Part shown: piece after piece, positions 1 through 57,324 of the stretch
How positions within the stretch are numbered: the first letter of the stretch is position 1
Layout of the letters: each line of letters starts with the position of its first letter
Assembly (NCBI GenBank): GCA_017409765.1
Contig: JAFQSA010000003.1
Coordinates: 1-57,324, forward strand
Source of the DNA: Clostridia bacterium
GTDB taxonomy: Bacteria > Bacillota > Clostridia > Christensenellales > CAG-314
DNA: 57,324 nt
Reading direction: 5' to 3'
Translations under genes and position numbers: made by a program
The notes under the pieces: generated by a model
The model's input: only the letters and a program-made list of their open reading frames with translations
What the model was told of the DNA's origin: nothing
The model's database searches: none

Positions 1-2
1 CA

Positions 3-1412
3 AACACATGTTTGGCGCTCCGCGAGCCATCCCTTGGCCCTGTTTTTGGTATCAAAGGTGGTGCAACGGGCGGAGGCTACTCCCAAATTTTGCCCATGGA
101 AGATATCAACCTGCACTTTACTGGCGACTTCCACGCAATCACATCTGCAAACAACCTTTTGTGCGCAATGATTGACAACAGCATCTTCCAAGGCAATCCA
201 CTAAACATCAACCCCGATCACGTGGTGTTCAACCGCACTTTGGACGTAAACGACCGTGCTCTGCGTGGTGTTACAGTTAACGATGGTGTAAAGGACACAA
301 TCCCCCACAAGGAAAAGTTCAACATCACCGCCGCTTGCGAAGTTATGGCAATTTTGACACTTGCCGAGGACCTCAAAGACCTCAAGTATCGCCTTGGTAA
401 CATTTTGGTTGCCTACACGTTTGATGGCAAGCCAGTTTTTGCACGCGATCTAAACGCGCAAGACGCCATGGCAATCCTTTTGAAAGATGCTTTGAAACCT
501 AACCTTGTTCAAACAATTGGTGGCACACCTGCATTTGTTCACTGCGGACCATTTGCTAACATTGCCCACGGTTGCAACAGCGTACTCGCAACAAAACTTG
601 CAATGAGCTACGCCGACTACACCGTTACCGAAGCGGGCTTTGGTGCCGACCTCGGTGCGGAAAAGTTCCTGGACGTAAAATGCCGTTTTGCAAACCTCAA
701 ACCCAATGCCGTTGTTATGGTTGCAACCATCCGCGCTTTGAAACTTCACGGTGGTGCTGACAAAAACAACTTGGCAGTGGAAGACCTTTCCGCTTTGGAA
801 AAGGGTATTTGCAACTTGATTCGTCACGTAAACAACATCAAAAACGTCTACAAACTTCCTTGTGTTGTTGCAATCAACAAGTTCACAAGCGATACCGATG
901 CGGAAATTGCCTACGTTAAGCAAGAAGTGGAAAAACTTGGTGTACAAGCAATTCCAAGTGACGTTTGGGGCCAAGGTGGTCAAGGCACAATCGACCTTGC
1001 CAACGCAGTTGTGGAACTTTGCAAAGAAGATAACTCCACGTTTACCTTTGCTTACCAAGATGACGAAGACGTAAAAACAAAGATTTACAACGTTGCAACA
1101 AAGATTTACGGTGCAAAGGACGTTGCCTTTTCCGAAAAGGCTCTGGAAAGTTTGCGCAATCTTGAGCAACTTGGCATTTCCAAGATGCCGGTTGTAATTG
1201 CAAAAACACAATACAGTTTTAGCGACAACATGAAACTTTTGGGCGCGCCAACTGGATTTACTTTGCAAATCAACGATATCGAGTATCGTGGCGGCGCGCA
1301 ATTCTTGGTGGCAATTGCTGGTAACATGTTGCTTATGCCAGGACTATCCAAAACACCAAACGCTGTAAACATGACTATTGATGACGAGGGTAAAATCGAT
1401 GGACTCTACTAA
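3..1412 (+). CDS. fhs: Formate--tetrahydrofolate ligase (5'-truncated by window edge)
   Basis: ALREPSLGPVFGIKGGATGGG, GPFANIAHG and TEAGFGADLGAEKF motifs; frame is open to the window start. Confidence 0.97.
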   Translation, partial: NTCLALREPSLGPVFGIKGGATGGGYSQILPMEDINLHFTGDFHAITSANNLLCAMIDNSIFQGNPLNINPDHVVFNRTLDVNDRALRGVTVNDGVKDTIPHKEKFNITAACEVMAILTLAEDLKDLKYRLGNILVAYTFDGKPVFARDLNAQDAMAILLKDALKPNLVQTIGGTPAFVHCGPFANIAHGCNSVLATKLAMSYADYTVTEAGFGADLGAEKFLDVKCRFANLKPNAVVMVATIRALKLHGGADKNNLAVEDLSALEKGICNLIRHVNNIKNVYKLPCVVAINKFTSDTDAEIAYVKQEVEKLGVQAIPSDVWGQGGQGTIDLANAVVELCKEDNSTFTFAYQDDEDVKTKIYNVATKIYGAKDVAFSEKALESLRNLEQLGISKMPVVIAKTQYSFSDNMKLLGAPTGFTLQINDIEYRGGAQFLVAIAGNMLLMPGLSKTPNAVNMTIDDEGKIDGLY

Positions 1413-1431
1413 TACACAAAAGAGAAGAATC

Positions 1432-2013
1432 ATGCACAGTTTGTACTTCAACTACGGCACAATGGGCAGTAGCAAGTCGGCACAAGCATTGATGGTAAAG
1501 TTCAACTACGAGCACAAAGGTATGAAAGTTATGCTTGTCAAGCCCGCTTTGGACAACCGTGGCGACGTGGATGGTCCCAAAGTGCGCTCTCGCATTGGTC
1601 TTGTTGCCGATTGCTTGACAATCACTCCTGAGCAAAGTTTTTTGGATTTGTTCGAAAGCTACAAAACAGAGCATGGTTGCGATTGCATCATCGTTGACGA
1701 AGCACAATTTTGCACAGCAGCGCACATCGACCAACTAAAGCAACTAACAAAGTTTGTGCCAGTTTTGTGCTACGGACTTTTGACCGACTTTACAAACAAA
1801 CTTTTCGAAGGTAGCAAGCGCCTTGTTGAACTTGCCGATTCCCTTAGGGAAATCAAATCCGTTTGTCGTTGCGGTCGTAAGGCCACGGTTAACGCTCGCT
1901 TTGTCAATGGCAAGTGCGTAGATGATGGTCCAGTTGTACTTATTGGCGGAGACGAAAGCTACGTCAACATGTGCTATTGGTGCTGGCAGGACGAACTCAA
2001 AAAGAACAAATAA
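1432..2013 (+). CDS. tdk: Thymidine kinase
   Basis: YGTMGSSKS P-loop, IIVDEAQF, Zn-site cysteines CRCG...CYWC; start moved to ATG 1432. Confidence 0.95.
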   Translation: MHSLYFNYGTMGSSKSAQALMVKFNYEHKGMKVMLVKPALDNRGDVDGPKVRSRIGLVADCLTITPEQSFLDLFESYKTEHGCDCIIVDEAQFCTAAHIDQLKQLTKFVPVLCYGLLTDFTNKLFEGSKRLVELADSLREIKSVCRCGRKATVNARFVNGKCVDDGPVVLIGGDESYVNMCYWCWQDELKKNK

Positions 2014-2017
2014 CTAG

Positions 2018-2045
2018 AGGGCAGAGAAATTTCTCTGCCTTTTTT
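2018..2045 (+). terminator. Intrinsic terminator after tdk
   Basis: GGCAGAGAA-AT-TTCTCTGCC stem followed by T run. Confidence 0.85.
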
Positions 2046-2144
2046 GATATCAAAATAGCCGTCAAGTTTGCTCTAAATTGTCCAAATTTTGCCAAAATTT
2101 CTCAAAATAAAAAAATATTGTTAAAAATTTTTTGTCAAAACTAC

Positions 2145-2173
2145 TTGTCTAATTGCAAAAGTGACATTATACT
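2145..2173 (+). promoter_or_regulatory. Sigma-A-type promoter for comM operon
   Basis: TTGTCT-N17-TATACT. Confidence 0.55.
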
Positions 2174-2209
2174 ATAGGGGCAAATGCTAAATTATACTGG
2201 AGAAATATT

Positions 2210-3736
2210 ATGTTAGCGCTGATAAAAAGTTACGGAGTCAAAGGAATAGAGGGTTTCCCTGTCATGGCAGAAGTGGACATGCACGCTGGTATGCCCACCT
2301 ACGACATTGTTGGTCTTGCCGATACTGCCGTAAAGGAATCCAAGGAGCGCGTCCGTTCCGCCATCAAAAACAGTGGCTACAACTATCCAGTTGCATCTTG
2401 CGTAATTAACCTTGCTCCAGCGGATGTCAAAAAGGAGGGCAGTCTGTACGACCTTCCCATTGCCATTGGCATGCTTGCAGCAAGCAAACAAATCCCTTAC
2501 GAAAATCTTAAAAAGGCCGTTATGATTGGCGAACTTTCTTTGAATGGCGAAGTGCGCAAAATCAACGGTATTTTGCCAATGATCATTTCCGCCCGCCAAC
2601 AAGGGGAAAATGTTTTTGTAATCCCCAAGGCAAACTCCGACGAAGCGGTGTTTATCGAAGGCGCACAAATCTACCCCGTAGCAACACTCCGCGAGGCAGT
2701 AGAGTTTTTGACAGGTCAAACGGAAATGCAACCCTTGGAAACTCGCAGTTGGCAAAAGGATTTGCAATTTAACCACAGCGACAACGACTTCAAGTATATC
2801 AAAGGCCAATTTGCAGCCAAGCGCGCAATGGAAATTGCCGTTGCAGGTGGTCACAACATCATCATGATTGGGCCACCAGGCGCAGGTAAAACTATGATTG
2901 CTCGTGCTGTGCCATCCATCATGCCCAACATGACCTTCGAGGAGGCATTGGAAGTTGCCAAAATCCACTCGGTATCCGGTCAGTTGGAAAATGGCTTTGT
3001 GTACGAGCGACCTTTCCGCACACCTCACCACTCGGCAACAATGGTTGCTTTGACCGGTGGTGGCAACAAGGCAAAGCCTGGCGAGATTTCCTTGGCGCAC
3101 AATGGCGTGCTTTTCTTGGACGAATTGCCTGAGTACAACCGTCAAACGCTGGAAACACTTCGTCAACCATTGGAAGACGGCCAAATCACAGTTGCTCGCA
3201 ACGCAATCAGTATTACATATCCAGCGGACTTTATGCTAATTGCCAGCATGAACCCTTGTCCATGTGGCAACTACGGTAGTGCCACAGCCGAGTGCAAATG
3301 CTCCGCTGCGCAAATCCACAAGTATTTGTCCAAGCTTTCCGGCCCACTTTTGGACAGAATAGATATCCACGTAGAAGTGGACAACGTTACCTACGACCAA
3401 CTTCAGGAAGATACCCTTGCCGAGTCCTCAGAAGCTATCCGCAAACGCGTTAACAAAGCACGCGAAATTCAATTGGAGCGCTTCAAGGCAAATGGTCGCA
3501 CTTGCAACGCGCAAATGACCTCTAGCGACATCAAAAAGTACTGCAAATTGGACCATCAAAGTGTCCAACTTGTGGAGGAATCATTCGCAAAACTCAACCT
3601 TTCCGCTCGTGCATACAACCGCATCTTGAAGGTTGCGCGTACCATTGCCGATTTGGAAGGCTCACAAAACATCACCGTTCGCCACATTGCGGAATCTTTG
3701 CAATACCGCACGTTGGACAGGAAGTATCGAGTGTAA
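2210..3736 (+). CDS. comM: YifB/ComM family Mg-chelatase-like AAA+ ATPase
   Basis: VGLADTAVKESKERV, GPPGAGKT, RPFRTPHHS, GEISLAHNGVLFLDELPE; upstream of dprA. Confidence 0.93.
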   Translation: MLALIKSYGVKGIEGFPVMAEVDMHAGMPTYDIVGLADTAVKESKERVRSAIKNSGYNYPVASCVINLAPADVKKEGSLYDLPIAIGMLAASKQIPYENLKKAVMIGELSLNGEVRKINGILPMIISARQQGENVFVIPKANSDEAVFIEGAQIYPVATLREAVEFLTGQTEMQPLETRSWQKDLQFNHSDNDFKYIKGQFAAKRAMEIAVAGGHNIIMIGPPGAGKTMIARAVPSIMPNMTFEEALEVAKIHSVSGQLENGFVYERPFRTPHHSATMVALTGGGNKAKPGEISLAHNGVLFLDELPEYNRQTLETLRQPLEDGQITVARNAISITYPADFMLIASMNPCPCGNYGSATAECKCSAAQIHKYLSKLSGPLLDRIDIHVEVDNVTYDQLQEDTLAESSEAIRKRVNKAREIQLERFKANGRTCNAQMTSSDIKKYCKLDHQSVQLVEESFAKLNLSARAYNRILKVARTIADLEGSQNITVRHIAESLQYRTLDRKYRV

Positions 3737-3739
3737 ACT

Positions 3740-4828
3740 ATGTATTCTATTGAAGAAAAATTTTGTATATTGCTTGGCGAAAGGTTAGTTTCAGCAAAGA
3801 AGTTCTATAATATACTTAACAACTTCGAAACTGTTACGGAAGTTATCGAAAACTTTGCTACCGACTCCGCCATTGCACAAATTCTTGGCGAGGACTACCA
3901 AAAACTTGTCAACGATTGGACACAGGGCGGTGCGGATGATATAATTGCCGACATGCAACGCAACAACGTTGTGGCGATAACTTGTTTTTCCGACGATTTT
4001 CCACAAAACCTTTCGTATATTGACGACAAGCCCTATGTACTCTTTTGTCAAGGGGACGTAAGCTTGCTCAACTCCGAGTGTATGGCAGTTATCGGCACGC
4101 GCAAAGCAAGTGTCTACGGCAGAAAAGTTGCCAAGGATTTTACCGCTGTGCTTTCGGAACAATTTACCATCGTTAGCGGACTTGCCTACGGTATTGATAG
4201 CATTGCCCACGAATCCGCATTGGAACACGATGGCAAAACTATTGCCGTGCTTGGTAGCGGTGTTTTGCACATCTACCCAACTTCCAACAAATCCCTTGCG
4301 GAAAAAATTGTAGCAAATGGTGGCCTTATCGTAAGTGAGTACGGTCTACGCGAGTATCCCGCGCCATACCATTTCCCACACCGCAATCGAATTGTATCGG
4401 GACTTAGTCACGGACTACTTGTGTGCCAAGCACCTTTGAAAAGTGGCACAAACTCCACAGTAGAACTTGCCTTGGAGCAGGGCAAAGATATCTTTGCTGT
4501 TCCTGGTGAAATCTACGACATGGGCTTTTCTGGTAATAACAAACTTATCAAAAGCATGCAGGGCGCATGTGTAACCAGCCCTCGAGATATCATCGACTAC
4601 TACCATCTTGATGCGCATCAAGTGGAAAAACAAACCTATCAATTTACCATCGAAGAGCAAACAATTGTCAACGTACTTGCGGAAAACGGCCAAATGACCT
4701 TTGACCAACTGTACCTTGCAACGCAAATACCCCTAGCGGAACTAAACTTTTTGTTGGCAAATTTGGAACTTAGAAGTATAATTGCAAAGTTACCCGGTAA
4801 TGTCTACCGGATGTATGGAGATATTTAA
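3740..4828 (+). CDS. dprA: DNA-processing protein DprA
   Basis: AVIGTR, IVSGLAYGID, FPHRNRIVSGLS; dprA-topA synteny. Confidence 0.95.
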   Translation: MYSIEEKFCILLGERLVSAKKFYNILNNFETVTEVIENFATDSAIAQILGEDYQKLVNDWTQGGADDIIADMQRNNVVAITCFSDDFPQNLSYIDDKPYVLFCQGDVSLLNSECMAVIGTRKASVYGRKVAKDFTAVLSEQFTIVSGLAYGIDSIAHESALEHDGKTIAVLGSGVLHIYPTSNKSLAEKIVANGGLIVSEYGLREYPAPYHFPHRNRIVSGLSHGLLVCQAPLKSGTNSTVELALEQGKDIFAVPGEIYDMGFSGNNKLIKSMQGACVTSPRDIIDYYHLDAHQVEKQTYQFTIEEQTIVNVLAENGQMTFDQLYLATQIPLAELNFLLANLELRSIIAKLPGNVYRMYGDI

Positions 4829-7041
4829 TGAAACTAGTTATTGTAGAGTCACCTGCCAAGGCGAAAACTATCGCAAAGTATTTGGGCAGTGACTACGTGG
4901 TACACGCTTCTCGTGGTCATATTTGGGATTTGCCTGTCAAGAGTATGGGTATCGATTTCAACAACAACTACGAACCAGAACTTGAAGCGCGCAAGCCGGA
5001 ACAAAGGGAAACAATCGAACGACTCAAAAAAGCAGTAAAGCAAGCGGAACAAGTGTTCCTCGCAACCGACCCGGACCGCGAGGGCGAGGCCATTTCCTAC
5101 CACCTTTTGTGTGCATTGGGATTGGATCCACAACAAAAAAACCGCATCATGTTCAACGAAATTTCCAAAAAGGCTGTCAACGATGCCATCCAACGCCCCG
5201 ACTACATCAACAAGGGTTTGGTAGATGCTCAACAAGCGCGTCGCGTTTTGGATAGACTTGTTGGTTACACTTTGTCCCCCGTTTTGTGCAAAAAAATTCG
5301 CAACAATCTTTCCGCAGGACGTGTTCAATCGGCGGCTCTTCGCATCATTGTTGACCGCGAAAAGGAAATTTTGAACTTCAAACCAGAGGAATATTGGAAT
5401 ATTTCCGCAATTCTTCAAAAGAAGGGTGTCAAGCCACAATTCAAGGTAAACTTGACGGAGCGCAAGGGCAAAAAGTTCAAAATTACCAACAAGGACAAGT
5501 GCGACGAGGCTTTGGCAGTACTAAATGCCAATCCATTTGTTGTATCCAAGGTAAAAAAGACGGTTGCCGTAAGCAAGCCACAACCACCATTTACCACAAG
5601 CACAATGCAACAAGATGCGGTAAACAAACTCAAAATGTCCAGCGAAACCACAATGAAGATTGCTCAACAACTTTACGAAGGTATCGACATTGGTGGCGAG
5701 CATTTGGCTCTTGTAACGTACATCCGTACCGACTCCGTTCGCGTGTCCATCGATGCGCAAAACCAAGCGCGAAACTACATTGCCAACAAGTATGGTCCAG
5801 AGTACGTACCCACAAAGCCCAACTTTTACGTTAGCAAAAAGCAAGCTCAAGATGCCCACGAAGCAATTCGTCCCATCAACCTGGATATGACTCCCGAGTA
5901 CATCAAGGACAAGGTTTCTCGCAATCAATATCTGCTTTACAAACTCATTTACGAACGCTTTTTGGCAAGTCAAGCAAGCCCTGCAACTTTCAACAGTACA
6001 GTTGTAACTGTCGAGTGTGGCGACTACGGACTGACTGCATCTGGCAAAACACCTTTGTTTGATGGTTACCTCGCTATCTATGCCGAAGCAAAGGGCAAAA
6101 CTGACGAGGAAAAGGAAGAAAACGTTACCCTTCCACCTTTGGAAGTAGGGGACAATTTGAACCTTGTCAAACTTTCCAGCGAGCAAAAGTTCACAAAACC
6201 ACCCACTCGCTATACCGAGGCAAGCATCATCAAAACTATGGAAGAAAAGGGCATTGGTCGTCCAAGTACTTACGCAACAATCATGCAAACGTTGTACAAG
6301 CGTGAGTACATCAAAAAGGATGGCAAGTACCTCGTTCCAGAAAACTTGGGCATTCAAGTTACCGAGTACCTCGAGCAATACTTTGGCGAAGTGGTGGACA
6401 TTGCCTTTACTGCGGAAATGGAGGACAGATTGGACTCCATCGAAGACAACAACGAACCTTGGTACAAGGTTGTGGACAGTTTTTACCAACCTTTGAACAA
6501 AAAGGTATCTGTTGCAATGCACGGCGAAAAAATCCACGTTCAAGACGAAGTTAGCGACGTTCTTTGCGACAAATGTGGCAAGCCAATGCTCATCAAAACT
6601 GGTAGATACGGCAAGTATCTTGCTTGTAGTGGCTATCCAAGTTGCTCCAACATTCGCAGTTTGAAGGAAAAAACTCCACCAAAGCAAACAAACGTCCTTT
6701 GTGATATTTGTGGCGCGCCAATGTTGGAACGCGAAGGTCGTTTTGGCAAGTATCTTGCTTGCTCCAACTATCCACATTGCAAAAACACAAAACCCATCAC
6801 CGAAGTGGTGGCAAAGTGTCCCAAGTGTGGTGGTAACGTTGTAAAACGCGCATCCAAGCGTGGCACAATTTTCTATGGTTGCACAAACTACCCAACCTGC
6901 GACTTTGTATCTTGGGATGTGCCAACGGGCAAACTTTGCCCAATTTGCCAAGCCCCATTGGTCTACAAGGAAAGCCGTGGCAAAAAAACTATTGTCTGCT
7001 CCACAAAGGGATGCAGCTACAAGGACGAAAGTAATCAATGA
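4828..7041 (+). CDS. topA: DNA topoisomerase I
   Basis: LVIVESPAKAKTI, DPDREGE, SAGRVQS, TYIRTDS, C-terminal Zn ribbons. Confidence 0.98.
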   Translation: MKLVIVESPAKAKTIAKYLGSDYVVHASRGHIWDLPVKSMGIDFNNNYEPELEARKPEQRETIERLKKAVKQAEQVFLATDPDREGEAISYHLLCALGLDPQQKNRIMFNEISKKAVNDAIQRPDYINKGLVDAQQARRVLDRLVGYTLSPVLCKKIRNNLSAGRVQSAALRIIVDREKEILNFKPEEYWNISAILQKKGVKPQFKVNLTERKGKKFKITNKDKCDEALAVLNANPFVVSKVKKTVAVSKPQPPFTTSTMQQDAVNKLKMSSETTMKIAQQLYEGIDIGGEHLALVTYIRTDSVRVSIDAQNQARNYIANKYGPEYVPTKPNFYVSKKQAQDAHEAIRPINLDMTPEYIKDKVSRNQYLLYKLIYERFLASQASPATFNSTVVTVECGDYGLTASGKTPLFDGYLAIYAEAKGKTDEEKEENVTLPPLEVGDNLNLVKLSSEQKFTKPPTRYTEASIIKTMEEKGIGRPSTYATIMQTLYKREYIKKDGKYLVPENLGIQVTEYLEQYFGEVVDIAFTAEMEDRLDSIEDNNEPWYKVVDSFYQPLNKKVSVAMHGEKIHVQDEVSDVLCDKCGKPMLIKTGRYGKYLACSGYPSCSNIRSLKEKTPPKQTNVLCDICGAPMLEREGRFGKYLACSNYPHCKNTKPITEVVAKCPKCGGNVVKRASKRGTIFYGCTNYPTCDFVSWDVPTGKLCPICQAPLVYKESRGKKTIVCSTKGCSYKDESNQ

Positions 7042-8339
7042 AAGTAAAAATTATAGGTGGTGGCTTTGCCGGTTGCGAAAGTGCCTACCACCTTTTGAAG
7101 CGTGGCGTGGAGGTCACTCTGGTGGAAATGAAACCCCACAAAAAATCTCCTGCCCACAAACTGGATACTCTTTGCGAAGTTGTTTGTTCCAACTCCTTCA
7201 AAAGTGACGACATTGGCACGTCAAGTGGCCTGTTGAAGGCGGAAATGCGCCTTTTGGATAGTATCGTCATCAAGATTGCCGAGCAAACAAAGGTGCCAGC
7301 AGGCAATGCGCTTGCCGTTGACCGCGACTTGTTTAGCCAACAAATGACGCAAACTTTGCAAAGTTTCCCCAATTTTACAATGCAAAACTACACCGAGGAC
7401 AGCCTTTCCACCGATGGCTACGACTTTGTTATCGTGGCTACTGGTCCACTTACTGACGAAAGTTTGATTCCTGCCTTTCAACAAATCTTTGGCGACGACT
7501 TTTTGTACTTTTTTGATGCTGTTGCGCCCATTGTCACAGCGGAAAGCATCAATTTCGACAGTGCATTTGTTGCAAGTAGGTACGGCAAAGGCGATGCCGA
7601 CTACATCAACTGTCCAATGAACAAGGAGGAGTATTTGGCATTTTACAACGCCCTTATCTCCGCGGAAACGGTGGAACTAAAGGATTTTGAAAACAACGTT
7701 TTCGAAGGTTGCATGCCTATCGAAGTTATGGCTAGCCGTGGTTCAGACACAATGCGTTTTGGCCCACTAAAGCCTGTTGGACTACGCGACCCACGCAAGC
7801 CGGAGGAAAGACCCTATGCAGTTTTGCAACTACGCAAGGAAAACCAAACAGGCACGTTGTACAACCTTGTTGGTTTCCAAACTCACCTCAAATGGGGCGA
7901 ACAAAAGCGTGTATTTAGCATGATTCCCGCATTGAAAGATGCCGAGTTTGTTCGCTACGGTGTTATGCACCGCAATACATATATCAACGCACCCAAGTTT
8001 TTGAATGGTTGCTTCCAACTTAAAAGCAATCCAAAGTTGTTTTTTGCCGGCCAACTTACCGGTGTGGAGGGCTACATGGAGTCCGCCGTTAGCGGTTTGG
8101 TGGCAGCGTTGCAAGGTTATCGCATTTTTAGCGGACTTGAGCCATTGGACTTTACCAATTACACAATGACAGGTGCGCTTTGCAACCACATTGCCGAGGA
8201 CTTTGGCGACTACAGCCCAATGAACTCCAACTTTGGCATTTTGGTTCCATTCGAGGAAAAAATTCGTGACAAATCAGCTCGAAAGTTAGCATACTCCGAG
8301 CGTGCAATACAAAAAATGAAACAAGTCTTAGGCTTGTAG
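7038..8339 (+). CDS. trmFO: tRNA (uracil-54)-methyltransferase TrmFO
   Basis: IIGGGFAGCE, EVVCSNS, FVRYGVMHRN, AGQLTGVEGY. Confidence 0.96.
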   Translation: MKVKIIGGGFAGCESAYHLLKRGVEVTLVEMKPHKKSPAHKLDTLCEVVCSNSFKSDDIGTSSGLLKAEMRLLDSIVIKIAEQTKVPAGNALAVDRDLFSQQMTQTLQSFPNFTMQNYTEDSLSTDGYDFVIVATGPLTDESLIPAFQQIFGDDFLYFFDAVAPIVTAESINFDSAFVASRYGKGDADYINCPMNKEEYLAFYNALISAETVELKDFENNVFEGCMPIEVMASRGSDTMRFGPLKPVGLRDPRKPEERPYAVLQLRKENQTGTLYNLVGFQTHLKWGEQKRVFSMIPALKDAEFVRYGVMHRNTYINAPKFLNGCFQLKSNPKLFFAGQLTGVEGYMESAVSGLVAALQGYRIFSGLEPLDFTNYTMTGALCNHIAEDFGDYSPMNSNFGILVPFEEKIRDKSARKLAYSERAIQKMKQVLGL

Positions 8340-8349
8340 GAGGTAAACC

Positions 8350-8901
8350 ATGGCAGAAGTATTTTCTGATACAATCAAAGGTACAACCATATGTGCAGTA
8401 AAGCGCAATGGCAAAATTGCCGTTGCAGGTGACGGCCAAGTTACTGCCGGCCAAAGCGTAATTATGAAAGGCAACGCCGTAAAGGTAAGACGCATCTACG
8501 ATGGCAAAATTATCACAGGTTTTGCTGGTAGTGTAGCGGACGCCTTCACTCTTTCGGAAAAGTTCGAAGAAATGCTCCAAAAGTTTAGCGGAAACCTTCT
8601 TCGCTCCGCTGTGGAAGTTGCTCAACTTTGGCGCAGAGATAACGTTATGCGCAAATTGGAAGCAATGATGATTGTTGCCGACAAAGAAAACGTATTTTTG
8701 CTTTCCGGCACAGGGGACGTTATCGAGCCAGACGATGGTGTTGTGGCAATCGGTAGTGGCGGAAACTACGCTCTTGCTGCGGCAAAGGCACTCTATCGCA
8801 ACACCGATTTGTCCGCTAGCGAAATTGCTCGCAAGGCATTGGAAGTTGCCAGCGAAATTTGCGTATTTACTAACGGTCATATCACCGTTGAGGAGGCATA
8901 G
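8350..8901 (+). CDS. hslV: ATP-dependent protease peptidase subunit HslV
   Basis: GTTICAV...[27 protein letters not shown]. Confidence 0.97.
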
Positions 8902-8903
8902 TT

Positions 8904-10187
8904 ATGACACCAAAACAAATTGTTGCCGAATTGGACAAGTATATTGTTGGCCAATTCAATGCAAAAAAAGCAGTAGCAATTGCTTTGCGCAACAGATATC
9001 GCCGTAGCAAATTGTCCCTTGCCGACCGCGAGGAAATCACACCAAAAAACATCATCATGAAGGGTCCAACAGGTGTTGGTAAAACGGAAATTGCCCGCCG
9101 TCTTGCAAAATTGGTAAAAGCGCCATTTTTGAAGGTGGAAGCAACCAAGTACACCGAAGTGGGCTACGTTGGTCGCGACGTAGAACGCATGATTCATGAC
9201 CTTGTTGAAGTGGCAATTCGCCTTGTCAAGGACGAGCGCTACAAGGAAGTTGAGCATCGCGCCTTCCAAATTGCCGTAGAACGCGTTGCGGAACTGCTCA
9301 TCAAGCAAAGCAAGGACCTTCCCGAAGGTATCACAAAGGCTGCGCTTGTGGACGAAGTTTACCGTCACAACCTTGACCAAATGTTGGTGGAAATTGCCGT
9401 TCAAGACGTACCAAAGCCAGTGGATTTGCCTGCTGGCGGTGGCGAAATCAACCTTGGTAGCATCTTTGGCGACATCATGCCAAAGAAAATGAAAAAACGC
9501 ACAGTAACCGTTGAGGAAGCGTTGCGCATTTTCTCCGCGGAAGAAAGCGAAAAACTTATCGACTTGGACAGCGTGGAGAGCGAAGCATTGAAGCGTGCGG
9601 AAAACGACGGTGTAATCTTCATTGACGAAATGGACAAAATCGCCGGCAAATCTTCCCAACACGGCCCAGACGTTTCCCGCGAGGGTGTTCAACGCGACAT
9701 TTTGCCTATTGTGGAAGGTTGCACGGTAAGCACCAAGTACGGCAACATCAAAACAGACTACATTTTGTTTATTGCAAGTGGTGCATTCCACGTGAGCAAG
9801 GTTTCCGACCTTATCCCCGAACTTCAAGGTCGTTTCCCTGTGCTCGTAGAGTTGGATAGTTTGGGCGTTGACGAATTTGTAAAAATTCTTACCGAACCAC
9901 AAAATGCCATCACCGAGCAATACAAAAAGTTGTTGGCAGTAGACAACATCGACTTGCAATTTGCACCAGATGGTATCCAAGCTATTGCAAACGTTGCGTA
10001 TGAGCAAAACAACACGTTGGAAGATATCGGTGCGCGTAGACTTCACAGCATCATGGAGCACATTGTGGAAGAAATTTCCTACGATGTCGAGGAGGACAGC
10101 CCACAAAAAACAATTGTCATCGACAAGGCTTTTGTTGAGGCCAACTTCCGCACCGAGTCGCGCAATCTCAAAAAATATATTTTGTAG
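8904..10187 (+). CDS. hslU: ATP-dependent protease ATPase subunit HslU
   Basis: GPTGVGKTEIARRLA, GYVGRDVE, IPELQGRFP, IGARRLH. Confidence 0.97.
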   Translation: MTPKQIVAELDKYIVGQFNAKKAVAIALRNRYRRSKLSLADREEITPKNIIMKGPTGVGKTEIARRLAKLVKAPFLKVEATKYTEVGYVGRDVERMIHDLVEVAIRLVKDERYKEVEHRAFQIAVERVAELLIKQSKDLPEGITKAALVDEVYRHNLDQMLVEIAVQDVPKPVDLPAGGGEINLGSIFGDIMPKKMKKRTVTVEEALRIFSAEESEKLIDLDSVESEALKRAENDGVIFIDEMDKIAGKSSQHGPDVSREGVQRDILPIVEGCTVSTKYGNIKTDYILFIASGAFHVSKVSDLIPELQGRFPVLVELDSLGVDEFVKILTEPQNAITEQYKKLLAVDNIDLQFAPDGIQAIANVAYEQNNTLEDIGARRLHSIMEHIVEEISYDVEEDSPQKTIVIDKAFVEANFRTESRNLKKYIL

Positions 10188-10196
10188 GACACACTA

Positions 10197-10634
10197 ATGA
10201 AAGAATATGGAACAGTTGTAAAACTTAATGGCGAGTTTGCCCAAGTGCGCATTGGTCGCAATTCTGCTTGCGCATCTTGTGGCAAATGTGGCATGACGGA
10301 AAAACAAAAGTTCGTGGATTTTTATACCAAAAACACCCTTGATGCCAAGGTTGGCGACCAAGTTGAGTTGGAAATCCACGACACAAACACATCCAAGTTG
10401 GCATTTATCGGCTACATTTTGCCTTTGATTCCAGCACTGGTGTTGATGTTTGTTGCGCTTGCCTTTCTCAATGAGTTGTGGGCAACTTTGCTATTCTTTG
10501 TTGGTCTTGTTGGTGGATTTTTTTTGGTTGGTGCCATCGACAAAGCCAAAAAACGTAGGTGGATGTCCAGTCCTACAATGACAAAAATAATCAACCAAAA
10601 CAAAAATACTAATCAAACGGAGGAAAAACAATGA
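10197..10634 (+). CDS. RseC/MucC (SoxR-reducing system) family membrane protein
   Basis: SACASCGKC cysteine motif, N-x-L-x-A-K-V-G-D-x-V, Y-x-L-P-L, two C-terminal TM helices. Confidence 0.8.
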   Translation: MKEYGTVVKLNGEFAQVRIGRNSACASCGKCGMTEKQKFVDFYTKNTLDAKVGDQVELEIHDTNTSKLAFIGYILPLIPALVLMFVALAFLNELWATLLFFVGLVGGFFLVGAIDKAKKRRWMSSPTMTKIINQNKNTNQTEEKQ

Positions 10635-10942
10635 GTAATCTTTTAGACGTATCCAAAAACTTTGACGAATTTATTGCCGAAGGTGTAGTGGTAGTGGACT
10701 TTTTTGCAACTTGGTGTGGCCCTTGCAAGATGCTTGCTCCAATTTTGGACAAGGTTGCAGGCGATATGCCACAAGTAAAGTTTGGCAAAGTGGATGTAGA
10801 CCAAGCAATGGATCTTGCAAGACGCTTTGGCATCCGCTCCATTCCTGATGTGCTCATCTTTAAGGATGGCGCCCAAGTCGACCACATGTTGGGCCTTCGC
10901 GACGAAGAGGAAATTGTAGAAACAATCTCACAATATCTCTAA
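10631..10942 (+). CDS. trxA: Thioredoxin
   Basis: VDFFATWCGPCKM active site, SIP cis-Pro loop. Confidence 0.95.
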   Translation: MSNLLDVSKNFDEFIAEGVVVVDFFATWCGPCKMLAPILDKVAGDMPQVKFGKVDVDQAMDLARRFGIRSIPDVLIFKDGAQVDHMLGLRDEEEIVETISQYL

Positions 10943-10950
10943 AATTAACA

Positions 10951-10985
10951 AAAATCCTTTGCAAACCGCAAAGGATTTTTCTTTT
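10951..10985 (+). terminator. Intrinsic terminator after trxA
   Basis: AAAATCCTTTGC-AAACC-GCAAAGGATTTT then T-rich tail. Confidence 0.85.
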
Positions 10986-11003
10986 ACGTATTTTCCAAAA
11001 GTA

Positions 11004-11032
11004 TTGACAAACTTTTAGTAACATAATATAAT
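11004..11032 (+). promoter_or_regulatory. Consensus sigma-A promoter
   Basis: Perfect TTGACA-N17-TATAAT. Confidence 0.85.
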
Positions 11033-11103
11033 TGTTTTGTAATATACTGCGGTAGTGTGTTTATCGTAGTGATGCAATTTGTACACACTCATGGGAGACA
11101 AGG

Positions 11104-12840
11104 ATGAGCGACACAATTTTGGAATTTGCGCAATCGTACCATACCGTCTACAAGAACCTGTTTAACGAAAATGCTACAAAACTTTTCGATAACCTTGTGG
11201 CAAGTTCTGGCGTGGATGTTGTCCAAAACAGACGTAGCGCAAACGAATACCGCACGGCCCAAAAGGCGGTTGATAGTTTGGAAAAAAAGACAACTGGTAT
11301 TAAGGTAGGCAAAGGTTTTGCCATATTTGGTATCATTGTTGCGATAATCGCGGTTATTGTGTGCTGTTCTCTTATCACGGAGAACCACGATGGAGATGTT
11401 TCTACCCTTGTTATTATTGCAATTGTTGCGGCTGTTGTTGCGATTGGCTTAATCTTGCTAATAACCTTGCACATTAACAAGCGACTTAAGCATTTTAACG
11501 AATTACTAGAGAAAAAGCGCGACCACGCCAAAAAACTTTATCAAACTTGTATCGACCAAATTTCCCCATTGTTTGGCTACTTCAAAGTTCAGCACACCTA
11601 CGAACTTTGTCAACAAACCTTGCCGGAAATAACCTTTGACAAAAACTTCTCCATGGGACGCTACTTCCAGTTGCATCGCAACTACGGCTTCCAGGAAAAT
11701 CTTGCCGACAACGAGTCCACTTTGGGTATCTTTTCCGGCGAAATTTTGGGTAATCCTTTTGTAGAAGAGCGCCGTCTAATTCAATCCATGGGCACTCATA
11801 CCTATCACGGCTCACTTACCATCCATTGGACAAGTATTCAACGTGATTCCAAGGGCAACACTCGCACGGTGCATCACACCCAAACGTTGCATGCAAGCGT
11901 AACCAAGCCCAAACCATACTACCATCAAAAAACAACGCTAATCTACGGCAACGATGCCGCGCCCGATCTCAGTTTCTCCCACGAGCCAACACATGCAGAA
12001 CGCTGGACCAAGGGAGAATTGGAGCGCAAAGTTCGTCGTGGCGCACGCAAAATTGAAAAGATGGCGGAAAAATCTCTGCTAAAGGGCGGTACCTTTACAG
12101 AGTTTGGCAACGAGGAGTTCGACGTTATATTCAACGCTACCGAGCGCGACCACGAAGTGCAATTTAGATTGCTGTTTACTCCACTTGCACAAAAGAATTT
12201 GCTGTTTTTGATGAAAAACCCCAAGCCCTATGGCGATGATTTCTACTTTGTAAAGCGCAAAAAACTCAACTACATTTCTAGTGAGCATGGCCAAAACTGG
12301 AATTTTGATCCAAGTGTGGATAGATACCTTTCCTACGACGTAGACCTGTGCAAAAAGCAGTTTTTGGCCTACAATAACGACTTTTTCTGCAACATCTACC
12401 ACGAACTTGCTCCATTGATGTGTATTCCACTTTACCAACAACACAAGGCAGAGGAGTACATCTACGGCCAAGATGCATCATCTTATAGGCGCAACTTTAC
12501 CTCCTTCGAGGCGGAGTGCCTTGCCAACACGTTGAACAAAATGTCCATTGCACCAGACGATTGCCAAACGGAGGTAATACTCAAAACGCAACTTATGCAA
12601 ATGGAAAATGGTGTAGACAAATTGATGCTAACAGCGCACGGTTTTACCACAATCGAACACGTGGACTACATCAGCACCTTTGGTGGCGATGGTCGTTTCC
12701 ACAACGTGCCAGTACGCTGGCTAGAGTACATCCCCGTTCAAAGGAATACATTTATCGAAGTTCGCGAGAGCGAAGAACAACAATCCCAATCAACAAGGAT
12801 TTTCAAGCACGGCTTACTTGCTCAGTTGCTTAACTTATAA
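11104..12840 (+). CDS. Membrane protein, MAG1210-like family (LemA-associated)
   Basis: Two N-terminal TM helices, then soluble domain with SGEILGNPF, YHGSLTIHW, ERDHEVQFRLLFTPLAQ, DDFYFVK; family assignment from recall of the Mycoplasma lemA neighbour. Confidence 0.65.
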   Translation: MSDTILEFAQSYHTVYKNLFNENATKLFDNLVASSGVDVVQNRRSANEYRTAQKAVDSLEKKTTGIKVGKGFAIFGIIVAIIAVIVCCSLITENHDGDVSTLVIIAIVAAVVAIGLILLITLHINKRLKHFNELLEKKRDHAKKLYQTCIDQISPLFGYFKVQHTYELCQQTLPEITFDKNFSMGRYFQLHRNYGFQENLADNESTLGIFSGEILGNPFVEERRLIQSMGTHTYHGSLTIHWTSIQRDSKGNTRTVHHTQTLHASVTKPKPYYHQKTTLIYGNDAAPDLSFSHEPTHAERWTKGELERKVRRGARKIEKMAEKSLLKGGTFTEFGNEEFDVIFNATERDHEVQFRLLFTPLAQKNLLFLMKNPKPYGDDFYFVKRKKLNYISSEHGQNWNFDPSVDRYLSYDVDLCKKQFLAYNNDFFCNIYHELAPLMCIPLYQQHKAEEYIYGQDASSYRRNFTSFEAECLANTLNKMSIAPDDCQTEVILKTQLMQMENGVDKLMLTAHGFTTIEHVDYISTFGGDGRFHNVPVRWLEYIPVQRNTFIEVRESEEQQSQSTRIFKHGLLAQLLNL

Positions 12841-12861
12841 AATCAACAAGGAGAAAAAACT

Positions 12862-13527
12862 ATGGCAAATCAACTTGACGAAATGAACACCCAACCACTT
12901 GATAACGGCAGAGATGTTAACGTTATCGCTAAACAAATTCCTGTAAAAGTAGGCTTTGGTTCCACATTGTTCGAAATTATGCTTTGGGTACTTGGTATCA
13001 TTCCTGGCGTAATCTTCCTCATTCAAAAAATCAAAGCGCAAAACTACTTCCGCGCTTTGGAACAAAAGATCCAACACGCAGCATCTCAAATTGATAACTA
13101 CCTCGAACAACGCGTTATGATTTTGAAGAACTGCGCTGCATTGCTTGACAAGGCAATTCAACTTGATACCGAAGTGTTCACAAAGGTGGCTGCATACCGC
13201 GCTGGTAGTGCTATCACGGACGAAGGTCGTAATGAACTTGCTCAAACTTTGGATCAAATTGGCACAAGTATCAACGTTGCAGTAGAGCAATATCCAGAAC
13301 TCAAAGCTCACCAAGAAATCCAAGATGCAATGCAACAAAACTCCTACCTTCAAAAGGAAATTACAGCCGCTCGCGAAGTGTACAACGACACAGTTCTTGC
13401 TTGGAACACAGCAATTTTCCAATGGCCTGTAAAGATGATTGTTGCAGCACGCGCTGGCTACACAACACGTATTCCTTTTGCAACCACTGCGGAAATCAAA
13501 CAAGAAGCACGCGGTGTATTCTTCTAG
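12862..13527 (+). CDS. lemA: LemA family protein
   Basis: Single TM helix, SQIDNYLEQR, VEQYPELKA, ITAAREVYNDTV...WN...WP. Confidence 0.9.
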   Translation: MANQLDEMNTQPLDNGRDVNVIAKQIPVKVGFGSTLFEIMLWVLGIIPGVIFLIQKIKAQNYFRALEQKIQHAASQIDNYLEQRVMILKNCAALLDKAIQLDTEVFTKVAAYRAGSAITDEGRNELAQTLDQIGTSINVAVEQYPELKAHQEIQDAMQQNSYLQKEITAAREVYNDTVLAWNTAIFQWPVKMIVAARAGYTTRIPFATTAEIKQEARGVFF

Positions 13528-13545
13528 GATTAACAAGCAAATATC

Positions 13546-13579
13546 AAAACTCCAAGGACGTTGTCTTTGGAGTTTTTTT
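13546..13579 (+). terminator. Intrinsic terminator after lemA
   Basis: AAAACTCCAAGGAC-GTT-GTCTTTGGAGTTTT plus T run. Confidence 0.85.
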
Positions 13580-13614
13580 GTTGCAAAATTTTTAGTTTAG
13601 TGCATATAAAACGT

Positions 13615-13668
13615 TTGACTATATGCAATAATAGTAGTAAAATAAATCATAGTAAATTAGTAGGAATT
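13615..13668 (+). promoter_or_regulatory. isc operon promoter with adjacent IscR/Rrf2-type operator
   Basis: TTGACT-N17-TAAAAT (13615-13643) followed by quasi-palindrome AAATCATAGTAAATTAGTAGGAATT (13644-13668). Confidence 0.7.
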
Positions 13669-13675
13669 AAAAACT

Positions 13676-14080
13676 ATGAAAATGTCATCCAAAGCAAGAT
13701 ACGGCTTGTACGTAGCCGTGGAACTTGCCAAACGTTATAGCGATACCGACGTGGTGTCTGTTGCTTTGCTTGCGCAATGCACCGGCATTACGGAAAAGTA
13801 TCTTGAGCAAATCATCGCCATGATGAAAAGGGCAGATATCGTCCTATCTAACCGTGGTGCAAGTGGTGGTTACAAACTTGCAAGGGCCCCACAGGATATC
13901 TCCGTTGGGGAAATTTTGCGTGTTCTCGAAGATAACTTGCAAATTGTCGATTGCATTCACAAGGATTGTGCAAACGGTTGCAACTGCGTATCCCGCAACC
14001 TTTGGACAAAACTAAACGAAAACATCAATTCCTACCTTGATACAATTTCCTTACAACAACTAGTAGAGGACAAACTATGA
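13676..14080 (+). CDS. iscR: Rrf2-family regulator, IscR type
   Basis: SSKARYGL, EKYLEQI, RGASGGYKL, Cys cluster DCIHKDCANGCNC; upstream of iscSU. Confidence 0.85.
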   Translation: MKMSSKARYGLYVAVELAKRYSDTDVVSVALLAQCTGITEKYLEQIIAMMKRADIVLSNRGASGGYKLARAPQDISVGEILRVLEDNLQIVDCIHKDCANGCNCVSRNLWTKLNENINSYLDTISLQQLVEDKL

Positions 14081-15258
14081 GAATCTATTTCGACCATGCA
14101 GCATCAACACCTTGCGACCCCCGTGTTGTCGAGGCAATGATGCCATATTTTACAAACGACTTTGGTAACGGCGATAGTCAACACTCCTTTGGTCGCGATA
14201 CTGCCAAAGCCATTGCCGATGCTCGTGCAACCATCGCAAAACTTATCAATTGCCAACCCAACGAACTGTACTTTACCGCAAGCGGTACCGAGTCGGACAA
14301 CTGGGCTTTGAAGGGTGCGGCATTTGCTCGCAAAAACAGGGGTAATCACATCATTATTTCTGCAATCGAACACCATGCTGTGCTTGTTTCTGCCGAGTGG
14401 CTTGCAAAGCAAGGTTTCAAGGTAACTTTGCTTAAACCTGACGAAACGGGCATTATCAACGTTTCCGAGTTGGAAAAGCACATCGATGACCAAACAATCT
14501 TGGTATCCATCATGCATGCCAACAACGAAGTGGGCACAATCCAACCCATCAAGGAACTTTCAAAGGTTGCTCACGACCACGGCGCACTTTTCCATACCGA
14601 TTGTGTTCAATCAGTTCCATACATGCACATAGATGTTAAAGACATTGGTGCTGACATGATTACTTTCTCTGCACACAAGTTCTACGGACCAAAGGGCGTT
14701 GGTGCTTTGTACATTCGTAACGGCCTCAAAATTGACAAACTTGTTAGTGGTGGTGGCCAAGAGCGCTCTCAACGTGGTGGCACAAGTAACACACCAGCCA
14801 TTGTTGGTATGGCAAAGGCATTGGAAATTGCCAATGAGCAAATGGAACAAAACAACGCACATATCGCAAAACTTCGCGACCACTTTGTGGACCGTGTACT
14901 TGCGGAAATCCCCTATGTTCGTTTCAACGGTAACCGCGACCATCGCGTGCCAAGTGTTGCTAACTTTTCCTTCGAGTTTGTCGAGGGGGAAGGCATCTTG
15001 ATGCTGATGGATCTTGCAGGTGTTGCCGTTTCCAGCGGATCAGCATGCAGTAGCGGCAGTTTGGATCCATCTCACGTATTGCTTGCAATGGGTGTACCCA
15101 TCGAAGTTTCCCACGGATCTATCAGATTTTCCTTTGGTAAAAACAACACCATGGAAGAAGTAGACTACGCGGTAGACAAACTCAAAGATACAATTGCGCG
15201 CTTGCGTCAAATGTCACCGCTTTTTAACGTAAAAACAGGAGGAACCTACAATGTATAA
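14077..15258 (+). CDS. iscS: Cysteine desulfurase IscS/NifS
   Basis: YFDHAASTP, SAHKFYGPKG, SSGSACSS. Confidence 0.96.
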   Translation: MRIYFDHAASTPCDPRVVEAMMPYFTNDFGNGDSQHSFGRDTAKAIADARATIAKLINCQPNELYFTASGTESDNWALKGAAFARKNRGNHIIISAIEHHAVLVSAEWLAKQGFKVTLLKPDETGIINVSELEKHIDDQTILVSIMHANNEVGTIQPIKELSKVAHDHGALFHTDCVQSVPYMHIDVKDIGADMITFSAHKFYGPKGVGALYIRNGLKIDKLVSGGGQERSQRGGTSNTPAIVGMAKALEIANEQMEQNNAHIAKLRDHFVDRVLAEIPYVRFNGNRDHRVPSVANFSFEFVEGEGILMLMDLAGVAVSSGSACSSGSLDPSHVLLAMGVPIEVSHGSIRFSFGKNNTMEEVDYAVDKLKDTIARLRQMSPLFNVKTGGTYNV

Positions 15259-15619
15259 TTCTAAAGTTATGGAAGCATTTGCTAACCCACAAAACGTTGG
15301 TGTCATCGAAAACCCAAGTGGCGAAGGCACAGTTGGTAATGCAAGTTGCGGCGACATCATGAAAATCACTCTCAAGATTGAAAATGACGTCATTGTCGAT
15401 GCCAAATTCCAAACTTTTGGTTGCGCTGCAGCCATTGCTACAAGTTCCACGGCAACACAAATGATCATTGGTATGACTGTTGACGAAGCATTGCAAGTTA
15501 CCAATGCCAAAGTAGTGGAAGAGTTGGAAGGTTTGCCTCCACAAAAAATGCACTGTTCCGTTTTGGCGGAAGAAGCCATCAAAAAGGCAATTGAAGACTA
15601 CAAATCCAAAAAGCAATAG
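15251..15619 (+). CDS. iscU: Fe-S scaffold IscU/NifU-N
   Basis: GNASCGD, FGCAAAIA, LPPQKMHCSVLAEEA. Confidence 0.95.
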   Translation: MYNSKVMEAFANPQNVGVIENPSGEGTVGNASCGDIMKITLKIENDVIVDAKFQTFGCAAAIATSSTATQMIIGMTVDEALQVTNAKVVEELEGLPPQKMHCSVLAEEAIKKAIEDYKSKKQ

Positions 15620-15691
15620 TTCCACTTTGTAGTTGTATAATTTTTGCAAACCTTTGCAAACTAAAAGTACAACACATTTTGGAGGAAACTA

Positions 15692-15814
15692 ATGCGTAGA
15701 TTTTTGACAGGTCTAGCCCTTGGTGCGGCAGCGGGTTTGGCAGTAGGCCGACTTCCCAAAGTTAAGCAAGCAATGACAAAAGGGCGAAAGAAAATCAAAG
15801 AACTAACTAAATAG
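15692..15814 (+). CDS. Small 40-aa protein (YtxH-like N-terminal TM helix), not in ORF track
   Basis: GGAGG RBS 6 nt before ATG; MRRFLTGLALGAAAGLAVGRLPKVKQAMTKGRKKIKELTK*. Confidence 0.7.
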   Translation: MRRFLTGLALGAAAGLAVGRLPKVKQAMTKGRKKIKELTK

Positions 15815-16058
15815 TCACCAAAGATACTGTGCCCATTGGCGCAGTATTTTTATTTGGTAACAAAAAAACATCAGCCCATCTCAATGGGCAAAAACACAAG
15901 TAGGGCAAATCTTGCTGGTTTGTCTGTGTTTGGACGTTCAAATCTGGGCAAAAGTGCACACTTTTTTGCAAGTACACGCAAAATTGTTTCAAAAAATGAT
16001 GTAATTATTTGCAATCTGTGGTATAATGCCTTTATAATCTATTCAAAGGAACAAAATT

Positions 16059-16475
16059 ATGGGCAGAATTATGGCTTTGGACGTGGGCAATGTCCGCATT
16101 GGAATTGCTGTGTCCGACTTGATGGGAATCATCGCTAATCCATTGGAAACCTACACTCGCAAGGGCAATCTTGCCGTTGACGCCGAGTACATTGCCAATT
16201 TGGCAAAGCAAAAGGAAGTATCTTTGTTTATTTCCGGCTTGCCACTTAGCCTTTCCGGTGGAGAAAACGAGCAAACTCTCAAAACTCGCGAATTTATCGA
16301 AGAACTACAAAAGCACACCGATATTCCAGTAAAGTTTTTGGACGAACGCTTTACAACTTTGTCTGCCGAGCGCGTGCTCATCCAAGGCAACGTTCGACGC
16401 GAAAACCGTAAAAAAGTTATCGACAAGGTTGCTGCAACCATCATTTTGCAAAACTATTTGGACAGCAAAAACTAA
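16059..16475 (+). CDS. ruvX: YqgF/RuvX pre-16S rRNA nuclease
   Basis: MALDVGNVRIGIAVSD, DERFTT, DKVAATIILQNYL. Confidence 0.95.
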   Translation: MGRIMALDVGNVRIGIAVSDLMGIIANPLETYTRKGNLAVDAEYIANLAKQKEVSLFISGLPLSLSGGENEQTLKTREFIEELQKHTDIPVKFLDERFTTLSAERVLIQGNVRRENRKKVIDKVAATIILQNYLDSKN

Positions 16476-16504
16476 AAATAAAAACAATATTTTGGAGGTA
16501 TATT

Positions 16505-16888
16505 ATGGCTGAAGAAAAGAAACAACATCATTGTGACTGTGGTTGCGACCACGATCATCACGATCACGACTGCACATGTGACCACGATGGCGATTGCGAT
16601 TGCGGTTGCGAACACGACGACGTAGTAGTGTTGCAAGACGAAAACGGCAACGACGTTGCTTTCCACTACATCACAACTTTGGAACACGAAGGCAAAGAAT
16701 ACGTTTACCTTCAATCTGCTGACGAAGAGGATGACAACCTTGCAGTTGAAATTTTCGAACTTCAAACAGTAGAAGAAGATGGCGAATTGTTCGACACATT
16801 GCTCCCTATCGACGACGATTTGTACGAAATCATGTACGAAAAACTCATGTTCGAACTTGCTAACGGCTCCGACGACGAAGAAGAGTAA
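16505..16888 (+). CDS. DUF1292 protein with His/Cys-rich N-terminus
   Basis: Acidic VVLQDENG...EGKEYVYL domain; position after ruvX. Confidence 0.8.
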   Translation: MAEEKKQHHCDCGCDHDHHDHDCTCDHDGDCDCGCEHDDVVVLQDENGNDVAFHYITTLEHEGKEYVYLQSADEEDDNLAVEIFELQTVEEDGELFDTLLPIDDDLYEIMYEKLMFELANGSDDEEE

Positions 16889-16899
16889 TCTCAAAAGCT

Positions 16900-16926
16900 A
16901 AAAGACCGCGTTTTGCGGTCTTTTTT
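16900..16926 (+). terminator. Intrinsic terminator
   Basis: AAAAGACCGC-GTTTT-GCGGTCTTTTTT. Confidence 0.85.
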
Positions 16927-17141
16927 GTTGCAATTTGTGCGTTCTAAGCATGTCCAGGCAATGTCCGGCACGTCAAAGATAATTGTTTTAGCGGGATTTA
17001 TACATTAAAACGCAAAACTTTGAGTATCGACAACTATTTAATTTGGATTTGCACCTAATTTTACTATGTAAACGGCGTTGTAAGTCAATTTTATCGAGCA
17101 TTATCTTCATCAATTTGCCGTACGCTATACTGGAGAAGTGT

Positions 17142-17915
17142 ATGAACAGACCGATTGCCTTGTTCGATTCCGGTGTAGGCGGACTAACCGTACTAAAAAG
17201 CGTCATGGAACTTTTGCCTTGCGAAAACTATCTATACTTTGCCGACAATGGCTACTTTCCCTATGGCACAAAATCGTATGCCGATTTGCGCCTGCGCCTT
17301 GCAAAATTGCTCAATTTTATGGAAAATTTCACTCCTAAAGTGGTAGTTATTGCTTGCAACACAGCATCTTTGCACGTGGAATATTTGCAAAATTTAACAA
17401 ATATCCCAATCATTGATGTCGTCACGCCCACTTGCAAACATGTGGAAAGCGTAACGATGAATAAAAAAGTGTGCCTGCTTGCAACAGATGCAACTGTGCA
17501 ATCGCAAAAGTATCAACAAATTCTGCAAAAAGTCGGTGTTGATGTGGTTGCTGTACCTTGCTCGGACTTTGTCCCCATTGCGGAAAGTGGTGTGTGCGAT
17601 ACAACAGCATTGGATATCATTTCTAGCAAACTCCAACCAATTTCCCATATTGATTTTGACACGGTAATCCTTGGTTGCACCCATTTTGGCTTGATTAAAA
17701 AGCAAATTTTCAACGTTTTGGGCGTTCGCAACTATGTTCAATGTGGCAATCCAACAGCAAAGGTGCTGTTTGATGTGTTGCAAAATAGCAATTTGCTTTC
17801 AAACGCAACAAAAGGTGGGCTAAACATTTTTACTACTGGCAAAACTCAAAGTGCAATCAAAGTTTGCAAACAACTTTCGCTACGATTTGAGTGCATTTCA
17901 ACGGTGCAAATTTGA
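17142..17915 (+). CDS. murI: Glutamate racemase
   Basis: FDSGVGGLTV, PYGTK, IACNTAS, ILGCTHF; start at ATG 17142 after GGAG. Confidence 0.95.
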   Translation: MNRPIALFDSGVGGLTVLKSVMELLPCENYLYFADNGYFPYGTKSYADLRLRLAKLLNFMENFTPKVVVIACNTASLHVEYLQNLTNIPIIDVVTPTCKHVESVTMNKKVCLLATDATVQSQKYQQILQKVGVDVVAVPCSDFVPIAESGVCDTTALDIISSKLQPISHIDFDTVILGCTHFGLIKKQIFNVLGVRNYVQCGNPTAKVLFDVLQNSNLLSNATKGGLNIFTTGKTQSAIKVCKQLSLRFECISTVQI

Positions 17916-18004
17916 TATAATTGTGTTGTTTTGTTAACAGCACCGTTCAAGCACAAAATAGTGCAAAATTGTGCAAAAAAGTGTCAAAAATGGCCGTTAT
18001 TTTG

Positions 18005-18033
18005 TTGCAAAACAATTTGCATTGTGCTATAAT
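18005..18033 (+). promoter_or_regulatory. Sigma-A promoter of rpsB-tsf
   Basis: TTGCAA-N17-TATAAT with extended TGn. Confidence 0.75.
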
Positions 18034-18047
18034 CTATTAGGTTTAAT

Positions 18048-18125
18048 TCGCATTTGTGACTATTTGTTCGCTGTGCTAGGTTTTGCCACCTAGTAGCGGA
18101 TGGAGTTTGATGTCGCAAAGAGGTT
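18048..18125 (+). promoter_or_regulatory. Structured rpsB 5' leader (putative S2 autoregulatory RNA)
   Basis: Nested stems TTTGTGAC/GTCGCAAA and CGCT-GT-GCTAGG/CCTAGT-AGCG between promoter and rpsB. Confidence 0.6.
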
Positions 18126-18158
18126 AAAAACAATATAAAATATAAGGAGAAAACAAAA

Positions 18159-18890
18159 ATGGCAGTTGTATCAATGAAACAACTTTTGGAAAGTGGTGTA
18201 CACTTTGGTCACCAAACCAGAAGATGGAACCCCAAAATGAAGAAGTATATCTACGCAGAGCGTAACGATATCCACATCATCGACCTTCAACAAACAGTAG
18301 CACAAGCAGAAGTTGCTTACACATTCGTTCGCGACATCGCTGCAAGTGGCAAACCCATCTTGTTTGTTGGAACAAAAAAGCAAGCTCAAGAAGCTATCAA
18401 GGCAGAAGCTGAGCGTTGTGGTATGTACTACATCAACAACCGTTGGCTTGGTGGTACATTGACAAACTACAAAACAATCAAGTCCCGTATCGAAAGACTC
18501 AACAAAATCAACCAAATGGAAAAACTTGGCGAACTTGACCTTCTTCCTAAGAAGGAAGTTGCAAAACTTTTGGAAGAACGCAACAAGTTGGAAGCAAACC
18601 TTGGCGGTATCAAAGATATGAAGGGTATGCCTGGTTGCATCTTCATTGTTGACCCCAAAAAGGAAGCAATCGCTGTTGCCGAAGCACACGCATTGAACAT
18701 CCCAATCGTTGCTATCGTAGACACAAACTGCGATCCAGACCAAGTTGACGTTGTTATCCCTGCAAACGACGACGCTATCGGCGCAATCAAAGTTATTGCA
18801 TCCGTAATTGCTGGCGCTGTTATCGAAGCTAAAGAAGGCATCGTAATGGCTGCTCCAGAATCCAACGATACTACAACAAGTGAGGAATAA
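18159..18890 (+). CDS. rpsB: 30S ribosomal protein S2
   Basis: [34 protein letters not shown]. Confidence 0.99.
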
Positions 18891-18894
18891 TATA

Positions 18895-19818
18895 ATGGCT
18901 AATTTTACTAGTGCTGATGTAATGAAACTCCGTGAACAAACAGGCGTAGGCATGATGGACTGCAAAAAGGCTCTCGTTGAAACAAACGGTAACTTTGACG
19001 AAGCAGTTAAGTACCTTCGTGAAAAGGGTATGGCATCCGCTGCTAAAAAGGCAAGCCGTGTTGCTGCAGAAGGTCTTGTAAAGTGCGTTCTTGCAGATGA
19101 CAAAAAGTCCGGCGTTATCGTAGAAATCAACTGCGAAACAGACTTCGTTGCTCGTTCTGACCAATTCATCGCATTGATCGAAAACGTTGCTAAACACCTC
19201 CTCCAATCCAACGCTACAACAGTAGAAGAGGCTATGGAAGAAGCTTACTGCTTCGACACAACAAAAACTTTGACAGTTTTGTTTGGTGAAGCAACCGCTA
19301 CAATCGGCGAAAAGATCTCCTTCCGTAGATTCGAAAGATTTGTTGCATCCGAAGGCGTTGTTGCAAGCTACATCCACATGGGTGGTAAAATCGGTGTTTT
19401 GGCGCAATTCGACACAACAGCATCTGCTGATCAAGTTGCAGAACTTGCTGCAAACGTTTGCATGCAAATTGCTGCAAGCAAACCACAAGTTGTTTCCATC
19501 GCTGACGTAGATCCTGCTCAAGTTGCATCCGAAAGAGAAATCTTGACAGTTCAAGCAAGAAACGAAGGCAAGCCCGAAGCAGTTATCGTAAAGATGGTAG
19601 AAGGCCGTATCCACAAGTACTACAAAGAAGTTTGTCTTCTTGAACAAGAATACGTTCGTGACGGCTCTCTCTCTGTAAAGAAGGTTGTTGCTGAAACAGA
19701 AAAGCAAGTTGGTGCATCCATCACAGTTGCTAAATTTGTTCGTTTCGAAATGGGCGAAGGTATCGAAAAGCGTAAGGATAACTTTGCACAAGAAATCGCA
19801 GAACAACTTAAGAAATAA
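18895..19818 (+). CDS. tsf: Elongation factor Ts
   Basis: LREQTGVGMMDCKKAL, EINCETDFVA. Confidence 0.98.
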   Translation: MANFTSADVMKLREQTGVGMMDCKKALVETNGNFDEAVKYLREKGMASAAKKASRVAAEGLVKCVLADDKKSGVIVEINCETDFVARSDQFIALIENVAKHLLQSNATTVEEAMEEAYCFDTTKTLTVLFGEATATIGEKISFRRFERFVASEGVVASYIHMGGKIGVLAQFDTTASADQVAELAANVCMQIAASKPQVVSIADVDPAQVASEREILTVQARNEGKPEAVIVKMVEGRIHKYYKEVCLLEQEYVRDGSLSVKKVVAETEKQVGASITVAKFVRFEMGEGIEKRKDNFAQEIAEQLKK

Positions 19819-19833
19819 TCCACGATTATTCGA

Positions 19834-19864
19834 AGAGGACAATGGCAAACATTGTCCTCTTTTT
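19834..19864 (+). terminator. Intrinsic terminator after tsf
   Basis: AGAGGACAATG-GCAAA-CATTGTCCTCT-TTTT. Confidence 0.85.
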
Positions 19865-19889
19865 GCAAAATTTTGCTTGTGAGGTAACT

Positions 19890-20594
19890 ATGAACAAATA
19901 CAAACGTATTGTACTCAAAGTAAGTGGCGAGGCTTTGGCTGGTACCAACAACCATGGCATCGCAAATGATGGCGTTGTAGCCGTTGTAAAGGAAATCAAA
20001 CAAGTGGTGGAACTTGGCGTTCAACTTGGTGTTGTTGTTGGCGGTGGAAACTTTTGGCGCGGACGCACCTGCGAGGATATGAATCGTGCCACAGCCGACT
20101 ACATTGGCATGATGGGCACAGTTATGAACGGCCTTGCTCTTGGCGAAGGCTTGACTGCCGCTGGTATCAAAAACAAGGTTGTAAGCTCCCTTGCAATCGA
20201 CAAGGTGTGCGAAACCTACTTTTTGCCAAACGTAAACAAGTATCTCGAGGAAGGCTACGTTGTAATCTTTGTTGGTGGAACGGGTTCTCCATTCTTCTCA
20301 ACAGATACGTGTGCATCCTTGCGCGCTTGCGAAATTGGTGCTGATGCCGTTTTCTGCGCAAAGGCAATCGATGCTGTGTACGACAGTGACCCAGCAACAA
20401 ATCCCAATGCCATCCGCTATGACGACATCACTTTTGACAAAATCATTGCCGACAATCTCAAAGTATTGGATTTGACATCCGTTGCAATGTGCAGAGAGTA
20501 CGATATGCCTGTGGTGGTGTACAGCAAAGATGAGCCTAACGGTATCATCCGCCTTTTGAGTGGCGAAAAGTTTGGCACAATCATTCACAAATAA
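19890..20594 (+). CDS. pyrH: Uridylate kinase
   Basis: LKVSGEAL, GGGNFWRG, PFFSTD; ATG 19890 after GAGG. Confidence 0.97.
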   Translation: MNKYKRIVLKVSGEALAGTNNHGIANDGVVAVVKEIKQVVELGVQLGVVVGGGNFWRGRTCEDMNRATADYIGMMGTVMNGLALGEGLTAAGIKNKVVSSLAIDKVCETYFLPNVNKYLEEGYVVIFVGGTGSPFFSTDTCASLRACEIGADAVFCAKAIDAVYDSDPATNPNAIRYDDITFDKIIADNLKVLDLTSVAMCREYDMPVVVYSKDEPNGIIRLLSGEKFGTIIHK

Positions 20595-20682
20595 TTCAGC
20601 GTTATTTTAGTTAAATTTGGTACAATACCCCATGTGATGGGGCTATGCTTGCAAATTTTTTTCTGCAATTAGCAAATAGGTA

Positions 20683-20711
20683 TTGAATTTATCTACAAAA
20701 TATTGTAAAAT
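20683..20711 (+). promoter_or_regulatory. Sigma-A promoter for frr operon
   Basis: TTGAAT-N17-TAAAAT. Confidence 0.6.
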
Positions 20712-20742
20712 ATAGTATCAACTATTATATAAGGAGTTATCT

Positions 20743-21318
20743 ATGAACTACGCGACCCCACAAATTGAAGAAATCTTTATGGACTTCGAGTTCGATTGCG
20801 AAAAGGCAATTGACTATATGAAAGGCGAATATGCCGTTATGAAGGCAGGACGCGCCAATCCAAAATTGGTAGAAAACATCAAAGTTGACTACTACGGAGC
20901 AATGACGCCTATCAAACAAATGGGCAATATCTCCATCCCAGAGCCACGTCAAATTGTTATTTCCGTTTGGGACAAATCCACTTTGAAATCCATCGAAAAG
21001 GCAATTTTGGCAGCAAACATTGGCGTAACACCACAAAACGATGGTGTTGTAATTCGTCTTGTTTTCCCTGTATTGACAGAGGAACGTCGTCGTGACCTTG
21101 TAAAGCAAGTTAAAAAACTTGCCGAAGATACCAAGGTTGTTTTGCGTAATGCTCGTCGTGATGCAATGGATGGTCTTAAAAAGGAAAAGAACAACAAAAC
21201 TGTTTCCGAGGACTTGATTGCCGACTACGAAAAGGAAATTGACAAAGCTTTGGCAAAACTTATCGAAAGTGTAGACAAGCTTGCTAAGGAAAAAGAAGCA
21301 GAAGTAATGTCTGTATAA
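20743..21318 (+). CDS. frr: Ribosome recycling factor
   Basis: KAGRANP, VDYYG, LTEERRRDLVK, RNARRD. Confidence 0.98.
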   Translation: MNYATPQIEEIFMDFEFDCEKAIDYMKGEYAVMKAGRANPKLVENIKVDYYGAMTPIKQMGNISIPEPRQIVISVWDKSTLKSIEKAILAANIGVTPQNDGVVIRLVFPVLTEERRRDLVKQVKKLAEDTKVVLRNARRDAMDGLKKEKNNKTVSEDLIADYEKEIDKALAKLIESVDKLAKEKEAEVMSV

Positions 21319-21320
21319 AG

Positions 21321-21518
21321 ATGAATTTACACGATTTGATTGGACTTGAAGTTTGTGATGCCGAAGACTTTTTGCAAAAAGCAGGTATAACAAACTTCAA
21401 GTTTGTTTATTATGTAGATAGAAAGCAATCTGCATACGACAAGGAGATTGTAACGGCGGTGCGCCAAAGGGACGATGGTCTGGAATTGGTGGTTTGCCGT
21501 TACTTGTTGGAAATCTAA
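21321..21518 (+). CDS. Small hypothetical protein (PASTA-like start DLIG...A...L)
   Basis: Fills the frr-uppS gap exactly; its stop overlaps the uppS start (TAATG). Confidence 0.7.
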   Translation: MNLHDLIGLEVCDAEDFLQKAGITNFKFVYYVDRKQSAYDKEIVTAVRQRDDGLELVVCRYLLEI

Positions 21519-22204
21519 TGAACAAACTAACGCACGTAGCAATAATCATGGATGGCAATGGTCGTTGGGCGCAAGGCAAAGGGCTCGTTCGCATGGAAGG
21601 GCACAAGCAAGGCCTTGCTACTGCCGAAAAGATCATCGAGCATTCTATCAAAGTGGGCATCAAATACCTCTCATTGTACGTTTTTTCCACCGAAAATTGG
21701 AAAAGACCTCAAATGGAAGTGTCCACGCTGTTTTCCCTTGCGGAAAAGTATCTGGACAAATTCCAAGATTTTTGCAAAAACAAGGTGCGAGTTGTGGTTT
21801 CTGGCAGTCGTGATGGATTGCCTAAAAAATTGGTCAAAAAGGCGGAACAAATACAAAAGGAAACTGCAAATCACGATGCAATTTGCGTAAATCTTTGCAT
21901 AAACTATGGTGGACAGCAGGATATTTTGCAAGCGGTAAACAAACTTGCGGAAAGTGGCTTGCCCATCACGGCGGAAAGTTTGCAACAAAATTTGTACAAT
22001 GGCTTTATTCCCGCGCCAGATGTAATCGTTCGCACGGGCGGACAAAAGCGCTTGTCCAACTTTTTGCTTTACCAAAGCGCCTATGCGGAACTGTATTTTT
22101 CCAATACGCTTTGGCCAGATTTTTCCATTGAGGAGTACAATGATATCATTGCCGACTACGAACTGCGCATTCGTAATTTCGGAGGATTAGTCGATGCTAA
22201 ATAA
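21518..22204 (+). CDS. uppS: Undecaprenyl diphosphate synthase
   Basis: HVAIIMDGNGRWA, FSTENWKRP, RTGGQKRLSNFLL. Confidence 0.97.
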   Translation: MNKLTHVAIIMDGNGRWAQGKGLVRMEGHKQGLATAEKIIEHSIKVGIKYLSLYVFSTENWKRPQMEVSTLFSLAEKYLDKFQDFCKNKVRVVVSGSRDGLPKKLVKKAEQIQKETANHDAICVNLCINYGGQQDILQAVNKLAESGLPITAESLQQNLYNGFIPAPDVIVRTGGQKRLSNFLLYQSAYAELYFSNTLWPDFSIEEYNDIIADYELRIRNFGGLVDAK

Positions 22205-23189
22205 AACTTCCTTTTGGAAGCGAAACTTTGTTAGTCTATTCATCCTTATCGTGATGGTAGGGATGATTTTGCTAAACGTTTTTCTTCCAAACTTTCAAAA
22301 CAAAAACTTTATCAGCGGTCGCGGTATCAATTCCGCGCTTATTTCCGCGCTAATTTTACTCGCCGTAATCGAAATGCGTCGAGCTTTTGGCTTTGAAAGA
22401 ATTCCGCATTGTTTTAGTTGGCTAATTTGGCTGTTTGGCTTTGGTATTGGCCCATGCTACAGCTTTTTTGGTTTCCACGGCATTGTATTCATGGTTTTGT
22501 TTGTGTTTATTTGCGCGGTGTTTACGGCGCTAATTCGCAACCGAGTGGATAGTTTGGTGTTTATCGCATCAGTTTTGATATACCCCGGACTTATCATGTC
22601 TAGTTTGCTGTACCTAAATCGTTGTGCAACCAACCAAGTTATCACCAATCCGCAAATGCTCGAATACATATCTTACGACATTTGGTGGCACGTAAGCGAC
22701 TATCGTTATCAACAACTTTTGCCTTACAATGCAATTTCTATGGCGTTTGTATTTTCCGTTTCTTGCCTTACAGACGCCTTTGCGTATGTAGTTGGTAGTA
22801 TTTTTGGCAAGCACAAACTTTGCCCAGAAATCAGCCCCAAAAAGACTGTCGAAGGTGCAGTTGGTGGCGTTTTGGGCGGCTTGCTTGGATCTTTTGTAGT
22901 GTGGATCTTTTTCGATTCTCCGCTGGGTATTTTGCCAAAGCAGTTTGGTTTGTCCTTTGTTGGATTGGGACTTAGCAATGTAAACGTTGCCGTTGCCTAC
23001 GTTTCACTTGGTTTACTTGGCTCAATCATGACGCAACTTGGCGACTTGCTCGCAAGCATGTTCAAGCGTTATTGTGGAATCAAGGACTACAGTCGTATTT
23101 TGGGTGAGCATGGCGGAATTATGGACCGATTTGACGGTATCATGCTCAACTCTTTGCTTGTATCAAGCGTATTGATATTTATTGTGTAA
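22194..23189 (+). CDS. cdsA: Phosphatidate cytidylyltransferase
   Basis: ISPKKTVEG, GDLLASMFKR...KD, HGGIMDRFD. Confidence 0.94.
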   Translation: MLNKTSFWKRNFVSLFILIVMVGMILLNVFLPNFQNKNFISGRGINSALISALILLAVIEMRRAFGFERIPHCFSWLIWLFGFGIGPCYSFFGFHGIVFMVLFVFICAVFTALIRNRVDSLVFIASVLIYPGLIMSSLLYLNRCATNQVITNPQMLEYISYDIWWHVSDYRYQQLLPYNAISMAFVFSVSCLTDAFAYVVGSIFGKHKLCPEISPKKTVEGAVGGVLGGLLGSFVVWIFFDSPLGILPKQFGLSFVGLGLSNVNVAVAYVSLGLLGSIMTQLGDLLASMFKRYCGIKDYSRILGEHGGIMDRFDGIMLNSLLVSSVLIFIV

Positions 23190-24286
23190 TGAAAAAAGTT
23201 GCCGTTTTGGGAAGTACCGGCTCTATTGGTACTCAAACATTAGAAGTTATCAGGAAAAATGCCGACAAGTTGCAAGTTGTGTCACTTGTCGCTTTTTCAC
23301 GCGAAGACAAACTCATCGAGCAGGTTGCCGAGTTTGCTCCAGACTATTACGCGTTGATATCCCAAAAAGGTCCTAATTGCCTCATTGAGGCGGTAAAAGA
23401 TGCCGACATTGCCGTTGTTGCGACAAAGGGTATCACGGCGCTAAATTGCGTTATCTACTGCCTAGAAAATGGTATCGATGTTGCTCTTGCCAACAAGGAA
23501 ACGTTGGTTTGCGGTGGCGAACTAGTTATGTCCAAGGTAGGCAAAGGTAAACTGTACACAATTGATAGCGAACATTGTGCAATATCTCAATGCATCCAAA
23601 GTCGCGAGGGCGCCAATGTTGACAAAATTTTGCTAACGGCAAGTGGCGGTCCTTTTTGGAACTGTTCCGTAGAAGAATTGTCCAATGTCACACCAAAGCA
23701 AGCGCTTGCACATCCCAATTGGAACATGGGTAGCAAAATTACAATTGACAGCGCCACAATGTTCAACAAAACGCTGGAAGTTTTGGAGGCGCATTGGTTG
23801 TTTGGCATCCCCCTTGACAAAATTCAAGTGGTTGTACATCGTCAAAGTATCGTTCACTCTATGGTGTCCTTTACGGACGGTAGCGTGATGGCGCAATTGG
23901 CAGAACCCAACATGTGTTTGCCTATTCAAATTGCCTTGCTTGGCAATGGTGGTGACCAAATAATTGACAAAATCGACTTTTCCCAAATGTTGAAACTAAC
24001 CTTCGAGCCAAGCGACGGGACAAAATTCCCCTGTGTGAATTTGGCCTACGAAGTTTTTGATATGTATCCTCTTGCGCCAACAGTTATGAATGGTGCAAAC
24101 GATGTTTGCGTACAACAATTTTTGCAAGGTAAACTTGCTTTTGACAAGTTTTACCCAACAATTATGCAAGTTGTTCGCCACTTCGAGGAGCAACTAAAAA
24201 CTGTGCCTGTAACTGTGGAAAACATCATCAAGTTTGACCAAGAGGCACAAAAATTGACTAATTCTATTCTAAATGGTGTTGTATGA
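23189..24286 (+). CDS. dxr: 1-deoxy-D-xylulose-5-phosphate reductoisomerase
   Basis: LGSTGSIG, LANKE, DSEH, LTASGGPF, HPNWNMG. Confidence 0.96.
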   Translation: MKKVAVLGSTGSIGTQTLEVIRKNADKLQVVSLVAFSREDKLIEQVAEFAPDYYALISQKGPNCLIEAVKDADIAVVATKGITALNCVIYCLENGIDVALANKETLVCGGELVMSKVGKGKLYTIDSEHCAISQCIQSREGANVDKILLTASGGPFWNCSVEELSNVTPKQALAHPNWNMGSKITIDSATMFNKTLEVLEAHWLFGIPLDKIQVVVHRQSIVHSMVSFTDGSVMAQLAEPNMCLPIQIALLGNGGDQIIDKIDFSQMLKLTFEPSDGTKFPCVNLAYEVFDMYPLAPTVMNGANDVCVQQFLQGKLAFDKFYPTIMQVVRHFEEQLKTVPVTVENIIKFDQEAQKLTNSILNGVV

Positions 24287-25575
24287 TAAATCTTTTTGGT
24301 AGTTTTTTATCAGCATTGCAATCGGTAGGTAACATTGTGCTTGCTTTGCTGGTATTCATGTTTATGATCACCGTGCACGAGTTTGGGCACTTTCTTGCAG
24401 GTAGATTGCTAAAATTTCAAATCAACGAATTTGCTGTCGGTATGGGCCCTAAACTTTTTTCAAAAAAGGCCAAAGACGGCACAACTTACTCGTTGCGCGT
24501 GTTGCCTTTTGGAGGATTTTGCGCATTCGAAGGAGAAAATGAGGACGGCGAGGAAAATCCCCGTGCATTCAACAATCAAAAGCCTTGGAAGCGCATCATA
24601 GTTTTGCTTTCCGGTGCGTTGTTTAACTTTATTTCTGCTATTGTCATTTGCGCAATTCTTTTTGTTGGCTATGGCGAAACGGTTGTAAAGGTAAATGACG
24701 TCTATGAATATGCTCCAACCATCAACCAACAGTTGGAAGGCAAAGTGCTCTACAAAATTAACGGCAAAAAACTCTTTGTGATTGATGGCATTTCCCAGTA
24801 TCTCGACGACGAAATGACCATCGAGGTTATTGACGAAAACGGCAACGTTCAAACAATCGAAGGCGTGTTGCGTGGCACCTACGTTACTCCAACGGTCAAT
24901 GTTGTAGGCGCTGATATCGTGAGCGATGATGGTGCTCACAAAATTGCCAAAGGCGACACGTTGTACAGCGTAACTTTGGCAGACGGTAGTGTAAAGTACT
25001 TTAGTAAGGCTGGCGACTACCAAAGTATCATTGCTGATATAACTGGTCCATACGTGCTCACGGTTATCGACACACAAGGCGTACATTACAAGTACACAAT
25101 TCCCGACAATCTGTACCTATCTCAACGAATTACCGTTGATGAAAGTCAATACACGGGCGTTGGTATGTCCATTGGCTATGTCAAGTACAAGTTCTCCTTT
25201 GGCGAAGCAATGAAAAGAGTGTTGCCATATTGTGGTGAAACAGCGATGACAATTTTGCGTACTCTTGGCAACCTGATTACCGGTGTTATTGGTATCGAAT
25301 CGGTCGGTGGCCCAATCAGCACAATTGGTGTAACAAGCCAAGTTGTTGCAACAGGCTTTTCCAACGTGCTCTATTTGATAGTGCTAATTTCCATCAATCT
25401 TGCTGTGTTTAATCTACTTCCTGTACCTGCACTAGACGGATGTCAAATTGTATTTTGTATCATCGAGTGGATCGCAGGAAAGCCCATCGACAGAAAAATT
25501 CAGGGCTGGATCAACGGCATTGGCTTGATTGTTTTGCTCGGTTTTGCCGTGCTGGTAGACCTGCTCAAACTCTAA
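24283..25575 (+). CDS. rseP: Site-2 intramembrane metalloprotease RseP/RasP
   Basis: HEFGH, PFGGF, NLLPVPALDG. Confidence 0.92.
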   Translation: MINLFGSFLSALQSVGNIVLALLVFMFMITVHEFGHFLAGRLLKFQINEFAVGMGPKLFSKKAKDGTTYSLRVLPFGGFCAFEGENEDGEENPRAFNNQKPWKRIIVLLSGALFNFISAIVICAILFVGYGETVVKVNDVYEYAPTINQQLEGKVLYKINGKKLFVIDGISQYLDDEMTIEVIDENGNVQTIEGVLRGTYVTPTVNVVGADIVSDDGAHKIAKGDTLYSVTLADGSVKYFSKAGDYQSIIADITGPYVLTVIDTQGVHYKYTIPDNLYLSQRITVDESQYTGVGMSIGYVKYKFSFGEAMKRVLPYCGETAMTILRTLGNLITGVIGIESVGGPISTIGVTSQVVATGFSNVLYLIVLISINLAVFNLLPVPALDGCQIVFCIIEWIAGKPIDRKIQGWINGIGLIVLLGFAVLVDLLKL

Positions 25576-25686
25576 GGTCAGCAAACCAAATTTAGTTCAA
25601 AAAATGGTGTGATTTGTAAAAAATCACTCAACAATAGTAAAAATTAGCCCTTTTGTATACTACTATTACAGACATAATATCTAAAA

Positions 25687-26712
25687 ATGAAGCAAGCAAC
25701 AGTCAAAAACATCAAAATTGGTGGCGGAGCGCCCATATCAATCCAGTCCATGACCAACCTGTCGGTACTGGATATTGATGCTACTTTGGAGCAAATCAAG
25801 GCTCTTGAGTGTGCCGGTTGCGACATTGTTCGCATTGCTTTGCCCAACTCCCAATCGGTGGATGCCTTCAAGGTGGTGCGTACAAAAACGGATATTCCAC
25901 TTGTTGCGGATATTCATTTTGACTACCGACTTGCCATCGGCGGTATCGAGGCTGGTGCGGACAAAATTCGCATCAATCCCGGCAACATTCCCCAAGAACA
26001 TTTGGACAAAGTTATCCATTGTGCCAAAGCCCACAACATCGCAATCAGGCTGGGCGTAAATGGTGGCTCTGTCAACAAGGCATATCTCGACAAATTCAAT
26101 GGCGACAAAAAACTTGCACTTATCGAAAGTTTGCGTGACTACACAAACTACTTTGCTGACCGCAACTTTGATAACCTTGTTTTGTCGGTAAAAAGCAGTG
26201 ATATCCGCCAAACAGTGGAACTCAACAGAGCAATTGCAACGCTTGGCTACCCATTGCATCTCGGTGTTACCGAGGCTGGTCTTTTGCGCCAAGGTCTTGT
26301 TAAAAATGCAATTGGCATCGGCTCGCTACTTTTGGATGGTATCGGTGATACAATCCGTGTTTCGTTGACGTCCAATCCCGTTGACGAGGTGTATGCCGCA
26401 AAGGACATCTTGGTTAGTCTTGGCCTAAAAAGTGGTGTGCAATTTGTATCCTGCCCCAAGTGTGGACGTTGCTCCATCGATCTCGAAACAATTGCAACAC
26501 AAGTCTACGACTATGTAAAAACTCTCAACAAAAATATCAAAGTTGCCGTTATGGGTTGCGAAGTGAACGGCCCAGGCGAGTGCAAAGATGCCGACATTGG
26601 CATTGCTGGCGCAAACGGTGGCTACATACTATTCAAACATGGACAAGTCTACAAGCGCATTGCTGGCGAAAATGTCCTACAACAATTCATCGAGGAAGTA
26701 AACAAACTGTAA
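25687..26712 (+). CDS. ispG: HMBPP synthase IspG
   Basis: IQSMTN, PLVADIHF, RINPGN, SCPKCGR, MGCEVNGPGE. Confidence 0.97.
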   Translation: MKQATVKNIKIGGGAPISIQSMTNLSVLDIDATLEQIKALECAGCDIVRIALPNSQSVDAFKVVRTKTDIPLVADIHFDYRLAIGGIEAGADKIRINPGNIPQEHLDKVIHCAKAHNIAIRLGVNGGSVNKAYLDKFNGDKKLALIESLRDYTNYFADRNFDNLVLSVKSSDIRQTVELNRAIATLGYPLHLGVTEAGLLRQGLVKNAIGIGSLLLDGIGDTIRVSLTSNPVDEVYAAKDILVSLGLKSGVQFVSCPKCGRCSIDLETIATQVYDYVKTLNKNIKVAVMGCEVNGPGECKDADIGIAGANGGYILFKHGQVYKRIAGENVLQQFIEEVNKL

Positions 26713-26713
26713 A

Positions 26714-28363
26714 ATGCTAATCAATCAACTGCACGAAAAATTCCCAGATCTCCAAGACTTGCGAGTTAGGGACATACTTGTTGACAAGGACAAACGCAAA
26801 ATCCGTTGCATTTTGTCCTATCCCAACAGTTCTGAGTTGGATGCTACCGTAAAAAGTAACATCTACGCTTTCGTGCGCAGTTGTGTGCCCAAGGGATACT
26901 ATTGCGAAACAAAAATCTACAACGACGTCTTTTCCGAGGTTTCCTTCCGCACAAATCTCTTCGATTTTATCAAAAAGCGCTTTCCCGCTTTCAAAATTCC
27001 CCGTGAAAAAACGGTAATTAGCCAACAAGATCGTAACATTTCCGTTGTTTTTAGCGTAACGGAAATAACAAAAGGCAATCTCGAAGTGGCAAATTTCATC
27101 GAGGAACTTGCCGAACACTACAAAAATTTCACTTGCTACAACGTTTCTTTCGATGTCAAGGTGGACAAGGATATTCAAATTGACTACAATGCCTACATCC
27201 TCGACCAAGAAAGATTGGTGCAACTTGCCATCAACAAGGAACTTATGCGTCCTGTTCGCAGTTTTTCTGTAACCAATGTGGAAAAATACATCGGCAAAGT
27301 TATCAACAACACCAGCCCAATGTACATTTCCGATATTCGCGGTGTAATGAACGATTGTGTTTTGTGTGGTACAGTTTCCGCCAAGACGCTAAAAGCCACC
27401 AAAAAGGACAAGTCGCTTTACATGTGCAAGTTCTCTTTGAGTGACAATTCCGGTGCATCCATTCCTTGTGTGCTGTTTGTTCGATTTGAAATTGCCGATT
27501 TCCAAACGCTAAAACAAACAACAGGCAAGACGGATAGCGAAGTTAAAACCATTTCCGAAACAAAAACGGCCGCAAACGACCGCAAAATGAAAAAGTTGAT
27601 GAACATCTACGACACAATGGAAGTGTTGGTGCGTGGTAAAATTACCTACAACGACTTTTCTAACCAGTTGGAAATGCTTGTTTTTGACCTTTGCCTTTGC
27701 AAAATTTTGAAGGACGAGGGTAAACTGAAGAATATTGCCCCTGTTCCACAAAACTACATGATTGTTCAACCTATGTACTACGAGGACTACCAACAAGCAT
27801 CGTTTACGCAAAGTTTGTTCCGTAACGATTGGTTTGCCGAGCAAAACCTTGTTGTTTTGCATGCAAATGCAACGGGTAACGTTGCCACAAAGGACAAGTT
27901 TGTTAGCCTTGCTGGTGTCAAAATTTGCAACGGAAAGGTTGTGGAAAGTTTTGCTACATACGTCAACCCCGAAATGACAATTGCCCCCGAGTTGGAAAAA
28001 CAAATTCCAACCACCAGCGAGCAGTTGCTTTATTGTCATACCATAACAGAGTTAATCCCCGATTTGTACAAGTTTACCCATGGTTGCGCACTTGTTGGCA
28101 CGGACATGCACAAACTTGTGGAAATGTTGGATTACTACGCCGAACCATTTGGATACAAGTTTACTAACAAGATTATCGATCAGGCGGAACTTTTGGACAA
28201 AATGTTTGAGGAAAGCACCTTTGCTAAAAAGCCAAACTGTGCCAAACTAGAAGATGTTGCCAAAGTTTGCAAAATTCCATTTGAAAAATCCGCTTTTTGC
28301 AATGTTACAGCGCAAACTGTTGCGCAATGTCTTGTAAAATTGTCCGATAATTTCAAAGGATAA
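26714..28363 (+). CDS. PolC-derived protein: N-terminal domain + OB fold + degenerate DEDDh exonuclease fold; no PHP or polymerase core
   Basis: Sits at the ispG-polC-rimP position; OB-like segment KFSLSDNSGASI...VLVRGKITYNDFSNQLEM; exo-like VVLHANATG...GVKICNGKVVESFATYVNP; 549 aa, far shorter than PolC. Confidence 0.75.
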   Translation: MLINQLHEKFPDLQDLRVRDILVDKDKRKIRCILSYPNSSELDATVKSNIYAFVRSCVPKGYYCETKIYNDVFSEVSFRTNLFDFIKKRFPAFKIPREKTVISQQDRNISVVFSVTEITKGNLEVANFIEELAEHYKNFTCYNVSFDVKVDKDIQIDYNAYILDQERLVQLAINKELMRPVRSFSVTNVEKYIGKVINNTSPMYISDIRGVMNDCVLCGTVSAKTLKATKKDKSLYMCKFSLSDNSGASIPCVLFVRFEIADFQTLKQTTGKTDSEVKTISETKTAANDRKMKKLMNIYDTMEVLVRGKITYNDFSNQLEMLVFDLCLCKILKDEGKLKNIAPVPQNYMIVQPMYYEDYQQASFTQSLFRNDWFAEQNLVVLHANATGNVATKDKFVSLAGVKICNGKVVESFATYVNPEMTIAPELEKQIPTTSEQLLYCHTITELIPDLYKFTHGCALVGTDMHKLVEMLDYYAEPFGYKFTNKIIDQAELLDKMFEESTFAKKPNCAKLEDVAKVCKIPFEKSAFCNVTAQTVAQCLVKLSDNFKG

Positions 28364-28388
28364 ATATATATTTATTGTTCGCAAACAC

Positions 28389-28417
28389 TTGTCAAAGAAC
28401 TTTGTCTATGGTATAAT
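28389..28417 (+). promoter_or_regulatory. Sigma-A promoter of rimP-nusA-infB operon
   Basis: TTGTCA-N17-TATAAT with extended TGn. Confidence 0.75.
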
Positions 28418-28477
28418 TATCTCAACGTAAAGGAAACTGTCGTTTTCTTGCGTTCGCCAAGTTGATTATTCTATGGT

Positions 28478-28513
28478 GAGAGTGGAGTTCTTTTTCTCCA
28501 CTCTCTACTTTTT
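28478..28513 (+). promoter_or_regulatory. rimP leader attenuator hairpin
   Basis: GAGAGTGGAG/CTCCACTCTC stem plus T-rich tail just before the rimP RBS, like the conserved AGAGTGGG rimP leader. Confidence 0.7.
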
Positions 28514-28526
28514 GTAAGGAGGATTT

Positions 28527-28985
28527 ATGGGAAAGGTAAGTGATCAAGTATTTGAACTTGTTGCCCCCATTGCCGAAAGTTTCGGTTTGGAAGTTATCGA
28601 AGTGTTGTACGAAAAGAAGTACGACGGAATGAACTTGACCATCGTCATCGACAAAGATGGTGGTGTAGATATCAACGATTGCGAAAAGTTGCACCGCGCA
28701 ATTGACGCTCCACTTGACGAGTTGGATCCAATTGATTGTGCCTACATTTTGAACGTTTCTTCTCCAGGACTTGATCGTCCTTTGAAGACGGAACGCGATT
28801 TCAAACGCAATCTCAACAAAAAGATTTCCATCAAGTTGTACAAAGCCTTGGATGGCAAAAAGAACTTTGTAGGTATTTTGACCTCCTACGACGAGGAAAC
28901 TTTCACAATCACAGCAGAAAAAGGTCAAACAATCACATTTGTAAAAAAAGACACCGCACACATTGAGCCGGTTATTGAATTTTAG
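28527..28985 (+). CDS. rimP: Ribosome maturation factor RimP
   Basis: IDKDGGVDINDC, YILNVSSPGLDRPL. Confidence 0.96.
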   Translation: MGKVSDQVFELVAPIAESFGLEVIEVLYEKKYDGMNLTIVIDKDGGVDINDCEKLHRAIDAPLDELDPIDCAYILNVSSPGLDRPLKTERDFKRNLNKKISIKLYKALDGKKNFVGILTSYDEETFTITAEKGQTITFVKKDTAHIEPVIEF

Positions 28986-28996
28986 GAGGAACAAAA

Positions 28997-30091
28997 ATGA
29001 CAAGCAAGGATTTCTTTCTCGCTTTAGACGCACTTGAAAGAGAAAAAGGTATCAGCAGAGAAAAGGTTATCGAATCTTTGGAAACAGCACTTGCAATCGC
29101 TTGCAAAAAGCACTTTGGCGAGGCATCCAACGTTATCGTAAAGACCAACCCAGAAAAATTTACCATTCGCGCATATATTTCCAAAACTATCGTGGAAGTA
29201 GTGGAAGTTCCCGAAAAGGAAATTTCCTTGGAGGACGCTCGTCTTATCAAAAAGTCCTACAAACTTGGTGACGATGTTTTGACAGAAATTGATCCACGCA
29301 CATTTGGTAGAATTGCTGCACAAAACGCTCGCCAAGTAATCTTGAACAGTTTGCATCAAGCAGAAAAGGACGTAACATTTAGCCAATTTGCCGACAAGGA
29401 AAACGAACTTTTGATTGGTGTTGTAACTCGTATCAAGGAAGATGGCACAATCTTTGTTGAAATCGGCAAAAACCAAATGGAAGGTATGCTTGCCGTTAAC
29501 GAACAAATCCCAGGCGAACGTTACCAACCAGGCGACCGCATCAAGGTGCTTGTAAAGCGTGTTCGCGATGGTGTTGGTGGAACACAAGTTATCTTGTCTC
29601 GTGCAAGTTATGTGTTCATCAAGCGCTTGTTCGAGGCTGAAGTTCCCGAAATTCGTGCTGAAATCGTACAAATCAAGAGCATCGTTCGCGAGGCAGGATT
29701 CCGTACAAAGATGGCAGTTTACTCCACCGACCCCGAAATTGACGCTGTTGGCGCATGCGTAGGTAACAAAGGTGCGCGTGTTAACTCCATCGTTGCAGAA
29801 ATTGGTGGCGAAAAGATCGACATCATCCCATGGAGTAGCGATATTCTCGACTACATTGCAAGAGCACTTTCTCCTGCAAAAGTTTTGATTGTCCAAGCAG
29901 ACGAAGACACGAAGGAAGCAAAAGTTGTTGTTCCAGACGAAAAACTTTCTCTTGCTATTGGTAAGGAAGGTCAAAATGCTCGTCTTGCTGCAAAACTTAC
30001 CGGCTGGAAGATTGACGTAAAGTCCTACTCTGCAGCAATGCAAAGTGGCATGTTCGACAACATGGACGAAGGCGAGAGCGATGGCGAGTAA
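28997..30091 (+). CDS. nusA: Transcription factor NusA
   Basis: FGRIAAQ, REAGFRTK, GEKIDII, LSLAIGKEGQNARLAAKLTGWKID. Confidence 0.98.
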   Translation: MTSKDFFLALDALEREKGISREKVIESLETALAIACKKHFGEASNVIVKTNPEKFTIRAYISKTIVEVVEVPEKEISLEDARLIKKSYKLGDDVLTEIDPRTFGRIAAQNARQVILNSLHQAEKDVTFSQFADKENELLIGVVTRIKEDGTIFVEIGKNQMEGMLAVNEQIPGERYQPGDRIKVLVKRVRDGVGGTQVILSRASYVFIKRLFEAEVPEIRAEIVQIKSIVREAGFRTKMAVYSTDPEIDAVGACVGNKGARVNSIVAEIGGEKIDIIPWSSDILDYIARALSPAKVLIVQADEDTKEAKVVVPDEKLSLAIGKEGQNARLAAKLTGWKIDVKSYSAAMQSGMFDNMDEGESDGE

Positions 30092-30347
30092 GACAAAGCG
30101 TATTCCCGAAAGAATGTGTGTTTCCTGTAGGGAGATGAAACCCAAAACAATGCTTGTTCGCATCGTCAATACCGAAAATGGTGTTGTTGTAGATACAACT
30201 GGCAAAGTTAATGGTCGTGGCGTGTATATCTGCAAGTGCAAACAATGCATTGAGCGCGCCTACAAACAAAAGAATTTTGCAAAAGTAAACGGTTTTGCTA
30301 TCTCAGAGCAACTGTTTGCTCAATTGGAGTCCATAATTGAACAGTAA
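30081..30347 (+). CDS. ylxR: YlxR/RnpM family RNA-binding protein
   Basis: PERMCVSCR...KTMLVRIV...GRGVYIC. Confidence 0.92.
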   Translation: MASKTKRIPERMCVSCREMKPKTMLVRIVNTENGVVVDTTGKVNGRGVYICKCKQCIERAYKQKNFAKVNGFAISEQLFAQLESIIEQ

Positions 30348-30618
30348 AATTGAAACTTACATTGGATTTGCAATCCGAAAGGGTTCGGTAGTTTTTGGTG
30401 TGGACAACATCAAATACTATCGCAAAAAGATGTACCTGCTTGTGTACACGTCAACTCTTTCCCAAAACTCTTTAGATGTGCTAAAACTCACATCCGAAAG
30501 GGTGGGTTGCCCCCTGTCACAAATAGATGATTACGAAATGTTGCAACGTAAAAATTGCAAGGCGTTGGCAATTTGTGACAAATCTTTGGCCAACGCAATA
30601 TTAGAAAATTTGAAGTAG
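30337..30618 (+). CDS. ylxQ: L7Ae/YlxQ family protein (divergent)
   Basis: YIGFAIRKGSVVFG, AICDKSLANAI; position between ylxR and infB. Confidence 0.8.
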   Translation: MNSKIETYIGFAIRKGSVVFGVDNIKYYRKKMYLLVYTSTLSQNSLDVLKLTSERVGCPLSQIDDYEMLQRKNCKALAICDKSLANAILENLK

Positions 30619-30637
30619 TGCTTGCTGGAGGATATAA

Positions 30638-33265
30638 ATGGCAATTACAACAAAACCACAAACAAATAGAATGGAAAACATCAAAACAGTAAAGACAACA
30701 GTTGTGCCTACTGCTCGCGATTTGTTGCAAGCAGTTGCAAAACTAAAGCAACAATCTAATGCGCTTACTGATTCTATTCGCACACGCAAAGCTCAACTTG
30801 TCGCTCAAGAAACAGCAAAAACTGCTCCCGAAGTAGTAGTAGATGCGCCAGTCGTTGTAGAACAATCCAAAGTTGAGACTGTTGTAGAAAAACCTGTCGA
30901 GGTAGCCAAGGTGGAAACGCCAGTAGAGCAACCAAAACAACCCAAGCCAGCAGACAAACCTAAGCAAAAACCTGCAGTTGAGCCTGTTGCTCAACCAGCG
31001 CCCGTTCAACCCAAGATTTCTAGCGTTGTAGAAAACGGTCGCGAGGTAAAAACATATACTGACGAAAAGGGTAACGTAAAGGTGCGCAAGTTCTTGGATA
31101 CTTCCGCTCAACAACGCAAGCCTACTCCTCGTCAAGATGATCGCAGAGGTGGTCAACAACAAGGTCAAGGCCGTCCACAAGGTGGTCCACGTCCGGGTGG
31201 CAAACCAGGTGCTCAACCAATGGACAAGGGGGATAACAAACCAGGCGACAAGCGTCAACAAGGCGGAAAGCCTCAACAATCCGCAAAGAAGCCAACGTTT
31301 GTTGCTCCAGTAGTAGATCTTCCACGTCCAGAACCTCAAAAGTCCTATGGTAACAAAAACAAGACCAAGGAACATCCAGAGGAAAAGCGCGGTCAAAGCA
31401 AAAAGGCGCTTATCACACGTAACTACACAGGCGACTACGACGAAGATAGAGTTGTTCGCAAGGCTCGTCACGGCAAGAAGGGCGAACAACCAACTCAACC
31501 AGTTGTAACTCAAAAGATCACTCACGCAGTAATCACAACACAAGATGTCCCCATCAAGGTTTTGAGCGAAAAAATTGGTGTTTCCGTATCGGAAATCATC
31601 AAGCAACTCTTCAAGGAAGGCGTAATGAAGACCATCAACGACTCCGTTGACTTCGACTACGCAGAGTACATCGCAGGTATGTACGACGTTACACTAGAAC
31701 TTCAAGTTGCAAAAACTGCCGAAGAAATCGTTGTCGAAGGGGAAGATGATGGCCTTGTAGACGATACAAAACGTCCTCCAATCGTTACAGTTATGGGTCA
31801 CGTAGACCACGGTAAAACTTCCTTGTTGGATGCTATCCGTAACACAAGTGTAACTAGTGGCGAAGCGGGCGGTATTACACAACACATCGGTGCTTACACA
31901 GTTACTGCCAACGGCGAACCCATCACATTTATCGACACTCCTGGCCACGCAGCGTTCACAGCAATGCGCGCACGTGGTGCAAAGGTTACTGACGTTGCAA
32001 TCATCGTTGTTGCAGCGGACGACGGCGTAATGCCACAAACAATCGAAGCCATCAACCACGCAAAGGCTGCGGAAGTTTCCATCATTGTTGCCATCAACAA
32101 GATGGACAAACCACACATCGACCCCGAAAGAGTAAAGCAACAACTCACCGAGTACGAATTGCTTCCTGAAGAATGGGGCGGAGATACAATCATGGTTCCA
32201 GTTTCCGCTAAGTCCGGCATGGGTATCGACCAACTTTTGGAAAGCATATTGCTTGTTACCGAAATCAAAGAACTCAAAGCCAACCCCAAAAAGCGCGCAA
32301 CAGGCACAATCATCGAGTCCCGTCTTGACAAGGGCCGTGGTCCAGTTGCAACCATCTTGGTAAGCAACGGCACATTGCACGTTGGCGACAGTCTTATCGC
32401 TGGCGCTGCAACAGGTAAGATCCGCGCTATGTTCGACGACAAAGGTCGCAAAGTTAAGAGCGCAGGTCCATCCATTCCTGTGGAAGTGCTTGGTTTCTCC
32501 GAAGTGCCTCAAGCGGGCGACTACATGTTTGTAGCAGACGAAAAACTTGTAAAGAAGGCGGCAGAAGAACGCAAAGACAAGATCAAGTTGGAGGCTGCTC
32601 GTCAAACTCCAGCCATGAACCTTGGCGATTTGTTCGGTCGCATCTCTCAAGGTCAACTCAAAAACCTCAACATTATCTTGAAAACTGACGTTCACGGCTC
32701 ACTCGAAGCGTTGAAGGCTAGTCTCGAAAAGATCTCCAACGACGAAGTTGTTGTTTCCTGTATCCACGGTGGTGTTGGTGGTATCAACGAAACAGATATC
32801 ATGCTTGCAAAAGCAAGTCAAGCAATCATCATCGGCTTTAACGTACGTGCTGACTCCAAAGCGAAGGCTCTTGCCGAAACGGAAGGCGTAGATATCCGCT
32901 TGTATTCCATCATCTACGATGCTATCGACGATATCACAGCCGCTATGAAGGGTATGCTTGCTCCAAAATTCCGCGAACAAGTTACTGGTACTGTGGAAGT
33001 TCGCGAAGTATTCAAGATCAGCGGTGTTGGCGCAGTTGCCGGTTGCTATGTTACTCATGGCAAGGCAGTACGTAACGGTAAAGTTCGCGTATTCCGCAAC
33101 GACGTAAGCATCTACGAAGGTAGCATTGCCGCATTGAAACGCTTCAAGGACGACGTTAAGGAAGTTGCCTCCGGCTACGAATGTGGTATTTCTATCGAAA
33201 ACTTCAACGACATCAAGGTTGGCGACGTATTCGAAATTTATCAAATGGAAGAAATTGCTCAATGA
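30638..33265 (+). CDS. infB: Translation initiation factor IF-2
   Basis: [26 protein letters not shown]-terminal [11 protein letters not shown]. Confidence 0.99.
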
Positions 33266-33612
33266 GAACTGACAAACTTAATGCTGAATTCAAAAGATAC
33301 ATTGCGGAAATCTTGACACGCAAGGTAAAAGATCCACGCATCACGGAGATGTTTACCATCGTCCAAGTTGATTGCGACAACGATCTTTCCTATGCAAAGG
33401 TGTATGTTAGCATTTTCTCTACCAATCCCGAAAAGGGCGCTGCAACTTTTGCCGCCATCAAGGAAAATGCCCACGTTGTCCGTCGCGAAATTTCCCGCAA
33501 TATGCACATCCGCAAGGTACCAGAGTTCCTGTTTGTATTGGATACATCCATGGAATATGGCGCAAAGATAGGTAACATTCTCAATGAAATCAACAAAAAA
33601 ACTAACAATTAA
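33262..33612 (+). CDS. rbfA: Ribosome-binding factor A
   Basis: [29 protein letters not shown]; ATGA overlap with infB. Confidence 0.95.
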
Positions 33613-34543
33613 ACAAACCGCACAACTAATAAAGCAATGTTCATCCATTGCTTTATTTGCACATACAAACCCCGATGGCGACACAGTTGGCTCCTGCATT
33701 GCATTGGCGCATGGCCTAAAGCAACTTGGCAAAACTGTGGAGATTTTTTGCGACTATCCCATCACGGGCAAGCTTGCAACTTTTGACGAAGTAAAACTCA
33801 TCCACAACCAATTTTTTGGCAAGTACGATTTGTTTGTCGCTGTGGATTGTGGCGATATTTTCCGCACGGGCGAGTTTTCCGGTTTGTACGACAGTCAAAA
33901 GGAAACCTTAACCATCGACCATCACGGTGGAGAGTGTTTCTCCAAGTACAATTGCTTGTTCCAATATGCAAGCACTTGTCAAATTGTATTCGAAATTCTC
34001 AAAGAACTTGGAGTTGAGTTCAACCCTACAATTGCCACCTACTTGTACATGGGACTTTGTACCGACACGGGTAACTTTTCCAACAGTAACACCGATGCCG
34101 ACTCCCACAACATGGCAGGGGAACTAATTAACCTTGGTGCGGATTTTCAACACATCAATCGCACGTTTTTTAGAGATATCGAACTAAACGAACTAAAACT
34201 GCACGCAAGAGTGCTTTCTCGTATGAGAACCTACTACGATGGCCAAATGATTTTGCTGTATGTTCATCAAGCGGATATCGACGAATTTGGTTTGGATAAC
34301 ACAGTAACAACAGGCCTTGTTCACTACGCAAACGATGTTGTAACTGCAAAAGTTGCCGTTTGTGTATCCCAAGATGGCGAAAACGCCTACAAGGTTAGCA
34401 TGCGTGGCAAAAACTACAACGTTCGCGAAGTTTGCCAACACTTTGGCGGTGGTGGACACTTGATGGCTGCCGGTTGCCGTATTTGTGGCTATTTCGAGGA
34501 TGTTATCGAGCAACTTGTGCGTGTTGTAGGATTTACAATATGA
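33584..34543 (+). CDS. nrnA: DHH/DHHA1 nanoRNase/pAp phosphatase
   Basis: HTNPDGD, IDHH, TDTGNF, GGGGH. Confidence 0.9.
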   Translation: MKSTKKLTIKQTAQLIKQCSSIALFAHTNPDGDTVGSCIALAHGLKQLGKTVEIFCDYPITGKLATFDEVKLIHNQFFGKYDLFVAVDCGDIFRTGEFSGLYDSQKETLTIDHHGGECFSKYNCLFQYASTCQIVFEILKELGVEFNPTIATYLYMGLCTDTGNFSNSNTDADSHNMAGELINLGADFQHINRTFFRDIELNELKLHARVLSRMRTYYDGQMILLYVHQADIDEFGLDNTVTTGLVHYANDVVTAKVAVCVSQDGENAYKVSMRGKNYNVREVCQHFGGGGHLMAAGCRICGYFEDVIEQLVRVVGFTI

Positions 34544-35403
34544 ACGGATTTATCAACGTACTAAAGCCAGTTGGCGCAACTGCAAGTGACGTGGTTGTTT
34601 GTCTAAAACATGTTTTGCATCAAAAAAAGGTAGGCCATCTTGGCACACTTGACCCTGGTGCAAGTGGTGTTTTACCAGTTGCTATTGGTCAAGGCACAAA
34701 ACTATTCAACTTTTTGACAAACAAAGTCAAGTACTACCGCGCATTTTTCACATTTGGCAAGACAACTGACACTTTGGATTCCTATGGCGAAATTCTCGAT
34801 CAAGGCAAGCCTATTCCAACGGAAAGTGACGTTGCCAATGCACTAAAAAGTTTTGTTGGTGAACTTGACCAAGTTCCACCAATCTACTCTGCAATATCTG
34901 TTGGCGGTGTAAGGGCCTACAAACTTGCCCGCAATGGCGATAACGTTGAACTAAAAACTCGCAAAGTTACCGTCTACGACATATCGCTAATCAAGCAACA
35001 CAGCGCTGATACTTTTGTTGTAGATATCAAATGCAGTGGTGGCACCTATATCCGCTCTTTGGCACGTGACATTGCCAAGGCCTGCGGAACAATTGGCTAT
35101 ATGAGTGCGCTAATTCGTCTGCAATCAGGTTGTTTTGATATCGAACACGCCTATACACTCGATGAAATCCGCCAACTAAAGGAAAAATGCATTGTTGACG
35201 TGATGTATCCCTTGCAAGATGTCGAGGAATATCACTTTGACGACAAGTGTTTTGATGATATAAACTTTGGCCGTAAAATCAAATGTCCATTTGACTACGG
35301 CTACAAAAAGATCTACTGCAAAGGTATCTTTTTCGGTCTTGGCAAAAATCAAGATGGATACCTAAAAATAGAGTACTACCTAAAGAATATTTTCGAGGAG
35401 TAA
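34540..35403 (+). CDS. truB: tRNA pseudouridine-55 synthase
   Basis: KVGHLGTLDPGASGVL, PPIYSA, CSGGTYIRSL. Confidence 0.96.
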   Translation: MNGFINVLKPVGATASDVVVCLKHVLHQKKVGHLGTLDPGASGVLPVAIGQGTKLFNFLTNKVKYYRAFFTFGKTTDTLDSYGEILDQGKPIPTESDVANALKSFVGELDQVPPIYSAISVGGVRAYKLARNGDNVELKTRKVTVYDISLIKQHSADTFVVDIKCSGGTYIRSLARDIAKACGTIGYMSALIRLQSGCFDIEHAYTLDEIRQLKEKCIVDVMYPLQDVEEYHFDDKCFDDINFGRKIKCPFDYGYKKIYCKGIFFGLGKNQDGYLKIEYYLKNIFEE

Positions 35404-35420
35404 TTCCTCTTACAAACGCT

Positions 35421-36305
35421 ATGCAAGTTGTAAAATTCGGCAAAAAACTTAATACTCCAATTGTTATTGCGCTGGGATTTTTCGGTTGCATGCACAAAGG
35501 TCACGTTCAACTGTTGGACGAGGCAAAAACTCTTGCCAAGTCCACAAACAGCAAAGTTGCTTTGTTCACATTCTCCAACAACCACCTAAAGGTGCTTGGC
35601 AAGGATGTCAAACAACTGTACACCTTTGATGAACGTTGCAAAATCTACCAAAATCTTGGTATTGATGTGCTTGTTTGTGCTGAGTTCAACAAACAATTTA
35701 TGCAAACAAGCGGTGCTGAGTTCCTCAGTACACTCAACAACTACAATTTGCATGGTGTCGTTTGCGGTTTCGACTACACCTGTGGCTCGGACAGAAAAAA
35801 CAGTCAATTTGTGCGCGAGTATCTTTGTGATATTCCTATCAAGGTTGTGGATGCAGTTTGCATCGATGGTGTAAAGATCAGCACAACTTTGATCAGAGCA
35901 AAACTTGGCGAGTGCGACATTTCACTTTGCAACCAATTGCTTTCGCAACCATTCTTCTTCGATGGCGAGGTGGTGCATGGTCGTGGTGTTGGTAACAAGC
36001 TTGGTTTTCCAACTGCAAACGTGCTGACGGGTGCCGACAAGTTTTTGCCAGTTGGCGTTTTTGCTGGCGATACCGTTGTTGATGGCACAACGTACAAATG
36101 CATTATCAATATTGGTGCTAAACCCACCTACGATATTGACGAGCCAACTGTGGAAGTACACGTCATTGGCTATGGGGGAAATCTCTACGGCAACAATATT
36201 TCCGTCAATTTGCGCAAGTTTTTGCGTCCAATTTGCAAATTTGATTGTTCCGAACAACTTATACAACAGCTAAAATTAGATATGGAGAATTGCCTAGATG
36301 ATTAA
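35421..36305 (+). CDS. ribF: Riboflavin kinase/FAD synthetase
   Basis: HKGH, ISTTLIR, GFPTANV, VEVHV. Confidence 0.92.
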   Translation: MQVVKFGKKLNTPIVIALGFFGCMHKGHVQLLDEAKTLAKSTNSKVALFTFSNNHLKVLGKDVKQLYTFDERCKIYQNLGIDVLVCAEFNKQFMQTSGAEFLSTLNNYNLHGVVCGFDYTCGSDRKNSQFVREYLCDIPIKVVDAVCIDGVKISTTLIRAKLGECDISLCNQLLSQPFFFDGEVVHGRGVGNKLGFPTANVLTGADKFLPVGVFAGDTVVDGTTYKCIINIGAKPTYDIDEPTVEVHVIGYGGNLYGNNISVNLRKFLRPICKFDCSEQLIQQLKLDMENCLDD

Positions 36306-37143
36306 GTTTGGTCCAAGTGGCAACTGCAAAAGATTCTACGACGAAGGTTACAAAAGCACAACCCAAGCACCTAAGTGGTGCGCTGAGCAAGGGCTAACTT
36401 GCTACGAATATTCCTTTGGTCGTGGCATAAATATTAGTGATGCAAAGTGCTCCGAGATTGCTCTCGAAGCAAAAAAGTACGGCGTAGAGATTTCCGTTCA
36501 TGCCCCTTACTACATCAATTTTGCCAATCCCGATGACGCCATGGCGGAAAAATCCTATAATTACGTCTTGAAAAGTGCCGAAAAGGTAAGATGTTTTGGT
36601 GGAAAGCGTGTAATTTTCCACCCATCAACAGTAGGTAAGATGTCCCGCGCAGATGCTGTGGCTTTAACATACAAGCGCTTGGAGATTTTGGCAAGCATGA
36701 TCTACGAAAACGGTATGGACGATTTGATTTTCTGCCCCGAAACAATGGGTAAAATCAACCAAATTGGCAATGTTGAGGAAGTAGTTAGCTTTTGCAAAAT
36801 TGCTCCCTTCTACATTCCAACAATCGATTTCGGCCACATCAATGCGCGCACACACGGCAGTTTGCAAACCTTCGAGGACTACGAAAAGCTTGTTTTGCAC
36901 GTAATTGATGAGCTGGGTTTTGAACGCGCATCCAAAATGCACGTCCACTTTTCTAAAATTGAGTACAGCACCGGTGGCGAAGTTCGTCACTTGACGTTTG
37001 ATGACCAAATGTATGGTCCAGATTTCGCGCCATTGGCACGCGTATTCAAAAAGTACAATCTCAGCCCAGTTATCATTTGCGAGTCGGACGGCACTCAAGC
37101 AGATGACGCTGTTGAGATGAAACGCATTTACGAAAATGTGTAG
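36298..37143 (+). CDS. AP endonuclease 2 / endonuclease IV-like TIM-barrel protein
   Basis: SVHAPYYIN, ETMGK, DFGH, HVHFS, ICES metal ligands. Confidence 0.85.
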   Translation: MIKFGPSGNCKRFYDEGYKSTTQAPKWCAEQGLTCYEYSFGRGINISDAKCSEIALEAKKYGVEISVHAPYYINFANPDDAMAEKSYNYVLKSAEKVRCFGGKRVIFHPSTVGKMSRADAVALTYKRLEILASMIYENGMDDLIFCPETMGKINQIGNVEEVVSFCKIAPFYIPTIDFGHINARTHGSLQTFEDYEKLVLHVIDELGFERASKMHVHFSKIEYSTGGEVRHLTFDDQMYGPDFAPLARVFKKYNLSPVIICESDGTQADDAVEMKRIYENV

Positions 37144-37192
37144 TTTGTAACAAATTTGACTTCAATTTACTTCGAAAGGAGGAATTTTATAG

Positions 37193-38260
37193 ATGAAAAG
37201 TACCGAAAAACTCTTCAGTCTTTCAAACGTTGATGCAATTTTGCTTGTAAGCGACAAAAACCGTATGTATTTTACTGGTTTTGCATCAACCTTTGGCTAC
37301 TTGCTTTTGTTCCCACAAGACCAAAACTACTTTATTACTGATCCACGTTACTACGAAATGGCTCAGTCCTTGGAATGTCGCGAAATGCACGTTTTGCAAA
37401 TTGAAAACGGCGTAAGCGCGCTTGGTATGGTAACAAAAATTTTGAACGACCACAAGGTTAAAACTTTGGGTTACGAAGATACTGAACTTACAGTTGCCGA
37501 ATTTGGTGGCATCAAGGAAGGACTTTCCAGTTTTGAACTTGTTCCAGTTGGCAAAAATATTAACACAGTTCGTAGCTACAAGACGGAAGAGGAAATTTCC
37601 TACATAAAACGCGCGCAAGAAATCACCGATTTGTCCTTCAAACAAATTTGCAAGGTTATCAAAGCGGGTATGACCGAGCGCCAAGTTGCCATCGAACTTG
37701 AGTACTTGATGGCTAAAAATGGTGCCGAAGGACTTGCATTTGACACAATTGTTGCAAGTGGCGTAAACACATCCAAGCCACACGCTCACCCAACAGACAA
37801 GGTTATCCAAGTTGGCGATGCTGTAACAATGGACTTTGGCGCAAGATATCACGGCTACTGTGCAGATATGACTCGTACAGTTTTTGTTGGCGAGCCCAGC
37901 GAAGAAATGCGCAAAATCTACAACATTGTTTTGCTTGCACAAAAAACAGGTATTTCCGGCGCGTACAATGGCATTGCCGGTAGCGAGTTGGATGCTCTTT
38001 GTCGCGAAGTTATCAAATCCAACGGCTACGGCACATGCTTCACACACAGCACAGGCCACAGTTTGGGTATCGACATTCACGAAACACCAAGCGCATCATC
38101 CAGATCTACCGACAAATTGACCGCAGGACAACTTATCACGGTTGAACCAGGCATCTACGTTCCTGGTCTAGGTGGTGTCCGCATAGAAGATTTGCTGTTA
38201 TTTACACAAGATGGCGTAATTGATTTGACAAAGTCAGACAAAAACATTATAATACTATAG
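37193..38260 (+). CDS. pepQ: Xaa-Pro peptidase (M24)
   Basis: KPHA, MDFGA...ADMTRT, HSTGH, HETP, TVEPGIY, GVRIED; upstream of efp. Confidence 0.9.
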   Translation: MKSTEKLFSLSNVDAILLVSDKNRMYFTGFASTFGYLLLFPQDQNYFITDPRYYEMAQSLECREMHVLQIENGVSALGMVTKILNDHKVKTLGYEDTELTVAEFGGIKEGLSSFELVPVGKNINTVRSYKTEEEISYIKRAQEITDLSFKQICKVIKAGMTERQVAIELEYLMAKNGAEGLAFDTIVASGVNTSKPHAHPTDKVIQVGDAVTMDFGARYHGYCADMTRTVFVGEPSEEMRKIYNIVLLAQKTGISGAYNGIAGSELDALCREVIKSNGYGTCFTHSTGHSLGIDIHETPSASSRSTDKLTAGQLITVEPGIYVPGLGGVRIEDLLLFTQDGVIDLTKSDKNIIIL

Positions 38261-38285
38261 GAAAACTCTCTTGGAGGCATAAATT

Positions 38286-38846
38286 ATGATTTTAGCAGGC
38301 GATTTTAGAAAAGGTGTAACATTTGTTTACAACAATGGTATCTACGTAATCGTAGATTTCCAACACGTAAAACCAGGCAAAGGCGCAGCATTTGTTAGAA
38401 CAAAGATCAAGAACGTTGTAACAGGCGCAGTTCGCGAAGAAACATTCAACCCATCCGAAAAGTTTGAGCTCGCTCGTATCGAAAGCAAGGAAATGGAATA
38501 CCTCTACAACGATGGTGACCTTTACTACTTTATGGATAACGAAACATACGAACAAGTTCCTCTTGGAAAGGCTCAAGTAGAAGAAGCATTGCAATTCTTG
38601 AAAGAGAACATGTCCGCAACAATCAAATTCTACAAAGGCGAAGCATTCTCCGTTGAACCTCCTAACTTTGTAGTATTGCAAGTTGTTACTTGCGAACCTG
38701 CAGTAGCGGGCAACACAGCAACAAACGCAAACAAACCTGCAACTGTAGAAACTGGTTACACACTTATGGTTCCAATGTTCGTTAACGAAGGCGATATGAT
38801 CCGTATCGATACACGTACAGGCGAATACATGGAAAGAGCGAAATAA
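38286..38846 (+). CDS. efp: Elongation factor P
   Basis: [22 protein letters not shown]. Confidence 0.99.
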
Positions 38847-38865
38847 TCTAAGTAATTGCTTTATC

Positions 38866-38899
38866 AAAATGACGACGCATTTAGCGCCGTCATTTTTTT
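38866..38899 (+). terminator. Intrinsic terminator after efp
   Basis: AAAATGACGACGC/GCGCCGTCATTTT stem plus T run. Confidence 0.8.
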
Positions 38900-39152
38900 A
38901 TTCTCATTTACCTATTTTGTGGCATTTCCATTGTTAAATACTCCTTATCAATATCAAAAGTTCAAATACTGATAAATATTTAGTAAATCTAACAGCAAAT
39001 TTGATTGGTTGTATCGTATCGTCTTGATGACTATCGAGCAGTTCGGTAATCTACAATAACTTTACAGAAACGCAAGTGCATAAATATTCAAACTAGCCTT
39101 TGTTGAGTTTTTGAAAATAGTTTGCAAATTTTTGTATTCAAGTAGGGTATTG

Positions 39153-39181
39153 GAATATTCAAACAACTTGTCCCATACAAT
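39153..39181 (+). promoter_or_regulatory. Sigma-E promoter of spoIIIA operon
   Basis: GAATATT-N14-CATACAAT matches the mother-cell sigma-E consensus. Confidence 0.75.
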
Positions 39182-39186
39182 TAAGT

Positions 39187-40002
39187 ATGAAATTTTACGA
39201 GTGCCTGCCCAATTGGATATCTAATTGTATAAACGGTAAGTCTGTTCGTGAAATTCGCCTTCGCAACAATGCGATGGTGCGGGTTAATATTGATGGCTCT
39301 TGGTGGTACTGTTCCAACGATGGGCTAACCGTATCAAGGTCGCACGCAAAGTTATTGGATGTGTCTTGTGACGATATCATTCGTAGCGCTTGTAATAACT
39401 CCATCTATGCCTATGAGCAAATGCTTGCGCAAGGCTACTTTACTATGGCAGATGGCTCAAGGTTTGGAGTTGCGGGTAAGTACGCAAATAGTGGTGTATT
39501 TCAAGAGTACACAAGCATTTGTGTGCGTGTGCCACATTGTGTTAGTTGTGCAACTGCACAAATTATTGCAACAACCCAATCGGGAAACGTTCTTATAGTT
39601 GGCCCACCTGGTGTAGGCAAAACAACTTTGCTAAGGGATATTGCTGTCAATTTGGCTTGCAAATATAATGTTGTAGTAGTGGACGAGCGTGGCGAATTGG
39701 ATGTACAAAATGTCCTTTGCAACTGCGACGTTCTCAAATGGACAAGCAAATCTGTCGGTTTCGAAATGGCGCTCAGATGTCTTTCTCCCGACTATATTGT
39801 CTGTGATGAACTTGGTTTTAGCGACAATTCTTGGGTAGAAAAAGCTGTAAATTCTGGCGTAAAAGTGATTGCCACTTCACACGGAAATGTTGGCAAAATT
39901 CACCTAAATAGCCAAATTTTCGATCATTTTGATAGTGTGATTTTATGCCAAAGTATCGGCGTCTACAAAATCATCAAAGCGCCAAATTTGACCGAAAATT
40001 AG
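39187..40002 (+). CDS. spoIIIAA: Stage III sporulation ATPase AA
   Basis: EIRLR, SIYAYE, GPPGVGKTTLLRD, VVDERGE, SPDYIVCDE. Confidence 0.93.
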   Translation: MKFYECLPNWISNCINGKSVREIRLRNNAMVRVNIDGSWWYCSNDGLTVSRSHAKLLDVSCDDIIRSACNNSIYAYEQMLAQGYFTMADGSRFGVAGKYANSGVFQEYTSICVRVPHCVSCATAQIIATTQSGNVLIVGPPGVGKTTLLRDIAVNLACKYNVVVVDERGELDVQNVLCNCDVLKWTSKSVGFEMALRCLSPDYIVCDELGFSDNSWVEKAVNSGVKVIATSHGNVGKIHLNSQIFDHFDSVILCQSIGVYKIIKAPNLTEN

Positions 40003-40059
40003 CAAAATCATGGCAAAATCAACTTGCCTATGCTCAATTATTGGAATTTATATGCTACT

Positions 40060-40506
40060 ATGACAAACATAATATTGTTATTTTGCACAATTTTGGCTGG
40101 TTTCCTTGTGGGAAAGCATCTCGAACGTCGCCAAACACAAAGGTGGCAATTCTTTGTTGACCTAAAAAAATACATTGTTCTTCTCAAAAGTAACGTCAAA
40201 ACAAAGCGCATTGAATTGCAAACATTCAACGCTCAATTTTCTCAAAGTTGTAGTAGTGTGTTTGGTAAGTTTTTGCTCGAGCAAGCACCGTTGCCATTTT
40301 TGACGATAAATCAAAATCAAATTGTATTGGCATTTTTCAATTCCCTTTCGGCAACTACATCTTCGGAATTGCTTAGCAATCTCGACTTCTACGAACAACA
40401 AATAAATTTGGAGTTTAGCTCCGTTGCTAGCGACTATCAAAGTCGTCACGCCTTTGTAAAACTTTCCATTTTGTGCGGTGTAGTTGTTGGCATTTTGTTA
40501 CTTTAG
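40060..40506 (+). CDS. spoIIIAB: Stage III sporulation protein AB (divergent; start uncertain)
   Basis: N- and C-terminal TM helices, ends KLSILCGVVVGILLL; operon position. Confidence 0.75.
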   Translation: MTNIILLFCTILAGFLVGKHLERRQTQRWQFFVDLKKYIVLLKSNVKTKRIELQTFNAQFSQSCSSVFGKFLLEQAPLPFLTINQNQIVLAFFNSLSATTSSELLSNLDFYEQQINLEFSSVASDYQSRHAFVKLSILCGVVVGILLL

Positions 40507-40688
40507 AATTAGTAGTTTTGTTGCTTGTTACAGTTTTGTCAACTCCTTTGCAATTGTCATTTTGTAGGTAATTTCAAGTGTTTGTAAGGGTCAATTTTCT
40601 TGATGTTGTATGTGGTGATTGCTTGATCTATTTTGGTTACAACAGCTTTTTTTTTACCACTAAAATCTTTTCCTACTGTTGAGGTGTT

Positions 40689-40886
40689 ATGAATTTCGAT
40701 TTAATTTTCAAAATTGGGGCCATTGGCATTGTCACCGCGATAGTGGGGATGCTTCTCAAAAAGTATGGCAAAGAAGATTTGGCCATTGTAGTTTCGGTAA
40801 TTGGCCTGATTGTCGCGTTAATCATGATGTTGGACGTCGTATCACAATTGTACGATACTATAACAAATTTGTTCGATTTTCAATGA
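40689..40886 (+). CDS. spoIIIAC: Stage III sporulation protein AC
   Basis: DLIFKIGAIGI...LLKKYGKEDLA; GAGG RBS. Confidence 0.92.
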   Translation: MNFDLIFKIGAIGIVTAIVGMLLKKYGKEDLAIVVSVIGLIVALIMMLDVVSQLYDTITNLFDFQ

Positions 40887-41269
40887 GTATTTTGCAAGTC
40901 GTGCTTGTTGCCATTGTTGCAGTATCAGCAATTTTGGTAGTCAAGCAATTTAACAAGGATATTTCGCTGGTTATTTCCATTGGCATTGGCGTGCTAATTT
41001 TGATATCCGTTTGTGATCAACTCTACGAGGTTGTCTACACTTTCCACAACATTTCTAACCAAGCGCAGGTGGATAGTCAATCAATTTCTTGTGTTATCAA
41101 GGTGGTTGGTATTGGCTACTTGTCGGAGTTTGCCAATAACATTTGCCTAGACACTGGCAACAAAAATATTGGCGAAAAGGTGCTTTTTGCCTCTCGCATT
41201 GCTATTATGCTGTGCGTTTTGCCCATTTTACAAAACTTGTTTGATGTGATAATAGGTTTTTTGCAATGA
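40883..41269 (+). CDS. spoIIIAD: Stage III sporulation protein AD
   Basis: IKVVGIGYLSEF...ICLDTG...IGEKV; ATGA overlap with AC. Confidence 0.9.
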   Translation: MSILQVVLVAIVAVSAILVVKQFNKDISLVISIGIGVLILISVCDQLYEVVYTFHNISNQAQVDSQSISCVIKVVGIGYLSEFANNICLDTGNKNIGEKVLFASRIAIMLCVLPILQNLFDVIIGFLQ

Positions 41270-42396
41270 AAAAACTCACAATCTTGATACTTTTGCTACT
41301 TGCAATATCCTTTCCGCAAGTTGTCTATGCCGACTTGCAGCAAGATTTGACCGAACAGGTTCAAACGGGCCTAGGCAATCTCGATTTTTCCCAAGTTGAG
41401 ATTGTCAGCGGTGGTTATATTGGCGATATTGTAGAAAAAATCTCACAAATCATCAATGGCGAGTTTGATAGCGTTCAAAACTTTTTTGAGATGATTTTTG
41501 CGCTGTTTTCGCAAAATTTGGCGGATATTCTTCCAAAATTGGTCAGTATTTTTGTAATTTTGGTGTTGGTTGGACTAATGAGGAAAACGTCCGGTGGGTT
41601 TATTTCCCCTGCAACGGACACGGTTGTTTCTTTTGTTGGACGAGCGGTTATCCTTGTTACCTTGATTTCCTTGTTTGGCGAGGTATTCAATCAAGTGTCG
41701 CAAATTCTTGCCGACTTAGCTGTGCTTGCCGATGCTTCTATGCCCATTTTGCTAACGCTGATAGTTGCCAATGGTTCTACAAATCTTTCGGCTGTGTGTC
41801 AACCATCAATGGTTATGTTCTCCGGTGTGATTATTGGTGTTGTTAGGAATGTTTTGCTCCCTTTGACGCTGACAGCAACGGCATTTTCCTTTGTATCTAA
41901 CCTTTCTCAAAATGTCAAAATGACAAAACTCTCCACCTTTTTGAACAACACGTCATCTTGGATTTTGGGCATACTTTTTACAGTCTTTTCCGCTTTTACG
42001 TCTGTGCAAGGCATAACTGCGGCAACTATGGATGGCGTATCATACCGCATGGCAAAATTTACTGCCAAAAACTACATCCCAATTTTGGGTGGCTACGTTT
42101 CTGATGGCTTCGATATCGTCCTTGCAAGCACAAGCCTAATAAAAAACTCCTTTGGAGTGGTGCTTTTGACGGTAGTTGTGCTGATGATTGCAAAGCCATT
42201 TTTAACAATTTTGACACTAAATCTCGGTCTGCAAGCAGTTTCTGCGCTAAGTGAGCCGGTGGTGGAAGGCAGCAATTCTAAAATTTTTGCTAGCATAACA
42301 AAATCGTTGACTTTCCTATCCGCATTGCTCATTGCAGTTGCCTTTATGTTTGCAATTTTGGTAATTGTTGCCATTTCTTGTGCAAATGGAGTTTGA
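41266..42396 (+). CDS. spoIIIAE: Stage III sporulation protein AE
   Basis: Multi-TM; VQG, DGV..R.AKF...YIPILG, LIKNSFG. Confidence 0.92.
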   Translation: MKKLTILILLLLAISFPQVVYADLQQDLTEQVQTGLGNLDFSQVEIVSGGYIGDIVEKISQIINGEFDSVQNFFEMIFALFSQNLADILPKLVSIFVILVLVGLMRKTSGGFISPATDTVVSFVGRAVILVTLISLFGEVFNQVSQILADLAVLADASMPILLTLIVANGSTNLSAVCQPSMVMFSGVIIGVVRNVLLPLTLTATAFSFVSNLSQNVKMTKLSTFLNNTSSWILGILFTVFSAFTSVQGITAATMDGVSYRMAKFTAKNYIPILGGYVSDGFDIVLASTSLIKNSFGVVLLTVVVLMIAKPFLTILTLNLGLQAVSALSEPVVEGSNSKIFASITKSLTFLSALLIAVAFMFAILVIVAISCANGV

Positions 42397-42397
42397 T

Positions 42398-42841
42398 ATG
42401 ACATCTTGGATAGTTTCCGTTTGCGGGATTGCGCTATTGAGTGTGCTTGTAGACGTCATTTTGCCCGATGGTAAGACGCAAAAGTATGTTCAGGCAGTTG
42501 TTGGGGTGGTACTAACCTTTGCAATGCTTTCGCCAATTTCGCGCTTTTTTGCCTCAAAAGAGGCATCTAACCTGTCATCTGATGGCAATTTTGATACGAA
42601 TATCACAATTCAGCAAGCATTTCTTGATGGAATTCAATCTCAAAACAACCTTGCAAGGATACAAAGGGTAGAAAATGTAATTTTTAATTTAGGTATAAAA
42701 AATGCAACAGTAACAATGCAACCTAATGGCTACGTTCTTGCAAAAGTTAAGTGCAACAAGAAAACTCTTGCAGAGTTGCAACAGGCACTGTCGGTTGCAG
42801 AAAGCAAAATAATGATACTTTGGAGCAAAACTGATGGGTAA
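42398..42841 (+). CDS. spoIIIAF: Stage III sporulation protein AF
   Basis: WIVS...ILPDGKTQKYV...MLSPI. Confidence 0.85.
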   Translation: MTSWIVSVCGIALLSVLVDVILPDGKTQKYVQAVVGVVLTFAMLSPISRFFASKEASNLSSDGNFDTNITIQQAFLDGIQSQNNLARIQRVENVIFNLGIKNATVTMQPNGYVLAKVKCNKKTLAELQQALSVAESKIMILWSKTDG

Positions 42842-43322
42842 AATCAAAAATTTTGTCACAAAAGTTAAATCTATCAAAAATATCGAGTTGTATCTCGCGT
42901 TGGCATTGGCGCTGGTTGTGGTTTTGCTCGCTTTTAGCAATTCGTCAAACGTAGGCAAAATATCTCAAAATGTTTTTTCCAGTCAGTCATATATCGCCCA
43001 GATGGAAAATAAATTAGTTACTGTACTGGGAAACATCGAGGGTTGTGGCAAAGTTAACGTTGCAATTTCCTACGCAACCGATGGCGAAAAGGTCTACGCC
43101 TACGAAACTACCACAAAGCAGGATGGTGGTGTGGTTGTGCAAACCTCTTCGCTCATCACTTTGAAAGGCGAGCCATTGCTTGTGCAAACGATAACTCCGC
43201 AAATTTTGGGTGTTGTGGTGGTGGCAGATGGTGCAAGCGACCCTCTTGTTCGGTACAAAATCAAGCAAGCGGTAGTAACACTTTTGGACATAGATATTTG
43301 CTGTGTACAGGTGTTCTCATAA
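42834..43322 (+). CDS. spoIIIAG: Stage III sporulation protein AG
   Basis: LGNIEGCGKV, PQILGVVVVADGA. Confidence 0.88.
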   Translation: MGKIKNFVTKVKSIKNIELYLALALALVVVLLAFSNSSNVGKISQNVFSSQSYIAQMENKLVTVLGNIEGCGKVNVAISYATDGEKVYAYETTTKQDGGVVVQTSSLITLKGEPLLVQTITPQILGVVVVADGASDPLVRYKIKQAVVTLLDIDICCVQVFS

Positions 43323-43343
43323 ACAATCTAGGAGGAGTAAAAC

Positions 43344-43820
43344 ATGTCTAAAGGTAAAAAAATTGCAATCATCTTGTCTATGGTAGCAGTGCTGGCAATT
43401 GCAGCAATTGTCAACGTAACTTTGTTAACAAACGACAACAAAGATGACCAAAATCCATCAGTTCAAACAAGTTTCTTCCAAACTTCCAAATTGGATCGTC
43501 AAACTACTCGTGACTACGAAATTGCCGAACTAAATTCCATTTTGGCAATGGAAGGCGACGAGTATGCTGAAGCGCGCCAAAGCGCCCTTGCCAAAAAGCA
43601 AAGCATTGTAGACGCAATGGAAACGGAAATGCTTTTGGAAACTCTTTTGAAGGCTCAAGGTTTCGAAGAGGTGCTTGTAACTGTCAATGCCACAGGCGAC
43701 AGTGTTAGTGTAATTGTCGACAAGGACGAACTCACTCGCGAGGACACAGTTCGCATTTATAACACAATTGCCACCGAAACTACCGTTTCTACCGAATTTG
43801 TTAAGATTCTATCTGTATAA
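43344..43820 (+). CDS. spoIIIAH: Stage III sporulation protein AH
   Basis: N-terminal TM, FF...KLDR...R, ETLLKAQGFEEVLV. Confidence 0.88.
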   Translation: MSKGKKIAIILSMVAVLAIAAIVNVTLLTNDNKDDQNPSVQTSFFQTSKLDRQTTRDYEIAELNSILAMEGDEYAEARQSALAKKQSIVDAMETEMLLETLLKAQGFEEVLVTVNATGDSVSVIVDKDELTREDTVRIYNTIATETTVSTEFVKILSV

Positions 43821-43826
43821 AAAGCA

Positions 43827-43855
43827 TTGTAATTTTGTAAAATGTGTGCTATAAT
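43827..43855 (+). promoter_or_regulatory. Sigma-A promoter for asp23-nusB operon
   Basis: TTGTAA-N17-TATAAT with extended TGn. Confidence 0.7.
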
Positions 43856-43880
43856 AGTACAAAAGAAGGAGAGTACACCT

Positions 43881-44210
43881 ATGAAAGTAGTTAATAAAGT
43901 TGAAGAATCCGGCAGACTCGTATACAATAGCGACATCGTTCGTGACATTGTAGCTTGTGCTTTGCACGAAATCAAGGGCATCATTTTGAGTGAGCCCAAC
44001 TCCAAGCAAGAACGCGACTCCATCAAGGTTGACATGCAAAATGACGAAGTTTACGTTGATGTTTTTGTAAAGTTGCGCTTCGATGTGGAAGTAAACGACG
44101 TTGCAAGCACAATTCAAAGCACAATCCACAACACGGTTGAAGCGATGACAGAGTTCAAAGTTAAGGACGTTAACGTTCACGTTTTGGACATCGGATTTGA
44201 CGAAAATTAG
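43881..44210 (+). CDS. Asp23/Gls24 (YqhY-like) protein
   Basis: VEAMTEFKVKDVNVHV; AGGAG RBS; upstream of nusB. Confidence 0.88.
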   Translation: MKVVNKVEESGRLVYNSDIVRDIVACALHEIKGIILSEPNSKQERDSIKVDMQNDEVYVDVFVKLRFDVEVNDVASTIQSTIHNTVEAMTEFKVKDVNVHVLDIGFDEN

Positions 44211-44270
44211 TTTTGCGAACCCCCTTTGATTTTCAAGGGGTTTTTCGCGCTTTAAGGGAGATTTACCTGT

Positions 44271-44660
44271 ATGAGAGGATACGCAAGAGAAGTTGCTTTT
44301 TGCAAAATTTATACATACATCATGAGCGAGAGTTTCGAGCCAGAGTTTTCTCAATTTGACAGTTCCAAGTTGACGGAAGAGGACCTTGCTTTTGCCACCA
44401 AAATTGTGGAAGGCGTAATTGAGCACAAAGAGGAAATTGACGGCATCATTGCCGAACTTTCCAAGTCTTTCAAGCTTTCCAGAATTTATCGTTTGGACTT
44501 GGCAATACTAGAATTGGCCATTTTTGAAATGAAGTACATGGATACACCTCATCCAGTTGTTATCAACGAGTGTGTAACCATCATCAAAGACTACTCCACC
44601 GAAAAGTCCGTCAACTTTGTTAACGGTATTTTGGCTCAGTTCGAAAGGAGTACAAACTAA
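44271..44660 (+). CDS. nusB: Antitermination factor NusB
   Basis: DLAILELA, VVINE, FVNGIL. Confidence 0.94.
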   Translation: MRGYAREVAFCKIYTYIMSESFEPEFSQFDSSKLTEEDLAFATKIVEGVIEHKEEIDGIIAELSKSFKLSRIYRLDLAILELAIFEMKYMDTPHPVVINECVTIIKDYSTEKSVNFVNGILAQFERSTN

Positions 44661-45457
44661 TGTTGCTACTTGGTAAACCTTGTGTTGATAGCATCGTAGA
44701 AAACTACGGCGACGTTAGTGGTGTAAAACTTTGCACAATCGGCTTTGATAACGATCAATGGAATCAATACACCGGCTCACTTGTGCGCAATGCTCAAAAA
44801 TATGGTATGCAATGCGAAAACATTGTGGTTGGCGATTGTACTCCAGAGGAGTTTTGCCAAATTGTAAAGGATGTTTGTGCTCGCAAGGATGTTAACGGTG
44901 TGATGGTGCAACAACCATTGCCACGCGAATATGCTCACGCCGTGGAGTTTATTGACGTTAACAAGGACGTTGATTGTCTAAATCCGTTGTCCGTTGCAAA
45001 ACTGTATCTTGGCAAGGATGGTTTCCGTCCAGCAACACCTTTGGCGGTTATCAACCTACTTGATTTCTACAAAATTGATCTTTGGGGCAAAAACGTTGTA
45101 ATTGTTGGCCGTGGTAATGCCGTTGGTAAACCTTTGGCATTGATGTGCCTTCAACGCAACGCAACAGTAACCGTTTGCCATACAAAAACACAAAATCTTG
45201 CCAATGTTTGCAAACAAGCGGACATTTTGATTACAGCGTGCGGTGTACCAGGACTTATCACAACCAATCACGTTACGGAAAACTCCATCGTAATTGATGT
45301 TGGATTGTCCTTTGTGGATGGCAAAACTTGTGGCGATGTATCTGCTGACGTGTATGATGTATGCCAAGCGGTAACGCCTGTTCCAAGAGGCATTGGCCCT
45401 GTTACATGCGTAACACTTTTGCAAAATCTCATCAAAGCACACAACAATAACAAATGA
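44660..45457 (+). CDS. folD: FolD methylene-THF dehydrogenase (cyclohydrolase motif altered)
   Basis: QQPLP, KDVDC, PATP, VGRGNAVGKP, ATVTVCH, TPVPRGIGPVT. Confidence 0.88.
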   Translation: MLLLGKPCVDSIVENYGDVSGVKLCTIGFDNDQWNQYTGSLVRNAQKYGMQCENIVVGDCTPEEFCQIVKDVCARKDVNGVMVQQPLPREYAHAVEFIDVNKDVDCLNPLSVAKLYLGKDGFRPATPLAVINLLDFYKIDLWGKNVVIVGRGNAVGKPLALMCLQRNATVTVCHTKTQNLANVCKQADILITACGVPGLITTNHVTENSIVIDVGLSFVDGKTCGDVSADVYDVCQAVTPVPRGIGPVTCVTLLQNLIKAHNNNK

Positions 45458-46626
45458 CTATAACCGTAACTCAACTTAACAACTATATCCGTGGTCTAAT
45501 TGATATGGACGGAGTGCTTGGCGACTTGACCGTTGCAGGGGAAGTTACCAATGTCAAAAGATATGGTAGTGGCTACTACTTTTCCTTGAAGGACGAAACT
45601 GCCGCCATCAACTGCTTTTGCTACAATGCCGACCAAGCATTGGTGCAAGGTAACATTGTAGTGGCGGAGGGCTCGCTTAGTTACTTTGTCAAAAATGGAA
45701 GCATTTCCATGTTTGTAAAGCGCCTAACTGCAACCAAGAACACAGGCGATGCCTATCTGCGATTTTTGGAACTAAAGGAAAAGTTGCAAAAGGAAGGCCT
45801 TTTTGACGAAGACCGCAAGCAACCAGTTCCATCATTTTGCCAAAAGGTGGGCATTGTTACTAGCCAAACTGGTGCAGTTATTGTGGATATCACTAACGTG
45901 GCGCTCAGACGTCAACCATTTTGCAATTTGTACCTCTATCCTGTAAAGGTGCAAGGGGATGGCGCTGATGTAGAAATTGCCCAAGGTATCAACTACTTTG
46001 CTAAAACCGATGTGGATGCAATCATTGTTGGCCGTGGTGGTGGTTCTAACGAGGATTTGTCAGTTTTCAATAGCGAAATTATCGTGCGCGCCATTGCAAA
46101 CTGCCCAAAACCTGTTGTTTCTGCCGTTGGACATGGTGTTGACTACACTTTGTGCGACTTTGTTGCAGATAAACGCGCAGTTACCCCAAGCGAGGCGGCA
46201 GAGTTTGTCACAACCGACGCAAACGTGATCAAGCGCCACATCAAATCGCTACTTAACAAGCAATATTCCAAGATTGAGCATCAATTGGAGTTTGACACAC
46301 ACTTTGTTGTAAACTTCCAAAAGCGTATTCTATCCCAATTAACTTATCGTGTGGAAAGTACAAAACTTTCCGTAAAACACACAATTCAAAATATTTCCGC
46401 AAATTTGCAAAATGCCTTTGTTCGCAGACAAATGCAATTGGATGCAGTAACAAGCAAACTTTCCGGCGTAAACCCCATCAATATCCTAAAACGAGGCTAT
46501 GCTTTTGTGGAGTTGGGTGGTGCGCCAGTAAAAAGTACAAATCAACTGCAAATTGGCGATAACCTAACAATTCACATTGCCGATGGCGATGTGTCGGCAA
46601 CTGTTACCGACAAGGAGTCAAAATGA
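45454..46626 (+). CDS. xseA: Exodeoxyribonuclease VII large subunit
   Basis: YFSLKDE, VTSQTGA, GRGGGS, SAVGH, TPS. Confidence 0.96.
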   Translation: MTITVTQLNNYIRGLIDMDGVLGDLTVAGEVTNVKRYGSGYYFSLKDETAAINCFCYNADQALVQGNIVVAEGSLSYFVKNGSISMFVKRLTATKNTGDAYLRFLELKEKLQKEGLFDEDRKQPVPSFCQKVGIVTSQTGAVIVDITNVALRRQPFCNLYLYPVKVQGDGADVEIAQGINYFAKTDVDAIIVGRGGGSNEDLSVFNSEIIVRAIANCPKPVVSAVGHGVDYTLCDFVADKRAVTPSEAAEFVTTDANVIKRHIKSLLNKQYSKIEHQLEFDTHFVVNFQKRILSQLTYRVESTKLSVKHTIQNISANLQNAFVRRQMQLDAVTSKLSGVNPINILKRGYAFVELGGAPVKSTNQLQIGDNLTIHIADGDVSATVTDKESK

Positions 46627-46820
46627 AACTTGAAGAAAAACTTGCCAAACTTGATAAGATTGCCACCCAACTAGAAGGAGATCTTCCATTGGAAAAGGCT
46701 TTGCAACTTTTTGAAGAAAGTGTAAAGTTGGCAAACGAGTGTTTGGAAACACTAAACGATTGCAAAGGTAAATTGACTGTAATTCAAGAAAAATTGAGAG
46801 GTATTACAGATGAAGAATAA
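46623..46820 (+). CDS. xseB: Exodeoxyribonuclease VII small subunit
   Basis: LPLEKALQLFEESVKL; follows xseA. Confidence 0.93.
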   Translation: MKLEEKLAKLDKIATQLEGDLPLEKALQLFEESVKLANECLETLNDCKGKLTVIQEKLRGITDEE

Positions 46821-47619
46821 CATCACAGTAAAGTACATCGACGAACTTGTTCGCGAGTACATCCCCAAGAATCACGACAAGGTATCCTTGGCTATTGAGT
46901 ATAGCCTGTTTACGGGTGGTAAGCGTTTTAGACCAATGCTTTTGTTGCAAACTGCAAAGGCTGTTGGCAAGCGTTTGACGGACAATGCTAAACGTCTTGC
47001 ATGCGCATTGGAGTACATCCATACTTATTCTCTCATCCACGATGACCTTCCAAGTATGGATAACGACGATTTGCGCCGTGGTAAGCGCTCTTGCCACACC
47101 CAATATGGCGAAGCAGCAGCAATTTTGGCGGGCGATGCATTGCTCAACTTGGCAGCGGAAACATTGTTTAGGGGCAATTTCAACTCCAAAAACTACCGCG
47201 AAGCGTGCGCATACATGTTTTTGATGAGTGGTTCAACTGGTATGATTCACGGTCAAAACCTCGACTTGTTTACCGAAACAAAGTCCATTGACGATGCAAA
47301 TCAAGTTGCTCTCCACAAAACGGGCGATCTTATTCGCGCAGCAATTGTTTGTGGTGCGCTTGTTGCGGGCGCAACTGAGGAGGAAACCAAGATCTTCGAC
47401 CAAATTGCTATCAACCTTGGCATTGCTTACCAAGTAGTGGACGACCTTTTGGATGCAGACAAGTGTGAGCGTTCCTTCTTGGATATCATGACTGTGGAAG
47501 GTTGCCGTAACTATGTAAAACGCCTCAATGACGAAGTTATGGCTCTGTGCGACAAACTTCCATACGACTTGCAATTTATCCGTGATTTTTCGTTGGAAAA
47601 CCTCAATCGCAATCGCTAA
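46810..47619 (+). CDS. ispA: Polyprenyl (farnesyl) diphosphate synthase
   Basis: GGKRFRP, HDDLPSMDNDDLRRG, AGDALL, QVVDDLLD. Confidence 0.93.
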   Translation: MKNNITVKYIDELVREYIPKNHDKVSLAIEYSLFTGGKRFRPMLLLQTAKAVGKRLTDNAKRLACALEYIHTYSLIHDDLPSMDNDDLRRGKRSCHTQYGEAAAILAGDALLNLAAETLFRGNFNSKNYREACAYMFLMSGSTGMIHGQNLDLFTETKSIDDANQVALHKTGDLIRAAIVCGALVAGATEEETKIFDQIAINLGIAYQVVDDLLDADKCERSFLDIMTVEGCRNYVKRLNDEVMALCDKLPYDLQFIRDFSLENLNRNR

Positions 47620-47715
47620 TTGATTGCAAATGTGCAAAAATTGACTGTCAAGTATCTATTCTATAGATATTTTCCCGCATCAACTAGCACAAATTTCAAT
47701 GATTATATCAATCAG

Positions 47716-47744
47716 TTGCAATTTTTTGCAATTTGTTGTATAAT
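47716..47744 (+). promoter_or_regulatory. Sigma-A promoter upstream of OLE RNA
   Basis: TTGCAA-N17-TATAAT about 40 nt upstream of the OLE closing stem. Confidence 0.65.
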
Positions 47745-47782
47745 AATATTCGAGCTAGTCAGCTCACAACTTAATAAATTTT

Positions 47783-48365
47783 GGTGGTGCAGTATTCTAG
47801 TCAGGGTGTGACGTATTGAAGGCGGGCCTAAAAGACCGCCGACGAGCATATCGATGAAGTTTCTTGTGCTGGCTTCCGTTGCCCAAACGGGGGCTTGTGC
47901 TGGAAGTTAAGAATGGTGGGTATAGTGTAATGGCATATGCGAAACTCCCACTATTCGTGGAGACTCTACGGGGTGGTAATAGGGTGAAAGCTATCTACTA
48001 CTCTCTGAGATTAAACCTGCTATGCGGTGAATAAGAAGCTGTGTACAGTGTAGCTTGTTTTGAGTGAAATTTTGGGAGTAATGAACGCATATCTGTCCGT
48101 TGGCCAATGGATGATTTGCGAATGCTTTATGAAATGAATTTTGCAAAAGAAACTAAAATATGTGCCTCCCTGCCAAGGAAATCTTCTAGACTGCAAATCA
48201 GGCTTGTTGGAGATTATAGTACGGACTAAGTGGCGATTCGGTTGTGCGAATGGTAACATCGCATGCACAAGATTAAAAGGAAACTGCTTTCTCGGCGACG
48301 GAAAGTTCCTGTGTGGGAAATCCTACCGAACCTATGCCGTAAGGTTTATCTAGCGAGTCACCACC
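47783..48365 (+). ncRNA. ole: OLE RNA (ornate, large, extremophilic ncRNA)
   Basis: 5' GGTGGTG pairs with 3' CACCACC to close ~583 nt; recalled OLE blocks GGTGCAGTATTCTAGTCAGGG, GAAGGCGGGCCTAAAA, GTACGGACTAAGTGG, GATTAAAAGGAAAC; lies between ispA and an oapA homologue. Confidence 0.92.
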
Positions 48366-48453
48366 TAATTTATAATTGTAAGTAAATAGCTTATCACTAC
48401 AAACGGGGCAGTTTGCAATTTGCAAAACTCCCCCAAATTTTTATAGGAATAAT

Positions 48454-49092
48454 ATGAAAAGTACAGACCCTGTCCCTAAAACGCAAAGACAACACGATGA
48501 GCAAACAAACGAAGTTGCTCATCACGAAACAGACAAACGCAAAAAACAAGACAAAAAGAAGCATCAAAAGCGCAATTTGTGGCCTCTAAAAGCCATGCTT
48601 ATCACTTTGATTCTTTCTGCTCTTGTAAACTTAATTTCTACCCTTGTGCTTGATGGAGCGCAACTATGGCTAGCAATCCTAATTACTTTGGTAATAGTAC
48701 TTTTGGGTGTAATTTTTGATACAATTGGCACAGCCACAACCTCCTGTGATATTCAACCATTGCTTGCTATGGCATCAAGAAAGGTAAAAGGAGCAAAGAC
48801 TGCTGTCAAACTTGCGCAAAAAAGTGACATTGTTTCCAATGTTTGCAACGACATCATTGGTGATATTTGCGGTATCGTATCTGGTGCGTGTGCAGCGACA
48901 ATAACGGCAACGGCACTTTCGGGATTTACCAACCCAACTCTTGTCATCACTTTGACAATTGCCGTTTATGCCGCTATTTCCACGCTAACAGTTGTGCTAA
49001 AATCCTTTGGCAAAACACTTGCTGTAAACAAAGGCACCAGTATTGTGTTTGGTGTTGCAAAAATTTTGAGTATATTCCACAAAGAAGGTTAA
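48454..49092 (+). CDS. oapA: OLE-associated membrane protein A
   Basis: Four TM helices; GVIFDTIG, AMASRKVKGAK, SNVCNDIIGDICGIVSG (DxxxD); directly downstream of OLE. Confidence 0.9.
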   Translation: MKSTDPVPKTQRQHDEQTNEVAHHETDKRKKQDKKKHQKRNLWPLKAMLITLILSALVNLISTLVLDGAQLWLAILITLVIVLLGVIFDTIGTATTSCDIQPLLAMASRKVKGAKTAVKLAQKSDIVSNVCNDIIGDICGIVSGACAATITATALSGFTNPTLVITLTIAVYAAISTLTVVLKSFGKTLAVNKGTSIVFGVAKILSIFHKEG

Positions 49093-49093
49093 T

Positions 49094-50917
49094 GTGTTAG
49101 AAAATATCAAAAATATCCATGACCTACAAAAACTTGACGTCAAACAGTTGCCACAACTGTGCCAAGAAATTCGTCAAAAACTTGTCGAAGACGTGTCACG
49201 CAATGGCGGACATTTGGCAAGCAATCTCGGTGTGGTAGAGTTGTCTGTTGCCCTTCACTATGTGTTTGGCGACGACGACAAAATTGTTTGGGACGTCGGT
49301 CATCAAAGTTATGTTCACAAAATTCTTACCTCTCGCGGTGAGAATTTTTGCACTTTACGCCAAAAAGATGGCCTTTGTGGATTCCCCGATAGCGCGGAAA
49401 GTGACCGCGATAGTTTTGGAACAGGTCATGCTGGCACGGCAATCTCCGCTGCACTTGGCCTAGCCAAAGCGCGTGACGTTGCAGGGCAAAATCACAATGT
49501 AGTTGCTGTCGTTGGCGATGGCGCAATGACTTGTGGTACAACCTACGAAGCGCTCAATAACATTGGCAAAACTAAGATGCTAATCATCTTGAACGACAAC
49601 AACATGTCTATTTCCGACAATGTTGGATCTGCCACTCGCAACATGTCCAAGATGCGCGTTGGTAAATACGACAAAAACAAGCGTCGCCTGAAGGCATTTT
49701 TGCACAAAATTCCACTAATTGGCAAACCGATCTACAAGTTTTTGCGTTGGTGCAAGCGCCGTGCAAAACTTGGATTTGTTCGCAACAGTTATTTTGATAC
49801 CTTCAACCTAAAGTACATCGGTATCATCGACGGTAACGAAATCAAGGATTTGATCTACTACCTAAAAAACATCCGCGACAATGTCGATAAACCAACTGTA
49901 CTACATATCATCACAAAAAAGGGCAAGGGCTATGCACCTGCCGAGCAAGATCCCGTCAAGTACCACGCCGTACCTGTTGGCGGTTTTGCCGACGATGTTG
50001 ATGGTGCTGAGCAACCAACAGATGTACAACCAACATTTGCCGAGAGTTCTAGCATTGTTGGCCAAACACTTTGCAAGCTTGCATCGCAAAATGACAAAAT
50101 TGTGGCAATTTCCGCCGCAATGACAAATGCTGTTGGCCTAAAGGACTTTGCTGAAAACTATCCAAATAGATTTTTTGACGTAGGTATAGCCGAGGAGCAT
50201 GCAGTAACCTTTTCCGCTGGCCTTGCAAAGGGTGGTGCGCGTCCATTTGTATGCATCTATTCAACCTTTATGCAACGCGCCTACGACCAAATTTTGCACG
50301 ATGTTGCCATCCAAAACTTGCCAGTTACGCTATTGTTGGATCGCGCCGGTTTTGTTGGCGAAGATGGTAAAACGCACCAAGGCTTGTTCGATTTGTCCTA
50401 CCTTGGCAATATTCCCAATCTCAAGATTTGGACTCCCGCAACGGCTACTCAACTGGAACAAATGATGGAGAAATCTCTCGCAGAGCAAGGACCTGTTGCC
50501 ATAAGATACCCACGAACTTTACCAACAGACAATTTGCAAATCAACGAAGGTTGGAACACATTCGGCTCGGCTGAGGCAAAAGTAAAACTTTTGTGTGTTG
50601 GCCCACGAATTTTGCAAAATGCAATTGGATTGCAAAGCGAAAAAGTTCAAGTTGTAAATGTCACAACTGCAAAACCGCTTGACAATAACTATCTTGCAAC
50701 CATCAAGGTGGACGACGTGGTTGTTACCATCGAAGAAAACGTCCTTTTGGGCGGTTTTGGCCGTAGTGTTGCAAGCATACTTTCAGCCGTTGGATGTAAA
50801 GTTATCTCACTTGGCGTAGACGACCAATTTGTCGCTCATGCCACAGTCGACGAGCAACTAAAACAATTCGCGCTTGATGCAAATTCCTTGCAACAGTTTG
50901 TGGTAAAATTATTGTAA
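49094..50917 (+). CDS. dxs: 1-deoxy-D-xylulose-5-phosphate synthase
   Basis: GGHLASNLG, WDVGHQSY, GDGA...NDN, DVGIAEEH, DRAG...HQG. Confidence 0.97.
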   Translation: MLENIKNIHDLQKLDVKQLPQLCQEIRQKLVEDVSRNGGHLASNLGVVELSVALHYVFGDDDKIVWDVGHQSYVHKILTSRGENFCTLRQKDGLCGFPDSAESDRDSFGTGHAGTAISAALGLAKARDVAGQNHNVVAVVGDGAMTCGTTYEALNNIGKTKMLIILNDNNMSISDNVGSATRNMSKMRVGKYDKNKRRLKAFLHKIPLIGKPIYKFLRWCKRRAKLGFVRNSYFDTFNLKYIGIIDGNEIKDLIYYLKNIRDNVDKPTVLHIITKKGKGYAPAEQDPVKYHAVPVGGFADDVDGAEQPTDVQPTFAESSSIVGQTLCKLASQNDKIVAISAAMTNAVGLKDFAENYPNRFFDVGIAEEHAVTFSAGLAKGGARPFVCIYSTFMQRAYDQILHDVAIQNLPVTLLLDRAGFVGEDGKTHQGLFDLSYLGNIPNLKIWTPATATQLEQMMEKSLAEQGPVAIRYPRTLPTDNLQINEGWNTFGSAEAKVKLLCVGPRILQNAIGLQSEKVQVVNVTTAKPLDNNYLATIKVDDVVVTIEENVLLGGFGRSVASILSAVGCKVISLGVDDQFVAHATVDEQLKQFALDANSLQQFVVKLL

Positions 50918-50948
50918 TTTTATTCATTTTAATGTATAATATGCATAT
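50911..50948 (+). promoter_or_regulatory. argR-recN promoter with overlapping ARG-box-like sites
   Basis: TTGTAA-N17-TATAAT (50912-50940); ATTGTAATTTTATTCATT and AATGTATAATATGCATAT resemble TGAAT-N4-ATTCA. Confidence 0.55.
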
Positions 50949-50986
50949 ACGCGAAGTTGCTTTGGCGCGTTATATGGAGGAAATTT

Positions 50987-51436
50987 ATGTCACGTTCAAC
51001 ACGACAATCTAAAATTTTGAGTTTGATTGCCATTCACGATATCGACACGCAGGAAGATCTTGTGCGTTTGCTTGCAAACGAAGGCTTTGTTGTCACTCAA
51101 GCAACGGTTTCTCGCGATATCAAGGAACTTGGACTTGTCAAAACACTTGGAGCAAATGGTTCATATCGTTATACCACAAAACAAACAATCGATTTTTCCA
51201 TTTCTACAAAGTTGCTAAACGTTGTTAGAGAAGCGACGTTGTCGGTGGTTGTTGCCAACAACTTGGTTGTTGTAAAGACTATTGCTAACAGCGCGTCGGC
51301 AGTTTCTGTTGCATTCGAGCAAATTCTTGGAAACGAAATTGTTGGTATTGTGGCTGACCGCAACACAATTTTGATTGTCTGCATGACGGAAGTGCAAGCA
51401 AACGCCGTTGCAAACCAAGTAAAACAACTTATTTAG
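50987..51436 (+). CDS. argR: Arginine repressor ArgR/AhrC (ligand pocket altered)
   Basis: TQEDL...VTQATVSRDIKELGLVK winged HTH; argR-recN synteny. Confidence 0.92.
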   Translation: MSRSTRQSKILSLIAIHDIDTQEDLVRLLANEGFVVTQATVSRDIKELGLVKTLGANGSYRYTTKQTIDFSISTKLLNVVREATLSVVVANNLVVVKTIANSASAVSVAFEQILGNEIVGIVADRNTILIVCMTEVQANAVANQVKQLI

Positions 51437-51481
51437 TAGCAACTAATTTGCAACAAACTACATACATTTGCAAAAGATACT

Positions 51482-53188
51482 ATGATAAAAAATCTTGTAA
51501 TTGACAACATTGCTCTCATTGAGCATGTAGATATCGACTTTAGAGAAGGTCTAACGGTGCTAACAGGCGAAACTGGTAGTGGTAAATCTATCATTATCGA
51601 TTCGCTTGCCTTCGTATTGGGCGATCGTGCGGATAAAACACTTATCAAGCACGGTTGTGAGTTTGCTGCCGTTTCCGCCTTGTTCGAAGTTGAGCCAAAT
51701 TCGCCAGTACTTGCCAAAATGAGTGAGTATGGCTTTGGCGACGATTGCGAAATTTTGATCACTCGCAAGATGTCTTTGGCGGGCAAAAACGAAATTCGTA
51801 TCCAAGGCAAGGTTGCAACACTTTCAATTTTGAAGGAAGTTTGTTCAAACTTGGTGGATATTTTTGGTCAAGGACAACATTTGGCACTTATTGATGTCAA
51901 AAATCAACTTTCCGTGTTGGATGCCTTTTGCAATTTTGATGGCTGTGATAGTCAACTTGTAGAACTTTACAGCAAGTATCAAGCGGTTTGTACCGAAATG
52001 AAGGCATTTGGCGGTAGCGATGCTGAGCGCGCGCGACTAATTGATATTCTCAAATTCCAAATTGACGAGTTGGAAAATGCCAATTTGGACGAAGAAGAGG
52101 AAAACGAACTTATCGCAACGCACAAGCGCCTTGTAAATATTGAAAAAATAACTTCAGCAATCTCCAATGCAGTTGCTCTGCTTGCAACGGATGGCGGTGC
52201 AGTAAATGGTTTATCCCATGCGTGCAATTTGTTGCGCGGTATATCTAACGTGGAAGAGGATTGTGTCGACCTTGCCGAGCGCCTCGACTCTGCTCGTTTG
52301 GAAGTGGACGATATTGCTCAAACTTTGGAAGACATTTTGTCCAAGACGGAAATCTCCCAAGAGGAAATTGACCGTTTGGAAGGCCGATTGGAATACATCC
52401 GCACAATCAAGCGTAAGTATGGCGGAAGCATTGCCGAGGCGCTAAAATTCCTTGATGATGCCAAAAAGCAATACGACAATTTGGTAAACGCAACCGAGCG
52501 TATGGCCAACTTGCTTGCGGAAAAAACTGCAATTATCAACAAAATGTACGCAGTTGCTAGCAAAAAATCACAAATTCGCAAAGATACTGCAGACAAGCTT
52601 GCAAAACGTATCATGGCGGAACTTGCCGATTTGGGTATGCGAGGCACAACATTTGTTGTGGATTTTGCAGTTCAAACATTGGACGAATTTGCAAAAATGC
52701 CATCAGCGGACGGTATCGATACAGTGGAGTTTTTGATGTCCGCAAACGTTGGCGAACCAGTAAAACCACTTGCAAAGGTAATTTCCGGTGGCGAAATGTC
52801 ACGCTTTATGCTGGCGGTCAAAAACATCACGGCCCTTGCTGAAAAAATCCCCACAATGGTATTTGACGAAATTGATGCGGGCATCTCCGGCAACGTGGCT
52901 CAAATTGTTGCTGGAAAACTTGCAAATGTTTCCTCCAACAAACAAGAGGGTTACCAATGCATTGTTATCACTCACTTGCCGCAAATTTGTGCAATGGCGG
53001 ATACCAATATGCGCATCGAAAAGTTCGAGCAAAACGGCAAAACTCACACGTCGTTAACTTTGCTGGACGAAAGCAACAAGGCTCAGGAGGTTGCGCGACT
53101 GATGGGTAGCATCGGCGAACACGCGCTAGTTTCCGCGCAAGAACTAATTACATTTGCAAACGACTACAAAAAGACAATTCATGCATAA
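51482..53188 (+). CDS. recN: DNA repair protein RecN
   Basis: LTGETGSGKS, ISGGEMSR, VFDEIDAGISG, ITHLPQ. Confidence 0.97.
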   Translation: MIKNLVIDNIALIEHVDIDFREGLTVLTGETGSGKSIIIDSLAFVLGDRADKTLIKHGCEFAAVSALFEVEPNSPVLAKMSEYGFGDDCEILITRKMSLAGKNEIRIQGKVATLSILKEVCSNLVDIFGQGQHLALIDVKNQLSVLDAFCNFDGCDSQLVELYSKYQAVCTEMKAFGGSDAERARLIDILKFQIDELENANLDEEEENELIATHKRLVNIEKITSAISNAVALLATDGGAVNGLSHACNLLRGISNVEEDCVDLAERLDSARLEVDDIAQTLEDILSKTEISQEEIDRLEGRLEYIRTIKRKYGGSIAEALKFLDDAKKQYDNLVNATERMANLLAEKTAIINKMYAVASKKSQIRKDTADKLAKRIMAELADLGMRGTTFVVDFAVQTLDEFAKMPSADGIDTVEFLMSANVGEPVKPLAKVISGGEMSRFMLAVKNITALAEKIPTMVFDEIDAGISGNVAQIVAGKLANVSSNKQEGYQCIVITHLPQICAMADTNMRIEKFEQNGKTHTSLTLLDESNKAQEVARLMGSIGEHALVSAQELITFANDYKKTIHA

Positions 53189-53233
53189 TATTCATTTTGA
53201 CATGGCAAATTGCCCTGTCTAAAGAGGTTTACT

Positions 53234-54127
53234 ATGGGATTTTTCCAAAAGATTATTGATGGTCTAAAAAAGACCAAGGAAAGAATCGGTTTCAAGCTTA
53301 ACGAAATTTTCAAACGCGGTATATTCGACGAAGATTTCTACGAAGAACTTGAGTTTATTTTGTTGAGTGCCGATGTTGGCGAAGAAACTGCCGAAGATAT
53401 TATCGATCAACTTCGCGAGCGTATGCGCCAAGATCGCGTTGCCGATGCCAAACGCGCCAATCAATACCTTCGTGAAGTGCTTTGCGAAATCCTTGGTGAC
53501 GAAAAGTTCGAAATTCAAACACCTTGTGTTATCACAGTTGCGGGCGTAAATGGTGTTGGTAAAACAACAACTATCGGTAAACTTGCTAACATTTTTGTAA
53601 AGCAAGGCAAATCCGTTGTTATTGCTGCTGCAGACACATTCCGTGCTGCTGCGGGCGAACAATTGGAAGTTTGGGCAAAGCGAGCAGGAGTGCGCATCAT
53701 CAAGCACGAAGAGGGTAGCGATCCTGCAGCCGTTGTGTTTGATGCGGTTTCTTCCGCAAAGAGCAAAGGTACTGATATCGTTTTGGTGGATACTGCCGGA
53801 CGTCTTCACAACAAAAAGAACTTGATGGAAGAACTCAAAAAGATCGACCGTGTAATCGAGCGTGAGCACCCAACTGCAACGCGCAAGAATCTTATCGTTT
53901 TGGATGCAACAACCGGACAAAATGCCATTGCTCAAGTTGAGGTTTTTGACGAAGCAATCGATATTGATGGTATCGTCTTGACTAAACTGGATGGCACAGC
54001 AAAGGGCGGTGTAGTTCTTGCTATCAAGCACGATATGGATATCCCTGTTTACTTTGTCGGCGTTGGCGAAGGTATCGACGATTTGTTGTACTTCGATCCA
54101 CAAAGTTACGTCGAAGGTATCATCTAA
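53234..54127 (+). CDS. ftsY: SRP receptor FtsY
   Basis: GVNGVGKTTT, DTFRAAA, DTAGR, TKLDGTAKGG; ATG 53234 after GAGG. Confidence 0.97.
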   Translation: MGFFQKIIDGLKKTKERIGFKLNEIFKRGIFDEDFYEELEFILLSADVGEETAEDIIDQLRERMRQDRVADAKRANQYLREVLCEILGDEKFEIQTPCVITVAGVNGVGKTTTIGKLANIFVKQGKSVVIAAADTFRAAAGEQLEVWAKRAGVRIIKHEEGSDPAAVVFDAVSSAKSKGTDIVLVDTAGRLHNKKNLMEELKKIDRVIEREHPTATRKNLIVLDATTGQNAIAQVEVFDEAIDIDGIVLTKLDGTAKGGVVLAIKHDMDIPVYFVGVGEGIDDLLYFDPQSYVEGII

Positions 54128-54154
54128 TCTTACAGTCACGTTTAGTGACACTTT

Positions 54155-54179
54155 ACAGTCGCATTTTGCGACTGTTTTT
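54155..54179 (+). terminator. Intrinsic terminator after ftsY
   Basis: ACAGTCGC-ATTTT-GCGACTGT-TTTT. Confidence 0.75.
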
Positions 54180-54193
54180 GTTTGGAGAACAAT

Positions 54194-54529
54194 ATGCAAC
54201 ACACAATGAATCTTCACAATGCGCCATTTTTATCCATCAAAAGTGGTACAAAAACAGTAGAAATGCGCCTTTTTGACGAAAGACGCAAAAATATCAAAGT
54301 TGGCGATACAATCTTGTTTACCAACAATACCACAGGGGAACAACTTACTGTACAAGTAACAAATACGGAAGTATTTGCCACGTTTGACGAACTTTATCGC
54401 AACTACGACAAAGTTTCCATTGGCTACGCGCCAGACGAAGTTGCAAGTCCTGCGTATATGCACCTGTATTATACTCGCGAGCAAATTGCTACCTATGGTG
54501 TTGTTGCTATAGGCATCAAACTTTGCTAA
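54194..54529 (+). CDS. ASCH-domain protein
   Basis: IKSGTKTVEMR (GxKxxExR), IKVGDTILF, YGVVAI. Confidence 0.88.
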   Translation: MQHTMNLHNAPFLSIKSGTKTVEMRLFDERRKNIKVGDTILFTNNTTGEQLTVQVTNTEVFATFDELYRNYDKVSIGYAPDEVASPAYMHLYYTREQIATYGVVAIGIKLC

Positions 54530-54567
54530 ATTTGTTGCAAAATTTACTCTAAAGTAGTGTAAATTGC

Positions 54568-54596
54568 TTGACAATACTTGGATATTTGTATAAAAT
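54568..54596 (+). promoter_or_regulatory. Sigma-A promoter of ylxM-ffh
   Basis: TTGACA-N17-TAAAAT. Confidence 0.8.
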
Positions 54597-54637
54597 ACCT
54601 AATGTAAAGCAAAATGGCTTTACACCAAGGGGAAACA

Positions 54638-54943
54638 ATGGCATTGACAAAGATTGAACTTGCAAAATTGTTGGGAGTGTATGGCCCAATGCTCACACAA
54701 AAACAACGTGATGCGTTGGCTATGTACTGCGAATACGATTGCTCGTTGTCGGAAATTGCCGACGAAGTTGGCATTTCTCGTCAAGGTGTGCGAGATTTGC
54801 TTGTCAATGCGGAAAAAACCTTAACAAAATTGGAAGAAAATTTGCATCTATCACAATTTGTGAGCGAAATCACAATTGCAGTTGCAAACAACGATATGGA
54901 AAAGGTTAGCGAACTAGTCAATGGCTATGTCGCAAAGGAGTAA
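54638..54943 (+). CDS. ylxM: YlxM (UPF0122) SRP-associated protein
   Basis: YGPMLTQKQ...DCSLSEIA...ISRQGV; upstream of ffh. Confidence 0.92.
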   Translation: MALTKIELAKLLGVYGPMLTQKQRDALAMYCEYDCSLSEIADEVGISRQGVRDLLVNAEKTLTKLEENLHLSQFVSEITIAVANNDMEKVSELVNGYVAKE

Positions 54944-54945
54944 AA

Positions 54946-56256
54946 ATGGCTGCTTTTTCTAACTTAACAGACAGAATCAACCATATTTTTTCCAAACTCA
55001 AAAACCGTGGTGCGCTTAGCGAATTGGAAATCAAACAAGCTATGCGCGAAGTTCGCGTTGCGCTTCTCGAGGCGGACGTAAACTATACCGTTGCCAAAGA
55101 TTTTATTAACAAAGTTACCGAACTTGCTGTTGGCGAAAAGATTTTGAAAAGTCTTACCCCCGGACAACAAGTTATCAAAATTGTAAACGAACAACTCATC
55201 GAGCTACTTGGCTCCACACAGTCCAAACTTGGTGTATCACCAAAATTGCCAACAATCATCATGATGTGCGGTTTGCAAGGCGCAGGTAAAACAACCATGT
55301 GCGGAAAACTTGCATATCACCTTCAAAAACAAGGCAAAAAGGTGTTGTTGGTTGCGGATGACGTCTATCGTCCTGCGGCAATCAAGCAATTGGAAGTTGT
55401 TGCCAACAAAGTTAAGTGTGGTTTCTTCGGAATGGGCCAAGGTAATCCTGTCAAGATTGCTAAAAGCGGTGTAGAACATGCAACAAAGAACGGCTACGAC
55501 ACCGTGATTATCGACACAGCAGGTCGTTTGCATATCAACGAAGAACTTATGGCGGAACTCAAATCCATCAAAAAGGCCGTTGACGTGTTCGAAACGTTGT
55601 TGGTTGTGGACTCCATGCTTGGTCAAGATGCAGTTAACGTTGCAAAAACCTTTGACGAGGCACTAGATATCACCGGTGTTATCATGACAAAGTTGGATGG
55701 CGACACTCGTGGCGGTTCAACGTTGTCCATCAAGGCGGTAACAGGCAAGCCAATCAAGTTCTGTGGTACAGGCGAAAAGCCAGAAGATTTGGAAATCTTC
55801 TACCCAGACCGAATGGCATCACGTATTTTGGGTATGGGTGACGTGCTCACTTTGATCGAAAAGGCTCAAACGGCCATCGACGAAGAAGAAGCACTCAAAA
55901 TGGCCAAAAAATTGCAAAACTCAACCTTCGATTTGGAAGACTACCTCAAACAATTTGAGCAAATCTCCAAAATGGGCGATCTCAACGATATCGTTGGCAT
56001 GATCCCCGGTGCAAGCAGACTAAAGCTTGGCGACAAAAAGGTTGACGAAAAACAAATTGCGCGCAACAAGGCAATCATTCAATCAATGACTCCCGAAGAG
56101 CGCAAAAACCCCAAAATCTTGAATTATTCTCGCCGTAAGCGCATCGCTGCGGGTTGCGGATTGCAAGTTCAGGACGTAAACAGACTCATCAAGCAGTACG
56201 AACAAACCTGCGACATGATGAAAAAGATGAGCAAATCTAAGCGTTTGCCTTTCTAA
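54946..56256 (+). CDS. ffh: Signal recognition particle protein Ffh
   Basis: GLQGAGKTT, DTAGR, TKLDGD, M-domain SMTPEER...SRRKRIAAG. Confidence 0.98.
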   Translation: MAAFSNLTDRINHIFSKLKNRGALSELEIKQAMREVRVALLEADVNYTVAKDFINKVTELAVGEKILKSLTPGQQVIKIVNEQLIELLGSTQSKLGVSPKLPTIIMMCGLQGAGKTTMCGKLAYHLQKQGKKVLLVADDVYRPAAIKQLEVVANKVKCGFFGMGQGNPVKIAKSGVEHATKNGYDTVIIDTAGRLHINEELMAELKSIKKAVDVFETLLVVDSMLGQDAVNVAKTFDEALDITGVIMTKLDGDTRGGSTLSIKAVTGKPIKFCGTGEKPEDLEIFYPDRMASRILGMGDVLTLIEKAQTAIDEEEALKMAKKLQNSTFDLEDYLKQFEQISKMGDLNDIVGMIPGASRLKLGDKKVDEKQIARNKAIIQSMTPEERKNPKILNYSRRKRIAAGCGLQVQDVNRLIKQYEQTCDMMKKMSKSKRLPF

Positions 56257-56331
56257 CAGACAAAAACTTTGCAAAAAGTTTTAATAAATCAAAAACAAAT
56301 TTATTTATAATCACTTTGGAGGAAAACAAAA

Positions 56332-56592
56332 ATGGCAGTAAAAATGAGATTGACAAGACTTGGCGACAAAAAAAGTCCTTTCTACCGTGTTGTAGTTATC
56401 GACTCTCACAAAGCACGTGATGGTCAATACGTAGACTTGGTTGGCACTTACAATCCTTTGACAGAAGAACTTAACCTTGATACAGACAAGGCAAAGAAAT
56501 GGATTGATTGTGGCGTTCAACCAACAGAAACAGTTAGAACTCTTCTTGTTCGCACAAACGTTCTCGAACCTAAAAAAGCACACAAGGCGTAA
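56332..56592 (+). CDS. rpsP: 30S ribosomal protein S16
   Basis: MAVKMRLTRLGDKKSPFYRVVV, GTYNP. Confidence 0.98.
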   Translation: MAVKMRLTRLGDKKSPFYRVVVIDSHKARDGQYVDLVGTYNPLTEELNLDTDKAKKWIDCGVQPTETVRTLLVRTNVLEPKKAHKA

Positions 56593-56605
56593 CCTGAGGT
56601 AAATC

Positions 56606-56836
56606 ATGTTGGAACTTGTCACCTACATTGTAACAGAACTTGTAGACGATAAATCTGCTGTAAATATCACATCTGCGGAAAATGATGGTGTCGAAACCAT
56701 CACAATTCGCGTTGCTGAAAAGGATATCGGCAAGGTTATCGGCAAGCAAGGCAAAATTGCTATGTCCATCCGTACCTTGGCAAAGGCCGTTGGTATCCGC
56801 GAAGGCAAGCGTTACAATATCGAGATTGAAGACTAA
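56606..56836 (+). CDS. khpA: KH-domain RNA-binding protein KhpA
   Basis: DIGKVIGKQGKIA; between rpsP and rimM. Confidence 0.93.
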   Translation: MLELVTYIVTELVDDKSAVNITSAENDGVETITIRVAEKDIGKVIGKQGKIAMSIRTLAKAVGIREGKRYNIEIED

Positions 56837-56839
56837 TTG

Positions 56840-56870
56840 AATTTGCCACAAGGTTTTCTTGTGGCAAATT
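56840..56870. terminator. Hairpin between khpA and rimM (possible terminator or processing site)
   Basis: AATTTGCCACAAG-GTTTT-CTTGTGGCAAATT inverted repeat. Confidence 0.55.
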
Positions 56871-56884
56871 TGCTATGTACTAAT

Positions 56885-57324
56885 ATGAAAATTGAAATTG
56901 GAAAAATCACAAAGGCGCAAGGTATCAAAGGCGAAGTTAAACTGCTTTGCTACGTCGATGATGCCCACATGCTCAAAGGTGTAAAAACTGTTTACATCGG
57001 CCAAAATTCCTACAAAGTTCTCAAATGCCGTCCTGACGGTCATTTTTGCTACCTTTTGTTGGAGGGAATTGCCGATCGCAACACGGCGGAAAGCCTCCGC
57101 GAGTGGGTGGTGTATGCTGAAAAGGACAGTTTGACGCTGGATGAAGGCAGATATTTTATCGAAGATCTGCTTGGATGCACAGTTGTGCTGTCCAATGGTA
57201 CAAATGTTGGCAAAGTTGTAGACATTTTGCAATATGGTGCAGCGGACGTGTACATGTGCGAAGGGGAAAAGAACGTTTCCTTCCCATTTTTGAAGGATCT
57301 TGTGCTTAGTGTAGATATCCGCAG
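56885..57324 (+). CDS. rimM: Ribosome maturation factor RimM (3'-truncated by window edge; not in ORF track)
   Basis: Manual translation: MKIEIGKITKAQGIKGEVK...DRNTAESLR...YFIEDLLGC...GAADVY. Confidence 0.95.
   Translation, partial: MKIEIGKITKAQGIKGEVKLLCYVDDAHMLKGVKTVYIGQNSYKVLKCRPDGHFCYLLLEGIADRNTAESLREWVVYAEKDSLTLDEGRYFIEDLLGCTVVLSNGTNVGKVVDILQYGAADVYMCEGEKNVSFPFLKDLVLSVDIR

Follow-up and report, generated by a model that had tools for sequence, protein, structure and literature searches.

A PolC remnant lacking the polymerase core and the exonuclease catalytic residues is retained in a DnaE-only lineage of Christensenellales

Introduction

What becomes of a replicative polymerase whose gene keeps its place among its neighbours but loses the polymerase, and is the part that stays behind still of use? 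This question is raised by an open reading frame (ORF) in a 57,324-nucleotide stretch of DNA from a Clostridia bacterium of the order Christensenellales (contig JAFQSA010000003.1; hereafter, the window). In low-GC Gram-positive bacteria, PolC counts as the hallmark replicative polymerase. A 2026 survey of more than 3000 complete genomes distinguishes, in the parts of it available to us, only DnaE1-only, PolC plus DnaE1 (Clostridia) and PolC plus DnaE3 systems; for Pol III alpha subunits, the same parts describe inactivation of the PHP domain and not of the DnaQ proofreader (PMC12926913).

The locus and its polC ancestry

The PolC remnant, designated P0001, is encoded by window positions 26714-28363 on the forward strand. 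According to the ORF list and its translation, this ORF comprises 549 codons plus a stop, begins with ATG and contains no internal stops. A single base separates the ispG stop from the remnant's ATG, and the downstream genes rimP and nusA (28527..30091) complete the ancestral polC context:

25687..26712, + strand: ispG, upstream neighbour (NCBIfam match over cut-off)
26714..28363, + strand: PolC-derived remnant P0001, whole ORF (translation; family of 103 homologues)
28527..28985, + strand: rimP (NCBIfam, 137 of 163 bits, under cut-off)
28997..30091, + strand: nusA (NCBIfam match over cut-off)

Full-length polC of the same order also sits between ispG and rimP-nusA, and the remnant occupies this slot in the window and in 14 of the 16 related loci tested. 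An earlier note on this DNA had described an intact 549-aa ORF directly after the ispG stop, had placed it at the polC position upstream of rimP-nusA and had proposed a clean loss of domains there; the ORF list and translation, the identities of the neighbours and the slot shared with full-length polC uphold each of these points. Judged by sequence and position, the ORF descends from polC within a Christensenellales lineage whose nearest relatives are labelled Candidatus Fimimonas. The gene neighbours themselves are merely inherited polC context and provide no direct evidence of replisome membership.

Domain architecture

The protein can be divided into the following segments:

26714..27193, + strand: N-terminal domain, residues 1-160, two tandem beta-beta-alpha-beta modules, homologue of the PolC N-terminal domain (hhalign; model pLDDT 94.3)
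27194..27265, + strand: conserved helix between the N-terminal domain and the OB fold, residues 161-184, QERLVQLAINKELM... (sequence comparison, AF2 model)
27266..27718, + strand: OB fold, residues 185-335 (PF01336 in the family; hhalign)
27485..27604, + strand: helical insert of about 30-40 aa in the OB fold, residues 258-297 (alignments; AF2 model)
27719..27838, + strand: linker replacing the N-terminal half of PHP, residues 336-375 (alignments)
27788..27808, + strand: clamp-binding-like short motif YQQASFT, residues 359-365 (alignments; weak support from a complex model with DnaN)
27839..28360, + strand: DnaQ/DEDDh exonuclease fold without catalytic residues, residues 376-549 (NCBIfam, PDB sequence and Foldseek matches)

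Residues 1-335 match the N-termini of nine PolC proteins of the same order (hhalign probability 97.9, E 3.9e-13, 272 columns, residues 16-329), and PF01336 is recognised in 40 of 91 members of the remnant family. The helix at residues 161-184 is the most conserved segment of the remnant, with a mean identity of 58% among distant genus members. Conversely, the linker is variable (mean identity 24%) except for the invariant Y348, P353, Q361 and F/L364. Among the genera compared, the OB insert, whose helices span residues 263-270 and 274-296 in the model, is present in g1 and g18; it is missing from the aligned sister remnants and PolCs.

The exonuclease part matches positions 417-587 of the NCBIfam PolC model NF001688 (E 5.6e-12) and, among PDB sequences, the PolC exonuclease 2p1j (E 1.3e-4), although the protein as a whole, at 44 bits, does not reach the 873-bit cut-off of NF001688. 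Pfam gave no PF00929 match for P0001, the sole match being Tad3 at 13.5 bits against a cut-off of 27, although PF00929 is matched by 35 of the 91 family members. The best Foldseek match of the AF2 model (pLDDT 88.6) is PolC itself (9qpc_A, E 2.7e-14, 448 columns), followed by the epsilon or DnaQ-type exonuclease domains 2gui, 1j53, 2ido, 2p1j and 8h2f at E 1e-8 to 1e-9; the expectation of an RNase T/DnaQ fold is thus met by the predicted structure. No PHP sequence could be aligned on either side of the exonuclease domain, and the polymerase core (palm, thumb and fingers) is absent, the protein stopping at residue 549 after the last exonuclease helix. The earlier reading of a PolC N-terminal domain, an OB fold (~27280-27700) and a DEDDh exonuclease fold (~27840-28350), with PHP and polymerase core missing, therefore agrees with the hhalign, NCBIfam and Foldseek results and with the boundaries given here.

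The N-terminal domain is less readily placed among known structures. A fold search with this domain alone against the PDB found neither tau domain V nor a PolC N-terminal structure; its matches were PrgH ring-building modules, archaeal NusA KH-like domains and ribosomal proteins at TM about 0.3-0.5, i.e., generic alpha/beta folds. A survey paper calls the PolC N-terminal domain related to tau domain V. Since this domain is unresolved in the cryo-EM entries (PMC12592400), that relatedness rests on that paper's statement and not on the present data.

Loss of the exonuclease active site

The equivalents of the three exonuclease motifs were located by motif alignment:

27851..27877, + strand: ExoI equivalent VVLHANATG, residues 380-388
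28091..28117, + strand: ExoII equivalent LVGTDMHKL, residues 460-468
28289..28309, + strand: ExoIII equivalent SAFCNVT, residues 526-532

In an alignment with five sister proteins whose motifs are intact, the catalytic D, E, D, H and D correspond to H383, N385, L468, A527 and T532, respectively. All five DEDDh residues are thus replaced, as the earlier note had claimed for the three motifs by eye, and the exonuclease site is lost; this comparison uses no three-dimensional coordinates, and the absence of activity itself is inferred. Among the 86 genus sequences, the residue at position 383 is H in 69 and that at position 385 is N in 83. A residual metal or nucleic-acid site formed by the conserved H383 and N385 is not excluded.

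Within family f1, the motifs are intact in genera g19, g21, g22 and g24 and lost in g1, g18, g20 and g23, and a distinct dead form occupies the polC slot in family f26. The alignments indicate that the catalytic site died at least twice independently, in part of f1 and in f26, while the protein was retained. How often this happened within f1 is less certain. In a tree of DnaE N-terminal sequences, two dead clades (g18 with g1, g178, g182 and g183; g20 with g23) and an active clade (g19 and g21) form an unresolved three-way split; the tree as drawn needs two changes, but only one is required by its well-supported branches. In g174-g183, the remnant state is undetermined for this count.

PolC loss and the wider remnant family

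No PolC over the cut-off was found in any of 25 genus genomes, including the source genome (G000); PolC was present in 11 of 16 other families sampled. Across the order, 190 of 401 genomes carry PolC at E <= 1e-100 and 211 do not, the counts being all-or-none by family (e.g., 0/20 in f1, 0/21 in f8, 0/20 in f11 and 0/20 in f26 versus 21/21 in f5, 21/21 in f9 and 20/20 in f22). Besides f1, eleven other whole families gave no PolC in this search of 401 genomes. The source genome encodes a single DnaE of 1181 aa (1347 bits against the NF005298 cut-off of 1260), which carries QMSLF at residue 925. That this is a DnaE-only genome had been supposed before; one DnaE and the lack of PolC here and in 24 other genus genomes support it. 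Using the intact-PHP pattern HHDHEH[C/H]DH taken from the accessible part of the survey (PMC12926913), all nine metal-binding residues are present in 30 of 30 DnaE sequences of family f1.

Nearly all of the 211 PolC-less genomes have the same remnant of ~500-550 aa, which has persisted in at least 12 PolC-less families. In most of these remnants, the DEDDh site still looks active and the new linker carries a canonical clamp-binding motif (QTDMF/QTDLF). For example, D-x-E, H-N-x-x-x-F-D and H-R-A-x-D-D occur in all 120 active remnants (P0106-P0225), and Qxx[LMF][FLMIV] lies no more than 45 residues upstream of ExoI in 114 of them, most often as QTDMF (n=27) or QTDLF (n=23). With both an active-looking site and a canonical beta-clamp motif, these sisters look like trans-acting, clamp-tethered, epsilon-like proofreaders. 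P0001 belongs to the same family by its landmarks, namely its ~500-550-aa size class, the polC slot, the absence of PHP and polymerase, and the linker residues Y..V.P and Q..[LF].

What proofreads in the source genome is not settled, since a separate 311-aa DEDDh exonuclease with intact motifs and a weak match to the epsilon model is encoded elsewhere in it. In many genus genomes, ORFs of 189-254 aa score 60-147 bits against the PolC exonuclease region. Stand-alone exonucleases were considered as a general compensator and rejected, as the source genome has only the 311-aa protein. DnaX open frames measure about 500-564 aa in most genomes without PolC and 524-706 aa in those with it; these ranges overlap, and DnaX length gave no clear sign that the remnant replaces the tau C-terminus.

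The linker motif and the sliding clamp

Clamp-binding motifs follow a QL[SD]LF-type consensus. The linker motif of the genus, Q-x-[SNT]-F-[VT], aligns with QADLF, QSDLL, QQNLF and QTSLF of the active sisters; within a linker of otherwise low conservation, Q361 and F/L364 are each kept in 86 of 86 genus sequences. The fifth position is V or T and not F or L, and 57 of the 86 sequences fit Qxx[LMF][FLMIV].

A complex model of two DnaN copies with residues 336-549 gave a median ipSAE of 0.41 (runs 0.33-0.56) against 0.01 for the best control, a result graded as weak support; the runs share at least 72% of their contacts, with a partner pLDDT of 82 or more. In benchmarking, 58 of 80 solved complexes passed the ipSAE mark, as did 2 of 110 mismatched pairs. 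Values up to 0.60 comprise only 7 of the 80 solved complexes together with both passing mismatches, and a weak pass is wrong more often than not, except where the pairing was likely beforehand. Moreover, epsilon-clamp complexes have already been solved; thus, the pass may reflect likeness to them. Clamp binding consequently has only weak support, from modelling, and the sliding clamp is only weakly preferred over the clamp loader as the putative partner, on a model and an alignment without binding data. The roles suggested in the earlier note, in ssDNA binding or as an adaptor, are likewise inferences.

Selection and alternative explanations

Two explanations would deprive the ORF of any biological meaning. 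On one, it is a decaying pseudogene, a polC fragment that has not yet acquired stops after the deletion. The loss of all catalytic residues, the want of a useful Pfam match for P0001 and its fast change relative to DnaN (40-50% against 75-78% identity in the same genomes) would suit such a fragment. However, dN/dS for the whole ORF, at 0.065 in comparison with an orthologue of 93% identity and 0.084 with one of 77%, is far from 1, and it drops to 0.02-0.06 in the OB fold; no stop interrupts the ORF in any of the 24 same-genus genomes; and the 103 homologues extend down to 38% identity. The protein has invariant residues and a confidently predicted fold, and the remnant persists in many PolC-less families. 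Purifying selection thus acts on the remnant, as the earlier note had inferred from the lack of frameshifts, and we consider a pseudogene highly improbable. On the other explanation, to which we give even less credence, the contig is collapsed or chimeric and so lacks the polymerase half, or polC falls in the 8% of the genome left unassembled. The source genome is indeed in 57 contigs and 92% complete, but all 24 same-genus genomes show the same architecture, on contigs that reach hundreds of kb, and PolC is missing from 20 of 20 f1 genomes and eleven other whole families. In addition, contigs from two independent DNA runs of other studies (X5 and X10) cover 30 of 30 bins of the locus, show no indels or joints and extend across both ends of the ORF, so that an assembly collapse, a concern raised earlier, is not borne out. 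Short contigs from RNA libraries also fall on the ORF (X19 record 20, 26688-26926, 4 differences; X17 record 15, 28344-28529, 0 differences), and X17 record 14 (27794-28051), with 21 differences, probably derives from a relative. Transcription is only hinted at by these contigs from two metatranscriptome runs, whose libraries may contain DNA and in which a lack of coverage elsewhere on the ORF is uninformative. The faster evolution relative to DnaN could mean a looser or changed role.

The remaining explanations accept a selected protein and differ over what it does. It could still be an enzyme whose remodelled site, with H383, N385 and other residues, retains some hydrolytic or nucleotide-binding activity; the high conservation of these two replacements, which are non-random, and the purifying selection on the exonuclease-like domain alone (dN/dS 0.11-0.12) speak for this. 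Yet none of the five DEDDh residues survives, the L, A and T among their replacements cannot bind metal, and the other dead lineages (g20, g23 and f26) bear different, unrelated replacements, which argues for loss and not for a new common site; we therefore regard retained activity as improbable. A more serious competitor, though in our judgement still an unlikely one, is a conserved protein re-purposed outside replication, e.g., as an ssDNA- or RNA-binding factor in repair, recombination or regulation. It would fit the OB fold being the most constrained part by dN/dS, the gain of a lineage-specific helical insert, evolution faster than that of core replisome parts and the weakness of the clamp model. 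Against it, the active sisters have a canonical clamp motif beside a proofreading domain, and the same linker positions are invariant in the dead forms. Because the clamp also serves repair, this explanation overlaps with the reading we prefer.

Proposed function and significance

We favour, with somewhat better than even confidence, the reading that the remnant serves a DnaE-only replisome as an epsilon-like accessory subunit without catalytic activity; its membership as well as its clamp and DNA binding are inferred. An ancestor would have deleted PHP and the whole polymerase core of polC, leaving the N-terminal domain, the OB fold, a new linker and the DnaQ-type exonuclease domain. Replication would then have been left to a single DnaE, whose PHP domain, with its nine metal-binding residues, probably proofreads. 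In most PolC-less sister lineages, the remnant would have stayed on as a trans-acting proofreader with its DEDDh site and clamp motif; in its own genus and a few other lineages, the five catalytic residues have been lost, with the protein still under strong purifying selection. The present protein may be tethered to the clamp via Q361-x-x-F364 while its OB fold touches single-stranded template DNA, and the N-terminal domain, whose partner is likewise inferred, possibly contacts DnaE or tau; binding to DnaE is untested.

A broader proposal, which we put forward tentatively and hold to be more doubtful than the accessory role, is that the NTD-OB-Exo module of PolC has an autonomous replisome function without polymerase or catalysis, could organise DnaE, clamp and template strand, and plays the same NTD/OB role in all Firmicutes PolC. 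If true, about half of the sampled Christensenellales have dropped the PolC polymerase yet kept this module, even after it had lost its nuclease on at least two occasions, they are natural DnaE-only Firmicutes without the target of PolC-directed antibiotics, and the long-unexplained role of the PolC N-terminal domain and OB fold is accounted for.

The locus departs from the survey's picture in presenting secondarily DnaE-only Clostridia, a PolC cut down to its non-polymerase front half, and a DnaQ site that died repeatedly while the protein was retained. It would offer a pseudo-enzyme case within the replisome. PolC is here dissected by nature, which opens the function of its N-terminal domain and OB fold to experiment; both are unresolved or peripheral in solved structures (PMC12592400). 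The same paper notes that PolC inhibitors are under development to spare PolC-less organisms (PMC12592400); a large PolC-less clade of uncultured gut bacteria would thus be relevant to their predicted microbiome effects.

Comparison with known systems

No prior description of a PolC remnant was found in the literature searched, which did not include subscription journals or the supplementary tables of PMC12926913 and PMC3919608. One of the closest known systems is full-length PolC, which shares the slot and carries homologues of the remnant's N-terminal domain, OB fold and DnaQ-type exonuclease, arranged in the same succession. At 549 aa versus about 1420-1470 aa, the remnant differs in lacking PHP, palm, thumb and fingers, the C-terminal clamp-binding or HhH parts and the catalytic DEDDh residues, and in having a new linker in place of the N-terminal PHP half. 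The active NTD-OB-Exo sisters of ~510 aa, annotated as "hypothetical", "ribonuclease H-like domain-containing" or "DNA polymerase III epsilon subunit family exonuclease", have the slot, architecture and linker landmarks (equivalents of Y348, P353 and Q361) in common with P0001, which is only 20-23% identical to the five aligned; unlike P0001, they keep the catalytic motifs and a canonical QxD[LM]F and are without the OB insert.

Outside this family, the PolA2/APEX polymerases have, in the available part of the survey, a vestigial exonuclease domain carrying a clamp-binding motif (PMC12926913). Here too an inactivated DnaQ-like domain is kept with a QxxLF-type clamp motif; however, PolA2 is a family A enzyme of Actinobacteria that still has its polymerase domain, whereas the remnant has none. 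E. coli Pol III epsilon (DnaQ; 1j53, 2gui, 5fkv) resembles the remnant in its exonuclease fold (Foldseek E about 1e-9) and as a stand-alone protein beside a DnaE-type polymerase with a clamp-binding-type motif adjoining the exonuclease domain. Epsilon is also structural, bridging alpha and the clamp, and its exonuclease domain is followed, on the C-terminal side, by the clamp motif and the alpha-binding tail. In contrast to the PolC-derived remnant, epsilon is catalytic and has neither the N-terminal domain nor the OB fold, and the motif of the remnant lies N-terminal to its exonuclease domain, with no tail behind it.

The Remnant Gene and Its Locus

The PolC-derived remnant P0001, which combines an N-terminal domain, an OB fold and an exonuclease-like domain, is encoded as follows:

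window:26714-28363, forward strand: intact ORF, 549 aa

The ORF starts one base past ispG, with rimP, nusA, and infB downstream and cdsA, dxr, and rseP upstream. Full-length polC of the same order is itself flanked by ispG and rimP-nusA, the complete arrangement being seen in five of ten PolC loci fetched (flanks were too short or matches missing in the other five); thus, the intact ORF occupies the polC slot, as the earlier note had claimed. Of 16 related loci tested, 14 have the remnant flanked by ispG and rimP-nusA; in two of these 14, the ORF itself was picked up by profile only and not by single-sequence tblastn. Upstream of dxr, a 331-aa ORF (window:22194-23189, forward strand) matches the CdsA model by its C-terminal half only (residues 169-327); either its N-terminal 170 residues are unexplained or its start codon was called too early.

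In the protein collection, 103 homologues of about 545 aa were found, down to 38% identity and all "hypothetical" where named. Each of the 24 other genus genomes carries the remnant without stops. Its dN/dS (Nei-Gojobori) is 0.065 against an orthologue of 93% identity, with 0.02 for the OB fold and 0.11 for the exonuclease-like domain, and 0.084 against one of 77% identity. These observations bear out the proposal that the gene is selected rather than decaying. Assembly collapse, which would have refuted it, was not seen: contigs of two DNA runs from other studies span the whole 3.3-kb stretch (30/30 bins), extend across both ends of the ORF, and show no indels or joints. Compared with DnaN from the same genomes, the remnant diverges faster (40-50% vs 75-78% identity). 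It occurs twice, with identical scores, in genome G006 (5% contamination; G006:C2:79564-81204 and G006:C23:7073-8713); redundant contigs, not a genuine duplication, probably account for this.

The loci nearest to the window remnant, at 93% identity, are titled Candidatus Fimimonas, a genus that its description assigns to Christensenellales, family CAG-314 (PMC8035907). Against that description, NCBI taxonomy files it under Myxococcaceae (taxid 2840648), which probably explains why related MAGs are labelled "Corallococcus sp."

Catalytic Site and Linker

Alignment to five sister proteins with intact motifs places H383, N385, L468, A527, and T532 at the catalytic D, E, D, H, and D, so that all five DEDDh residues are replaced, as first read by eye. 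Of 86 homologues at genus level, 69 carry H at the first of these positions and 83 carry N at the second. On this alignment alone, without 3D coordinates, P0001 appears to have no rebuilt active site.

At E <= 1e-10, 1215 proteins were retrieved by profile, and the motifs are intact in all of the best 120. In 114 of these 120 active remnants, Qxx[LMF][FLMIV] occurs within 45 residues upstream of ExoI, most commonly as QTDMF or QTDLF, forms that we take to match the clamp-binding consensus. Genus members have Q361 (86/86), S/N/T363, F/L364 (86/86), and V/T365 at the aligned positions, within a linker of 24% mean identity vs 40-58% elsewhere in the protein. QMSLF is found at residue 925 of DnaE in G000, the genome carrying the window. 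When two copies of DnaN were modelled in complex with P0001 residues 336-549, the median score was 0.41 vs 0.01 for the best control, which lends weak support to a predicted contact with DnaN.

Polymerases and Possible Proofreaders

No PolC over the cut-off was detected in any of 25 genus genomes, G000 (1.455 Mb, 57 contigs, 92% complete) included; PolC is present in 11 of 16 other families sampled. G000 encodes a single DnaE (1181 aa; 1347 bits vs a 1260-bit cut-off), a clamp, and DnaX, in line with the DnaE-only genome anticipated earlier. By the motif criterion HHDHEH[C/H]DH, taken from PMC12926913, all nine PHP residues are kept in 30/30 DnaE sequences of the window's family, which makes proofreading by the DnaE PHP domain plausible, as judged from residue conservation. 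Lineage-specific inserts occur in this domain, of ~45 aa in genera g20 and g23, 15 aa in g19, and ~9 aa in g174 (loci L113 in G281, L114 in G342, L099/L100 in g19, and L102-L104 in g174), with the nine residues unchanged. Other exonuclease-like ORFs are:

G000 C47:9848-10783 (L028:1054-1986), reverse strand: 311-aa DEDDh exonuclease, motifs intact
G018:C16:17392-17886; G006:C5:28348-28878; G016:C29:44267-44815: examples of separate 189-254-aa exonuclease-like ORFs

The 311-aa protein, the sole other PF00929 match in G000, is a candidate alternative proofreader. It carries the motifs FDIE, H-A-V-D-A-D, and H-N-S-E-E-D and a C-terminal extension of ~130 aa, and matches the PRK06195 "epsilon" model weakly (75 of 373 bits). 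Many genus genomes carry the separate ORFs, whose scores against the exonuclease region of PolC lie at 60-147 bits; none was found in G000 at its 92% completeness.

Distribution Across the Order

PolC was found at E <= 1e-100 in 190 of 401 sampled genomes of the order (185 over the cut-off), with nearly all-or-none counts per family. In 12 listed families with zero PolC, 114 of 124 genomes have a remnant-profile match at E <= 1e-15. None of the best 150 matches lies in a PolC-length frame; their open frames are mostly ~500-600 aa, with a few of 266-424 aa and one of 714 aa. From shared linker landmarks, a single truncation event is inferred. PolC-less genomes in family f33 (e.g., G056, G168, and G190), very small for Clostridia at only 0.8-1.2 Mb (98-100% estimated completeness), have kept the remnant.

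D-x-E, H-N..F-D, and H-R-A..D are kept in five sister families and in four genera of f1, the family to which the window belongs. Dead sites occur in f1 genera g1, g18, g20, and g23 and, with unlike replacements, in family f26. Because f1 also has active members, the inactivations in f1 and f26 are independent; whether f1 underwent a single event or two is not resolved. The f26 loci (L115, L117, L118, and L122) encode a more divergent remnant of 495-505 aa with an independently degenerated exonuclease-like domain, and neither rimP nor nusA was detected downstream of it within locus L122 (G049).

Relationship to PolC

A Pfam search of P0001 found nothing. Residues ~371-546 weakly match, below NCBIfam thresholds, the PolC exonuclease region (E 5.6e-12, 44 bits vs an 873-bit cut-off) and DEDD exonucleases, and a PDB sequence search retrieved the Thermotoga PolC exonuclease domain (2p1j, E 1.3e-4). 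A profile of residues 1-335, built from 86 family members, aligned with the N-termini of nine same-order PolCs (probability 97.9, E 3.9e-13) over 272 columns, residues 16-329, including both N-terminal domain and OB fold. Among PDB structures, the confident AF2 model of the whole protein (pLDDT 88.6) best matches 9qpc_A, the PolC of E. faecium (E 2.7e-14 over 448 columns); epsilon, DinG-exonuclease, and RNase T folds rank next. The domain assignment of the earlier note is thereby upheld. Overall, its observation is confirmed and the core of its interpretation supported. We consider it very likely that P0001 derives from PolC and lacks both the polymerase and the DEDDh residues; its function is inferred, and we lean toward reading it as an accessory subunit of a DnaE-only replisome, tethered to the clamp and without catalytic activity. 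A literature search, which did not extend to supplementary files, found no published description of such a remnant. In the joint alignment, where PolC has the N-terminal half of PHP, P0001 has a ~40-residue linker instead, and it ends at the point where PolC runs on into the second half of PHP, confirming the claimed absence of the PHP domain and polymerase core.
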